UHGV virus genome: UHGV-1832352 | DNA length: 18,550 nt | Direction: 5' to 3' (one strand) | From: a virus | In this document: positions 1-18,550 of the stretch, piece after piece | How positions within the stretch are numbered: position 1 is the stretch's first letter | Layout of the letters: the number at the start of each line of letters is the position of its first letter | The notes under the pieces: model-generated | The model's input: only the letters and a program-made list of their open reading frames with translations | Databases searched by the model: none | Told to the model about the DNA's origin: nothing | Position numbers and translations under genes: made by a program

Positions 1-300
1 TCTACATTCCTTAACTTGAGCCTTTCGGCATAAATGGTTTGCATAACAGAAACGACTTCGTACTTAATTGGAGAGACTCAAAGAAGGAATAAGTGAATAA
101 CACCTGAAATGAGAACTGCTTTAGTAAACTACTTCGTATATCGTCTGTTCTTCAAACCGACGCAATCATTAACGCATAGTTGAACATATGAAGCAATGTT
201 TATTTTAGACATCCAGCCATCTTCAACCCCATCAAAAAACTATAGCTTTCTTCAGGAACGTGTGTATAGTGCGCCAAGTTATCAGTATTAAGGAATTTTT

Positions 301-513
301 TTGTCCCGTAAAATGACAGGAATTGTCAAAACCTTTGACGGCAAAAGCGGCAAGGGTCTTATCACCCCATCCGATGGTCGTATCGATGTCCAGCTTCATG
401 TTTCAGCGCTCAATCTCCGCGATGCAGAAGAAATTACCACCGGATTACGCGTGGAATTTTGCCGGATAAATGGTCTGCGTGGCCCTTCAGCTGCCAATGT
501 TTACCTTTCATGA
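301..513 (+). CDS. cspF: Cold-shock protein, CspF/CspH-type (70 aa)
   Basis: 70-aa [30 protein letters not shown]...NVYLS matches the CspF/CspH paralog type from memory. Apparent TTG start at 301 with AAGGA 5 nt upstream (in-frame ATG at 313). Lies next to Q as in the Qin prophage. Paralog assignment (cspF vs cspH) is uncertain. Confidence 0.8.
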
Positions 514-567
514 GCTATATTAAAGCTTTAATTTCAGGCCCCATCGGATCACACATGGAGAGTTTTT

Positions 568-657
568 ATGAATAACCCCGTCTGTCTTGATGACTGGTTG
601 ATTGGCTTTAAAAGCTTATGCTGTACTTTGGCCGTAATAGCTCTGCTAATAATATAA
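568..657 (+). CDS. Possible small hydrophobic peptide (29 aa, [29 protein letters not shown])
   Basis: Not in the ORF track (below size cutoff). ATG at 568 preceded by GGAGAG with 5-nt spacer; hydrophobic C-terminal half; followed by the terminator at about 806-839. Could be chance. Confidence 0.2.
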
Positions 658-805
658 TAAGCAGACTCATTGTGTTTAGGGACATTGTACTGGAAGAAAA
701 CATTTTAAACATCAGGCAAATAACCAAGTCACCAGCTAAATAATAAGTTAACAGACATGAGTCCCGGGATGAGATTCAACATTACCATTGCCCCATTTAA
801 AGCAC

Positions 806-839
806 AAAACCCGCTCATCAGCGGGTTTTCTACTTTTTC
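806..839. terminator. Bidirectional intrinsic terminator (tR'-like for the Q-side transcript; also ends the cspF transcript)
   Basis: Hairpin CCCGCT-catc-AGCGGG (810-825) flanked by an A-run upstream and T-runs downstream; sits about 100 nt downstream of the Q gene on the minus strand. Confidence 0.6.
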
Positions 840-934
840 TTAACGTCGGGTATACAAAGCCCATCGTTGAAAAAATTTTATCCATATTTTTTGAAAAATG
901 CAAACATCATGTCGCCATCTTCAGCAAAAATCAT

Positions 935-1687
935 TTATCTCGTCACCTTCCTCAATTGCGCTTCCGCGTATGCTTCTTCCTGCCAGCACTTTGTTACCAG
1001 TTTACCAATGACGTCCGCATACCCCTTATACCACTGATAATCGGTCAGGTCTGGTACCAGCTTCTGGACATGACGTCGTGCCAGCGTGGTCGGTAAACGA
1101 CTAAACCGGTTTCCATTACAACGCCCACAAATCTTATATACCGGTACGCCATGAAACCGGGTTCTTTTTTCATCCAGAACAATCCCTTTACCCTTACACC
1201 CTCTGCACGCTGTGCTGGCTTCGCCCTTACCATGGCAATGCTGACATAGTTCCTTCACCCATTCTTCCTTGATTACAGATTCCCCGCGTCTGTAGTGTTT
1301 CACCACTTCGCGCAATACATTATAAAATCCCGTACCTGAACAATGCTCACAGCGAGCCTTACTTGCCGCAGACCTGGAATAATCAGCAAAGGCAAAATTC
1401 ACAAGGTAAGGGATGATCTGTAACCGGATTTCTTCACTCAATTTGTTCAATGTCGGGTTATCCAGTGCCATCGCGTAATTGAGCAGACCTTCAATCGCAA
1501 ACTGAGGATCCTGAACGCCAACTTTTGCCAGGAATAAGGTAAACCCAAGCGGTGCTTTCGACTGCACCATCCCCTGTGCAGCCATCACATCCGTAATCGT
1601 TAAACCACCTGAGCCTGTCGCCGGTGCGTCATCACTCAATTTTGGAGATTTTGGGGAGTAATATTTTGGTAAGGCTTCAAGGTTCAT
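935..1687 (-). CDS. quuQ: Late-gene antitermination protein Q (QuuQ-like, 250 aa)
   Basis: Four CxxCxGxG zinc-finger-like repeats (CEHCSGTG, CQHCHGKG, CRGCKGKG, CGRCNGNR). 753-bp length and position between a DUF968 gene and cspF match the Qin arrangement from memory. Start taken at MNLEAL (ATG 1687) rather than the ORF-track start at 1729, because the upstream gene ends at 1701. Confidence 0.75.
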   Translation of the reverse strand: MNLEALPKYYSPKSPKLSDDAPATGSGGLTITDVMAAQGMVQSKAPLGFTLFLAKVGVQDPQFAIEGLLNYAMALDNPTLNKLSEEIRLQIIPYLVNFAFADYSRSAASKARCEHCSGTGFYNVLREVVKHYRRGESVIKEEWVKELCQHCHGKGEASTACRGCKGKGIVLDEKRTRFHGVPVYKICGRCNGNRFSRLPTTLARRHVQKLVPDLTDYQWYKGYADVIGKLVTKCWQEEAYAEAQLRKVTR

Positions 1688-1700
1688 GCTCGTTCTCCAC

Positions 1701-2696
1701 TTACGCCAGTACGCCGATTGCCAGCGCACGATCGATAAAACGAAATATCAGCTCCAGCTGGGAACCATACTTCTCTTCAAATGCCACGGTATCCGCATGC
1801 AGCTCGTCGTGATGCTTTCTGCACAAAGGCAACACAAAGAGGTCATGCGCTTTTGTACCCATTCCCCCCTGACCGTGGCCTATCAGGTGGTGGGGATCAT
1901 CAGCAGGCTTTCCACAACATGCACACGGCTGTGTCTTAACCCAGCGTGTGTACTTTTCATTAACCCAGCGGCGACGTTTTGGGCGTAACATAAAAGACTC
2001 CGGCGACTCCGGATCCACTTTCAGCGCCAGCACCTTTTTCGCCTTATCCTGGATGATGCTGGTGGCAGGAACCGAAGGCACAAGGTCACTTTCCCGGGTG
2101 ACAGACGGCACAACAGGCTTCGGTAATCTCAGTGCCTTACGGGCTGCACTTTCCGGTAAGGCATCCGCCAGGTCATTACGAATCAGCCACCAGCACAGTT
2201 CCGGCATTGTCACAACGTGACTGTCATCAAAACCGAGATCCCGACGCACAACAGACAACACCCAGCGGGCACAGTTATCCGTTGCCATTGATTCCAGCCG
2301 TTCCGTGAACTGATCGCGCAGCTGGTTATCGCAGTGCCAGCACAGACGGATTGCGCCCGGAGCGTGTCGCATTGTGGTCATGTTCTCGCTGTGCCAGTCG
2401 GAATGAGGCCACTGGCAGCCTTTTTCACGAAGTAACCAGCTTTCAAGACATTCCACGCCACCAGCACGACGGATCACTGCCTCATTGCGGAACACGGCCC
2501 GAACGGCAGGATCATCCGCCAGCGGTTGTGATGCCGCCGGAACAGCACCACTGGCGAAAGATGAATAACGTTCTGGCTCAGGCTCCAGCAGGACACGCCC
2601 CTGCATAAACAGGGGCATCAGCTCTGAACCTGGTCTGAACAATACGATCCCCATACGCGGGGCAATTTCAGGGGTCAGTAGTGCTCTCACGGTCAC
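1701..2696 (-). CDS. ydfU: DUF968 family phage protein (YdfU-like) with HNH-like CRKHHDELH motif
   Basis: 331-aa ORF; C-terminal CxxC...HH...H motif; immediately upstream of Q as in Qin-type prophages. Family from recollection only. Confidence 0.7.
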   Translation of the reverse strand: MTVRALLTPEIAPRMGIVLFRPGSELMPLFMQGRVLLEPEPERYSSFASGAVPAASQPLADDPAVRAVFRNEAVIRRAGGVECLESWLLREKGCQWPHSDWHSENMTTMRHAPGAIRLCWHCDNQLRDQFTERLESMATDNCARWVLSVVRRDLGFDDSHVVTMPELCWWLIRNDLADALPESAARKALRLPKPVVPSVTRESDLVPSVPATSIIQDKAKKVLALKVDPESPESFMLRPKRRRWVNEKYTRWVKTQPCACCGKPADDPHHLIGHGQGGMGTKAHDLFVLPLCRKHHDELHADTVAFEEKYGSQLELIFRFIDRALAIGVLA

Positions 2697-2697
2697 C

Positions 2698-3507
2698 TCA
2701 ATGAACGGTATCGAGCAGCTTTAACAGCTCAGGGAATCGGGATTCGAAGAAGTGCGGCTGCGTCTCGCGCGGATTTACGGGACTGGTGATGTTCTTGCCG
2801 AACATGCAGCCTTTCGCTGTCAGCGACCAGAATTTTTTGATGTTGTTAATCGCGGTACGGCTGTATCGTTCGCGCTGCTCGACGATCCCCAGCTTCACCA
2901 TCTGGTGATATGCCTGATTAGCCGTCAGGCGGATACCATACTGTTTCAGCAGTGCACTCAGTGACAGCGTGGGGCGGCTTGAGCCATCAGGCGCGTCAGC
3001 AGGAGCATCAATGGCATAGCGCGGTGCCAGATTCGGTAAGCCAACAGCCTCCTGGAGTTTCTGACAGGCCCCAAGCACTGAAGAGTTAGACAGGTTTAAC
3101 TCCCTGCGCATAAAGTCCAGCAGAATCACTCCAGCCTGCATCTTGTCAGCAGCCTGCCCGGATAATTTTTCCGGTGCGCTGGTTACCATGTCGAAAGTAC
3201 GGATCACCTTAAGATGGAATGACGGGCTGATCCACATTGCATAGGCATACACCAGTTCTTTGCAGACATACGTCCCCTGGTTATTTCCGCCATTAATGAC
3301 GCTAACTGGTTGATTTTGTTCCAGAGGCGGAATTCCACCCTCGGTGAAAAGTTGTTCAATCAATTCACAGGTTTGCTTATTGGAGAGCCAGTATTTCGGG
3401 CGGTTTTTTTGTTCTCCCCCGGCAGCCCTGTGCAGATCGTTCAGGCTGTAACGCCCATAAGCATCACGACGAACTTCAATACCATCAATGACCATCAGAT
3501 TATTCAT
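2698..3507 (-). CDS. KilA-N domain protein (antirepressor-like)
   Basis: 269-aa ORF; N-terminal MNNLMVIDGIEVRR...YSLNDLHRAAG...RPKYWLSNKQTCELIEQL resembles KilA-N/Bro-N DNA-binding domains. Confidence 0.7.
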   Translation of the reverse strand: MNNLMVIDGIEVRRDAYGRYSLNDLHRAAGGEQKNRPKYWLSNKQTCELIEQLFTEGGIPPLEQNQPVSVINGGNNQGTYVCKELVYAYAMWISPSFHLKVIRTFDMVTSAPEKLSGQAADKMQAGVILLDFMRRELNLSNSSVLGACQKLQEAVGLPNLAPRYAIDAPADAPDGSSRPTLSLSALLKQYGIRLTANQAYHQMVKLGIVEQRERYSRTAINNIKKFWSLTAKGCMFGKNITSPVNPRETQPHFFESRFPELLKLLDTVH

Positions 3508-3526
3508 ACTTCGTTTCTCCTCTTAA

Positions 3527-3916
3527 TCAGGCGGCTGCACCCGCCGTTTTCTCGTACTTACTGATGGTGATCTCGACCTTCCCTTTCGGGATAACCGGTC
3601 CCCACTCCACCAGCATTCTTTTCACCTGTCTGTCGTCTTCCCACACACCCGCGTGGGTCAACGCGTCAAACAGCGCCTTGTTATAGTTGTCCAGATCGCG
3701 GATCCGGTTATCCGGAGGAAACAACACGATCTCCACTGCAGCAGGTGCCGACGTTGGTTTTGGCAGACGACGTAACTGCTCAACTATTGCTGCGCACGCC
3801 GCGCTCTGAAATTTTCGCCCCGCCGCGCTTATCAGGCTCTTACCAGCAAACGCCCCTTTGTTGGGGTGTCGCCAGTACGTGTTCACGCTGGGCGGAAAAG
3901 GCAGGATCAGCTTCAT
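3527..3916 (-). CDS. rusA: Holliday-junction resolvase RusA
   Basis: 129-aa ORF with RusA-like motifs (LPFPPSVNTYWRH, DLDNYNKALFDALTHAGVWEDD); ATGA start/stop overlap with the upstream gene at 3913-3916. Confidence 0.85.
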   Translation of the reverse strand: MKLILPFPPSVNTYWRHPNKGAFAGKSLISAAGRKFQSAACAAIVEQLRRLPKPTSAPAAVEIVLFPPDNRIRDLDNYNKALFDALTHAGVWEDDRQVKRMLVEWGPVIPKGKVEITISKYEKTAGAAA

Positions 3917-4239
3917 ACTTTCAGGCCCCTCTCATGTAACCAGTGGGTTGCACGCAGCCTTGCGTTTTCCTCACCGGCAAGCAGTGAGCGGATAATCCCG
4001 ACCGCCTCGCTGTCGTCGTCCTTCACCGCGGTATGAAGCGTGATGCCCCGGGCCACGCCACGCTTTATCGTGATGACGCCTTTTTTCTCCAGTGCGCGAA
4101 GATGCTCCACCGCTGCATTCACTGAACGGTATCCCAGCATGGTTGCCACCTCCTGATTGGTTGGCGGGAAGCCACGTTCTTTCTGATAAGAAATCAGCAT
4201 ATCCAGCACCTGCTGCTGGCATTGAGTTAACGTCGTCAT
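3913..4239 (-). CDS. LexA N-terminal DNA-binding-domain protein (winged helix only; no S24 peptidase domain)
   Basis: 108 aa; LTQCQQQVLDMLISYQKERGFPPTNQEVATMLGYRSVNAAVEHLRALEKKGVITIKRGVARGITL parallels the LexA DNA-binding domain; ATGA overlap with the methyltransferase stop at 4236-4239. Confidence 0.75.
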   Translation of the reverse strand: MTTLTQCQQQVLDMLISYQKERGFPPTNQEVATMLGYRSVNAAVEHLRALEKKGVITIKRGVARGITLHTAVKDDDSEAVGIIRSLLAGEENARLRATHWLHERGLKV

Positions 4240-4889
4240 GCCGCCATCTCCCTGACCAGTTTTTCTGCCTGCTGGCGAACCTGCGCCAGAAAGGCCTCAC
4301 CACATGCCTCAAGTTCATCGCGCCCGATGTAGCTGATTGCCGGTCCCTTCCAGGTCTTGTCGAAAACAGCAATAGCACCAGCGAAGAAAGCGCCTGTCGG
4401 CACCTGCTTCTCATCCTTCGGGATAAACCAGGCAGGCAGTTCAAAACCAATACGCCCGCGAATAAAAGCAATATGATCTGCATCTTCCGGCCACCACACT
4501 TCGCTGGTGGCAGCTTTGATCAGGAAAACATAGCGCCCGCCTTTATCACGCATGGCACTGGCATGCTTCATGATGTAACGCATGCCGGTGATGTATTGCC
4601 CCTCATGCTGACTGGCGCGGCTGTATGGGGGATTACCAAAGGCAGCACCTTTAAGCTCCGCAAGGCGTTCTGACCAGTCATGCGCCAGCGCGTTGTCTTC
4701 CGCCGTGTAATACGCAGCACATTTGGCGTTATCACCGTCAGTGAACAGATCCAGAACAAACGGGCCAAACAGGGTGTTAATTCCCCAGAAAATGTTGTCC
4801 GGCGTGCGCCACTGATCGCCCACTTCCTTCAGTTCATGGGCTGGTTTGTTCCGCAGTTCCACCAGCGCCTGGCAATATTTATTACTCAT
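4236..4889 (-). CDS. Phage DNA N6-adenine methyltransferase (Dam-like)
   Basis: FGNPPYS (NPPY catalytic motif). Start chosen at ATG 4889 (MSNKY...), which overlaps the upstream stop as TAATG, rather than the GTG at 4922. Confidence 0.8.
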   Translation of the reverse strand: MSNKYCQALVELRNKPAHELKEVGDQWRTPDNIFWGINTLFGPFVLDLFTDGDNAKCAAYYTAEDNALAHDWSERLAELKGAAFGNPPYSRASQHEGQYITGMRYIMKHASAMRDKGGRYVFLIKAATSEVWWPEDADHIAFIRGRIGFELPAWFIPKDEKQVPTGAFFAGAIAVFDKTWKGPAISYIGRDELEACGEAFLAQVRQQAEKLVREMAA

Positions 4890-5383
4890 TAAGCCCCCAC
4901 GTAATTCCCTGAGAGATACCACTCTTCACCTGATGCAGCCCGCTTACTGCTTTTCCGTAAACACCGTTCACGACGCGCCAGAAAATTGTTTCGTTCTGGC
5001 TGGGAGTGGCTTTCACGGAATGCCGCCATCCACACCGTTGCAGCACGACGGTATAAGCCCCTGGACTCCAGTTCTTCCGCCTGGCGGGTCAGGCACAAAA
5101 TCTCCCGCGGGTCGTTAGTGCCGACATAGAAATTGCGCATAGGTCTGGTTTCACGAACTGGTTGTAGTTCCGGATCCTGCGCTCTCTCAGTCAGGCGCGG
5201 GAAATGTCTGTGTGTATCTCCTTCACAACGGTGAGCCACACGCCCACTCTGACGTAACTTGCTTGCTGACTGCAGAACGCGCTGCCGTGAGTAACCTGCA
5301 AAAGCATCCGCAATGTCTCCGGAAGTACAGCCCGGATGGGCTTCAATGAATTTCTGAACGTCATTCAAAAGACTCATGCTCAC
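4889..5383 (-). CDS. Hypothetical regulator, wHTH-like N-terminus and PerC-like C-terminal motif (GLYRRAATVW)
   Basis: 164-aa ORF; ATGA overlap with the O-like gene stop at 5380-5383; PerC-family resemblance is from memory of the GLWRRAA..W motif. Confidence 0.6.
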   Translation of the reverse strand: MSMSLLNDVQKFIEAHPGCTSGDIADAFAGYSRQRVLQSASKLRQSGRVAHRCEGDTHRHFPRLTERAQDPELQPVRETRPMRNFYVGTNDPREILCLTRQAEELESRGLYRRAATVWMAAFRESHSQPERNNFLARRERCLRKSSKRAASGEEWYLSGNYVGA

Positions 5384-6372
5384 CCCCTGAATCCTGCCGG
5401 GATCTGGCTGTAGTCCACATTGTCGTAACTGGCTTTGAAGTACGGGTCTTCGCGTTTTTCTGTGTACGTGCTGACGGACGGCGATAAGCGCAGGGAAAGC
5501 TCATCCCATTTTTCCCGCAGCTTCGACGGGCTGAGCACGTTACGGCACCAGAACGGATCGCGGCTGACGCGGCTGTACATCTCGCAGATTTGTTTGTGAG
5601 TACGACCATCCTGCACACACATCAGGCGAATTTCGTTTGCCCATGCTGTCCAGTTCGGTTCTTTGGGACGAACCACCTCGCCGTCACATTCGGCGGCCTG
5701 CTCGTACAGGGCGATGATTTTTTTCCAGAGCCACTGTGCGCAGGTCAAATCATCCTGCGTTCCCCACTGGCGCTTTTTAGGGCTGAATACAACCGCATCA
5801 GGATGGCGAGTTAAAAACTCCTGTTCAGCCGTTTGCGTGTCCGGTTGCGAAGCGTCCGGACGAGAAGAGGTTTTATTCTCTGTAGTAATCTCTGTTGTAT
5901 TCTCTGTAAGATCATTGGGCCATTTTGACCCGATGACAGCGTGTCGTTTTGAACCAATGGATCGTGTCATTTTGCGCCCATCCATCAGGTCACTTTGACC
6001 CGATGGAGAAGTGCATTTTGACCTGATGGATTCGTTCACTTTGACCTCTTCTAAAAGCTCACTTTCATAGTTGATCGTGTAGAAGTTGGTCATGTCACGC
6101 TTCGATTTATTGAGTTGCTCGCGACGCAAAACCCCAAGTGATTTCAGGCTTGCAAATGTGCGTTTCAGAGTGGACTCTGACCAGAACGGAAACTGCTCCA
6201 GCCACTGTTCTGTCGTGTTATAAACCCAGCGAATTCCGCCATGCTCAGTGCCTGAATTCGTTTCATTCAGCCAGTAATGAAGCTGCTGCAACACAATTGC
6301 CTCATTCAGACCAATACGGCATGCAAGATCACGATTTATCACAATGGGCTGGGATGTCATTAACAGGCTCAT
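5380..6372 (-). CDS. Replication initiation protein (lambda O-like) containing the origin iterons
   Basis: 330-aa ORF directly after the cro/CII-position genes; six 23-bp-phased direct repeats lie inside its coding sequence, followed in the direction of transcription by an A/T-rich stretch, as in lambda O/ori. Alternative start at the second Met (6360). Confidence 0.75.
   Translation of the reverse strand: MSLLMTSQPIVINRDLACRIGLNEAIVLQQLHYWLNETNSGTEHGGIRWVYNTTEQWLEQFPFWSESTLKRTFASLKSLGVLRREQLNKSKRDMTNFYTINYESELLEEVKVNESIRSKCTSPSGQSDLMDGRKMTRSIGSKRHAVIGSKWPNDLTENTTEITTENKTSSRPDASQPDTQTAEQEFLTRHPDAVVFSPKKRQWGTQDDLTCAQWLWKKIIALYEQAAECDGEVVRPKEPNWTAWANEIRLMCVQDGRTHKQICEMYSRVSRDPFWCRNVLSPSKLREKWDELSLRLSPSVSTYTEKREDPYFKASYDNVDYSQIPAGFRG
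5921..6048. repeat. Origin iterons: six direct repeats, consensus about CAYTTTGACCNGATGG, 23-bp periodicity
   Basis: Repeat starts at 5921, 5945, 5968, 5991, 6014 and 6037 (last copy partial); spacing 24, 23, 23, 23, 23 bp; located within the O-like coding sequence. Confidence 0.8.
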
Positions 6373-6541
6373 GACCGACCTCTATTTCCCTGAATTTACG
6401 ACGAAACTGTTCGAGCGGACTGAAGCATTCATGTTCATAGCCTTCACGGAGGTAGATAACCCGTTGTGTTTCCGGCTCCCAACGAATGACTCTGACGGGC
6501 ACTCCGTAGTGATCTTTGAACCAGCGGTTAACTTGTCGCAA
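6329..6541 (-). CDS. Hypothetical small protein (70 aa, [24 protein letters not shown]...)
   Basis: TTG start at 6541 preceded by AAGGAGA with about 8-nt spacing; protein-like composition. Overlaps the 6382..6720 ORF in another frame and the O-like start. Confidence 0.4.
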
Positions 6542-6720
6542 AGGACTGTCTCCTTCTGCCGGTTGAAATCACCCACAGCCCACTCTGCAAAGCTGTGGGT
6601 TACAATTTCCCTGTCACCTGGTACATTCACTGCATAGCAATACTCCACCTTCGCTTTTCCACCCGGTACAGGAAGCGCAATCAGTTGCGAGCGACGGTAG
6701 TGTGTTGTTAAACTGTTCAT
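6382..6720 (-). CDS. Hypothetical protein (112-aa ORF; possibly only the N-terminal part is genuine, or frameshifted into 6329..6541)
   Basis: ATG at 6720 overlaps the stop of the upstream gene (ATGA), suggesting translational coupling; the C-terminal half looks less protein-like. Confidence 0.35.
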
Positions 6721-7378
6721 GCGTTAGTTTCTCCACAACCAGAAGCAATCGACGCCACGACGCCCGGAGCTGCACACTCGCGGGCGTTACTCTTTTCCGG
6801 CGCACAAAAAACACGAAATAACAGTGTTAAATGCTCCTGCCACTTCGCCATTACTTGGTAGCTGTTCTCTTCGATTTGCTCACGCTCAGCCTGGTCAATA
6901 ACTCCATCAGCAGTTGCCTTGCGTAAGTACTGGGAATGCTTGCCAATCCATTCTATTGACTCCATCAGCCGCTGATTAATGTCACCATTGTCAATGTCAT
7001 CAATGACCACCAGCGGCACAAACACCCCATTACTACGACGGGCTATTGCATCTGTTACATGCCTGGTACCACTGGCATCCTGTAAAACCATGGCCCACTC
7101 AAGTGGAAAAATTTGATCCCCACCGCTACGCAGTCTGTTATGCAATTGATCTTTTGCTGGGGTGATATCATCAGATTTATACAAACCAAGAATTTCTGCT
7201 GCTTCCTCATAGCCATGAGGTAAATCAGCAATCGTTCTTCGTATTGCTGCCACCAGCCATGCTGGTTGTTTATCAACTTTCCATTCAGGTTCTTTACCCA
7301 CGGTTAATTCCTCATTTCTGTGGTTACGTTTACGCAGCTGAACCGCTAACTTTTGAATAGCACTCAGGTAATCCATCA
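6717..7378 (-). CDS. Hypothetical regulatory protein in the cII position (YdaT/CII-like placement)
   Basis: Long ORF immediately downstream of the cro-like gene. Start taken at MMDYLSAIQ (7378); the ORF-track start at 7412 would overlap the cro-like gene more. Family assignment is tentative. Confidence 0.55.
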
Positions 7379-7593
7379 TTTGGATTGGGGTAAATATCAG
7401 GACGCAGTTCATGAGGGGTCACGGACCAGTTTCCCAACTCACAAAGTTGTAAAACCCGTTCTGACGGGACTTGATTGTTAATTACCCAATTAGCGACGGA
7501 TTGAGTGGACTTAAAACCAAAGCGACGGGCTACTTCAGATAAAGATTTTCCCGCAGCCTTTACTGCTTTCTCTGTGTAGTTTTGAGATGACAT
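7330..7593 (-). CDS. Cro-like HTH regulator (YdaS/DUF1019-type)
   Basis: 87 aa; ...SEVARRFGFKSTQSVANWVINNQVPSERVLQLCELGNWSVTPHELRPDIY resembles YdaS-family Cro analogs; divergent from the CI-like gene; SD GAGGAG upstream. Confidence 0.8.
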   Translation of the reverse strand: MSSQNYTEKAVKAAGKSLSEVARRFGFKSTQSVANWVINNQVPSERVLQLCELGNWSVTPHELRPDIYPNPNDGLPECYSKVSGSAA

Positions 7594-7601
7594 ACCTTTC
7601 T

Positions 7602-7618
7602 CCTCTGAAATTCAGAGG
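7602..7618. promoter_or_regulatory. Perfect 8-bp-arm palindrome CCTCTGAA-a-TTCAGAGG overlapping the cro-like ribosome-binding site
   Basis: Read directly from the sequence; 9 nt upstream of the cro-like start codon. Confidence 0.35.
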
Positions 7619-7625
7619 GATGATG

Positions 7626-7661
7626 CTACTTAAAATAGCAAAATGCAACTACTTAAAATAG
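7626..7661. promoter_or_regulatory. Right operator region: two copies of CTACTTAAAATAG, 23 bp apart
   Basis: Identical 13-bp sites at 7626-7638 and 7649-7661 in the cro/cI divergent intergenic region; partial dyad (CTA...TAG); the same motif recurs at 9567-9602. Confidence 0.55.
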
Positions 7662-7699
7662 AAATGACTAGTGTATGTGATGTGAGTAATCTTCTACCT

Positions 7700-8404
7700 A
7701 TGGTAGAAGAACAGAAGTATCCAGATTTCGCCAAGAGACTAAACGAGCTAATGACAAACAAGGGAATTTCTGTCACCCAACTCAAAAGTCTTGTGGGCGT
7801 TACATATGAAATGGCGCGGCGATACACAATCGGCGCTGCGAAGCCTCGTGCCTCTGTCATGAATAAACTTGCATTGGCTCTGGGGGTATCAGCTTCATAT
7901 TTAGAATATGGTGTTGGCGAGAGAGAAGGATGTAAGGAAATGGCAAGCATCCCCAATCCAACGAAACCCGATGTATACAGGATAGAAGTTTTGGATCTTA
8001 GCGTTAGCGCAGGACCTGGGACCTATATGCTTTCAGACTATGTTGATGTGCTCTACGCCATTGAGTTCACAACAGAACATGCCCGTTCTCTTTTCGGCAA
8101 CCGTTCTCAGAATGATATTAAGGTTATGACTGTAAATGGCGATAGTATGTCCCCTACACTCGTTTCCGGAGACCGACTGTTTGTCGACATTTCTGTTCGT
8201 CACTTCCAGACTGATGGAGTTTACTCTTTCGTTTACGGTAAGACTTTTCATGTCAAACGTCTTCAAATGCAAGGTGACAAGCTAGCCGTTCTTTCGGATA
8301 ACCCCGCCTATGAGAAATGGTACATCGATGAAAAATCGCAGGATCAGCTTTATGTAATGGGCAAGGCGTTGATTCACGAATCTATAAAATACAACCGATT
8401 GTAA
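7700..8404 (+). CDS. CI-type prophage repressor (HTH_XRE plus S24 LexA-like autopeptidase domain)
   Basis: HTH (ISVTQLKSLVGVTYEMARRYT), Ser nucleophile context MTVNGDSMSPTL and Lys context HVKRLQ. Start uncertain (7643, 7664 or 7700); no SD upstream, consistent with a leaderless cI-like mRNA. Confidence 0.85.
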   Translation: MVEEQKYPDFAKRLNELMTNKGISVTQLKSLVGVTYEMARRYTIGAAKPRASVMNKLALALGVSASYLEYGVGEREGCKEMASIPNPTKPDVYRIEVLDLSVSAGPGTYMLSDYVDVLYAIEFTTEHARSLFGNRSQNDIKVMTVNGDSMSPTLVSGDRLFVDISVRHFQTDGVYSFVYGKTFHVKRLQMQGDKLAVLSDNPAYEKWYIDEKSQDQLYVMGKALIHESIKYNRL

Positions 8405-8448
8405 AACTCAATCCTTTCAGGATTAAAAGATCTAAAAGGATAATAATA

Positions 8449-8811
8449 ATGAAATCTGAACTATTTCATAGCGAAGCAAATTCAGAAATTATCACTGCAG
8501 ATGAGTTTATTGATTTCATAAACTCTTTCAAAAAGCCTTTAATTTGCCAAATTTGCGGAAATCAATCATGGAGTGTAGTCGGTACTCTAGAACTTGAAGT
8601 TGAAGACAATCAGCCAAAACATCACGTAATCGAAGTTCTCAGCTATGCCCAATACAAACCTGAAACTGATAGCGCTATAAATTATCCTGGTGGTATGCCG
8701 CTGTTTCGAATCACCTGTGATCACTGTGCACATGTACTTCTTTTTTCTTATAAAAAAGCTAGATCATTGATCCAAAAAAGAAAAAATGAAAAAGAAGAGG
8801 ATGGGAAATGA
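8449..8811 (+). CDS. Hypothetical small protein with zinc-ribbon-like Cys/His pairs (CQIC ... CDHCAH)
   Basis: 120 aa; SD AAAAGGA 8 nt upstream; AT-rich by eye; immediately downstream of the repressor gene on the same strand. Confidence 0.7.
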   Translation: MKSELFHSEANSEIITADEFIDFINSFKKPLICQICGNQSWSVVGTLELEVEDNQPKHHVIEVLSYAQYKPETDSAINYPGGMPLFRITCDHCAHVLLFSYKKARSLIQKRKNEKEEDGK

Positions 8812-9440
8812 CGCGACCTTATCTCAGAGCAGTACCAAACTGTGGATCTGGTATTGATAAGTGTGACCTTTACCCCAATGTTAAGAACAGGCTGCGCGTC
8901 GGTATAGAAGAAATGTATACTGATTTTATCGAATCCGCAGATGAAACTTACAAAACTGATGGGGGAAATAAAATGTCATCAGTTAGTCGAGAAGAAATTC
9001 AAGCACTTTTAGCTGCCAATAAAGCAGAAATGGAGTCCATTGCATCCTCTATTAGAGTTGAAATGGCTTTATCTCGCGAGAACACAAACGTTCAGCTAGC
9101 ATCTCTAAATTCAGCCATCAATTCTATCTCTTCGAAAATCGAAGGCAAAATGGACAGTGTTGACGGGGATGTGAAGGCCATCAATGGTAGATTCGAAGGT
9201 ATACAAGGCCAAATTACTGGAATAAATACAGCCATTAGTGGTATTCAATCTGGAATTTCTACCAGACTTGCTATTTTTGGAGTTATCATTGCGGTCATAG
9301 TTGCATTACCTAGCATAATTTCTGCTTTTAAAGATACTTCGCCAGTAGTTCAACCAGTTACACAACAACCAAGTGTTAAACATCTCAACCAAGAACCAAT
9401 TACTCCACAAGTATTACCTCCGCAGGGAAAAGCAAACTAA
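8808..9440 (+). CDS. Hypothetical coiled-coil protein with C-terminal transmembrane anchor
   Basis: ATGA overlap with the upstream gene at 8808-8811; an alternative internal start at ATG 8983 has a strong GGGGGA SD; heptad-like Ser/Ile/Gln-rich region, then hydrophobic LAIFGVIIAVIVALPSIISAF, then a Pro/Gln-rich tail; followed by an intrinsic terminator. Confidence 0.7.
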   Translation: MTRPYLRAVPNCGSGIDKCDLYPNVKNRLRVGIEEMYTDFIESADETYKTDGGNKMSSVSREEIQALLAANKAEMESIASSIRVEMALSRENTNVQLASLNSAINSISSKIEGKMDSVDGDVKAINGRFEGIQGQITGINTAISGIQSGISTRLAIFGVIIAVIVALPSIISAFKDTSPVVQPVTQQPSVKHLNQEPITPQVLPPQGKAN

Positions 9441-9464
9441 ACCGGCTTTATGCCGGTTTTTTTC
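9438..9464 (+). terminator. Intrinsic terminator after the repressor-linked cassette
   Basis: CCGGC-tttat-GCCGG hairpin followed by TTTTTTT directly after the stop codon at 9440. Confidence 0.75.
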
Positions 9465-9566
9465 TATACAAACGCCCCCCCTTTGTCTTGAATCACATCA
9501 CAACACATTTAAAAAACATATTAAATTCAAAGCATTAAACGCATCAACGCATACCAAACAAATTAT

Positions 9567-9602
9567 CTACTTTTAGTTGTTGATTTTTGCTACTTTTGGT
9601 AG
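9567..9602. promoter_or_regulatory. Left operator region: CTACTTTTAGTTG and CTACTTTTGGTAG, 23 bp apart
   Basis: Same CTACTT-N4-TAG-type motif and the same 23-bp phasing as the right operator pair; lies between the cassette terminator and the first early-left ORF. Confidence 0.5.
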
Positions 9603-9731
9603 CAGAATTATTTTAACGACAACGAACAGGCAGGACGCCCACGAAGTAGCCGCCTGGGGCATATGAAGTCCAGGATGATTCGTTGAGTCATGTTGTGCCA
9701 CCAGGCACTCATGTTAAAGCAGGTGTATGAA

Positions 9732-10007
9732 ATGAAAGTCCAGATTTTAAACAATAACTGTGAAGTCGTTTGGTCATACGACATAGCCGCCCCTGTAGAT
9801 CAGAGCGGCGATAGCTGGACCAATGGGAAACATCAGATTATGGCTGGAGTTGTATTCTCTTTACGCCGTGCTTTAGAACAGGCTGAAGTCTTTCCATCAG
9901 ACCCTGAATGGAAATGGCCTTTTTCTATTTGTCCAAATTCGGAGAGTACATTTCAGAAAATTGGTCAGAAAGTCGCACTCGAAGAGCATCAGCCAACTGT
10001 TTCCTGA
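9732..10007 (+). CDS. Hypothetical protein, first gene after the left operator region
   Basis: ATG at 9732 with AGGTG SD; 91 aa; no arginine-rich motif, so not obviously N-like. Its 3' end overlaps a convergent minus-strand ORF. Confidence 0.45.
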   Translation: MKVQILNNNCEVVWSYDIAAPVDQSGDSWTNGKHQIMAGVVFSLRRALEQAEVFPSDPEWKWPFSICPNSESTFQKIGQKVALEEHQPTVS

Positions 10008-10170
10008 TTTTTTCAGGTAACTCGTCGGCATCGCAGAAACAACAACGCTCGATCATGTTGAAAGCCGATTCGTAGAACTGTTTTTGCTGAGTGTCGCTGA
10101 GACAGGAAAAGAGCGACGTTACGATGATTTTATTAATTGCATTATCAAGTTCTTTTTCATCAAAAGTCAT
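9925..10170 (-). CDS. Hypothetical small protein (81 aa)
   Basis: ATG at 10170 with AAGGA SD about 8 nt upstream; acidic, protein-like sequence with a CCFC motif. Confidence 0.5.
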   Translation of the reverse strand: MTFDEKELDNAINKIIVTSLFSCLSDTQQKQFYESAFNMIERCCFCDADELPEKIRKQLADALRVRLSDQFSEMYSPNLDK

Positions 10171-10423
10171 TTGATTTTCCTTTTATGTATACGGGCTTAA
10201 AAGGATACCACCGAGCCTGAAGTGGTGAAAAGACAGGCACATAACAGCTAAGTATTTTCAACCAGAGAGAATCCTTAGCGTTGTGGTGAATGCGGCTCAG
10301 CGCACGCGGGTTAAGGTTGAGGCTGACAGTCGACCTTCTGTGGATACCCACCCGTCTGGTGTGCAACCTTCGCCAGGCACCGGGAGGCACCCGGCACCAC
10401 AACTTTATGCTGTGTGTAGTCCT

Positions 10424-10559
10424 GGCGGTACCAGTTTGTACCCTTGCTTCCGGCTGGTACCGTCCTTTTTACAAAACAGAGAAGAGCATCACCGGACGAC
10501 GGGCTCATAACCCAATCCATCCGGGCGGCTGCCACCGCAGGTGTTCTTCTCTGTTTTGT
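10424..10559 (+). other. Structured GC-rich non-coding element: terminator-like hairpin plus a long stem-loop
   Basis: Hairpin 10426-10434/10454-10462 (CGGTACCAG/CTGGTACCG) followed by TTTTT at 10466-10470; then a 15-bp perfect inverted repeat ACAAAACAGAGAAGA (10471-10485) / TCTTCTCTGTTTTGT (10545-10559) enclosing about 59 nt. Confidence 0.4.
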
Positions 10560-10607
10560 GGAGAAACTAATCGGCCTTGCAGGGTCGATATGATGAGGAG
10601 CAGCAAA

Positions 10608-10970
10608 ATGGCTAGCGAACGCAGTACTGATGTGCAGGCATTTATCGGGGAGCTGGACGGCGGCGTATTTGAAACCAAAATCGGCGCAGTTCTCAGTGAA
10701 GTCGCTTCCGGTGTGATGAACACGAAAACCAAAGGTAAGGTCTCACTCAACCTAGAAATCGAACCATTTGATGAGAACCGTGTGAAAATCAAACACAAAC
10801 TCTCATATGTTCGCCCGACTAACCGCGGGAAAATTTCCGAAGAAGACACCACCGAAACGCCGATGTATGTCAATCGCGGTGGTCGCCTGACTATTCTGCA
10901 GGAAGACCAGGGACAATTACTGACTCTTGCCGGTGAACCTGACGGAAAACTCCGCGCAGCAGGTCATTAA
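10608..10970 (+). CDS. Hypothetical phage protein (YfdP-like position)
   Basis: Start taken at ATG 10608 (GAGGAG SD, 6-nt spacer) rather than the ORF-track start at 10290, which runs through the structured region; about 120 aa. Confidence 0.65.
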   Translation: MASERSTDVQAFIGELDGGVFETKIGAVLSEVASGVMNTKTKGKVSLNLEIEPFDENRVKIKHKLSYVRPTNRGKISEEDTTETPMYVNRGGRLTILQEDQGQLLTLAGEPDGKLRAAGH

Positions 10971-11035
10971 TATCGTTCTTAATTAACTGATTATTTATCT
11001 CATCACTGAATATCTTTATATAGTGAGGACTTATT

Positions 11036-11860
11036 ATGTCTCAGAACTTAGACGCAACCGCAATTAATCAAATCCATGCCCTTATTTCTGCTCAGGGTGT
11101 TAATGAAATTATCAGTAAGATTGGTGCCGATGCTGTGGCATTGCCTGAGAATTTCCGCATTCATGATCTGGAAAAATTTAATTTAAATCGCTTCCGTTTC
11201 CGTGGTGCGCTTTCCACTGCCAGCATCGATGACTTTACCCGTTATTCTAAAGATCTTGCAGATGAAGGCACCCGCTGCTTTATCGATGCTGATAATATGC
11301 GTGCCGTCAGTGTGCTTAACCTGGGTACTATTGATGAACCAGGTCACGCAGATAACACCGCCACTCTCAAACTGAAAAAGACAGCACCGTTCTCTGCTCT
11401 GTTGTCTGTTAATGGCGAGCGTAACTCCCAGAAATCACTGGCAGAATGGATTGAAGACTGGGCCGACTACCTTGTGGGCTTTGATGCTAATGGTGACACC
11501 ATTCAGGCAACAAAAGCGGCTGCGGCGGTCCGTAAAATCACGATTGAAGCAAATCAGACCGCTGATTTTGAAGATAATGACTTCAGCGGCAAACGCTCCC
11601 TGATGGAGTCTGTCGAAGCGAAGACCAAAGACATTATGCCAGTGGCATTTGAATTTAAATGCATTCCGTTTGAAGGTCTGAAAGAACGTCCGTTTAAATT
11701 ACGCCTCAGCATTATCACTGGCGATCGTCCGGTACTGGTTCTGCGCATTATTCAGCTGGAGGCGGTGCAGGAAGAAATGGCTAACGAATTTCGTGATCTG
11801 CTTGTTGAGAAATTCAAGGACAGCAAAGTAGAAACCTTTATTGGTACTTTCACCGCCTGA
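11036..11860 (+). CDS. yfdQ: DUF2303 family protein (YfdQ-like, 274 aa)
   Basis: Length and gene order (P-Q-R-S-T) match the KplE1/CPS-53 early-left cluster from memory; GAGGA SD upstream. Confidence 0.75.
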
Positions 11861-11987
11861 TTTCATTACTGCAAATGCCCCTGCGGGGGCATTTATGGAA
11901 ACGTAATTTACTCAATAATCGCCGGATGGTGAGGGATTCTTTTTACCAGAATTCAGCGCGGTGCAGCACATATACGTGGAGAACAAA

Positions 11988-12524
11988 ATGTCATTTATTA
12001 AAACTTTTTCCGGGAAGCATTTTTATTATGACAGGATAAATAAAGACGACATCGATATTAACGATATCGCGGTTTCCCTTTCAAATATCTGTCGCTTTGC
12101 CGGTCATCTTTCGCACTTCTACAGCGTCGCCCAACATGCGGTTCTTTGCAGCCAGCTGGTGCCGCAGGAATTTGCTTTTGAAGCGTTAATGCATGATGCA
12201 ACAGAAGCGTATTGCCAGGACATTCCGGCTCCACTCAAACGCCTTCTTCCTGACTATAAACAAATGGAAGAAAAAATAGACGCCGTAATCCGTGAGAAAT
12301 ACGGGTTACCCCCAGTTATGAGTACGCCCGTGAAATATGCCGATCTCATCATGCTGGCAACCGAACGCCGCGATCTCGGGCTTGATGATGGCTCTTTCTG
12401 GCCTGTACTGGAAGGTATCCCGGCAACAGAGATATTCAACGTGATTCCACTGGCTCCAGGCCATGCCTACGGGATGTTTATGGAACGCTTTAACGAGTTA
12501 TCGGAGTTACGCAAATGCGCATGA
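11988..12524 (+). CDS. yfdR: HD-domain phosphohydrolase (YfdR-like 5'-deoxynucleotidase, 178 aa)
   Basis: HD-domain-like His/Asp motifs (HLSHFYSVAQHA, LMHDATEAY); start at ATG 11988 with GGAG SD rather than GTG 11961. Confidence 0.8.
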   Translation: MSFIKTFSGKHFYYDRINKDDIDINDIAVSLSNICRFAGHLSHFYSVAQHAVLCSQLVPQEFAFEALMHDATEAYCQDIPAPLKRLLPDYKQMEEKIDAVIREKYGLPPVMSTPVKYADLIMLATERRDLGLDDGSFWPVLEGIPATEIFNVIPLAPGHAYGMFMERFNELSELRKCA

Positions 12525-12877
12525 ATGTTTTCGAAATGGAAGGGTTTCTTCGTGGGAGATGTGTACCGCGAGATCTGAAAGTAAATGAAACAGATGCTGA
12601 ATACCTGGTGCGTAAATTCGATGAGCTTGAAGCTAAATGTGCAGCACAGGAAAACAAAGTAATACCAGTGTCAACTGAACTGCCACCAGCAAATGAAAGT
12701 GTTTTGTTATTCGATGCTAACGGAGAAGGCTGGCTAATTGGCTGGCGTTCTCTCTGGTACACCTGGGGACAAAAAGAAACCGGAGAATGGCAGTGGACAT
12801 TTCAGGTCGGGGACCTTGAAAACGTCAATATCACTCACTGGGCAGTAATGCCAAAAGCACCGGAGAATAAGAAATGA
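12515..12877 (+). CDS. yfdS: DUF551-type protein (YfdS-like, 120 aa)
   Basis: Overlaps the previous stop; C-terminal ...THWAVMPKAPE resembles DUF551 ends. Confidence 0.7.
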   Translation: MRMNVFEMEGFLRGRCVPRDLKVNETDAEYLVRKFDELEAKCAAQENKVIPVSTELPPANESVLLFDANGEGWLIGWRSLWYTWGQKETGEWQWTFQVGDLENVNITHWAVMPKAPENKK

Positions 12878-13077
12878 GCGTGATAAAAACTCATACAGGA
12901 ATTGTTATCACCCGAGACGGTCCGCAGGTAAAAAAACTGCACCAGACAAAGCGGATGTGGGTCGTCGGAAAAAACGAGTTTTACCACAAAGAAACCGGAC
13001 GCCGCCACTTTGCAGAAAATACTCGCCGCCGACTGCTGATCGATACCATCAAGCCGATCGAGGTGAAGCATGTTTAA
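12874..13077 (+). CDS. Hypothetical small phage protein (YfdT-like position)
   Basis: ATGA overlap with the upstream gene at 12874-12877; 67 aa. Confidence 0.6.
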   Translation: MSVIKTHTGIVITRDGPQVKKLHQTKRMWVVGKNEFYHKETGRRHFAENTRRRLLIDTIKPIEVKHV

Positions 13078-13309
13078 ACAGAACGAAAAATCTATCGCTC
13101 AAATTGCTGAGTATATCCCACGTGCGTGCCGGGGTATGCAGTTGCAGGAAGCCAAAGCACGCCTGGAGAAAAAAATTGCGCTCTATATCGATGACGGCTG
13201 TGATGCTGCCGTTCTTAACGCAGCGTTCGCGCCAGCTCTTAACAGTCATACGCGGGAGTCTTTTTTTTCGTGCATCGCAGCGCAGATCCGCAAAGGAGGC
13301 AACCAGTGA
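13070..13309 (+). CDS. Hypothetical protein (79 aa)
   Basis: ATG at 13070 overlaps the previous stop by 8 nt; tightly packed operon. Confidence 0.55.
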   Translation: MFKQNEKSIAQIAEYIPRACRGMQLQEAKARLEKKIALYIDDGCDAAVLNAAFAPALNSHTRESFFSCIAAQIRKGGNQ

Positions 13310-13986
13310 GCAAGATTGACTATCAGGCACTGCGTAAAGCGGCGCAACTGGCAACACAGGGTGAATGGGTCGCATTTATTTCGTCTGGTACTGGTACATA
13401 TGCGGTGCATACACCTGGTGATAAACGATGTGAAGACGTTATCAAATGGACCGGCTTTGATGGACAGAACAACGCAGAGAACAACGCTCGTTATATCGCA
13501 GCTTTCAACCCTGAAGTAGTGCAGGCGCTGCTGGATGAACGGGAAAGAAACCAGCAATACATCAAAAGCCGTGATCATGAGAACGAGGATATTGCGCTAA
13601 CGGTAGGGAAGATGCTAATCGAAAACGGCCGGCTTGTTGCCGATACGCTACGCCACTTAGCTGATAACGAAATCGACTCTGATTATTTTGCTATCACCTC
13701 AACGAATGAGAACGGTACTGAAATTGATCATGAGATGGCTATTACCGATTACGCACTGCAAGCTGCCGGAACTGTAGACGAATTGGTTGCGGCGCTGGAA
13801 TCCGCAGAGAATCGCATAGCAGAACTGTCTGCTAGCCACAGCAAATTGCGCGACACAATGGCTGGCATCCACAACACAATCCGAATGGATGGCGGCTATA
13901 CGCCACTGGCAGCAATCCTTAACGCTGCTAAACGCGCATATGAAGAATCAGCAAGCGCAGCTGGCATTCGCATCAAAGGAGAGTGA
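13306..13986 (+). CDS. ead/Ea22-like family protein (tentative)
   Basis: GTG start at 13306 with AAAGGAGG SD and GTGA overlap with the upstream stop; N-terminal DYQALRKAAQLATQGEW resembles Ea22-like starts from memory; coiled-coil-rich. Confidence 0.6.
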   Translation: MSKIDYQALRKAAQLATQGEWVAFISSGTGTYAVHTPGDKRCEDVIKWTGFDGQNNAENNARYIAAFNPEVVQALLDERERNQQYIKSRDHENEDIALTVGKMLIENGRLVADTLRHLADNEIDSDYFAITSTNENGTEIDHEMAITDYALQAAGTVDELVAALESAENRIAELSASHSKLRDTMAGIHNTIRMDGGYTPLAAILNAAKRAYEESASAAGIRIKGE

Positions 13987-13987
13987 T

Positions 13988-14833
13988 ATGAGCACTATCA
14001 CTAAAGAACGTATCGAATTGTTCATTAAATCCCCGCTTGAAAACGGGCTTACCCGTGGCGAACAAATGGAACTGGCACGAATTGCACTGGCATCACTGGA
14101 AGCAGAGCCAGTTGCTTATATTTTCAAACATCCGGCCGGAAAATTATTCTGGGCTTTGACGGATGAAAGCAATAAAGATCAATCGGACGTTATTCCTGTT
14201 TATGCTGCCGCGCCTGCGTCGGTTGTGCCGGATAATGCATCAGAGCCTCTTGCTTATGCTTACAAAGAGCTTACGCCTGAGATTATGCGCAACCATTTAG
14301 CTGTATTCGAGCGATATGGAATAGCCCCAAACGATAGCTCTACCACAATTCAGGCACTGCGAATCGCGCTGGATGGCATAGAGCGGAGCGGCGCCATGCT
14401 TCATGGTGCCGAACCTGTAAGCCAAACTTACAAGTTGCCTCCCCTGTCATCCAACGAAGTAAACGACGCGGCATGGAAATTACGCAACATGCTTACTGAA
14501 CACGGTCCTCTTAATGGGCGTCAGTTCAACAATCTGAAAGGTTGCTTCTATGAGGCATTAAAGGTCGCAATGCGCAACTATCCGGTAACTCCGGATAGTT
14601 GGATAAGCTGTAGTGATCGAATGCCAGAAATGGGAGAGCGACAATGCTATGCGTTAGCGGCTGACTTTAAAAACAACTACCCGCCACACATCCCCAACAC
14701 TCAGGTCGGCGTATATGGCGACTGGTTTAATGATGGCGATCCCACTTGGGTTGACGGTGATGGCGAAGACCTGTATCTCAAAGAGGTAACCCACTGGATT
14801 CCGCTACCAGAACCGCCGCAGGAGGTGAAGTAA
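13988..14833 (+). CDS. Hypothetical protein with DUF551-like C-terminus (...THWIPLPEPP)
   Basis: ATG at 13988 two nt after the previous stop; GGAGAG SD; 281 aa. Confidence 0.7.
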   Translation: MSTITKERIELFIKSPLENGLTRGEQMELARIALASLEAEPVAYIFKHPAGKLFWALTDESNKDQSDVIPVYAAAPASVVPDNASEPLAYAYKELTPEIMRNHLAVFERYGIAPNDSSTTIQALRIALDGIERSGAMLHGAEPVSQTYKLPPLSSNEVNDAAWKLRNMLTEHGPLNGRQFNNLKGCFYEALKVAMRNYPVTPDSWISCSDRMPEMGERQCYALAADFKNNYPPHIPNTQVGVYGDWFNDGDPTWVDGDGEDLYLKEVTHWIPLPEPPQEVK

Positions 14834-15405
14834 TGAACAACTTAATGATCGACCTTGAGACGATGGGGAAAAATAAGGATGCACCGATCGTTTCCATTGG
14901 CGCGGTGTTCTTCACTCCAGAAACCGGAGACATCGGACAAGAATTCTATACGGTTGTTAGCCTGGAAAGTGCTATGGGGCAAGGAGCTACACCTGACGGC
15001 GATACCATCCTGTGGTGGTTGAAACAAAGCCCTGAAGCACGAGCTGCAATCTGTATTGATGATACTTTGTCGATCAGCGATGCACTCTCTGAACTGAGCC
15101 ATTTCATTAATCAGCATGCAGACAATACAAAATATTTAAAAGTCTGGGGTAACGGGGCCACCTTCGACAACGTAATTTTACGTGGAGCTTATGAGCGAGC
15201 AGGACAAATCTGCCCGTGGGCATACTGGAATGACCACGATGTACGCACGATCGTTACGCTTGGGCGTTCCATCGGATTCGACCCCAAAATGGACATGCCT
15301 TTCGATGGCGAACGGCACAACGCCCTGGCCGATGCCCGTCATCAGGCAAAATATGTTTCCGCTATCTGGCAGAAATTAATTCCTGCCACCAGCACAGAAT
15401 TATGA
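14833..15405 (+). CDS. DEDDh-type 3'-5' exonuclease
   Basis: Motifs IDLETMG, WGNGATFD and H...ALADA; TAATG overlap with the upstream gene. Confidence 0.8.
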   Translation: MNNLMIDLETMGKNKDAPIVSIGAVFFTPETGDIGQEFYTVVSLESAMGQGATPDGDTILWWLKQSPEARAAICIDDTLSISDALSELSHFINQHADNTKYLKVWGNGATFDNVILRGAYERAGQICPWAYWNDHDVRTIVTLGRSIGFDPKMDMPFDGERHNALADARHQAKYVSAIWQKLIPATSTEL

Positions 15406-15441
15406 TTTTCCCGGGTGCAGCCGGTTTTGATGGAGAAAATT

Positions 15442-15723
15442 ATGAACACCTTGTTTTTACTGATGGCTGAATTCAATACCCCTAATATTGAACTCTCAGC
15501 AGTTAGCCAAAAGTACTTTGGCATGAGTCCAGCCACGGCAGAAGCAAAAGCAAACGCTTGTAAGTTGCCCGTTCCAACATATCGCATCGGCACATCACAA
15601 AAAGCAAAACGTTGCATCAATATTCAGGATCTTGCGGAATACATAGACAAAAGACGAGAAGAAGGACGTATCGAGTGGGAACAGGTCAGAACAAGCAAAC
15701 AGAAGGGCAAAGAACATCACTAA
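15442..15723 (+). CDS. PrtN/excisionase-like small DNA-binding protein
   Basis: ATG at 15442 with GGAGAAAA SD; ...KYFGMSPATAEAKANACKLPVPTYRIG... resembles PrtN/Xis-type winged-helix proteins; last gene before a strong terminator. Confidence 0.6.
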   Translation: MNTLFLLMAEFNTPNIELSAVSQKYFGMSPATAEAKANACKLPVPTYRIGTSQKAKRCINIQDLAEYIDKRREEGRIEWEQVRTSKQKGKEHH

Positions 15724-15725
15724 AG

Positions 15726-15752
15726 AAAAAACCCGCCTAAAGGCGGGTTTTC
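15726..15752. terminator. Bidirectional intrinsic terminator
   Basis: A-run, CCCGCC-taaa-GGCGGG, then TTTT; lies between the convergent plus-strand operon end (15723) and the minus-strand ORF end (15771). Confidence 0.8.
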
Positions 15753-15770
15753 AAAAAGCACCAGCTATGA

Positions 15771-18550: not shown

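What the first reader, a model, noticed from the sequence alone, without database searches (positions are those of the whole stretch)
5921..6048. Replication origin iterons embedded in the O-like gene
Six direct repeats (consensus about CAYTTTGACCNGATGG) start at 5921, 5945, 5968, 5991, 6014 and 6037, at 23-24-bp phasing, inside the coding sequence of the O-like initiator. They are followed, in the direction of transcription, by an A/T-rich stretch encoding a Thr/Glu-rich linker. This mirrors the lambda arrangement, where ori-lambda iterons lie within gene O, but the repeat length and sequence are different. The repeats also impose a repeated peptide motif (IGSK-like) on the protein linker.
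Basis: partly seen in the sequence, partly recalled or inferred. Interest (0 to 1): 0.4.

Follow-up and report, generated by a model that had tools for sequence, protein, structure and literature searches.

The report
Phage replication origin inside initiator gene
The repeats are real and are almost certainly the binding sites of a prophage replication origin that sits inside the gene of the protein that binds them, which is the textbook lambda-type layout, built here with a different DNA-binding domain and present in about a third of complete E. coli genomes.

Summary
Observation confirmed. Six phased copies (period 23 bp, once 24), plus a degenerate seventh, lie inside a 330-aa O-like gene (5380-6372, minus strand). 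In the direction of transcription they are followed by the least stable 40 bp of the gene.

The repeat is selected as DNA, not as peptide:
- The motif is read in all three frames.
- In 28 relatives, third-codon variability is 0.78 bits in the N-domain, 0.31 in the repeats and 0.07 in the A/T-rich stretch.

The true unit is a 13-bp semi-palindrome (GGTCA-AAR-TGACC). Across 49 relatives, from E. coli to Staphylococcus phages:
- its two arms change together and stay symmetric;
- its outer triplet tracks two residues (E66, S67) at the start of the predicted recognition helix. These are the top two of all N-domain columns by adjusted mutual information.

The N-domain is a winged helix closest to RepA_N/DnaD N-domains, and shows no similarity to lambda O. 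Only the C-terminal domain is lambda-O-like (E=1e-26). No P-like loader gene is present, and the protein ends in a DnaT-like tail.

Verdict: an origin of the known lambda / RepA_N kind, and a new member of that kind. Origin function is inferred, not shown. Interest is modest.

The parts
5380..6372 (-). O-like replication initiator gene (330 aa) that contains the whole element
   Evidence: ORF and translation. PHROG 391 'replication initiation O-like', E=1e-101. 98.5% identical to the gene annotated 'Primosomal protein I' in phage mEp460_4F5.
6031..6372 (-). Coding region of the N-terminal winged-helix domain (aa 1-114), the predicted iteron-binding domain. The recognition helix is aa 66-79, and E66/S67 are the specificity residues.
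6057..6069 (-). Degenerate seventh (outermost) copy, CTATGAAAGTGAG
   Evidence: In 23-bp register with the others, but only the right arm is kept.
6034..6046 (-). Iteron core 6, GGTCAAAGTGAAC (coding strand)
6011..6023 (-). Iteron core 5, GGTCAAAATGCAC
5988..6000 (-). Iteron core 4, GGTCAAAGTGACC, a perfect 5+3+5 palindrome
   Evidence: (inverted repeat I2)
5965..5977 (-). Iteron core 3, GCGCAAAATGACA (weakest left arm)
5942..5954 (-). Iteron core 2, GTTCAAAACGACA
5918..5930 (-). Iteron core 1, GGTCAAAATGGCC, next to the A/T-rich region
5870..5915 (-). A/T-rich, purine-skewed stretch: the predicted DNA-unwinding element. It holds three tandem 12-mers (5874-5885, 5886-5897, 5898-5909; coding strand ACAGAGAWTACW), encodes the linker DLTENTTEITTENK, and has a GATC at 5910-5913.
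   Evidence: - Least stable 40-bp window of the gene starts at 5872 (dG -45.8 against a window mean of -55.2).
- 30% G+C and 65% purine, against 23% and 70% for lambda.
- Third-codon entropy 0.07 bits.
- Fixed codons: ACA 76%, GAG 100%.
- 97.5% identical in Stx-phage O genes whose flanks are unrelated.
- Copy number varies in 12-bp steps.
5491..5869 (-). C-terminal domain homologous to the lambda O C-terminal domain. It is exchanged as a separate module.
   Evidence: BLASTP against lambda O: 33% identity over 148 aa, E=1e-26. Window 5380-5882 is 98% identical to SfII/SfIV O genes, whose N-domain and repeats are different.
5383..5409 (-). C-terminal tail SQIPAGFRG, which matches the last 9 residues of E. 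coli DnaT
   Evidence: 8/9 identical to DnaT SQIPPGFRG. The HannyBb homologue matches 14/20, E=9e-8.

Best explanation
Window 5870-6069 is the replication origin of a lambdoid prophage, placed inside the gene of its own initiator.

**Proposed mechanism**
1. The initiator's N-terminal winged-helix domain (aa 1-114) binds as a two-fold-symmetric pair to each of six 13-bp semi-palindromes (GGTCA-AAR-TGACC).
2. The sites are spaced 23 bp apart, about 2.2 helical turns. Occupied sites would therefore stack into a wrapped nucleoprotein complex like the lambda O-some or the RepA_N/Rep-box complex.
3. The strain of that complex opens the adjoining A/T-rich, purine-skewed 12-mer repeats (5870-5915).
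4. The C-terminal part of the protein then brings in the host helicase. That part is a lambda-O-like domain plus a DnaT-like tail.

**What is shown here**
- The array and its phasing.
- DNA-level constraint on the repeats and on the A/T-rich stretch.
- Presence of an equivalent array in all relatives.
- Symmetric co-variation of the two arms.
- Co-variation of the half-site with residues 66/67.
- The fold of the N-domain.
- Homology of the C-domain to lambda O.

**What is inferred**
- Actual binding, wrapping and unwinding at 5870-5915.
- The route of helicase loading.
For: 1. **Not chance.** A phased run of 6 copies, against a maximum of 2 in 20 shuffles. All 5 pattern hits in 18.5 kb fall in the array, against 1.07 expected.
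2. **DNA-level, not peptide-level.** The 23-bp period puts the motif in frames 0, 1 and 2, giving the peptides SIRSKC, PSGQSD, DGRKMT, SIGSKR and VIGSKW. In 28 non-redundant relatives, third-codon entropy is 0.776 bits in the N-domain, 0.309 in the iterons (Mann-Whitney p=5e-6) and 0.074 in the A/T-rich part (p=6e-7). Positions 1 and 2 do not differ. Linker codons are fixed: Thr ACA 76% against 28% in the N-domain, Glu GAG 100% against 70%.
3. **Lambda-like position.** In the alignment with lambda O (E=1e-26), the last iteron falls on lambda iteron 4 and the linker on lambda's A/T-rich region.
4. **Weakest duplex.** The least stable 40 bp of the gene starts at 5872, directly after the last iteron. 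It is in the top 2% of the window.
5. **Family-wide.** All 49 non-redundant relatives of the N-domain have their own 22-24-bp phased array right after the domain, followed by a T-E-x-T-T-E linker. They come from E. coli, Klebsiella, Providencia, Pantoea/Erwinia-type and Staphylococcus phages.
6. **Symmetric sites.** The arms of NNNCA-WWW-TGNNN co-vary: GGTCA/TGACC, GGGCA/TGCCC, GGACA/TGTCC, TATCA/TGATA, GATCA/TGATC, GCTCA/TGAGC. Complementary pairs number 102 of 172 against 56.5 expected at positions 2/10, and 122 against 82 at positions 1/11.
7. **Protein-DNA co-variation.** The half-site triplet follows residues 66-67 at the start of the predicted recognition helix. ES goes with GGT in both E. 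coli and Staphylococcus clades, SD with GGG, L[IM]/VI with TAT or TAC, N[VA] with GCT, and I[AP] with GAT. 42 of 49 loci agree, and 0 of 10000 permutations reach that. Columns 66 and 67 rank first and second of all N-domain columns (AMI 0.69 and 0.65). The next columns that do not themselves overlap an iteron score 0.33 or less. Column 66 ranks first and 67 second in the Staphylococcus subset. In the Pantoea subset 67 ranks first, and 66 is next among columns that do not overlap an iteron.
9. **Modular inheritance.** N-domain, array and A/T stretch travel together, while at least 8 kinds of C-terminal domain are swapped on. The breakpoint with SfII is at about 5882.
Against: - No experiment. 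Nothing here shows binding, unwinding or initiation at this site.
- The A/T-rich stretch is only moderately unstable (30% G+C). 361 of 18510 windows of 40 bp in the 18.5-kb window are at least as weak.
- Copies 2, 3 and 7 are poor matches to the palindrome.
- No helicase or helicase-loader gene was found among the 18 larger ORFs scanned across the window, so the step after opening is unexplained.
- The simple promoter scan found no rightward early promoter on the minus strand, so transcriptional activation as in lambda is not supported by data here.
- The co-variation statistics use related sequences. Permutation p-values overstate independence. The column-ranking control addresses this only partly.
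Confidence: 0.8

Rival explanations
1. The repeats are binding sites for the initiator, but they serve mainly for control rather than as the place where replication starts. They could act in autoregulation, in titration or handcuffing, or as an incompatibility or exclusion determinant against related phages. The origin proper would then lie elsewhere.
For: The protein-DNA co-variation proves only a binding relationship, not initiation. Iterons of plasmids are known to act in copy control and handcuffing (PMC4980987). RepA_N N-domains form tetramers (PMC5703833). The module swapping seen here is what selection for new incompatibility types would produce. pPR9 is cited for exactly that in PMC5703833.
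Against: The array is always directly followed by the least stable, purine-skewed, DNA-constrained stretch. That stretch has no role in a pure titration site. The position matches ori-lambda in the alignment. No other phased array exists in the 18.5-kb window. Control and origin functions normally coexist in the same iterons.
Confidence: 0.08
2. The repeats are a protein-level feature: a repetitive flexible linker made by slippage, with no function as DNA.
For: The region encodes a low-complexity linker. IGSK-like peptides recur three times. The copy number of the 12-mers varies among relatives, as expected for slippage.
Against: The period of 23 bp is not a multiple of 3, so the motif is read in all three frames. 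Third-codon positions are as conserved as first and second positions, and synonymous codon choice is fixed. The arms keep dyad symmetry through changes, which has no meaning for a peptide.
Confidence: 0.03
3. The repeats are sites for another DNA-binding protein of the phage or host (a repressor-like regulator, SeqA/Dam, a recombinase), or merely a recombination joint between exchangeable gene halves.
For: The A/T-rich 40 nt is shared at 97.5% identity between genes whose flanks are unrelated. The SfII breakpoint lies in it, so it does act as a joint. A conserved GATC sits next to it, and the phage encodes Dam.
Against: The half-site sequence tracks residues of the protein encoded by the same gene, and no other column of that protein does as well. 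It does so across phyla, where other phage and host factors differ. There is no DnaA box anywhere in the window.
Confidence: 0.05

Closest known systems
ori-lambda within gene O of phage lambda (and the 6-iteron origins of Stx phages 933W/P27)
   Same: - The array of phased repeats lies in the middle of the initiator gene, with spacing of 20-24 bp in lambda and 23-24 bp here.
- Each repeat has dyad symmetry.
- An A/T-rich, purine-skewed stretch follows in the direction of transcription.
- The encoded peptide is an interdomain linker.
- The C-terminal domains are homologous (33% identity, E=1e-26).
- The N-terminal half plus the repeats form one specificity module, and the C-terminal half forms another.
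- Six copies, as in Stx phages (PMC7466680).
   Different: - The N-terminal DNA-binding domain shows no detectable similarity to lambda O (hhalign probability 0.3%; no PF04492 hit).
- The repeat is a 13-bp semi-palindrome centred on an A-tract, not the 18-19-bp lambda iteron.
- No P-like gene follows. The gene in that position is PerC-like.
- The protein ends in a DnaT-like tail that lambda O lacks.
RepA_N plasmid replicons (pSK41, pTZ2162) and the Vibrio cholerae PLE RepA
   Same: - The origin repeats lie centrally within the rep gene, and the encoded peptide is a dispensable linker (PMC5703833).
[quoted passage not shown]
- The C-terminal domain is host-specific and exchangeable.
   Different: - No sequence-level membership: no PF06970 hit at E<=0.01, and the PDB profile search lists no RepA_N chain at E<=1.
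- Phage context rather than plasmid.
- The C-terminal domain is lambda-O-like here, not the DnaD-like, DnaG-binding C-terminal domain of pSK41.
- A distinct, conserved 12-mer A/T-rich element follows the array.
13-mer repeats of DNA-unwinding elements in oriC and in iteron plasmids such as RK2
   Same: Short tandem repeats (three 12-mers here) in the A/T-rich region beside the initiator sites. They are conserved as DNA. Rep proteins of iteron plasmids bind one strand of such repeats sequence-specifically (PMC4081077).
   Different: The sequence is unrelated (ACAGAGAWTACW). It lies in a coding region. No DnaA box is nearby. Single-strand binding by this initiator is untested.

Membership tests
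lambda-type origin (ori inside gene O) | Array of phased initiator-binding repeats in the middle of the initiator gene | tested here: met
   Six or seven copies at 23-24 bp within ORF 5380-6372. Aligned with the lambda iteron region.
lambda-type origin (ori inside gene O) | Each repeat is an inverted repeat (dimer site) | tested here: met
   13-bp semi-palindrome. Copy 4 is perfect and the others match 3-5 of 5 per arm. The arms co-vary symmetrically across clades.
lambda-type origin (ori inside gene O) | A/T-rich unwinding region directly after the repeats in the direction of transcription | tested here: met
   The least stable 40 bp of the gene starts at 5872. 30% G+C and 65% purine, against 23% and 70% in lambda. 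Unwinding itself was not tested.
lambda-type origin (ori inside gene O) | Initiator N-terminal domain of the lambda O family (Pfam Phage_rep_O) | tested here: not met
   No Pfam or NCBIfam hit. hhalign of the N-domain profile against lambda O gives probability 0.3%.
lambda-type origin (ori inside gene O) | C-terminal domain of the lambda O family | tested here: met
   BLASTP 33% identity over 148 aa, E=1e-26.
lambda-type origin (ori inside gene O) | Adjacent P-type (or DnaC/DnaB-type) helicase-delivery gene | tested here: not met
   The next genes are PerC-like, Dam, a LexA-DNA-binding-domain protein and RusA. No loader or helicase was found among the 18 larger ORFs scanned across the window. 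The same gene order is seen in mEp460_4F5 and SfII.
lambda-type origin (ori inside gene O) | Initiator binds the repeats, and replication starts there | not testable with these tools
   Only indirect evidence: co-variation of residues 66/67 with the half-site.
RepA_N replicons | N-terminal domain matches Pfam RepA_N (PF06970) by sequence | tested here: not met
   No hit at E<=0.01 for the window protein or for any of 66 relatives.
RepA_N replicons | DnaD-NTD-like winged-helix fold of the N-domain | tested here: met
   [not shown]
RepA_N replicons | Origin repeats central in the rep gene, semi-palindromic and converging on an A-tract | tested here: met
   compared with the descriptions in PMC5703833 and PMC7145576.
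RepA_N replicons | Host-specific, exchangeable C-terminal domain | tested here: met
   8 C-terminal clusters on one N-domain family. GFRG-type tails are the commonest endings of the proteobacterial C-terminal clusters and of none of the Staphylococcus-only clusters.

The most novel reading that the evidence does not exclude
The N-domain, its phased semi-palindromes and the ACAGAGAWTAC 12-mer element form one self-contained origin cassette. It is conserved from Staphylococcus to E. coli phages and has a simple, readable recognition code: two residues at the start of the recognition helix set the outer triplet of the half-site. The cassette is shuffled onto many different helicase-recruiting C-terminal domains. 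In the enterobacterial versions the recruiting end is a mimic of the flexible C-terminal tail of host DnaT. This would let the phage load DnaB without any P-, DnaC- or DnaB-type gene of its own, by entering the restart-primosome pathway.
Probability: 0.3. Interest if true: 0.55.

Novelty: new member of a known kind. Interest (0 to 1): 0.35.

Why it matters
**Annotation.** The gene is labelled 'hypothetical protein' in RefSeq E. coli genomes and 'Primosomal protein I', 'transcriptional regulator' or 'DnaD-like helicase loader' in phage records. Yet 1840 of 5426 complete E. coli genomes hold a match to this module. A clear assignment as initiator plus embedded origin would correct these labels.

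**Specificity.** The two-residue to half-site correspondence gives a directly testable specificity code for a widespread family of phage initiators. It also offers a rational way to predict replication incompatibility or cross-activation between co-resident prophages.

**Not new in principle.** It does not change the general picture. An origin inside the initiator gene is textbook for lambda and established for RepA_N plasmids.

Tried and rejected
- **Family searches.** Pfam and NCBIfam on the initiator gave no hit, so the family could not be named from curated models.
- **PDB sequence search.** A profile of the N-domain gave only weak winged-helix hits (E>0.1). The fold search was needed.
- **hhalign.** Against lambda O there was no N-domain similarity. 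Against the SfII O N-domain the result was marginal (probability 37%). Against the Stx-phage O of L007 there was a distant relation (probability 82%).
- **DnaA boxes.** TTWTNCACA does not occur anywhere in the window.
- **Promoter and terminator scan.** Nothing useful for a rightward early promoter, so transcriptional activation is left as an analogy.
- **TRF alone.** It under-reports the array (2.5 copies) because copies 1-3 are diverged.
- **An early error of mine.** I dropped this once family-wide consensus sequences showed the dyad centred on the A-tract.
- **Literature.** Searches of the held library for a description of this particular initiator family, or of a DnaT-like tail on phage O proteins, found none. 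Weaver et al. 2009 on RepA_N could not be opened. Absence from this library is not proof of absence.
- **Peptide-repeat and chance explanations.** Both rejected.
Full report
**1.

On the + strand the motif CAYTTTGACC(N)GATGG starts at 5921, 5945, 5968, 5991, 6014 and 6037. A degenerate seventh copy starts at 6060. Spacing is 24, 23, 23, 23, 23, 23.

- The repeat finder reports a 5-copy 23-nt family. TRF reports only the three best copies.
- A phased run of six 11-mers occurs once. In 20 composition-matched shuffles the longest run was 2.
- The array lies in ORF 5380-6372 on the minus strand (330 aa). This ORF matches PHROG 391 'replication initiation O-like' at E=1e-101, but matches no Pfam or NCBIfam model.

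**2. The repeat is a DNA feature, not a peptide feature.**

A 23-bp period is not a multiple of three, so successive copies are read in three different frames. The encoded peptides are EVKV, SIRSKC, PSGQSD, DGRKMT, SIGSKR and VIGSKW. Only three copies give the 'IGSK-like' peptide.

I collected relatives of the N-terminal domain from phage records and viral contigs and aligned 30 non-redundant ones. The statistics below use the 28 closely alignable ones.

| Region | Third-codon entropy (bits) | Test against N-domain |
|---|---|---|
| N-domain | 0.776 | - |
| Iterons | 0.309 | Mann-Whitney p=5e-6 |
| A/T-rich stretch | 0.074 | p=6e-7 |

First and second codon positions do not differ between these regions. 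The spacers between cores vary more than the cores. In the linker the codons are fixed: Thr is ACA in 76% of cases against 28% in the N-domain, and Glu is GAG in 100% against 70%.

**3. Anatomy.**

Seen on the coding strand and across the family, the conserved core is a 13-bp semi-palindrome, NNNCA-WWW-TGNNN. In the window it reads GGTCA-AAR-TGACC.

| Core | Window coordinates | Note |
|---|---|---|
| 6 | 6034-6046 | |
| 5 | 6011-6023 | |
| 4 | 5988-6000 | perfect palindrome |
| 3 | 5965-5977 | weakest left arm |
| 2 | 5942-5954 | |
| 1 | 5918-5930 | next to the A/T-rich region |

Directly after core 1, in the direction of transcription, come a GATC and three tandem 12-mers (5874-5909; coding strand ACAGAGAWTACW) that encode DLTENTTEITTENK.

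- The least stable 40-bp window of the gene starts at 5872 (dG -45.8 against a window mean of -55.2, top 2% of the 18.5 kb).
- G+C is 30% and the coding strand is 65% purine. The A/T-rich region of ori-lambda has 23% and 70%.

**4. Relation to lambda.**

BLASTP of the protein against lambda O aligns only the C-terminal parts (33% identity over 148 aa, E=1e-26). In that alignment the last repeat falls on lambda iteron 4, and the Thr/Glu linker falls on lambda's A/T-rich region. The element therefore occupies the position of ori-lambda.

The N-terminal domain shows no similarity to lambda O (hhalign probability 0.3%).

No P-, DnaC- or DnaB-like gene is present. The next genes are PerC-like, Dam, a LexA-DNA-binding-domain protein and RusA, and none of the 18 larger ORFs I scanned across the window is a helicase or loader. 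Phages mEp460_4F5 and SfII have the same gene order.

**5. What the N-domain is.**

An AlphaFold2 model built on 66 homologues (pLDDT 85) is a winged helix with the recognition helix at residues 66-79.

- Foldseek also lists the RepA_N chain 4pql and the Rep-DNA complex 5kbj.

This comparison is informative. In RepA_N plasmids such as pSK41, the Rep boxes lie centrally within rep. The peptide they encode is a dispensable linker, and the C-terminal domain is host-specific (PMC5703833). RepA_N iterons are described as semi-palindromic direct repeats converging on a poly-A tract (PMC7145576), which is what is seen here.

By sequence, however, the domain does not match Pfam RepA_N.

**6. The arrangement is family-wide, and the DNA co-evolves with the protein.**

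Relatives of the N-domain come from E. coli, Klebsiella, Providencia, Pantoea/Erwinia-type and Staphylococcus phages (about 50% identity across phyla). All 49 non-redundant loci carry a 22-24-bp phased array immediately after the domain, followed by a T-E-x-T-T-E linker.

The arms of the 13-mer differ between clades but stay mutually complementary:
- GGTCA/TGACC
- GGGCA/TGCCC
- GGACA/TGTCC
- TATCA/TGATA
- GATCA/TGATC
- GCTCA/TGAGC

Complementary pairs number 102 of 172 against 56.5 expected at arm position 2/10, and 122 against 82 at position 1/11.

The outer triplet of the half-site follows the dipeptide at window residues 66-67:
- ES goes with GGT, in both E. coli and Staphylococcus clades.
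- SD goes with GGG.
- L[IM]/VI goes with TAT or TAC.
- N[VA] goes with GCT.
- I[AP] goes with GAT.

42 of 49 loci agree, and none of 10000 permutations reaches that number.

As a control for shared ancestry I ranked every N-domain column by adjusted mutual information with the half-site.

- Columns 66 and 67 rank first and second (0.69 and 0.65).
- The next columns (110-111) are themselves encoded by the first iteron.
- All remaining columns score 0.33 or less.
- Inside the Staphylococcus subset, column 66 ranks first and 67 second.
- Inside the Pantoea subset, column 67 ranks first and 66 comes after columns 111, 114 and 115, which are themselves encoded by an iteron.

This is the strongest computational evidence that the protein binds the repeats embedded in its own gene, as a two-fold symmetric pair per site.

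**7. Modularity.**

Window 5380-5882 is 98% identical to the SfII/SfIV O genes, whose N-domains and repeats are different (15-bp period). The 40-nt A/T-rich stretch alone is 97.5% identical in Stx-phage O genes with unrelated flanks and their own 23-bp array.

Across the family, at least 8 clusters of C-terminal domains are joined to this N-domain type. The N-domain, the array and the A/T stretch thus behave as one origin-specificity module. The C-terminal domain behaves as a second module, as classically found for lambda-family hybrids.

**8. Mechanism proposed.**

1. Pairs of initiator N-domains occupy the six sites.
2. The 23-bp spacing (about 2.2 turns) rotates each site by roughly 70 degrees, which suits a wrapped complex. 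This is an inference.
3. The adjoining 12-mer region melts. This is an inference from position, stability and DNA-level conservation.
4. The C-terminal part recruits the host helicase. This is an inference.

The last nine residues, SQIPAGFRG, match the end of E. coli DnaT (SQIPPGFRG, 8/9). The HannyBb homologue matches the last 20 residues of DnaT at 14/20 (E=9e-8). The DnaT tail is described as a flexible 20-residue tail (PMC5778457).

GFRG-type tails are the commonest endings of three proteobacterial C-terminal clusters, and of none of the Staphylococcus-only clusters. This fits a host-specific docking peptide and may explain the missing loader gene. I did not test it.

**9. Rivals.**

- **Pure control or incompatibility role for the sites.** This cannot be excluded without experiments. 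It does not account for the constrained unwinding element.
- **Peptide repeat or slippage.** Contradicted by the frame, codon and symmetry data.
- **Sites for another factor.** Contradicted by the co-variation with residues of the same gene's product, and by conservation across phyla.

**10. Novelty and verdict.**

An origin inside the initiator gene is textbook for lambda (PMC7466680) and established for RepA_N plasmids. This element is a further member of that kind. It combines a RepA_N/DnaD-like binding domain with a lambda-O-like C-terminal domain.

I found no description of this family's origin in the held literature. RefSeq calls the gene 'hypothetical protein', although 1840 of 5426 complete E. 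coli genomes hold a match to this module.

- Interest is modest (0.35). It rises somewhat if the recognition code and the DnaT-tail idea hold.

Noticed in passing
window 5383-5409 (- strand), aa 322-330 of the initiator: The tail SQIPAGFRG is 8/9 identical to the last residues of E. coli DnaT. A close homologue (HannyBb) matches the last 20 residues of DnaT (E=9e-8). GFRG-type tails are the commonest endings of three proteobacterial C-terminal domain clusters joined to this N-domain, and of none of the Staphylococcus-only clusters. The tail probably explains the 'Primosomal protein I' annotations. It may replace a phage helicase loader.
   Followed up: partly
window 4889-5383 (- strand): The gene in the position of lambda P overlaps the initiator's stop codon (ATGA). 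It is a 164-aa protein with a PerC-like C-terminal half (PF06069, E=8e-9) and an N-terminal half of unknown function (PHROG 23071). No helicase or loader was found among the 18 larger ORFs scanned across the window.
   Followed up: partly
window 5874-5913; L007 1501-1540; L008 1501-1552: The 40-nt ACAGAGAWTACW repeat stretch is 97.5% identical in many Stx-phage O genes (86.5% in a Klebsiella phage). The neighbouring N-domain, the iterons and the C-domain of those genes are unrelated to the window's. The number of 12-mers varies from 3 to 5 among relatives. The stretch may be both an unwinding element and a recombination joint.
   Followed up: partly
window 5860-6372: 1840 of 5426 complete E. 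coli genomes hold a match to this N-domain plus array segment, most of them at 80-90% identity. RefSeq annotates the gene as 'hypothetical protein'. I did not identify which widespread prophage carries the 80-90% class.
   Followed up: no
window 5910-5913 and 4236-4922: A GATC sits between the last iteron and the 12-mers. It is kept in most relatives (TGATCTT or TGATCCT). The prophage encodes a Dam methylase (PF05869, E=1e-45) two genes downstream. A methylation or SeqA link to origin control is possible.
   Followed up: no
window 3913-4239 (- strand): A 108-aa protein matches only the DNA-binding N-terminal 91 residues of LexA (TIGR00498, E=1e-19, below cut-off). It has no protease domain, so it is a stand-alone LexA DNA-binding domain in the early right operon.
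   Followed up: no
window 6382-6720 (- strand): A 112-aa ORF lies between the CII-like gene and the initiator (PHROG 1170, unknown function; RefSeq calls it a DUF4222 protein). It is conserved in mEp460_4F5 and SfII at the same place.
   Followed up: no
L003 (phage SfII) 3001-3942, coding nt about 300-450: The SfII O gene shares the window's C-terminal half at 98% identity. It has a different winged-helix-like N-domain and its own repeats of about 15-bp period (GACCCGTCAAAATCT-like, encoding DPSKSDASKS). This is a second origin type on the same C-terminal module.
   Followed up: partly

Follow-up and report, generated by a model that had tools for sequence, protein, structure and literature searches.

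A conserved DUF4222 gene probably lies out of frame within the 3′ half of ymfM in an e14-like immunity region

Two reading frames overlap between a ymfL-family gene and an O-like replication gene in the virus genome UHGV-1832352, and they are very probably two genes: ymfM, a homologue of a prophage cell-division inhibitor, and a small conserved gene of the DUF4222 family that starts inside it. The window analyzed is the whole 18,550-nucleotide stretch of this genome, and every feature discussed here lies on its minus strand. The overlap itself is a real feature of the DNA. The DUF4222 frame and the N-terminal ~58 residues of YmfM are under purifying selection, and the remaining part of the ymfM frame, which runs over the DUF4222 gene, appears to be kept free of stop codons.

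Organization of the locus and identity of the two genes

The gene order around ymfM (cI-like, cro-like, ymfL, ymfM, O-like) matches its position in an e14-like immunity region. The YmfL-family gene, in the CII position, spans 6717..7412 as its longest open reading frame (NCBIfam NF041471, phage_reg_YmfL, 180.5 bits), whereas PGAP starts it at 7301 (585 nt); PGAP calls were taken from a genome identical to the window over 6200-6900. As read from the sequence, the ymfL stop TGA and the ymfM start ATG share bases in an ATGA overlap at 6717..6720. The ymfM frame (6382..6720) encodes 112 amino acids followed by a TAG stop. Its residues 1-59 (6544..6720) lie outside the overlap and form the conserved folded N-domain (core ~1-55), and residues 60-112 (6385..6543) make up a tail rich in serine, threonine, alanine and glycine that overlaps DUF4222. 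The TAG (6382..6384) falls within TAGAGG, in the Shine-Dalgarno (SD) region of the O-like gene, 9 nt before the ATG of that gene. The O-like replication initiator gene occupies 5380..6372 and matches phrog_391 (replication initiation, O-like; E = 1e-101).

The DUF4222 gene (6329..6541; PGAP WP_001250270.1) encodes 70 amino acids in the -1 frame of ymfM. It starts with TTG, preceded by the SD sequence AAGGAGA at 6549..6555, 7 nt upstream, and a TGA (6569..6571) whose end lies 27 nt before the start codon bounds its frame upstream. It enters the O-like gene (ATG at 6372) by 44 nt, and its C-terminal extension (residues 56-70; 6329..6376) is an other-frame reading of the 5′ end of that gene. A preliminary description of this DNA had reported the 112-aa frame entered at 6720 by ATGA coupling, the 70-aa TTG frame with its SD crossing the O-like start, and about 160 nt shared between them. 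All of these features were reproduced, and the shared segment (6541-6382) measures exactly 160 nt.

The 112-aa product is 96% identical over 112 aa to YmfM of the E. coli K-12 e14 element (b1148, SfiC), with 5 nucleotide differences across the whole frame. The K-12 gene has the same length, is likewise flanked by ymfL and the replication gene, and carries the same nested DUF4222 frame, 59 aa long there. Full-length YmfM also has a match in phrog_1170, and its residues 1-63 have one in phrog_20047 (63 aa). The 70-aa product matches Pfam PF13973 (DUF4222) with 66.5 bits against a gathering threshold of 27, residues 2-53 aligning with profile positions 3-52 of 53, which is the whole domain; proteins identical to it are named DUF4222 by NCBI. 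NCBIfam contains no model for either the ymfM or the DUF4222 frame. Pfam describes PF13973 as small enterobacterial prophage proteins and makes no reference to embedding, whereas the gene sits inside the 3′ half of another one both here and in the majority of relatives.

Conservation across relatives

Among 5426 complete E. coli genomes, 2004, with that of K-12 among them, carry the cassette at ≥95% identity, which excludes both an error of sequencing and a mutation private to this genome. A scan of genome contigs with a YmfM alignment returned only 6 loci and a first scan of viral contigs returned only near-identical copies; divergent homologues were recovered in subsequent scans that used divergent proteins as seeds. 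Across ~170 distinct homologous regions, 16 representatives of which are more than 10% divergent, DUF4222 always starts in the -1 frame, 170-179 nt past the ymfM ATG (179 nt in the window). The start codon is TTG, ATG or GTG at the same aligned position, with ATG in most lineages, and in most lineages a GGAG-type SD motif precedes it at the same place. An in-frame stop closes the DUF4222 frame 15-66 nt upstream of the start in the 16 lineages. The string cgcATGaac at the ymfL/ymfM junction is found in 16/16 lineage representatives.

Both frames, each with its own start and stop, are kept in lineages down to 33-40% protein identity, and the same layout occurs in the functional temperate phages mEp460_4F5, SKA5, SfII and SfIV. 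Alignment of homologous prophage regions, which had been suggested as a way of finding an intact single frame, returned the two-frame layout, single-frame fusions being few. The earlier option of two short genes is borne out. The details of the 3′ end vary among relatives: in some lineages DUF4222 is fully embedded and the ymfM stop lies 7 nt beyond the DUF4222 stop, and the C-terminal extension of DUF4222 ranges from 0 to 30 residues depending on which replication module comes next. Each component also occurs separately. DUF4222 stands alone in Serratia, Yersinia and EKP1 phages, and tail-less N-domain proteins of 53-69 aa exist, among them stand-alone relatives of 59-68 aa. Relatives that do not have the long overlap show an ATGA-ATGA chain running from the N-domain to DUF4222 to the replication gene.

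Selection on the shared DNA

Differences in the overlap concentrate at codon position 3 of DUF4222, which is position 2 of ymfM, at rates of 0.064, 0.22 and 0.54; the other codon positions in the overlap show rates of 0.006-0.03 in the two low-divergence bins. The DUF4222 position-3 rate is not below the one measured at position 3 of the ymfM N-domain outside the overlap, where variation is concentrated at the third codon position of ymfM itself. In overlap-aware dN/dS calculations, pNN/pSN was 0.04-0.17 for DUF4222 and 0.11-0.27 for the ymfM N-domain, which served as a control together with a mock non-coding frame (0.63-0.82). For the ymfM tail, pNN/pNS was 0.49, 2.15, 1.60 and 1.14 across bins; the first of these is lower than the mock baseline but comes from only ~0.3 differences per pair. 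No amino-acid-level constraint on the YmfM tail was detected by the codon-position test or by overlap-aware dN/dS against the mock frame. The DUF4222 protein would dictate the shared sequence, and the tail would take whatever amino acids the synonymous sites of DUF4222 yield.

Absence of stops in the tail frame was evaluated by exact dynamic programming over codon resampling with one of the two proteins held fixed. In the window, the ymfM frame stays open with a probability of 0.065 when the DUF4222 protein is fixed, and the DUF4222 frame stays open with a probability of 0.004 when the ymfM tail is fixed, so the overlap in the window exceeds chance expectation. Per lineage, the probability of an open ymfM frame given the DUF4222 protein is 0.017-0.22 (geometric mean 0.075), and the frame is open in 16/16 representatives; the third frame is closed in all 16. 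The tail frame is stop-free in all ~165 distinct sequences, and whereas none of the distinct sequences carries a premature stop in the ymfM tail, 5 carry one in DUF4222. Valine codons followed by a codon starting with A are a direct example: they are GTT or GTC in 484/484 cases, and GTG accounts for 52% in harmless contexts. These risk sites swap between GTT and GTC, and never become GTG or GTA.

Among 40 DUF4222 clusters, ~29-30 have a ymfM-like gene reading through, with 0 internal stops in that frame. The ~10 clusters that do not have such a gene served as controls; 5 of them carry 1-4 stops and 5 are still open in the -1 frame, so the contrast is real but not absolute. In Serratia-type DUF4222 genes, the ymfM-equivalent frame contains 3-6 stops over the whole gene. 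Counts of open frames do not represent independent events, since the lineages share ancestry and many were recovered in a small number of metagenome studies. The tail frame appears to be actively kept stop-free, and codon choices in DUF4222 that create ymfM-frame stops would be purged by selection.

Predicted structures and RNA

The AlphaFold model of YmfM gives its N-domain moderate scores (pLDDT 65-81) and residues 68-109 a pLDDT <50, and the tail is accordingly predicted to be disordered. Together with the selection tests, this agrees with the initial judgment that a protein-like appearance is confined to the first 55-60 residues. DUF4222 is predicted to form an SH3-like small beta-barrel of ~55 residues, with block-mean pLDDT of 78-91 over residues 1-50 and <50 over residues 58-70. 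Foldseek searches with the DUF4222 model returned weak matches (E = 0.03-0.5) that point to no more than an SH3, KOW or Tudor-like barrel and from which no function was assigned; with the YmfM model, Foldseek gave no meaningful match. Similarities of the YmfM N-domain to giant repeat proteins (Flg_new, DUF7507) were judged to be compositional or beta-hairpin resemblance and not homology.

In the window lineage, a predicted hairpin pairs AAGGA with UCCUU and covers the first U of the UUG start (z = -2.2). Its candidacy as a regulatory element sequestering the SD was rejected, as RNAalifold on 12 lineages yielded no conserved counterpart (0 consensus pairs). An Rfam search of the window gave no match.

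Anchoring of the ymfM stop and a proposed role for the tail

The ymfM stop lies between -11 and +9 nt from the ATG of the replication gene in 16/16 lineages, which carry at least 5 different replication modules, and the same anchoring is found in 2 loci where DUF4222 is deleted. Taken with the open tail frame, this anchoring makes translation as far as the annotated ymfM stop appear to matter. The spacing between the ymfM stop and the replication ATG and the ATGA junction between ymfL and ymfM both have the geometry of coupled junctions.

A mechanism consistent with these observations can be outlined. YmfM synthesis would initiate through the ATGA overlap with ymfL, and that of DUF4222 through a separate SD and the TTG 179 nt past the ymfM ATG, in the -1 frame, a position that places nearly the whole gene under the ymfM tail. 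Ribosomes entering ymfM from ymfL may need to reach the ymfM stop at the SD and ATG of the replication gene, and in doing so would maintain unbroken translation, and translational coupling, along the early operon. The tail may then act as a "ribosome bridge": its peptide may be irrelevant, with the frame open only to carry ymfL-coupled ribosomes across DUF4222 to the replication start, and the DUF4222 protein may be free to evolve as long as its codons create no stop in the ymfM frame. In connection with this, the SfiC filamentation ascribed to the 112-aa YmfM may require, or be due to, the hidden DUF4222 protein. We put this combined proposal forward tentatively, giving it somewhat less than an even chance. 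Coupling would not be obligatory, because the replication gene has its own SD, and the existence of tail-less N-domain proteins indicates that neither the tail nor the read-through is universally required. As a non-exclusive alternative, YmfM itself could need a disordered C-terminal tail of loose sequence. We infer translation of both frames only from their evolution; coupling, and which product would inhibit division, are likewise argued from sequence.

Alternative explanations

One version of the two-gene reading treats the tail as read-through of no significance: YmfM would function through its N-domain only, and chance together with shared ancestry would account for the open frame. The unconstrained and predicted disordered tail, the tail-less relatives of 53-69 aa, and the DUF4222 genes that are open in the -1 frame even where no ymfM-like gene reads through are all compatible with it. 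However, only 1.7-22% of recodings stay open, yet the frame is open in every representative and in all of the clusters with read-through; turnover at the valine risk sites avoids GTG and GTA, premature stops are confined to DUF4222, and the ymfM stop remains anchored at the replication ATG even where DUF4222 has been lost. We therefore regard this version as unlikely. The same evidence divides the earlier suggestion that the first gene terminates functionally early: an unconstrained and predicted disordered tail agrees with it, and an open frame with an anchored stop does not. That ymfM alone is real, with DUF4222 an annotation artefact and its Pfam family built on an alternative frame, would explain why curated K-12 and RAST/Prokka-style phage annotations list only ymfM, but it is hardly credible given that variation in the overlap follows DUF4222 third positions with low pNN/pSN, that DUF4222 also exists in places where stops abound in the ymfM frame, and that its fold is predicted with confidence.

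The preliminary description had also raised the possibility of a single gene that a -1 frameshift either disrupts or serves to express. If ribosomes underwent programmed -1 frameshifting near 6540-6568, they would produce a fusion of the YmfM N-domain with DUF4222, alone or beside the 112-aa product. The two frames do stand in a -1 relation, no stop interrupts the DUF4222 frame from 6568 onward, so that a shift in the 27 nt before the TTG or anywhere in the overlap would give the fusion, and fused frames exist in databases (P0023, P0031, P0052, P0059, P0065, P0150, P0165). Those fusions, nevertheless, all differ in their junction, mostly form clusters of one or a few sequences (14 at most), and derive almost entirely from Logan, ENA or JGI assemblies of raw reads or metagenomes. 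The search for slippery heptamers at the frame junction found no X_XXY_YYZ motif in any of the 16 lineages, that of the window included, these lineages have no homopolymer run of ≥5 in common, and RNAalifold on 12 lineages found no conserved structure around the junction. With a positionally conserved start codon, usually with an SD, and with free-standing DUF4222 genes elsewhere, programmed frameshifting is very improbable. The disrupted version, in which a frameshift mutation broke a single ancestral gene and left a pseudogene in the window, draws on the need for two frames to read through the region and on the 176 nt that PGAP leaves unannotated upstream of DUF4222. Against it stand the identical layout in the 2004 E. 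coli genomes and in functional temperate phages, its retention in lineages at 33-40% identity, and purifying selection on both the YmfM N-domain and DUF4222, which leave this explanation with almost no plausibility.

Comparison with known systems

In phage lambda, the Rz1 gene is wholly embedded in the +1 frame of Rz, and both interacting products are needed. The ymfM/DUF4222 pair resembles Rz/Rz1 in that a small gene with a separate start lies almost wholly inside a larger one, on the same strand and out of frame; unlike in Rz/Rz1, the embedding ymfM frame is marked within the shared DNA only by the absence of stops and not by amino-acid constraint. Bacterial and phage operons use translational coupling by stop/start overlap or termination-reinitiation, as at ATGA junctions. 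The ATGA at ymfL/ymfM and a ymfM stop within 11 nt of the replication ATG are similar to these, but the upstream ymfM frame has to run through an entire nested gene before it arrives at the following start. Programmed -1 frameshifting is exemplified by the lambda G/GT tail chaperone and dnaX. Two overlapping frames in a -1 relation are shared with those cases, which differ in having a slippery site and a conserved stimulatory structure, whereas here the downstream DUF4222 gene has its own start and SD.

Published work on ymfM identified the e14 gene as SfiC, an SOS-associated cell-division inhibitor, and treated it as a single 112-aa gene, in contrast to the two frames described here (Ansari et al., bioRxiv 10.1101/2020.11.19.390815). 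FtsZ-ring inhibition and filamentation are known only for the K-12 ymfM clone, which carries most of DUF4222: the pBAD24 clone and the ymfM deletion both include the DUF4222 SD, TTG and 53 of 59 codons (10.1101/2020.11.19.390815). For this reason, the filamentation phenotype is not yet assigned to one frame. In two library screens, the mapped fragments all contain the whole ymfM region, and all constructs in the publications consulted include both frames. Literature searches returned no description of a function for DUF4222, which five papers mention, once each and never in title or abstract, no expression data on either frame, and no ribosome-profiling paper mentioning ymfM and ymfL.

Significance and annotation

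As ymfM is a named and experimentally studied K-12 gene, the long-sought sfiC, a second conserved protein encoded inside it would reopen the assignment of its phenotype. The tail would represent a clean natural case of an overlapping frame selected for continuity and not for sequence, and the pair is useful as a test case for overlapping-gene detection methods. Annotation pipelines keep one of the two genes: DUF4222 in PGAP, ymfM in curated K-12 and RAST/Prokka-type annotations. None of the records examined carries both. The PGAP-annotated genomes sampled, including re-annotated K-12 strains, list DUF4222 only, and strain KGu016 has the ymfM N-domain inside the 176-nt stretch left without annotation.

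Genomic Setting and Layout of the Two Genes

The minus strand of the window carries the early-right region of a lambdoid, e14-like prophage. A cI-like repressor (7643–8404, plus strand) is followed in gene order by a cro-like gene (7330–7593), a YmfL-family gene at the CII position (6717–7412, minus strand; NCBIfam NF041471, 180 bits), the two ORFs under study and an O-like replication gene (5380–6372, minus strand). In a genome identical over window positions 6200–6900, the prophage adjoins dinF, yjbJ and zur. The longest YmfL-like ORF encodes 231 aa and the PGAP start at 7301 gives 194 aa; the longer start is doubtful because its first ~37 codons overlap the cro-like gene.

A sequence check recovered every element reported in the preliminary description, namely both ORFs, their starts, the Shine–Dalgarno (SD) sequence and the overlap. 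The 112-aa ORF (6720–6382, minus strand) begins with an ATG that overlaps the ymfL stop as ATGA and ends with the TAG of TAGAGG, 9 nt from the O-like ATG. The 70-aa ORF (6541–6329, minus strand) lies in the −1 frame relative to it, shares 160 nt with it, starts with TTG preceded 7 nt upstream by AAGGAGA, and extends 44 nt into the O-like gene. Its frame is closed upstream by a TGA (6571–6569, minus strand) ending 27 nt before the TTG. The longer product is YmfM, 96% identical to b1148 (‘cell division inhibitor YmfM’ in RefSeq) of the E. coli K-12 e14 prophage. The shorter belongs to DUF4222, matching the whole PF13973 domain with 66.5 bits (cut-off 27), and the same nested ORF occurs in K-12 with 59 aa. 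At 6540–6556 (minus strand), the SD of DUF4222 (GAAGGA) is predicted to form a 6-bp hairpin with UCCUUU, a stretch that takes in the first two bases of the UUG start; this hairpin of the window lineage is not conserved in the other lineages.

Two Genes Conserved Across Lineages

Approximately 350 related loci were reduced to ~170 distinct ymfM–DUF4222 regions and then to 16 representatives differing by more than 10% at the DNA level, with identities to the window as low as 39% for the YmfM N-domain (residues ~1–59, outside the overlap) and 33% for DUF4222. Throughout the ~170 regions, DUF4222 starts in the −1 frame at a distance of 170–179 nt downstream of the ymfM ATG, with TTG, ATG or GTG according to lineage, and the ymfM frame is open for 111–117 codons. 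In one large group, the ymfM stop falls 7 nt past that of DUF4222, which is thus wholly embedded.

The region had been read either as two short genes or as a single gene with a −1 frameshift near 6540. Between the upstream DUF4222-frame stop and the ymfM stop, no X_XXY_YYZ heptamer was found in the ymfM frame of the 16 lineages, nor was any conserved RNA structure found at the junction. The DUF4222 frame is closed 15–66 nt before its positionally conserved start codon, a GGAG-type SD precedes that codon in most lineages, and other phages have DUF4222 as a gene on its own. These observations do not support a frameshifted gene, and the two-gene reading is borne out by the retention of both frames, with independent starts, across lineages.

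Single-frame fusions of the two proteins do exist in databases (variants P0023, P0031, P0052, P0059, P0065, P0150 and P0165). No two share a junction; most are singletons or belong to small clusters, of which the largest has 14 members, and almost all derive from raw-read or metagenome assemblies. Their appearance is that of sporadic indels or assembly errors and not of an ancestral state.

Selection and Predicted Structure

Between K-12 and the window, all four substitutions in the overlap are synonymous in DUF4222 and non-synonymous in ymfM, and the single substitution upstream of it is synonymous in ymfM. Over thousands of pairs, overlap differences cluster at the third codon position of DUF4222, the second of ymfM, where the rates in three bins of divergence are 0.064, 0.22 and 0.54; the remaining positions give 0.006–0.03 in the two lower bins. 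This rate is no lower than that at the third positions of the ymfM N-domain outside the overlap, which shows a third-position excess of its own. An overlap-aware, OLGenie-style dN/dS analysis gave pNN/pSN of 0.04–0.17 for DUF4222, indicating strong purifying selection, and pNN/pNS of 0.49, 2.15, 1.60 and 1.14 for the ymfM tail (residues 60–112); with the same estimator, the N-domain scored 0.11–0.27 and a mock non-coding frame 0.63–0.82. From these comparisons, the N-domain and DUF4222 are judged to be protein-coding and constrained, and the tail to be unconstrained in its amino-acid sequence.

The AlphaFold models agree with this pattern. Residues 1–66 of YmfM are predicted to form three strands and two helices, with block-mean pLDDT of ~58–81 (65–81 for residues 1–60), and residues 68–109 fall below 50. 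DUF4222 is modelled as a confident small beta-barrel (residues 1–50, block-mean pLDDT 78–91) weakly resembling KOW, Tudor, SH3-like and KorB-C folds, with disorder predicted where it runs on into the O-like gene. YmfM residues 19–50 (window 6571–6666) also match up to 13 stretches of repeats in proteins of 1100–1700 aa carrying Listeria-Bacteroides repeat (Flg_new) or DUF7507 domains, which is probably a beta-hairpin or compositional resemblance.

Maintenance of the Open Tail Frame

With each lineage’s DUF4222 protein fixed and codons drawn from local usage, the probability of an open ymfM frame is 0.017–0.22 (geometric mean 0.075); the frame is open in 16/16 representatives and the third frame closed in 16/16, counts that are not independent since the lineages are related. 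Premature stops are absent from the tail in every distinct sequence. DUF4222 is interrupted in five, each with a different nonsense codon, all of them metagenomic viral contigs (L115, L143, L144, L145 and L147) whose ymfM frame is intact; these may be real losses or assembly errors. Sites at risk of a stop through synonymous change hold safe codons only: valine before a codon starting with A is GTT or GTC in 484/484 cases, both being in use, and GTG is the commonest valine codon in harmless contexts.

A natural control was provided by DUF4222 genes in 40 clusters. Internal −1 stops occur in none of the ~29–30 clusters in which a ymfM-like gene reads through DUF4222; among the ~10 without such read-through, five have 1–4 stops in the core, the contrast being imperfect in that five control clusters are open in the −1 frame, and the cluster counts are likewise not independent. 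Serratia-type DUF4222 genes, located downstream of a KilA-N gene, have 3–6 stops over the whole gene. On codon choice and stop distribution, the tail frame is kept open despite its free sequence. The proposal that the first gene ends functionally early holds insofar as the tail sequence is free and fails insofar as read-through to the annotated stop is conserved.

Operon anatomy offers a possible reason. All representatives join ymfL to ymfM by an ATGA. In 16/16, the stop of ymfM falls within a span that reaches from 9 nt upstream of the replication ATG to 11 nt inside the gene, and at least five unrelated replication modules follow it. The DUF4222 stop varies with the module: it overlaps the replication ATG as ATGA or falls 11–86 nt inside the replication gene. 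In Entomohabitans and Atlantibacter loci with DUF4222 deleted, the ymfM-like ORFs are shortened to 78 and 75 aa and both end exactly at the replication gene start, and relatives without the long overlap (for example Yersinia phage YeP2 and locus L321) show an ATGA chain from N-domain gene to DUF4222 to replication gene. Such an anatomy is consistent with an early operon in which translation links each ORF to the next; ymfM would, in the common layout, bridge the nested DUF4222 gene. Such linkage is, tentatively, the leading candidate reason for the open tail frame. The main alternative, that the protein needs a disordered tail whose sequence is loose, is less likely, though compatible with linkage. 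Against a strict need for either stand the stand-alone N-domain proteins of 59–68 aa in more distant relatives.

Annotation and Relation to Known Systems

PGAP annotates DUF4222 only, leaving a 176-nt gap over the ymfM N-terminus (window 6542–6716; seen in loci L001 and L360), and no ymfM annotation occurs in any sampled PGAP-annotated genome, re-annotated K-12 strains included. The curated K-12 record NC_000913.3 lacks DUF4222, several phage records likewise carry ymfM only, and neither style has both genes in the records sampled. This conflict is systematic and touches a studied K-12 gene. Among complete E. coli genomes, 2004 of 5426 carry the cassette.

YmfM/SfiC and Pfam DUF4222 are each known individually. 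Cloned ymfM causes filamentation, blocks Z-ring formation and accounts for the SfiC phenotype (Ansari et al., bioRxiv 10.1101/2020.11.19.390815). The pBAD24 clone used for SfiC contains the DUF4222 SD, the TTG and 53/59 codons, and the deletion removes the same elements, so these constructs do not assign the division block to one product. The ymfM literature examined does not mention the second frame, DUF4222 is named a single time in each of five papers and never in a title or abstract, and no description of both genes coexisting in overlapping frames was found. The nearest lambdoid analogue is Rz/Rz1, which also involves embedding; here, in contrast, the embedding frame shows no amino-acid constraint over the shared DNA. 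The pair is a well-supported new case of a known arrangement, nested or overlapping phage genes.

Variant Arrangements

In loci L289–L292 (~776–1162 in each), a 128-aa ORF (MAWGKKKAEQLQ...) with an unrelated N-terminus occupies the ymfM position downstream of a cII-like gene and spans the whole of DUF4222 in the same −1 relation, which may be an independent case of this architecture. In SfV orf37 (L275, 752–1588) and ST64B sb41 (L276, 758–1915), the ymfM-like frame continues without a stop beyond the DUF4222 end, in frame into a Rha/antirepressor-like gene, so that both ‘regulators’ as annotated (278 and 385 aa) have a ymfM-like N-domain at their start and read across DUF4222 out of frame; these are either real fusions or over-extended start calls. 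Furthermore, database variants P0020, P0021, P0022, P0024 and P0027 (the last standing for 128 member sequences) turn to unrelated sequence right after ‘...SRKHNGL’, at window ~6455 (YmfM residue 88, DUF4222 residue ~29), which points to a breakpoint within the overlap where rearrangement or insertion may recur.

Follow-up and report, generated by a model that had tools for sequence, protein, structure and literature searches.

The intergenic region between a cro-like and a cI-like gene in UHGV virus genome UHGV-1832352, analyzed here as a stretch of 18,550 nucleotides (the window), very probably carries operators for CI, in a switch of the HK022/lambda type whose immunity specificity is distinct. 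Overall, the best explanation of the region, to which we assign a probability of about 80%, pairs CI operators of the form CTAC-N5-(G/A)TAG with an inverted repeat, complementary to the ribosome-binding sequence of cro, that acts at the RNA level on read-through transcripts. Within this explanation, we infer CI binding and its cooperativity, the positions of promoters and transcription start sites, and the restriction of the repeat to read-through transcripts; promoter and start positions are based on consensus. The original prediction, that the repeated sites are repressor operators, is supported by four lines of sequence evidence: the sites form a phylogenetic footprint, right (OR) and left (OL) sites have the same geometry, the type of site covaries with the DNA-binding domain of the repressor, and isolated copies occur at a rate expected by chance.

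The locus is of a type resident in Escherichia coli. Positions 7300-8450 are 100% identical to sequence of E. coli strain PT62, in which the copy is a lambdoid prophage adjoining the tRNA-Thr gene next to proA. At the level of megablast, the immunity region was found in 206 of 5426 complete E. coli genomes (204 of the 206 at 90% identity or more) and had no match in 50,697 phage records. A search of the whole window against Rfam at gathering thresholds returned no family. The cro-like and cI-like genes are divergent and the intergenic region proper is 106 bp (7594-7699; table 1). A gene for a YmfL/CII-like protein occupies the CII position and is on the minus strand, like cro.

Table 1. Genes, candidate operators (OR, OL), predicted promoter elements, and inverted repeat in the two control regions of the window
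Feature	Position	Strand	Description
cro-like gene	7330-7593	minus	87 aa, helix-turn-helix, YdaS family; Pfam PF15943 (YdaS_toxin), E = 4.6e-11
cro ribosome-binding sequence	7600-7604	minus	AGGAG, 6 nt upstream of cro ATG (7593-7591); conserved in all relatives
Inverted repeat	7602-7618	minus	CCTCTGAA-t-TTCAGAGG on cro strand; RNA fold -10 kcal/mol
Predicted PR -10	7620-7625	minus	CATCAT, 17 bp after -35; predicted start near G7613
OR1	7626-7638	none	CTACTTAAAATAG, imperfect CTAC-N5-GTAG dyad; fills 13 of 17 bp of predicted PR spacer
Predicted PR -35	7643-7648	minus	TTGCAT
OR2	7649-7661	none	CTACTTAAAATAG; abuts predicted PR -35, ends 2 bp before predicted PRM -35
Predicted PRM -35	7664-7669	plus	ATGACT
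Predicted PRM -10	7687-7692	plus	TAATCT, 17 bp after -35; A7700 is the 8th base downstream
OR3	7692-7708	none	Perfect 17-bp palindrome TTCTACC-TAT-GGTAGAA; core CTACCTATGGTAG at 7694-7706
cI-like repressor gene	7700-8404	plus	234 aa; N-terminal helix-turn-helix and S24 self-cleaving peptidase domain
OL2	9567-9579	none	CTACTTTTAGTTG; abuts predicted PL -35
Predicted PL -35	9580-9585	plus	TTGATT; TTGAT(T/A) in PL regions of relatives, with one exception
OL1	9590-9602	none	CTACTTTTGGTAG; perfect dyad TGCTAC-N5-GTAGCA in predicted PL spacer
Predicted PL -10	9603-9608	plus	CAGAAT; predicted start near A9615

The repressor has Pfam domains PF01381 (HTH_3) and PF00717 (Peptidase_S24). Its sequence is 42-43% identical over the full length to CI of HK022 and HK75 and 59-60% identical to CI of HK639, and a sequence search of the PDB returned no match at E <= 0.001. 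Residues A104, G105, S149, and K186 are invariant in an alignment with CI of HK022, HK639, and Aaphi23, and the alignment indicates that CI has the Ala-Gly site and the Ser/Lys dyad expected for RecA-stimulated self-cleavage. The cI gene most likely starts at ATG 7700, and the alignment of HK022 CI to window CI begins at residue 1. A start at ATG 7643, the choice of PGAP in an identical genome, was rejected because four of the six related E. coli genomes aligned have TTG in place of this codon and because the 234-aa form is annotated in all six of the related genomes examined.

The two identical 13-mers of the original prediction, OR1 and OR2, are present as described and are 23 bp apart, start to start; in a repeat search, they appear as a direct repeat of 16 nt with 94% identity. 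Two aspects of the prediction needed revision. The proposed motif, CTACTT-N4-TAG, is enriched in the window (10 matches with at most one mismatch versus 2.3 expected; 0 of 200 shuffles reach 10), but the sites are better described as the dyad CTAC-N5-(G/A)TAG, the TTAAAA center being specific to the lineage. Likewise, the right-hand pair is real but is not the complete set, as a third site, OR3, lies over the start codon of cI and had been missed. The center of OR3 coincides with the A of the cI ATG and with the predicted start of PRM, and is 45 bp from the center of OR2, an offset that is equal in all relatives listed. Because OR3 overlaps codons 1-3 of cI, part of its conservation could reflect coding constraint. 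Both OR1 and OR2 of the window have the weaker ATAG half-site. A possible fourth site, degenerate and located between OR2 and OR3, was considered and rejected; the best candidate, at 7668-7680, has five of eight bases and falls in a variable stretch.

A left-hand pair with matching phasing had also been proposed, and OL2 and OL1 are indeed 23 bp apart. In total, the window has five CTAC-N5-(G/A)TAG sites, three on the right and two on the left, and the geometry of the two sides is alike. With at most one mismatch, CTAC-N5-GTAG has seven matches in 18.5 kb and five of these are inside the two control regions. Only 0.1% of random windows from a first-order Markov model have any pair spaced 21-24 bp, versus two pairs plus a third site in the window. 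Perfect dyads with a partner at operator spacing number 543 in the 2.0 Mb of phage DNA that was fetched, and isolated ones number only 24, or 0.12 per 10 kb versus 0.15 expected by chance. The original prediction had named a similar frequency of the motif elsewhere as evidence against it; this objection does not hold, because dyads without a partner occur at the chance rate.

Sites and predicted promoters are interlocked in the same way on the two sides. PR and PL share a design of site, TTGNNN, 2-4 nt, site, and xAxxAT: PR reads OR2, TTGCAT, TTTG, OR1, and CATCAT, and PL reads OL2, TTGATT, TTTG, OL1, and CAGAAT. Among 65 distinct cro leaders sampled, 47 belong to Class I; in Class II, the promoter is shifted by 3 bp. 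The TTG of the PR -35 is present in 18 aligned relatives, and in the 47 Class I leaders by definition, whereas the next bases vary. All seven variants of the PR -10 hexamer among Class I leaders have an A at position 2 and a T at position 6. Relatives also conserve the hexamer immediately following OL1, nearly all in the form xAxxAT. For PRM, the ATGAC of the -35 is invariant in aligned relatives, and TAA-N-CT of the -10 is conserved in 18 aligned relatives; for the intergenic variants retrieved from IMG/VR, ATGAC was part of the retrieval pattern. PRM is predicted to start at about A7700, yielding a leaderless cI mRNA, and no ribosome-binding sequence was found in the sequence ahead of ATG 7700. 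An automated promoter scan called neither PR nor PRM; PR was not called because TTGCAT/CATCAT scores 7 of 12, below the threshold. Alternative elements for PR were rejected: TAGCAT would leave a spacer of 14 bp, and TATTTT, whether in OR1 or in OR2, lacks both a -35 and conservation.

Features of the sites are conserved across relatives in a manner expected of operators. In a search for the motif across about 100 related phages and prophages, as the original prediction had suggested, the outer bases CTAC/GTAG and the spacing persist, and drift affects the central 5 bp and the flanks of the sites. Centers of OR1 in relatives, for example, include TTAAA, TTTAA, CTAAA, TTCTA, TATTG, and CCAAA, and linkers diverge. 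Searches of IMG/VR with CI, Cro, and a conserved DNA block yielded about 290 loci; a pattern that included the ATAG half of OR2 and the AAATGAC bases recovered about 90 distinct variants of the intergenic region, and these have the same layout as the window. Relatives with CI 70-99% identical to that of the window comprise 31 distinct patterns, and their three OR sites are at constant offsets from the cI start, with two or more mismatches in OR2 in 4 of the 31. The OL pair is exactly 23 bp apart in 29 of 31 patterns, which are all of those for which the fetched DNA extends far enough. In relatives, this pair is 1.5-2.9 kb downstream of cI, a distance that varies because cargo genes between cI and PL vary. 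The ATAG half of OR2 and the adjoining AAATGAC are unchanged in every examined relative with CTAC-type sites, with the caveat that the IMG/VR retrieval pattern included these bases. The cro-proximal site, OR1, ends in GTAG in most relatives versus ATAG in the window, and the exact identity of the two 13-mers of the window is, on this comparison, a lineage-specific state.

The palindrome reported at the cro end of the intergenic region, CCTCTGAA-a-TTCAGAGG, was likewise found as described, including its overlap with the ribosome-binding sequence: its 3' arm, on the cro strand, covers the first bases of GGAG (7600-7603). The upstream arm (7618-7612) lies between the predicted -10 and the predicted start of PR, and the downstream arm (7608-7602) overlaps the ribosome-binding sequence of cro. 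Two roles had been proposed, a second class of operator or an RNA hairpin; covariation favors RNA pairing with the ribosome-binding sequence and disfavors an operator. Arm pairs in relatives include CCTCTG/CAGAGG, TCCTCTA/TAGAGGA, CCTTGG/CCAAGG, CCTTCTG/CAGGAGG, GATTTC/GGAGATC, CTCTTGG/CCAGGAG, and GTCATCG/CGATGAC, among others. In 47 unique leaders, mean energies of arm duplexes are -8.4 kcal/mol for cognate and -5.3 kcal/mol for noncognate arms, and 0 of 5000 permutations reach the cognate value. Standard pairs occupy 87% of hairpin pair cells and one pair is compensated. Pairing is stronger in the cro-sense strand than in the antisense strand (-8.4 versus -6.6 kcal/mol) because several variants use G·U pairs. 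These patterns point to RNA pairing that hides the ribosome-binding site or the start codon of cro. Class II relatives have no hairpin at all. Two other roles were considered for the palindrome and rejected. The LexA consensus is CTG-N10-CAG, versus a spacing of CTG-N5-CAG in the palindrome, and a terminator is not expected as no U-run follows the repeat.

The covariation would be identical if the palindrome formed a hairpin in the cro mRNA that normally initiates at PR, where it could throttle translation of Cro or stabilize the 5' end. This requires that PR start at or upstream of 7619, and an extended -10-like sequence within OR1, TGcTATTTT (7640-7632), could direct a start near 7625; the ribosome-binding sequence would then be hidden at -10 kcal/mol. 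However, the TG and the last-position T of this hexamer vary among relatives, whereas TTG-N16/17-xAxxAT shows no variation at PR and has a close counterpart at PL. The location of the arms also fits poorly. In nearly all Class I leaders, the first base of the upstream arm is found 1-4 nt past the predicted -10 hexamer; bases 1-6 after the hexamer are 85% pyrimidine and 37 of 47 leaders have a purine as the seventh, consistent with a start that is preceded by a pyrimidine-rich discriminator outside the transcript. Folding from the base after the -10 gives a mean energy of -7.8 kcal/mol, versus -1.6 kcal/mol from the predicted start (base 7). We consider a hairpin in the normal cro message to be unlikely, though it deserves more weight than the other alternatives.

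A second-class DNA operator, at which Cro or the YmfL-like protein of the CII position represses PR at its start site, is improbable. The palindrome is a perfect dyad in the window and occupies the position that in HK022 and HK75 is that of a genuine operator, OR1. But no second copy was found at PL or elsewhere in the window, and several variants pair only through G·U on the cro-sense strand and are thus not dyads in DNA. Moreover, the arms are wholly different among relatives while the recognition helices of Cro (QSVANW) and CI remain constant, which makes a protein site unlikely.

The CTAC sites are also linked to the repressor itself. Site type follows the N-terminal helix-turn-helix domain of the repressor and not its C-terminal domain. 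The recognition region of window CI is GVTYEMARRYT, paired with CTAC-N5-(G/A)TAG, and a relative whose CI is 76% identical (L053) has GVTYEMVRRYT and CTAC-type sites. In Aaphi23, a phage of Aggregatibacter, CI is 30% identical overall and unrelated in its C-terminal half, and GVTYEMARRYT is again found with CTAC-type sites. Conversely, another relative (L070) combines a window-like C-terminal domain with an HK022-like N-terminal domain that has LTPKAVSKWF, and its sites are TGAAC-N5-GTTCA, as annotated in HK75. HK639 has a third type of recognition helix and ATAAC-N4-GTTAT. Operators that track the DNA-binding domain are the signature expected if the sites bind the repressor, and these natural domain swaps agree with the proposal that the sites define immunity specificity. 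That the CTAC sites are instead A+T-rich promoter or UP-like repeats, or sites for another protein, is very unlikely: although they are A+T-rich, overlap promoter elements, and supply both halves of a promoter scan match (TTAAAA-18-TAAAAT), their conserved part is the G/C-containing outer CTAC/GTAG and not the A+T center, their type switches with the N-terminal domain of the repressor, and the dyad recurs at OR3, over the PRM start and cI ATG and outside any -35/-10 spacer, and in Aaphi23 with the same recognition helix.

We suggest the following model, in which CI operators and an RNA-level repeat have separate functions. Dimers of CI would bind the 13-bp dyads. By analogy with lambda and HK022, repressor at OR1 and OR2 and at OL1 and OL2, where the spacing of 23 bp corresponds to about two helical turns, would shut off PR and PL, probably cooperatively, and repressor at OR2 may also stimulate PRM. 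OR3 may serve for autorepression of cI, with its leaderless mRNA, for shut-off of PRM by Cro, or for both, and a YdaS-type Cro would be expected at the same sites as CI; both expectations derive from analogy. Because the upstream arm of the repeat is ahead of the predicted PR start, cro mRNA initiated at PR would lack this arm and be unstructured and translatable. Folding of a transcript that comes in from upstream would mask the ribosome-binding site of cro. By analogy to IS10, the repeat probably blocks translation of cro on stray read-through transcripts only. A more general proposal is tentative, and we hold it somewhat less likely than its negation: in Class I prophages with CTAC operators, a complement of the ribosome-binding sequence in the untranscribed discriminator of PR could serve as a fold-back guard against accidental expression of cro. 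Possible sources of read-in are antisense transcription through cI, transcription of cargo genes, and late read-around. A point against this role of the hairpin is that no specific source of read-through into cro was found: the one upstream gene that runs rightward (about 9950-10384) is missing from the five other annotated relatives, and a terminator-like hairpin is located between this gene and cI.

The on/off control region is of an ordinary lambda-like E. coli prophage type, with a site specificity that we did not find described. Literature searches with the operator strings returned only unrelated papers; reports on e14 (PMC331406) and Aaphi23 (PMC490939) were outside that scope and may discuss similar sites. 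For lambdoid switches, no description was found of an anti-RBS fold-back guard on Cro. The operator part is of modest interest, and the more unusual feature is the repeat placed in the discriminator of PR. The operators define an immunity group, that is, which prophages exclude or cross-repress each other, and this group helps predict superinfection immunity. The same DNA-binding module reaches a phage of Pasteurellaceae. The repressor and its operators, probably distinct in specificity from those of HK022 and HK639, are also a candidate pair for synthetic circuits. If the proposed function of the inverted repeat is correct, temperate phages use translational control to shield Cro from transcriptional noise, an IS10-like insulation of the lysis-lysogeny switch that would protect the stability of lysogens translationally.

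Relative to known systems, the switch of the window is homologous to the HK022 family but differs in specificity. As in HK022 and HK75, CI is homologous, operators are dyads with a 5-bp center (15 bp as annotated in HK75 and a 13-bp core in the window), one operator is in the PL spacer and another abuts the PL -35, and the annotated oR3 of these phages is centered on the start codon of cI, like OR3. The half-site is CTAC in the window versus TGAAC in HK022, and the recognition helix is VTYEMARRY versus TPKAISKWF in HK022 and HK75, so immunity specificity is predicted to differ and the window does not belong to the HK022 immunity type. The arrangement at PR differs as well. In HK022, the spacer contains OR2 and OR1 is over the start, whereas in the window the spacer contains OR1, OR2 precedes the -35, and the anti-RBS repeat takes the position at the start; Cro of the window is of the YdaS family.

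Lambda has divergent cI and cro, three OR operators, an operator set at PL, adjacent operators about 23-24 bp apart, a self-cleaving S24 repressor, and a leaderless cI mRNA from PRM. All of these have counterparts in the window, where the leaderless mRNA is predicted. The window differs from lambda in operator length (13 versus 17 bp), in the placement of OR3 (over the PRM start and ATG, not within the PRM spacer), in the number of OL sites, of which no more than two were detected, and in the uneven spacing of OR sites (23 and 45 bp).

Prophage CP-933P of E. coli O157:H7 resembles the window in having a YdaS-family protein in the cro position and a regulator in the CII position downstream (the PaaR2/YdaS/YdaT system). 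In CP-933P, the YdaS-type Cro and the CI analogue PaaR2 footprint overlapping sites over PR and PRM, and the repressor mRNA has been shown experimentally to be leaderless (PMC8630535). PaaR2, unlike window CI, is not a repressor with an S24 domain, and the CP-933P operators, which are repeats of 18 bp, have another consensus. The passages searched in that account contained no anti-RBS repeat.

Aaphi23 shares with the window an identical recognition-helix region and three CTAC-type sites between cI and cro, despite the divergence of its CI, a C-terminal domain unrelated in sequence, and a host of another family. A leader that includes a ribosome-binding sequence precedes its cI, and the third site is accordingly upstream of the ATG. 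The element e14 of E. coli K-12, suggested by the "YmfL" annotation, was rejected as a relative of the switch. Its CI and Cro are only distant relatives, 33-34% identical over partial alignments, its dyads are of the TGTAC type, which places it in another immunity type, and it has only the YmfL-like gene, and not the immunity genes, in common with the window.

For the inverted repeat, the closest parallel is in IS10/Tn10, in which only transcripts that enter from outside reportedly fold and are untranslatable. In both IS10 and the window, the downstream arm is over the ribosome-binding site and the upstream arm is ahead of the native start, which in the window is a predicted one. This fold-back inhibition is attributed to Davis, Simons & Kleckner (1985, Cell 43:379), as cited in PMC13181058. 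The two differ in the gene that would be protected, which is a transposase in IS10 and a lytic regulator of a phage in the window.

Where cI begins determines whether OR2, a putative CI operator, lies in coding sequence. In E. coli PT62, which is 100% identical to the window here, PGAP annotation begins cI at ATG 7643 and yields a protein of 253 aa; under this form, OR2 would fall within the gene. In all six related E. coli genomes examined, the annotated cI is the 234-aa form, which begins at the counterpart of ATG 7700; four of the six have TTG in place of ATG 7643.

An additional, weak CTAC-type site (dyad CTAC-N5-(G/A)TAG) lies within the cro-like gene (see table). Several relatives carry CTACCTCAGATAG or CTACTTCTGATAG at its position, each one mismatch from the dyad and each built with the Leu codon CTA, which is rare in E. 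coli. The site could be an additional low-affinity operator or a coincidence of coding. In the former case, OFR of HK022 would be a loose parallel.

Features of the window outside the main operators.
Feature	Position	Strand	Remarks
Weak CTAC-type site CTACTTCAGATAA	7530-7542		Within cro codons 17-21; 2 mismatches to dyad
Hypothetical genes, cargo between cI and PL	8449-8811 and 8808-9440		
Terminator-like hairpin	9439-9459		Scores on both strands
Conserved structured-RNA candidate	9623-9682	+	Directly 3' of predicted PL; 5' end of PL transcript
ECs1072-family gene	about 9950-10384	-	Mapped from locus L001, 11651-12085

A sister group, Class II (IMG/VR loci such as L147, L150, L183, and L199, as well as Escherichia phage Phi06_2987 S, L289), has the same operators as the window's group, and its PR is apparently 3 bp further upstream, with the TTG of the -35 supplied by OR2, which ends in GTTG, and a -10 of TAGTAT. 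The ribosome-binding-site hairpin is absent from Class II leaders, in which arms pair at -2.8 kcal/mol when cognate versus -2.9 kcal/mol when non-cognate. Three CTAC-type sites are also present in Aggregatibacter phage Aaphi23 of the Pasteurellaceae (L288, locus 1495-1600), whose CI has the same repressor recognition region as that of the window, GVTYEMARRYT, with an overall identity of only 30%. On the basis of this phage, the DNA-binding domain of CI and its operators seem to move as one module across bacterial families.

In the orthologous prophage of E. coli O157:H7 strain 146N4 (L007, locus 1049-2625), cro is interrupted by an IS3-family element, with cI and the operators still intact, and the lytic switch has probably been lost. 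Between cI and PL (8449-9460), cargo differs among otherwise near-identical prophages, and where the window has its pair, relatives carry either a gene of the ParA family or different small genes. Beyond PL, transcription of the ECs1072-family gene runs rightward, converges with that from PL and is directed at cI and cro. Cro-sense read-through could originate from this gene, but the five other annotated relatives lack it.

Across relatives, the consensus fold of the candidate RNA that follows predicted PL has four covarying pairs, and fully compensated variants of the stem include CCTGG/CCAGG, CCGGT/ACCGG, and CCCCA/TGGGG. An Rfam search of the window returned no match to the candidate. At the same position, HK022 and HK75 have the putL antiterminator RNA and HK639 has a putL-like RNA, to all of which the candidate has weak sequence similarity.

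Follow-up and report, generated by a model that had tools for sequence, protein, structure and literature searches.

Among the closest described counterparts of the locus analysed here is the rexAB gene pair of bacteriophage lambda. These are exclusion genes, and the exclusion of T4 rII by Rex is accompanied by membrane depolarisation. A lambda promoter for rexB, pLit, provides a separate supply of the membrane component. We report on a two-gene cassette from an 18,550-nucleotide stretch of viral DNA (UHGV-1832352; hereafter the window) that occupies the identical slot, on the cI strand between cI and the Timm/oL-pL region. The cassette also has the two-gene logic of Rex, wherein one soluble protein is paired with one inner-membrane protein (the latter predicted for ORF2). 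However, Pfam comparisons reveal no sequence relationship between RexA-RexB and the two cassette proteins. RexB crosses the membrane four times, whereas ORF2 is predicted to be a single-pass, tail-anchored, coiled-coil protein, and its one hydrophobic segment is unlike the polytopic four-helix channel with a soluble activator that characterises Rex. Also unlike Rex, the soluble partner is exchanged among three or more unrelated classes, to which an adaptor on the membrane protein is matched.

Closer relatives of the cassette are present in phages HK244 and HK542, whose genes HK24405/HK24404 and HK542_035 (EF120457, EF120458 and JQ086373) are found in 'immunity region' records only as hypothetical proteins. 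HK24404 and ORF2 of the window belong to the same family (phrog_5820), exhibit 78% identity in their cores and share the same gene order. The HK244/HK542 pair differs in having an 'ERISF' partner (phrog_5893), an unrelated ORF2 N-terminal extension, and the repressor and operators of lambda. A literature search found no published study of ORF1 and ORF2 or of their relatives in HK244 and HK542.

Our preferred reading, to which we assign a probability of roughly 0.4, is that the cassette is a Rex-like exclusion or abortive-infection module expressed in the lysogen, wherein an exchangeable cytosolic sensor would dock on a conserved membrane effector. The two genes belong to a widespread family, which is a promising candidate for an anti-phage system of a new, prophage-encoded kind.

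Organization of the immunity region

The cassette consists of ORF1 (8449..8811, + strand; 120 amino acids) and ORF2 (8808..9440, + strand; 210 amino acids in its long form), which form a coupled pair between the CI repressor gene and a terminator. An initial annotation made from the DNA letters had described two translationally coupled, AT-rich ORFs that lie 3' of a CI-type repressor with operator pairs on either side and that end at a strong intrinsic terminator, and closer inspection bears out each of these features. The two reading frames overlap in an ATGA at 8808-8811, and a predicted ribosome-binding site (AAGGA, 8436-8440) precedes ORF1. The two genes are lower in GC (ORF1, 35%; ORF2, 40%) than cI (43%) and the window as a whole (46%).

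The upstream gene (7700..8404, + strand) encodes a CI-type repressor with an HTH domain and an S24 autopeptidase domain (Pfam Peptidase_S24, E = 1.9e-16, and HTH_3; phrog_4). Its start at 7700 follows the RefSeq annotation of an identical E. coli genome, and the longest ORF begins at 7643. Divergent from cI is a cro-like early repressor gene coding for 87 amino acids (7330..7593, - strand; Pfam YdaS_toxin/HTH, E = 4.6e-11; phrog_35 transcriptional repressor). The OR operator pair (7624..7664) is formed by two copies of CTACTTAAAATAG(C/A)A with 23-nucleotide spacing (direct repeat D3), and these copies contain the palindrome TGCTA-N7-TAGCA. The OL pair (9566..9609; direct repeats D1 and D2), which also has 23-nucleotide spacing, is located at the start of PL and the early-left operon, and the genes beyond it are yfdP/Q/R-like. 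Together, the OR and OL pairs constitute an inverted repeat (I1) that flanks the cassette region. The DNA further along, at 9619-9700, is conserved but matches no Rfam family, and its predicted folding is not significant (z = -0.96). The lysis module of the identical genome is located approximately 8 kb from the cassette.

The terminator (9439..9467, + strand) is found at the position of lambda Timm, directly 3' of the ORF2 stop codon. It has an 8-bp stem (9439-9459) that includes five G-C pairs and is followed by a T run. Terminators are present at the same position in HK244, where the element is annotated as Timm, and in Enterobacter L090, L010 and L048. The interval from cI to ORF1, by contrast, contains nothing that resembles a terminator. 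Most likely, the cassette would be co-transcribed with cI in the lysogen, and transcription would end at the cassette's own terminator.

Comparison with an Enterobacter homologue yields dN/dS values of 0.06 for ORF1 and of 0.19, 0.03 and 0.35 for the N-terminal extension, core and tail of ORF2, respectively. These values show purifying selection, and both ORFs are real genes. They make up an accessory ('moron') operon that is linked to the repressor gene in a lambdoid prophage.

The ORF2 family and the rexAB slot

There are 80+ temperate-phage loci that carry a member of the ORF2 family (40 homologue clusters), and the gene order is nearly always repressor, small partner gene, ORF2 homologue and terminator. 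A CI- or RacR-type repressor gene is located just upstream on the same strand in 70 of the 81 loci with an ORF2 homologue, and at 55 loci the space after the repressor fits a partner gene alone, followed by the ORF2 homologue. Scans of viral contigs were the productive source of these relatives, and a scan of species-representative genomes gave only three loci. The linked repressors comprise S24 CI proteins, P22-like c2 proteins and RacR-like proteins that have only an HTH domain.

The equivalence to the rexAB slot, as initially proposed, is demonstrated by HK244 and HK542. These phages have true lambda immunity, including lambda cI, oR1-3, oL1-3 and Timm, and they hold an ORF2 homologue and its partner where lambda has rexA-rexB. 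Elsewhere the slot is occupied by a ParA-family gene, as in homoimmune E. coli prophages, or is empty, as in ST64B, and thus it acts as a hot spot for cargo. The ParA-family protein gave only a P-loop-level match in PADLOC.

One possible role for genes in this position is regulation of the lysis-lysogeny switch or of induction, wherein a membrane-tethered coiled-coil scaffold and its partner would modulate the level or cleavage of the repressor, or host proteases such as FtsH/HflKC or ClpXP. Lambda RexB and cIII have been reported to modulate host proteases, and the tight, almost exclusive linkage of the cassette to repressors of several types is compatible with such a role. However, the same core is found with unrelated repressors and immunity specificities, which argues against a repressor-specific regulatory partner. 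Furthermore, homoimmune phages that lack the cassette or carry other cargo show that the switch can operate without it. We regard a regulatory function as quite improbable.

The interval between the repressor gene and N is described as a common site for morons, and one defence operon, cI-bstA, has its transcription driven by the promoter of cI (PMC7067206).

ORF2 is a predicted membrane-anchored coiled-coil protein

The layout of ORF2 includes a variable N-terminal extension (amino acids 1-55), a coiled coil, a C-terminal transmembrane helix and a Pro/Gln tail. A heptad region, a single C-terminal transmembrane helix and a Pro/Gln-rich tail had been noted from the outset, and all three are confirmed. 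Residues 58-150 (8979..9257, + strand) are predicted to form a continuous helix in one unbroken heptad register, wherein 70% of the a and d positions are hydrophobic versus 40% overall. This helix ends in the Gly-rich heptads GIQGQIT-GINTAIS-GIQSGIS, and the invariant residues of the family alignment are G127, G131, G138, N140, T141, A142, G145, Q147 and G149. The single hydrophobic segment comprises residues 154-172, with a mean Kyte-Doolittle value of 2.73 (19-residue maximum), and the predicted transmembrane helix encompasses residues 153-174 (RLAIFGVIIAVIVALPSIISAF; 9264..9329, + strand). AlphaFold2 places helices at residues 61-142 and 149-174 in a monomer model that is essentially one long helix and that has low confidence except for residues 61-110. 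The C-terminal tail of 36 amino acids (9330..9437, + strand) is predicted to be periplasmic and has seven Pro and six Gln residues. It carries the family motif QP(I/V)II, of which P188 is invariant and I191 nearly so.

ORF2 is thus predicted to be a tail-anchored protein of the inner membrane. It would oligomerise through its cytoplasmic coiled coil of approximately 90 residues, which would be followed by an amphipathic, Gly-rich segment next to the membrane, and only a short tail would reach the periplasm.

Exclusion proteins are often small and located in the inner membrane, and T4 Imm, P22 SieA and HK97 gp15 block DNA entry. Perhaps the cassette confers superinfection exclusion of this non-abortive kind, wherein the periplasmic QP(I/V)II tail of ORF2 blocks DNA entry and ORF1 is a chaperone or stabiliser. 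The predicted single membrane pass, the conservation of P188 and I191 in a short periplasmic motif, and the presence of ORF2 in a slot counted as lysogen-expressed are all consistent with this proposal. However, about 150 of the 210 residues are predicted to be cytoplasmic, and these include the most conserved part of the protein (dN/dS 0.03), whereas constraint is weakest in the tail (dN/dS 0.35). A swappable cytosolic partner and a matched adaptor also have no obvious role in a periplasmic block. We consider entry exclusion to be unlikely.

ORF1 is a zinc-ribbon protein

ORF1 codes for a soluble protein whose two knuckles are CQIC (C33/C36) and CDHC (C90/C93). Paired Cys/His motifs had been suggested in the initial annotation. 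An alignment of 15 family members retains the cysteine part of this description, in that the four Cys residues are the sole invariant positions, but the His residues vary. The AlphaFold2 model is confident and is beta-rich between the knuckles. ORF1 is thus of the zinc-ribbon type, with two conserved CxxC knuckles on a modelled beta-hairpin scaffold, and is predicted to bind metal. When the confident model was compared with PDB and BFVD by Foldseek, there was no fold neighbour below an E value of 0.1, and a search of PDB sequences with the ORF1 profile returned only noise from RNase P Rpp21-type zinc ribbons (E = 0.13).

Distant zinc-ribbon relatives of ORF1 are likewise located after a repressor gene, and there they overlap another gene for a single-pass membrane coiled-coil protein. 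One such locus, L102, couples a zinc-ribbon protein of the ORF1 family to a 97-amino-acid protein that is XhlA-like at a sub-threshold score.

Comparison with characterised families

Neither protein had been recognised at first as belonging to a characterised family, and profile searches of both proteins lead to the same conclusion. There is no RexA/RexB family match for ORF1 or ORF2 (Pfam-A, E <= 1; PADLOC), and the SieB profile has no match in Pfam scans. In PADLOC-DB v2.0.0, ORF1 is unmatched and ORF2 yields only coiled-coil noise (PbeC, E = 0.0014, 15 bits). ORF1 matches phrog_4293 (E = 1.7e-33, profile positions 3-123 of 124) and ORF2 matches phrog_5820 (E = 6.8e-69, profile positions 2-195 of 200), and both families are annotated there with no function. 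The papers on Tai (PMC11364771) and HepS (PMC13043305) proved unrelated.

ORF2 had also been likened to proteins of the XhlA type (PF10779). XhlA is a lysis-module protein of the Bacillus prophage PBSX. The shared architecture of a cytoplasmic coiled coil leading to a C-terminal transmembrane helix stands, but neither ORF2 nor its core matches the XhlA profile even at E <= 10. ORF2 is more than twice as long as XhlA and is encoded in the immunity region, not in a lysis cassette. The membrane protein of L102 covers 55 of the 67 XhlA profile positions (E = 1.1e-5), with 25.9 bits versus a cut-off of 34.7.

The juxtamembrane and transmembrane portions of ORF2 produce their best profile matches to the hydrophobic heads of alpha-pore-forming toxins, namely SmhB (E = 0.0065), AhlB (E = 0.27) and MakE, the last being the only NCBIfam match and a weak one (E = 1.2e-4, 21.2 bits versus a curated cut-off of 360). 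The Gly-rich heptads and transmembrane segment of ORF2 (GINTAISGIQSGIS...LAIFGVIIAV) align, in these tripartite toxins of the ClyA family, with the helix running up to the hydrophobic, membrane-inserting head (SmhB residues 151-210). Only some 60-120 residues align (58 profile positions for SmhB) and compositional bias is flagged, and so this is a resemblance and not membership. Moreover, ClyA-family toxins are secreted proteins of approximately 360 amino acids, whereas ORF2 is a small phage protein that faces the cytoplasm. All of these scores fall far short of the curated cut-offs, and as a pointer to membrane activity the likeness is weak and may reflect composition.

Exchange of the partner gene and the N-terminal adaptor

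The gene upstream of ORF2 is exchanged between loci. Its products fall into three or more unrelated partner classes, of which the zinc ribbon of the window (class A) is a rare one. Class B is the beta-rich 'ERISF' protein of 144 amino acids (phrog_5893), and the remaining classes are proteins of about 100 amino acids. Comparisons using hhalign indicate that classes A and B are unrelated to each other and to the ~100-amino-acid classes, and that those designated C, D and F show a weak relationship to one another (~66% probability). The five alternative partner classes have no match in PADLOC.

When the partner class changes, the class of the N-terminal ~55 residues of ORF2 changes with it, and the coiled-coil and transmembrane core is 78-93% identical among the closest lineages. 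For example, locus L097 and the window share 90% identity in the core, only 30% in the partner and 15% in the extension, and the HK542 core is 78% identical to that of the window despite an unrelated partner. This pattern suggests that the N-terminal ~55 residues might be an adaptor that is matched to the upstream partner, and that the partner (here ORF1) would be an exchangeable specificity or sensor subunit that docks on it. The co-variation could also reflect mere physical linkage of adjacent DNA and not binding.

The exchange bears on two further explanations. First, the cassette could be a host-fitness moron unrelated to phages that affects the envelope, stress tolerance or virulence. Lambda bor and lom are morons of this kind, and the AT-richness and separate terminator of the accessory cassette would suit one. 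Non-defence functions occur among lysogen-expressed morons (PMC7067206). However, neither protein has a surface-exposed or enzyme-like feature, and partner and adaptor are exchanged rapidly while the core stays constant, as would be expected of a conflict system and not of an envelope housekeeping function. We give a host-fitness role little credence.

Second, the genes could form a toxin-antitoxin-like or lysis-accessory pair that has no anti-phage role, wherein ORF2 is a membrane toxin or holin-like protein, ORF1 is its neutraliser, and the purpose is prophage maintenance (addiction) or the tuning of prophage lysis or induction. A small soluble gene followed by an overlapping membrane gene resembles the order of type II operons, cognate-specific partner and adaptor pairs fit antitoxin specificity, and the related L102 variant is XhlA-like. 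A toxin-antitoxin system has also been described from the immunity region of a prophage (PMC8630535). Against this, neither protein matches a known toxin or antitoxin family in Pfam or NCBIfam, and the cassette is located between cI and PL, not in the lysis module ~8 kb away. Such a pair seems rather unlikely to us, but the explanation overlaps with the exclusion module preferred above, because many toxin-antitoxin systems act as abortive infection.

An internal start codon in ORF2

An internal start preceded by a strong Shine-Dalgarno (SD) sequence had been proposed for ORF2. The SD sequence and the start are indeed present and conserved, but the proposed coordinate, 8983, is the position of a TTA, and the in-frame ATG is located at 8973-8975 (Met56). 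The predicted ribosome-binding site GGGGGA (8961-8966; entire element 8961..8975, + strand) could form a duplex of -8.4 kcal/mol with the anti-SD sequence. An SD sequence followed by ATG or GTG recurs at the boundary between extension and core in most ORF2 lineages, where it is built from different codons. Of 29 distinct boundary cases with ATG, 13 have a duplex at least as strong as -7 kcal/mol, versus 4.4% of all ATGs, and some homologues (P0017, P0030 and L044) begin at the boundary itself. The conserved internal start predicts that ORF2 yields two isoforms, including a core-only form of 155 amino acids (8973-9440). Another possibility is that conservation has protein reasons, as SD-like motifs often encode Glu-Glu or Gly-Gly.

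Two in-frame products of one membrane-protein gene, as predicted for ORF2, are also characteristic of SieB-Esc (P22/lambda) and of lambda S107/S105, wherein the second product modulates the first. The latter is a dual-start holin. The two ORF2 forms would differ by an entire partner-specific extension of ~55 residues, and not by just a few. The predicted isoform also recalls pLit of lambda as a separate way to obtain extra membrane component.

Possible mechanism and distribution

The initial annotation proposed a sensor/effector pair that acts against superinfecting phage, and we infer the same from the position and modular architecture of the cassette. Perhaps ORF1 holds ORF2 in check or triggers it upon detection of a superinfecting phage, and activated ORF2 would then compromise the inner membrane. 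The adaptor-less core isoform might co-assemble via the coiled coil and set the threshold of the response, either by contributing extra pore subunits or by acting as a brake.

A broader and more doubtful proposal is that the family represents a 'plug-and-play' prophage immune platform, wherein a constant two-isoform membrane effector is combined with swapped sensor and adaptor cassettes to give re-targetable abortive infection. Such a platform may occupy the rexAB slot in prophages of the lambda-like, P22-like and Rac-like kinds throughout the Enterobacterales. If the cassette does exclude phages, it would constitute a new, compact two-protein defence family in the rexAB slot, made of proteins that have no known relatives. 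Its design would also be unusual, in that specificity would be exchanged as a unit made of the sensor gene and the adaptor-coding 5' end of the effector gene, the membrane effector would remain constant, and the conserved internal start would set isoform ratios. This would account for part of the large pool of 'hypothetical' genes located after prophage repressors in Enterobacterales. HK542 is an isolated and sequenced coliphage with lambda immunity in which the family replaces rexAB, and therefore isogenic comparisons with lambda and deletions are feasible.

The rarity of the cassette counts against the exclusion module preferred here. Among 5,426 complete E. coli genomes, 9 contain the version described in this work and 65 match the core of ORF2 at the DNA level.

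Locus anatomy and coding potential

The window belongs to a lambdoid E. coli prophage, and E. coli 23CRST010 matches the ORF1-ORF2 cassette at 100% identity, with both genes annotated there as hypothetical. A cro-like gene (7330-7593, minus strand) and a first operator pair (7624-7664) are followed by a CI repressor with HTH and S24 domains (start at 7700 or 7643, end at 8404), ORF1 (8449-8811), ORF2 (8808-9440), an intrinsic terminator (9439-9467), a second operator pair (9566-9609) and, 3' of the latter, early-left genes of the yfdP/Q/R type. The initial annotation of the cassette proved correct on all points but one, an internal ORF2 start placed at 8983; the ATG is located at 8973-8975, with GGGGGA at 8961-8966.

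The cassette is AT-rich (35-40% GC versus 46% for the window). Comparison with an Enterobacter homologue gives dN/dS values of 0.06 for ORF1 and, within ORF2, 0.19 for the first 55 codons, 0.03 for the core and 0.35 for the tail. Both ORFs are thus under purifying selection, and the long ORF2 reading frame is genuinely coding.

CI of the window (7643-8404) and CI of an Enterobacter prophage with the same cassette (L090, 3841-4593) have nearly identical S24 C-terminal domains and different N-terminal DNA-binding domains. There is thus a mosaic joint within cI, which alters immunity specificity and leaves the downstream cassette in place. Prophage copies that are otherwise nearly identical (L005 and L008) lack 1 or 2 nt of an A-tract close to the 3' end of ORF1 (8779-8791, AAAAAAGAAAAAA). 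These deletions shift the frame of the last ~10 ORF1 codons, giving products of 135 or 112 aa, and abolish the ATGA coupling with ORF2. Either sequencing errors in the homopolymer or genuine slippage could account for them.

Features of the two proteins

ORF1 is a soluble protein of 120 aa. Among 15 relatives, C33, C36, C90 and C93 are the sole invariant residues and the histidines are not conserved, and therefore the zinc ribbon suggested at first reading is indeed present, as a Cys4 type. The AlphaFold2 model is confident (pLDDT 84, pTM 0.68) and depicts a beta region of seven strands between the two knuckles, flanked by one helix at each terminus. The family is tiny: 12 proteins were retrieved when 1.84 billion representatives were searched exhaustively with HMMER.

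ORF2 (210 aa) divides into four regions. Structure prediction is poor for the first 55 residues (the extension), residues 58-150 form a single unbroken heptad helix ending in Gly-rich GIQGQIT/GINTAIS/GIQSGIS, residues 153-174 form one transmembrane helix, and a 36-residue Pro/Gln tail completes the protein. Because there is no signal peptide and Arg153 lies on the N-side of the helix, a tail-anchored topology is expected, with most of the protein cytoplasmic and the tail periplasmic. The best matches of the juxtamembrane-plus-transmembrane region are SmhB (E 0.0065), AhlB and MakE (E 1.2e-4), all far below family cut-offs. The region matched in these tripartite alpha-pore-forming toxins leads up to the hydrophobic head, and this similarity weakly favours membrane activity of ORF2. 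A toxin-antitoxin-like or lysis-accessory pair with no defence role is a rival reading of the cassette that we regard as unlikely.

ORF1 and ORF2 fall into phrog_4293 and phrog_5820, both families of unknown function. Neither has a meaningful match to Pfam, NCBIfam or PADLOC families, in agreement with the first reading, which recognised neither as a member of a characterised family.

Distribution and the rexAB slot

Homologues of ORF2 are found across Enterobacterales (40 clusters) and in 80 IMG/VR viral contigs. The locus order is nearly constant: a repressor, a small gene of 87-165 codons (the partner) and the ORF2 homologue, whose start abuts or overlaps the stop of the small gene. A same-strand repressor of the CI, c2 or RacR type is located at most 2.5 kb upstream in 70 of 81 non-duplicate loci, 55 of which have space for the partner gene only. 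A terminator lies 3' of the ORF2-homologue stop codon in all five lineages examined. A regulator of the lysis-lysogeny switch could also reside beside a repressor, and we consider this reading improbable.

In the isolated coliphages HK244 and HK542, cI, oR1-3, oL1-3, pRM, pL and Timm are genuinely those of lambda, and HK24405 (144 aa) and HK24404 (206 aa) occupy the exact rexA-rexB position of lambda. HK24404 is homologous to ORF2, and its core is 78% identical to that of the window. Thus, the proposal that the cassette sits in a rexAB-equivalent slot is now an observation rather than an analogy. In prophages whose cI is 94% identical, the cI-to-PL slot holds a ParA-family gene instead, and in ST64B the interval from cI to the PL leader is empty. 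This slot is a cargo site. According to published transcriptomics, morons (accessory genes) are commonly located between the repressor and N, and cI and bstA are co-transcribed from the cI promoter (PMC7067206). A fitness moron unrelated to phage could occupy such a site, a reading to which we give little weight.

The ParA-family ATPase gene is single and encodes 358-361 aa (L093, 2776-3852, E. coli PF9285; L094, 5340-6425, strain 582), and the accompanying cro/cI pair is 94% identical. Against PADLOC, its product has a P-loop-level match alone, to candidate system PDC-M28B. In four IMG/VR contigs (L048, L051, L060 and L079), the gene directly 5' of the partner encodes a signal-peptide- or lipoprotein-like N-terminus, and no repressor was detected with the seeds used; hence, an accessory array of several genes can also house the cassette. 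Core-only ORF2 homologues that lack the extension and a small partner follow larger genes (281 and 446 aa) in L044 (5074-6450) and L054. Judged by sequence, these genes appear antirepressor-like (Rha/KilAC type). These loci suggest further architectures of the ORF2 family.

Partner exchange and an internal start

The partner is not conserved, and clustering yields three mutually unrelated groups. Zinc-ribbon partners are found in the window, L048, L051, L060, L068 and the Rac-like loci L095 and L097. The commonest class, 'ERISF' (143-162 aa), has 36 loci including HK244 and HK542, and the third group comprises several ~100-aa classes weakly related among themselves by hhalign. The ORF2 extension varies with partner class, but the core does not. 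Between the window and L097 the core is 90% identical, the partner 30% and the extension 15%, with a sharp discontinuity; HK542 shares 78% core identity with the window and has an unrelated partner and extension. Two zinc-ribbon relatives (P0053 and P0051, 27-28% identity) again directly follow a repressor, and their genes overlap the next gene downstream, which encodes a single-pass membrane protein with a coiled coil and no homology to ORF2. One of these membrane proteins matches XhlA below threshold (E 1.1e-5), and in the other the transmembrane helix precedes the coiled coil. The association thus also holds on the ORF1 side. The recurring unit is therefore a small soluble protein coupled to a coiled-coil protein that is anchored in the membrane and bears a matching extension at its N-terminus, and each half is exchangeable.

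Extensions that are otherwise unrelated share a short motif close to the N-terminus, at aa 5-10 in ORF2 (8820-8837), with zinc-ribbon and 'ERISF' partners alike (for example, YLRAVP, HLQAVD, RLKVVGG, SLRVVAG, NVVAFQ). The motif may represent a short strand used in docking.

In most lineages, the extension/core boundary carries a Shine-Dalgarno-like sequence followed by a correctly spaced ATG or GTG. At 13 of 29 distinct boundary ATGs the anti-SD duplex is at least as strong as -7 kcal/mol; the corresponding share for all ATGs of these loci is 4.4%. The motif is coded as Glu-Glu, Gly-Gly, Gln-Glu-Val, Leu-Glu-Glu or Asp-Gly-Gly, depending on lineage, which argues for selection at the RNA level. 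Some homologues (P0017, P0030 and that of L044) begin at this site, and gene callers chose the internal start in L102. From the conserved signals and these natural short forms we predict two ORF2 products, full length and a 155-aa core-only form.

Possible function and relation to known systems

The best-supported reading, to which we assign a probability of roughly 40%, is a lysogen-expressed, Rex-like two-component module; its detailed steps are proposals only. The cassette would be co-transcribed with cI. The constant effector would be ORF2, an oligomeric tail-anchored membrane protein whose extension would serve as adaptor for a cognate, exchangeable cytosolic partner. The partner, in the window ORF1, would give specificity, and a predicted adaptor-less isoform might co-assemble with the full-length form to tune the response. 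Activation would then lead to inner-membrane damage. Fast turnover of partner and adaptor on a slow core is the pattern expected of a conflict system whose targets change. A defence role is plausible. Defence might instead take the form of superinfection exclusion by an entry block, which seems rather doubtful. The cassette resembles RexAB in position and in its soluble-plus-membrane logic, but there is no profile match and ORF2 has one helix versus four in the Rex membrane protein; RexAB membership was rejected on these two differences.

SieB, PADLOC systems and known toxin-antitoxin families were also rejected for the cassette, as was XhlA for ORF2 of the window. No true relatives are closer than the HK244 and HK542 genes, which are annotated as hypothetical. 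Literature searches, whose coverage excluded the 2007 paper depositing the HK244 and HK542 immunity regions, found no publication on any family member. The cassette is real, conserved and uncharacterised, and by analogy appears akin to repressor-linked, Rex-like prophage accessory systems.

Other elements downstream of OL/PL

Positions 10250-10472 (+) match the gammaproteobacterial sRNA STnc100 in Rfam over the full model length, at a sub-threshold 41.2 bits (gathering score 47, E 8.9e-7). Directly 3' of OL/PL, a stretch of ~66-80 nt (9619-9700) has no Rfam match and a predicted fold no better than shuffles (z -0.96). Its identity is 88-100% in >1,500 E. coli genomes and in phages SfV, SfII, SfIV, ST64B, phiNP and YeP1-3, despite differing flanking genes. 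This stretch is probably a conserved PL-leader element, such as a nut-like site or a small RNA.

Follow-up and report, generated by a model that had tools for sequence, protein, structure and literature searches.

Several small RNAs and leader elements are relevant to the locus described here. STnc100 is prophage-borne and overlaps EcOnc27 (identical to sRNA103, downstream of stx2B), an experimentally identified Hfq-binding small RNA, and PasD, also carried by prophages, was detected by Hfq RIL-seq. DicF of the Qin prophage is a small RNA residing inside a repressor-controlled early operon, the dicB operon. Where a stable RNA and an mRNA share a transcript, RNase III hairpins part the two, as in the metY-rimP-nusA-infB operon of E. 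coli and the N leader of phage lambda. The operator of E. coli thrS is a mimic of a tRNA anticodon arm in an mRNA leader. In E. coli K1 RS218, an mEp460-like prophage produces sRNA-17, a 193-nt RNA defined by 5'/3' RACE and Northern blotting; control by ArcA and phenotypes were reported for this RNA, which is reported to affect bloodstream survival of the bacterium (PMC7719688).

Here we describe a region located upstream of yfdP in an 18,550-nt stretch of the virus genome UHGV-1832352 (hereafter, the window). The region comprises two conserved RNA elements that are separate from each other: a small RNA ending in a terminator, which belongs to an experimentally observed family, and an independent folded leader designated hp2. 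We consider that it is probably a two-module non-coding cassette, in which a small-RNA gene of the STnc100/PasD/sRNA-17 group is followed by hp2 as a read-through leader, with the roles proposed below.

Location and boundaries of the cassette

The GC content is 0.53–0.58 over positions 10200–10700 and 0.38 in the left flank, which bears out the turn to GC-rich sequence upstream of the YfdP-like gene that was claimed in the preliminary description. The first downstream gene is yfdP (10608–10970, plus strand; 120 aa; phrog_204 match with E = 1e-49), which starts with an ATG at 10608 and is preceded by the Shine-Dalgarno sequence GAGGAG (10595–10600). The region heads the repressor-proximal operon yfdP-yfdQ-yfdR-xis-int, in agreement with its earlier placement in the early-left operon, and the same order of repressor, cassette, and first early-left gene is found in SfV, ST64B, sal3, phiNP, mEp460, and mEp460_4F5. 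The 81-aa ORF to the left (9925–10170) had been called convergent; it lies on the minus strand and is hence divergent from yfdP. We looked for cI-cro operator repeats near the element and found none, so that a pL-type operator is not evident.

Homology with most of the related phages starts at approximately 10207. Directly thereafter lies a conserved 5' module (10208–10243, plus strand), in which the hairpin CCACCGAGCCUGAAGUGG precedes UGAAAAGACAGGCAC. Many variants carry this module at their 5' edge, in some cases slightly changed as CCACCGCGCCUGAUGUGG-UUAAAAGCAGGC, and it may be a 5' leader of the small RNA or contain its promoter. A 13-bp hairpin (10247–10279, plus strand), identified by its inverted repeat, by folding, and by upstream comparison, immediately precedes the small-RNA core and is specific to the window, accounting for about 25 nt that are extra relative to mEp460. 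A sigma-70 consensus scan found no plus-strand promoter reaching the threshold, raising the possibility that the 5' end of the small RNA is a processing site; none of the promoter matches picked by hand (8 of 12 positions) was conserved.

An STnc100-like small RNA

A structured small RNA was one of the possibilities raised previously, and such an element is present at 10279–10470 on the plus strand. Its core (10279–10403), recognized by an Rfam match and by covariation, is a multi-hairpin junction closed by GUUGUGGUG and CACCACAAC. These strands form a helix (10280–10288/10395–10403), a third inverted repeat absent from the preliminary description, which closes a five-hairpin junction. The fold of 10240–10475 has a z-score of -2.8 against shuffled sequences.

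At the curated thresholds, Rfam gave no match over the whole window. A permissive search aligned 10250–10472 to the complete STnc100 model (RF02076; positions 1–206 of 206) with 41.2 bits (E = 1.5e-7); because the gathering cut-off of this family is 47 bits, the element lies outside formal STnc100 membership. Similar sub-threshold matches were obtained for ST64B, sal3, phiES15, mEp460_4F5, P1, and JL22 (33–41 bits for related early-left copies). The Rfam search that had been proposed as a check gave this sub-threshold STnc100 hit for the small RNA; no family matched hp2 at E ≤ 10, and hp2 is absent from Rfam 15.

The likeness to STnc100 extends from the full-length model alignment to the architecture, namely the covarying closing helix, the internal hairpins, the invariant GGUGAAU and CACCGGGAGGCACCCGGCACCA, and the terminal terminator hairpin. 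The invariant parts of the core are GGUGAAU and CACCGGGAGGCACCCGGCACC, and GGUGAAU and the invariant 21-mer are common to 68 distinct variants. Across these 68 variants, the closing helix displays 83 double-change cells, compared to 41±11 in shuffled controls, and none of 500 shuffles scored as high. The window copy differs from STnc100 in the first hairpin (GCGG..CGC instead of CCCCC..GGGG) and in the linker. It also differs from both STnc100 and PasD, the latter compared by description and not by sequence, in being located in the early-left operon; those RNAs lie in the late region, behind stx or close to the Q/lysis genes. A trans-acting role with bound Hfq, which is known for the relatives STnc100, PasD, and EcOnc27 from the literature only, may by analogy apply to the window RNA.

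The small RNA ends in an intrinsic terminator (10424–10470, plus strand) with the stem GGCGGUACCAGUU...GGCUGGUACCGUC and a U-tract at 10466–10470. The 9-bp stem followed by TTTTT that had previously been read as such a terminator is a perfect repeat (10426–10434/10454–10462) separated from the T-tract by TCC, and in the minimum-energy fold the stem reaches 13 bp. The relatives possess other GC-rich stems followed by U5–U7, in place of the 9–13 bp stem and U5 of the window. A simple terminator scan did not flag this first hairpin because its loop exceeds the 8-nt limit of the scan.

Comparison with sRNA-17, RprA, and DicF

The published primers for sRNA-17 map to positions 2354–2547 of the mEp460 locus (L010), on the same strand as yfdP, and the interval runs from CGUUGUGGUGAAU as far as the U-tract of the terminator. 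The window aligns with this RNA from end to end, the first 16 nt being identical and the last ~70 nt nearly so; the RACE-mapped 5' end corresponds to position 10279 of the window, and the 3' RACE end lies in the homologous U-tract. The two RNAs occupy the same locus directly 5' of hp2 and yfdP, on the same strand, and share the 5' start CGUUGUGGUGAAUGCG and the 3' part comprising CACCACAAC, a linker, the GGCGGUACCAG terminator, and the U-tract. They also belong to the same length class (193 nt and, in the window, about 192 nt). The differences reside in the core, where the internal hairpins are replaced (the last one is GCCGG-AGAUCAGCA-CCGGU in sRNA-17 but CCGGG-AGGCA-CCCGG in the window), and in the linker, which is AGCCACUGCUU without the RprA-like tract described below in sRNA-17 and UUUAUGCUGUGUGUAGUCC in the window. 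Deletion of sRNA-17 raised the reads of yfdP from 0.49 to 47 and those of yfdR from 0 to 8.5 (PMC7719688). This rise is ambiguous because the deletion arms keep the terminator; its cause could be the inserted cassette or scar, or else the RNA no longer acting in trans or in cis. E. coli K-12 is uninformative about the cassette, since its CPS-53 prophage is without the element, with homology beginning only at the yfdP ribosome-binding site, and K-12 transcriptomics therefore cannot report on it.

Between the core and the terminator, the single-stranded tract UGCUGUGUGUAGUC (10408–10421, plus strand) is an exact 14-mer match to nt 61–74 of RprA, an Hfq-dependent small RNA of the E. coli core genome (RprA sequence from PMC5606850 and PMC7311995). 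Its local score is 28, whereas the maximum in 300 shuffles was 23. The relatives of the small RNA have 24 nt and the terminator in common with RprA (score 55; shuffle maximum 24). In both RNAs the tract lies at the same place, just 5' of the terminator, and it is retained in variants in which the core or the terminator has been swapped. The tract is a candidate seed or Hfq-binding module. A full-length Rfam match to RprA was obtained for phiES15 (41 bits); in the window, the RprA model (RF00034, cut-off 70 bits) gave no match at E ≤ 10, the 14-nt tract alone being in common. The region of RprA that pairs with rpoS (nt 33–62) lies 5' of the common tract, and the window shows no conservation of it. 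The similarity between the 5' part of RprA and the STnc100 core was weak (35 of 1000 shuffles scored equally, p ~0.035), and hence we do not claim common ancestry for them.

The window RNA also resembles DicF in its position inside a repressor-controlled early prophage operon and in the 5' half of the terminator, UGGCGGUA(U/C)CAGUUU, which is nearly identical, although the local score of 28 is only marginally higher than the best shuffle, which scored 25. The sequence 5' of the terminator differs between the two, and the DicF model (RF00039) gave 15.7 bits (E = 1.1), below its cut-off of 48. In P1, a region annotated as dicF-like lies in the same operon as the P1 copies of the elements described here.

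Four RNAs that had been named independently, STnc100/EcOnc27, PasD, sRNA-17, and, by way of the 3' tract, RprA, are connected by the small-RNA half of the cassette as a single modular family of prophage RNAs, and a small RNA is thereby placed before excision and recombination genes.

A three-way-junction leader downstream of the terminator

The second element, hp2 (10462–10567, plus strand), was delineated by covariation, de novo folding, and a covariance model as an independent conserved three-way junction. Its main stem (10471–10490/10540–10559) consists of 20 contiguous pairs including two G·U pairs, confirming that the 15-bp perfect repeat noted previously (10471–10485/10545–10559) can be extended to about 20 bp; a repeat finder reported 25-nt arms with 84% complementarity. 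The stem encloses arm A (10492–10524) and arm B (10525–10538), the latter varying freely in length but always forming a hairpin. The trailing GGAGAAAC of hp2 pairs with the U-tract of the terminator. The fold of 10465–10612 has a z-score of -5.7, and none of 200 shuffles was as stable. Further downstream, the fold predicts a small GC hairpin, hp3 (10570–10589, plus strand), with the loop UUGCAG, located 5 nt 5' of the Shine-Dalgarno sequence of yfdP. In the leaders listed from other phages, inspection by eye indicated that the hp3 stem varies in sequence and that the loop keeps the pattern U(U/G)GCAG regardless of the downstream gene.

In 44 distinct variants of hp2, 96.3% of the cells pair and eight pairs are changed on both sides. 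The number of double-change cells was 61, compared to 20±3 in shuffled controls (0 of 500 as high), and controls in which the pairing was slid paired at 40–49%. RNAalifold predicted the same fold de novo, with 36 pairs, nine of them compensatory. The covariance model R1 scored 120.4 bits on the plus strand and 40.7 on the minus strand. One position is U·G in 37 of the 44 variants, and two others have G·U in 10–12; since these pairs would be A·C mismatches on the opposite strand, hp2 is assigned to the yfdP strand. The folding and covariation analysis advocated in the preliminary description thus found the paired arms conserved, with compensatory changes in both elements.

The tip of arm A, GACGGGCUCAUAACCCAAUCC (10498–10518, plus strand), is near-invariant. 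It occurs once in the window and in none of 200 shuffles, and is kept in divergent copies in which every helix differs, namely those of P1, of Yersinia, of a genome bin assigned to an acidobacterium, and of metagenomes. Within it, CGGGCUCAUAACCC (10500–10513) is identical over 14 nt to the anticodon stem-loop of tRNA-fMet, the initiator tRNA of E. coli (sequence from PMC8887418), with three consecutive G-C pairs closing the loop CUCAUAA. Most of the hp2 homologs were collected with arm A as bait, so that the invariance of arm A in the alignment (A1) is partly built in; the support independent of the bait comes only from the BLAST-retrieved ST64B, sal3, and phiNP copies and from divergent matches of the model.

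Distribution and mosaicism

More than 120 viral contigs contain hp2, which was also found in about 20 enterobacterial species, in phage P1, and in a single prophage of an acidobacterium. The 440-nt region was matched in 2785 of 5426 complete E. coli genomes, approximately half, and 1814 of these covered at least 80% of it. A scan of species genomes with a 17-base degenerate pattern returned 73 matches, compared to about 70 expected by chance according to our own estimate from the collection size, and only those confirmed by R1 were used. hp2 is apparently uncatalogued; databases label it as hypothetical proteins or pseudogenes.

hp2 is a separate mobile module. About one-third of the copies follow an STnc100-type core, and about one-quarter of the cores precede hp2; the remaining context is variable, since hp2 can be preceded by a different sequence body and followed by a different gene, YfdP-like and RdgC-like proteins being among those encoded downstream. 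Almost all of the copies follow a terminator, three (L059, L079, and L083) being without one upstream. In one locus (L319), hp2 lies about 10 nt after a tRNA-Thr gene, and in P1 it is located in the ban operon, which carries tRNA genes too. Mosaic boundaries are found at ~10207 and ~10423, and one copy (L085) is a recombinant with a crossover inside the conserved arm, which looks like a consequence of conservation and not a function.

Proposed function and alternative explanations

A nested terminator/antiterminator switch, one of the roles suggested in the preliminary description, is not supported by this organization: the long hairpin lies entirely 3' of the terminator, so that the repeats cannot compete during transcription, and hp2 is a module of its own. 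In the mechanism that we propose instead, most transcripts would end at the terminator of the first module, releasing a small RNA of ~190 nt, and this terminator would attenuate the operon, keeping the expression of yfdP and the following genes low. Synthesis of the second module would require read-through of this terminator. The read-through RNA is predicted to fold into the long-stemmed three-way junction, absorbing the terminator U-tract, with one arm displaying the copy of the initiator-tRNA anticodon stem-loop and with hp3 and the ribosome-binding site coming next. hp2 would then act post-transcriptionally on the read-through mRNA, its tRNA-like tip possibly serving as a recognition feature for a partner.

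By analogy with the metY-rimP-nusA-infB operon and the lambda N leader, hp2 is most likely a double-strand-specific (RNase III-type) processing/stability element, or one for translation control, by which the stable RNA would be parted from the mRNA. The arrangement is shared with these systems: a stable RNA, a leaky terminator, a duplex of at least 20 bp in the 5' leader, and the first cistron. The context of hp2 is that of a separator, in that a near-perfect duplex of 20–25 bp follows a terminator or a tRNA gene. hp2 is unlike RNase III substrates in its branched interior with a sequence-invariant 21-nt arm, which RNase III would not need. If the tRNA likeness is not functional, hp2 would still be a clean candidate for a processing signal between a stable RNA and an mRNA.

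The invariant arm could instead reflect mimicry of the initiator tRNA, the tip being read by a factor that recognizes the tRNA-fMet anticodon stem-loop and thereby setting early-left expression or protecting the phage; we regard this as rather unlikely, although it fares best among the alternatives. Candidate partners are a VapC/MvpT-type anticodon nuclease, for which hp2 might be a decoy or sensor, methionyl-tRNA synthetase, in the style of the thrS operator, and the 30S P site with IF3. In Shigella and Salmonella, VapC cuts the anticodon loop of tRNA-fMet, and evasion of toxins through RNA mimicry is known among phages, a ToxI mimic being one case. The 14-nt identity including the three G-C pairs and the loop CUCAUAA argues for this explanation, as does the retention of N-U-CAU-A-N in divergent copies (GGG-UUCAUAU-CCC in P1 and Yersinia) in which all of the surrounding helices have changed. 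The copy in an acidobacterial prophage-like region would fit a universal target, and the modelled topology, an outer stem with a long arm and a short 3' arm, resembles a tRNA without the D arm. The match is confined, however, to three stem pairs and the loop, the flanks being GAC and AAUCC instead of GUC and GAAGG in tRNA-fMet; the loop reads CUCAUUA in ST64B, and a G-C pair is broken in two copies of the E. coli type. Neither ARAGORN, applied to the window and to 50 related loci, nor the Rfam tRNA model, applied to 10100–10700 at E ≤ 10, detected a tRNA at these positions, and ARAGORN found none either in variants with the T-arm-like last hairpin GGGUUCGA(G/A)UCCC. Moreover, given the abundance of the tRNA, a low-copy mRNA leader would not serve well as a stoichiometric decoy, and the resemblance was noticed post hoc. 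As in the thrS operator, a leader hairpin 5' of a ribosome-binding site reproduces the anticodon stem-loop of a specific tRNA, but the genes after hp2 are unrelated to methionine or translation initiation and vary between phages. With respect to kissing between the loop CUCAUAA and the downstream AUG region, inspection by eye revealed only 5-nt matches at non-homologous positions.

The notion that hp2 represents an undescribed class of phage leader RNAs, tRNA-like three-way junctions without a D arm whose retention from enterobacterial prophages and P1 to an acidobacterial prophage would be due to their engaging a universal reader of tRNA-fMet, is put forward with considerable doubt. Should the tRNA likeness be functional, temperate phages would have a new means of sensing or manipulating the machinery of translation initiation or of tRNA cleavage, and the engagement of a tRNA-fMet reader would make early prophage expression, or anti-defence, dependent on how the host's initiator-tRNA machinery is faring.

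We consider it improbable that hp2 is a cis-acting processive antiterminator resembling put of HK022, which would enable read-through to xis and int in place of an N protein, apparently missing from these phages. Such a role would suit a structured RNA on the transcribed strand that opens the early-left operon of phages without an annotated N-like gene and is independent of the gene that follows. HK022 has both putL and putR, whereas the window contains a single hp2 and none in the cro-to-Q operon. hp2 is also located 3', and not upstream, of the first strong terminator, which is that of the small RNA, and has no similarity to put, being a three-way junction with a 20-bp stem instead of two short stem-loops. 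The acidobacterial copy is a plain intergenic hairpin between two ORFs. As regards a lambda-type nut system, no second copy of hp2 or hp3 was found in the window, and YfdP and YfdQ are not N-like.

A function of the long inverted repeat as DNA, whether a protein-binding palindrome, a cruciform, or a hotspot for mosaic exchange, seems more improbable still. The recombination site envisaged earlier would accord with the two mosaic boundaries and the crossover in the L085 arm, but tolerance extends to G·U and not to A·C pairs, the asymmetric arms and loops show conservation in a single orientation (120 bits on the plus strand versus 41 on the minus strand with the model), and arm B forms a hairpin whatever its length.

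That the region encodes a protein, as a 226-aa extension in the yfdP frame (10290–10970), as the pseudogene annotated by PGAP at 10283–10593 ('frameshifted hypothetical protein'), or as a minus-strand ORF at 10311–10535 matching phrog_3651 (E = 8e-50), is hardly credible despite the long open frames on both strands, because among 27 element types no frame is open with consistent ends (those covering the arm span 17 to ~200 codons with shifting boundaries), the lengths of hp2 (106, 107, 108, 109, 114, 125, 129, 132, and 133 nt) imply indels that are not multiples of three, terminators and cores are exchanged wholesale between relatives, no Pfam match was obtained, and the substitutions are compensatory for RNA pairing. 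The view that the overlapping ORFs are artefacts of a non-coding region thus stands, and the translated protein that would have spoken against the preliminary description is not indicated by any conserved frame across the homologs. A mini-ORF after hp2, (G/A)UG-GAG-AAA encoding (M/V)EK..., was considered as a conserved peptide and rejected, its lengths and sequences being variable; it stops at codon 5 in one locus (L075), and in several copies it forms an in-frame fusion with the following gene. The spurious protein families at these loci (phrog_3651, the PGAP pseudogene, and possibly upl and plp of P1) merit re-annotation.

Two conserved RNA structures upstream of yfdP

The analysis showed that two conserved RNA structures stand in tandem on the plus strand between the 81-aa ORF and yfdP, and that the first is an RNA whose ends were determined by experiment in a relative. 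The window is an SfV/e14-like lambdoid prophage; several E. coli chromosomes match its 440-nt segment 10171-10610 at 100% identity, and Shigella phage SfV matches it at 99.8%. The S24-peptidase repressor gene (7643-8404, plus strand) is followed on the same strand by two accessory genes and an ORF at 9690-10007 that matches phrog_3195 over its full length. The 81-aa ORF (9925-10170), a full-length match to phrog_3311, overlaps the end of this ORF on the minus strand, and is thus divergent from yfdP (10608-10970, plus strand), not convergent with it as the preliminary description stated. The non-coding stretch separates this ORF from yfdP, downstream of which yfdQ (DUF2303), yfdR, xis, and int follow on the plus strand. 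The region is GC-rich as described (0.53-0.58 in 10200-10700 versus 0.38 on the left), and both proposed inverted repeats (10426-10434/10454-10462 and 10471-10485/10545-10559) lie exactly where they were placed. A third helix (10280-10288/10395-10403) closes a multi-hairpin junction.

The ORFs at 9690-10007 and 9925-10170 share a convergent 83-nt overlap, where SfV and PGAP annotate the plus-strand ORF only; the minus-strand ORF has a good AAGGA Shine-Dalgarno and a protein-like sequence. The start of the repressor gene is flanked by operator-like direct repeats, CTACTTAAAATAG(C/A)AA (7626-7641 and 7649-7664), of which no copy was found near the small-RNA region.

A divergent STnc100-like small RNA

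The Rfam search was positive in one mode only. At curated thresholds, no match was found anywhere in the window, while in E-value mode 10250-10472 (plus strand) aligned to positions 1-206 of the 206-position STnc100 model with 41.2 bits (E = 1.5e-7), below the Rfam cut-off of 47 bits. Sub-threshold matches (33-41 bits, Rfam) were also found in related phages: in ST64B, sal3, and mEp460_4F5 the element has the repressor side on one flank and the early-left genes on the other, in phiES15 it is upstream of kil, and in P1 and JL22 it belongs to the C1-controlled ban operon, where tciA lies downstream. An exact-match scan with the invariant 21-mer CACCGGGAGGCACCCGGCACC hit at least 120 stretches in viral contigs, some of which, among the matches listed, carry two or three copies. 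Seven IMG/VR contigs have two or three STnc100-type cores each, several pairs being spaced exactly 484 nt apart and one pair 267 nt.

The scan matches and the earlier loci together gave 85 distinct cores, and covariation was evaluated on a trimmed set of 68 distinct variants. Immediately outside the invariant GGUG/CACC, four closing-helix pairs covary; one, for example, is GC in 29, AU in 25, and GU in 8 variants, and another is CG in 21, UA in 20, and UG in 11. The closing helix contains 83 double-change cells compared to 41±11 after shuffling (0/500 as high), and slid controls paired in 34-46% only.

A literature search combining yfdP and sRNA led to sRNA-17 of E. coli K1 RS218, a 193-nt RNA from an mEp460-like prophage mapped by 5'/3' RACE and Northern blot (PMC7719688). 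The primers of that study put it at 2354-2547 of the mEp460 locus (L010). Since this stretch starts with CGUUGUGGUGAAUGCG and ends with GGUACCGCUCUUUU, sRNA-17 begins at the closing helix (5' strand) and extends to the terminator U-tract. Relative to the plus strand, the Northern probe and the 5'-RACE primers have antisense orientation, so the RNA runs in the yfdP direction. Window positions 10279-10470 (~192 nt) align with it end to end; the two RNAs agree in the first 16 nt and in roughly the last 70, and differ in the interior. Its authors reported no Rfam homolog (PMC7719688), because the STnc100 match is sub-threshold. Deletion of sRNA-17 raised the yfdP reads from 0.49 to 47 and the yfdR reads from 0 to 8.5 (PMC7719688). 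The increase fits a polar or attenuating element before yfdP, but is not clean evidence, because the terminator was kept in the deletion arms and the cassette or scar may itself have had an effect.

A 2026 preprint links STnc100 structurally to PasD, an EPEC Hfq RIL-seq small RNA (doi 10.64898/2026.05.13.724894), and other papers place canonical STnc100, which overlaps the Hfq-binding sRNA EcOnc27/sRNA103, 75 nt downstream of stx2B. The window small RNA is therefore a divergent, new member of a known prophage small-RNA group, in a different operon. The full-length sub-threshold alignment, the covarying helix, and the RACE-mapped relative bear out the structured small RNA that the preliminary description had listed among its possibilities.

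In three related loci, the last hairpin of the small-RNA body upstream of the second structure is GGGUUCGAGUCCC or GGGUUCGAAUCCC, a textbook tRNA T-arm, followed by ..CCACAAC; ARAGORN called no tRNA at these hairpins. The STnc100-type core may have arisen from a tRNA acceptor/T-arm domain or may mimic one.

The 3' domain of the small RNA is a mosaic. Its single-stranded tract UGCUGUGUGUAGUC (10408-10421) is identical to nt 61-74 of E. coli RprA; the local score is 28, while 300 shuffles reached at most 23. L112-type relatives have 24 nt and an RprA-like terminator in common with RprA (score 55 versus a maximum of 24), and phiES15 gives a 41-bit full-length RprA match in Rfam. The tract was also seen in L112, L162, L185, and phiES15 (L006), some relatives matching over 24 nt plus the terminator. 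It is kept despite a swapped core (phiNP) or a swapped terminator (ST64B and phiES15), which makes it a candidate seed or Hfq-binding module. Prophage small RNAs may share, or compete for, the Hfq module or the targets of RprA; a literature search found no description of RprA-like prophage RNAs. The 9-bp hairpin, correctly taken for an intrinsic terminator, corresponds to the terminal terminator of the STnc100 model; its 5' half resembles that of DicF only marginally above chance. Terminator stems vary widely among relatives (e.g., GGCGGUACC.., GGCGGCAUC.., GUCGGCGUC.., GCCCAUC.., and CUGGCGGCC..), and U5-U7 follows every one of them, as expected of real terminators.

Structure and possible role of hp2

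The second structured RNA, hp2 (10462-10567, plus strand), consists of a 20-bp main stem (10471-10490/10540-10559), arm A (10492-10524) with a 5-bp closing stem, internal loops, and GGG-CUCAUAA-CCC, and arm B (10525-10538), a hairpin hypervariable in sequence and length. Shuffled versions of 10465-10612 fold far less stably than the native sequence (z = -5.7). Many phages, among them mEp460, cdtI, and Stx2c phages, have only 10423-10610 in common with the window. An exact scan located GACGGGCTCATAACCCAATCC in at least 120 viral contigs; those listed gave ~50 distinct hp2 sequences, 44 of which form the alignment A1. In A1, 96.3% of the cells are paired, and both sides change at eight pairs (e.g., GC 27/CG 17, CG 28/AU 13, and AU 33/GC 9). 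Double-change cells number 61 versus 20±3 after shuffling (0/500), and slid controls paired in 40-49%. RNAalifold, unaided, gave the same fold with 36 pairs, nine of them compensatory, and paired the trailing GGAGA with the terminator U-tract. Folding and covariation in related phages had both been proposed as checks; covariation was seen in the closing helix and the hp2 stems alike.

Arm A was the bait for most homologs, so that its invariance in A1 is partly by construction. Bait-independent support comes from the BLAST-retrieved ST64B (one change, CUCAUUA), sal3, and phiNP copies and from divergent model hits; one G-C pair is broken in each of two E. coli-type copies. The hp2 of L085 (IMG/VR) is a recombinant, with a window-type 5' arm and a 3' arm of another type in the main stem; the crossover lies within the invariant arm A, and two stem mismatches result. 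The hp2 leader is not in Rfam 15, is mentioned neither in the sole paper on this locus found via the yfdP literature search nor in other literature searches, and appears to be an undescribed RNA motif.

We presume the following mechanism. Transcription from the left would stop mostly at 10466-10470, yielding the small RNA and keeping yfdP-yfdQ-yfdR-xis-int low, and read-through transcripts would fold hp2, sequestering the U-tract in a ~25-bp duplex. We consider hp2 most likely to serve in processing of the RNase III type or in controlling stability or translation: its duplex is long, it stands after a stable RNA (small RNA or tRNA) and ahead of the first cistron, and metY-rimP-nusA-infB and the lambda N leader offer precedents. 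This model leaves the invariant tRNA-like arm unexplained, and the arm points to a specific partner. In this arm, CGGGCUCAUAACCC (10500-10513) agrees at every position with the anticodon stem-loop of E. coli initiator tRNA-fMet, and the match takes in three consecutive G-C pairs, a hallmark of initiator tRNAs. The E. coli tRNA-fMet sequence reads ...GUCGGGCUCAUAACCCGAAG... (PMC8887418). U33, CAU, and A37 (N-U-CAU-A-N) are kept in divergent hp2 copies. At these positions, no tRNA was called by ARAGORN in the window and related loci or by the Rfam tRNA model in the window. The resemblance, seen at the sequence level, may serve as a lead on function; that hp2 is a true initiator-tRNA mimic seems rather unlikely, and a put-like antiterminator is a distinctly weaker candidate.

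The preliminary description had also considered a DNA-level recombination site. G·U pairs occur in 37 of the 44 variants at one position and in 10-12 at others, where the opposite strand would have A·C mismatches, and R1, the covariance model of hp2, scores the window copy at 120 bits on the plus strand versus 41 on the minus strand. Therefore, hp2 is an RNA of the yfdP strand rather than a DNA palindrome, and a DNA site is very improbable. A coding region can practically be dismissed: despite long ORFs on both strands, a PGAP 'frameshifted hypothetical protein' at 10283-10593 (plus strand), and the match of the minus-strand ORF 10311-10535 to the 162-aa PHROGs family phrog_3651 (E=8e-50), hp2 lengths differ by 1, 2, 3 nt and larger non-triplet steps, no frame is consistently open across 27 element types, Pfam gave no match in the region, and the substitutions keep RNA pairing. 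The phrog_3651 family and the PGAP protein are artefacts of conserved RNA, as had been suspected of the ORFs on both strands.

Neighbors and distribution of hp2

hp2 is a module independent of the STnc100-type core: the STnc100 21-mer is exactly matched upstream in only 34 of 111 hp2 copies, and hp2 lies within 230 nt downstream of only 37 of 150 cores. Many other bodies of the same general design, ending in ..CACAAC, precede hp2, some with GGUGG-AGGCA-CCACC or a T-arm-like hairpin, and a terminator precedes almost all copies (L059, L079, and L083 are exceptions). The following gene varies (YfdP-like, MASERS.. or MSNDRM..; RdgC-like, MKLPKFRNAIVY..; and others). A small GC hairpin, hp3 (10570-10589 in the window), is usual between hp2 and the ribosome-binding site; by eye, its stem changes over related loci with a constant U(U/G)GCAG loop. 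Arm B of some hp2 variants has this loop too, and arm B of the window has it as the reverse complement.

Species genomes were searched with a 17-base degenerate pattern, for which we estimate ~70 chance matches from the collection size, and only R1-confirmed matches were counted. R1 confirmed hp2 in ~20 enterobacterial species, including Leclercia, Kosakonia, Enterobacter, Citrobacter, Phytobacter, Mixta, Erwinia, Buttiauxella, Trabulsiella, Pseudescherichia, and Pseudocitrobacter, and in more divergent form in Yersinia alsatica (44 bits) and in a Pantoea genome bin (46 bits). The element is absent from E. coli K-12 CPS-53. The sole copy found outside Enterobacterales is an hp2-like hairpin (R1, 40 bits) in an Acidobacteriaceae genome bin (PMHC01000083.1; L165 2544-2637), in which the 21-mer is identical and all helices differ. 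A proline-rich 65-aa ORF borders it on one side and the Shine-Dalgarno of the next ORF on the other, genes for a Dam-type methylase and a glucosaminidase lie within a few kb, and the copy may stem from contamination of the bin.

Phage P1 (AF234172.1) carries two divergent hp2-like copies on the plus, ban-operon strand (L003 2142-2256 and 2419-2515; R1, 31 and 35 bits), with the arm ACGGG(U/G)UCAUAUCCCAAUC; the second is directly upstream of the P1 STnc100-like core (2504-2623). The annotated CDSs plp and upl on the minus strand cover both copies, and these 'putative' genes may be misannotated structured RNA. A metagenome scan found further three-way junctions with unrelated helices (L314, L319, L369, and L402). 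That of L319 (6381-6496, OGMV01000124.1) begins ~10 nt after the 3' end of tRNA-Thr(UGU), an order echoing P1, where tRNA-Asn and tRNA-Thr precede the hp2-like copies. In the rightward early region of ST64B (L005), close to the regulator gene sb41, C4 antisense RNA (409-496, 79.7 bits) and IsrK (521-597, 64.3 bits) adjoin on the minus strand, and each exceeds its Rfam cut-off.
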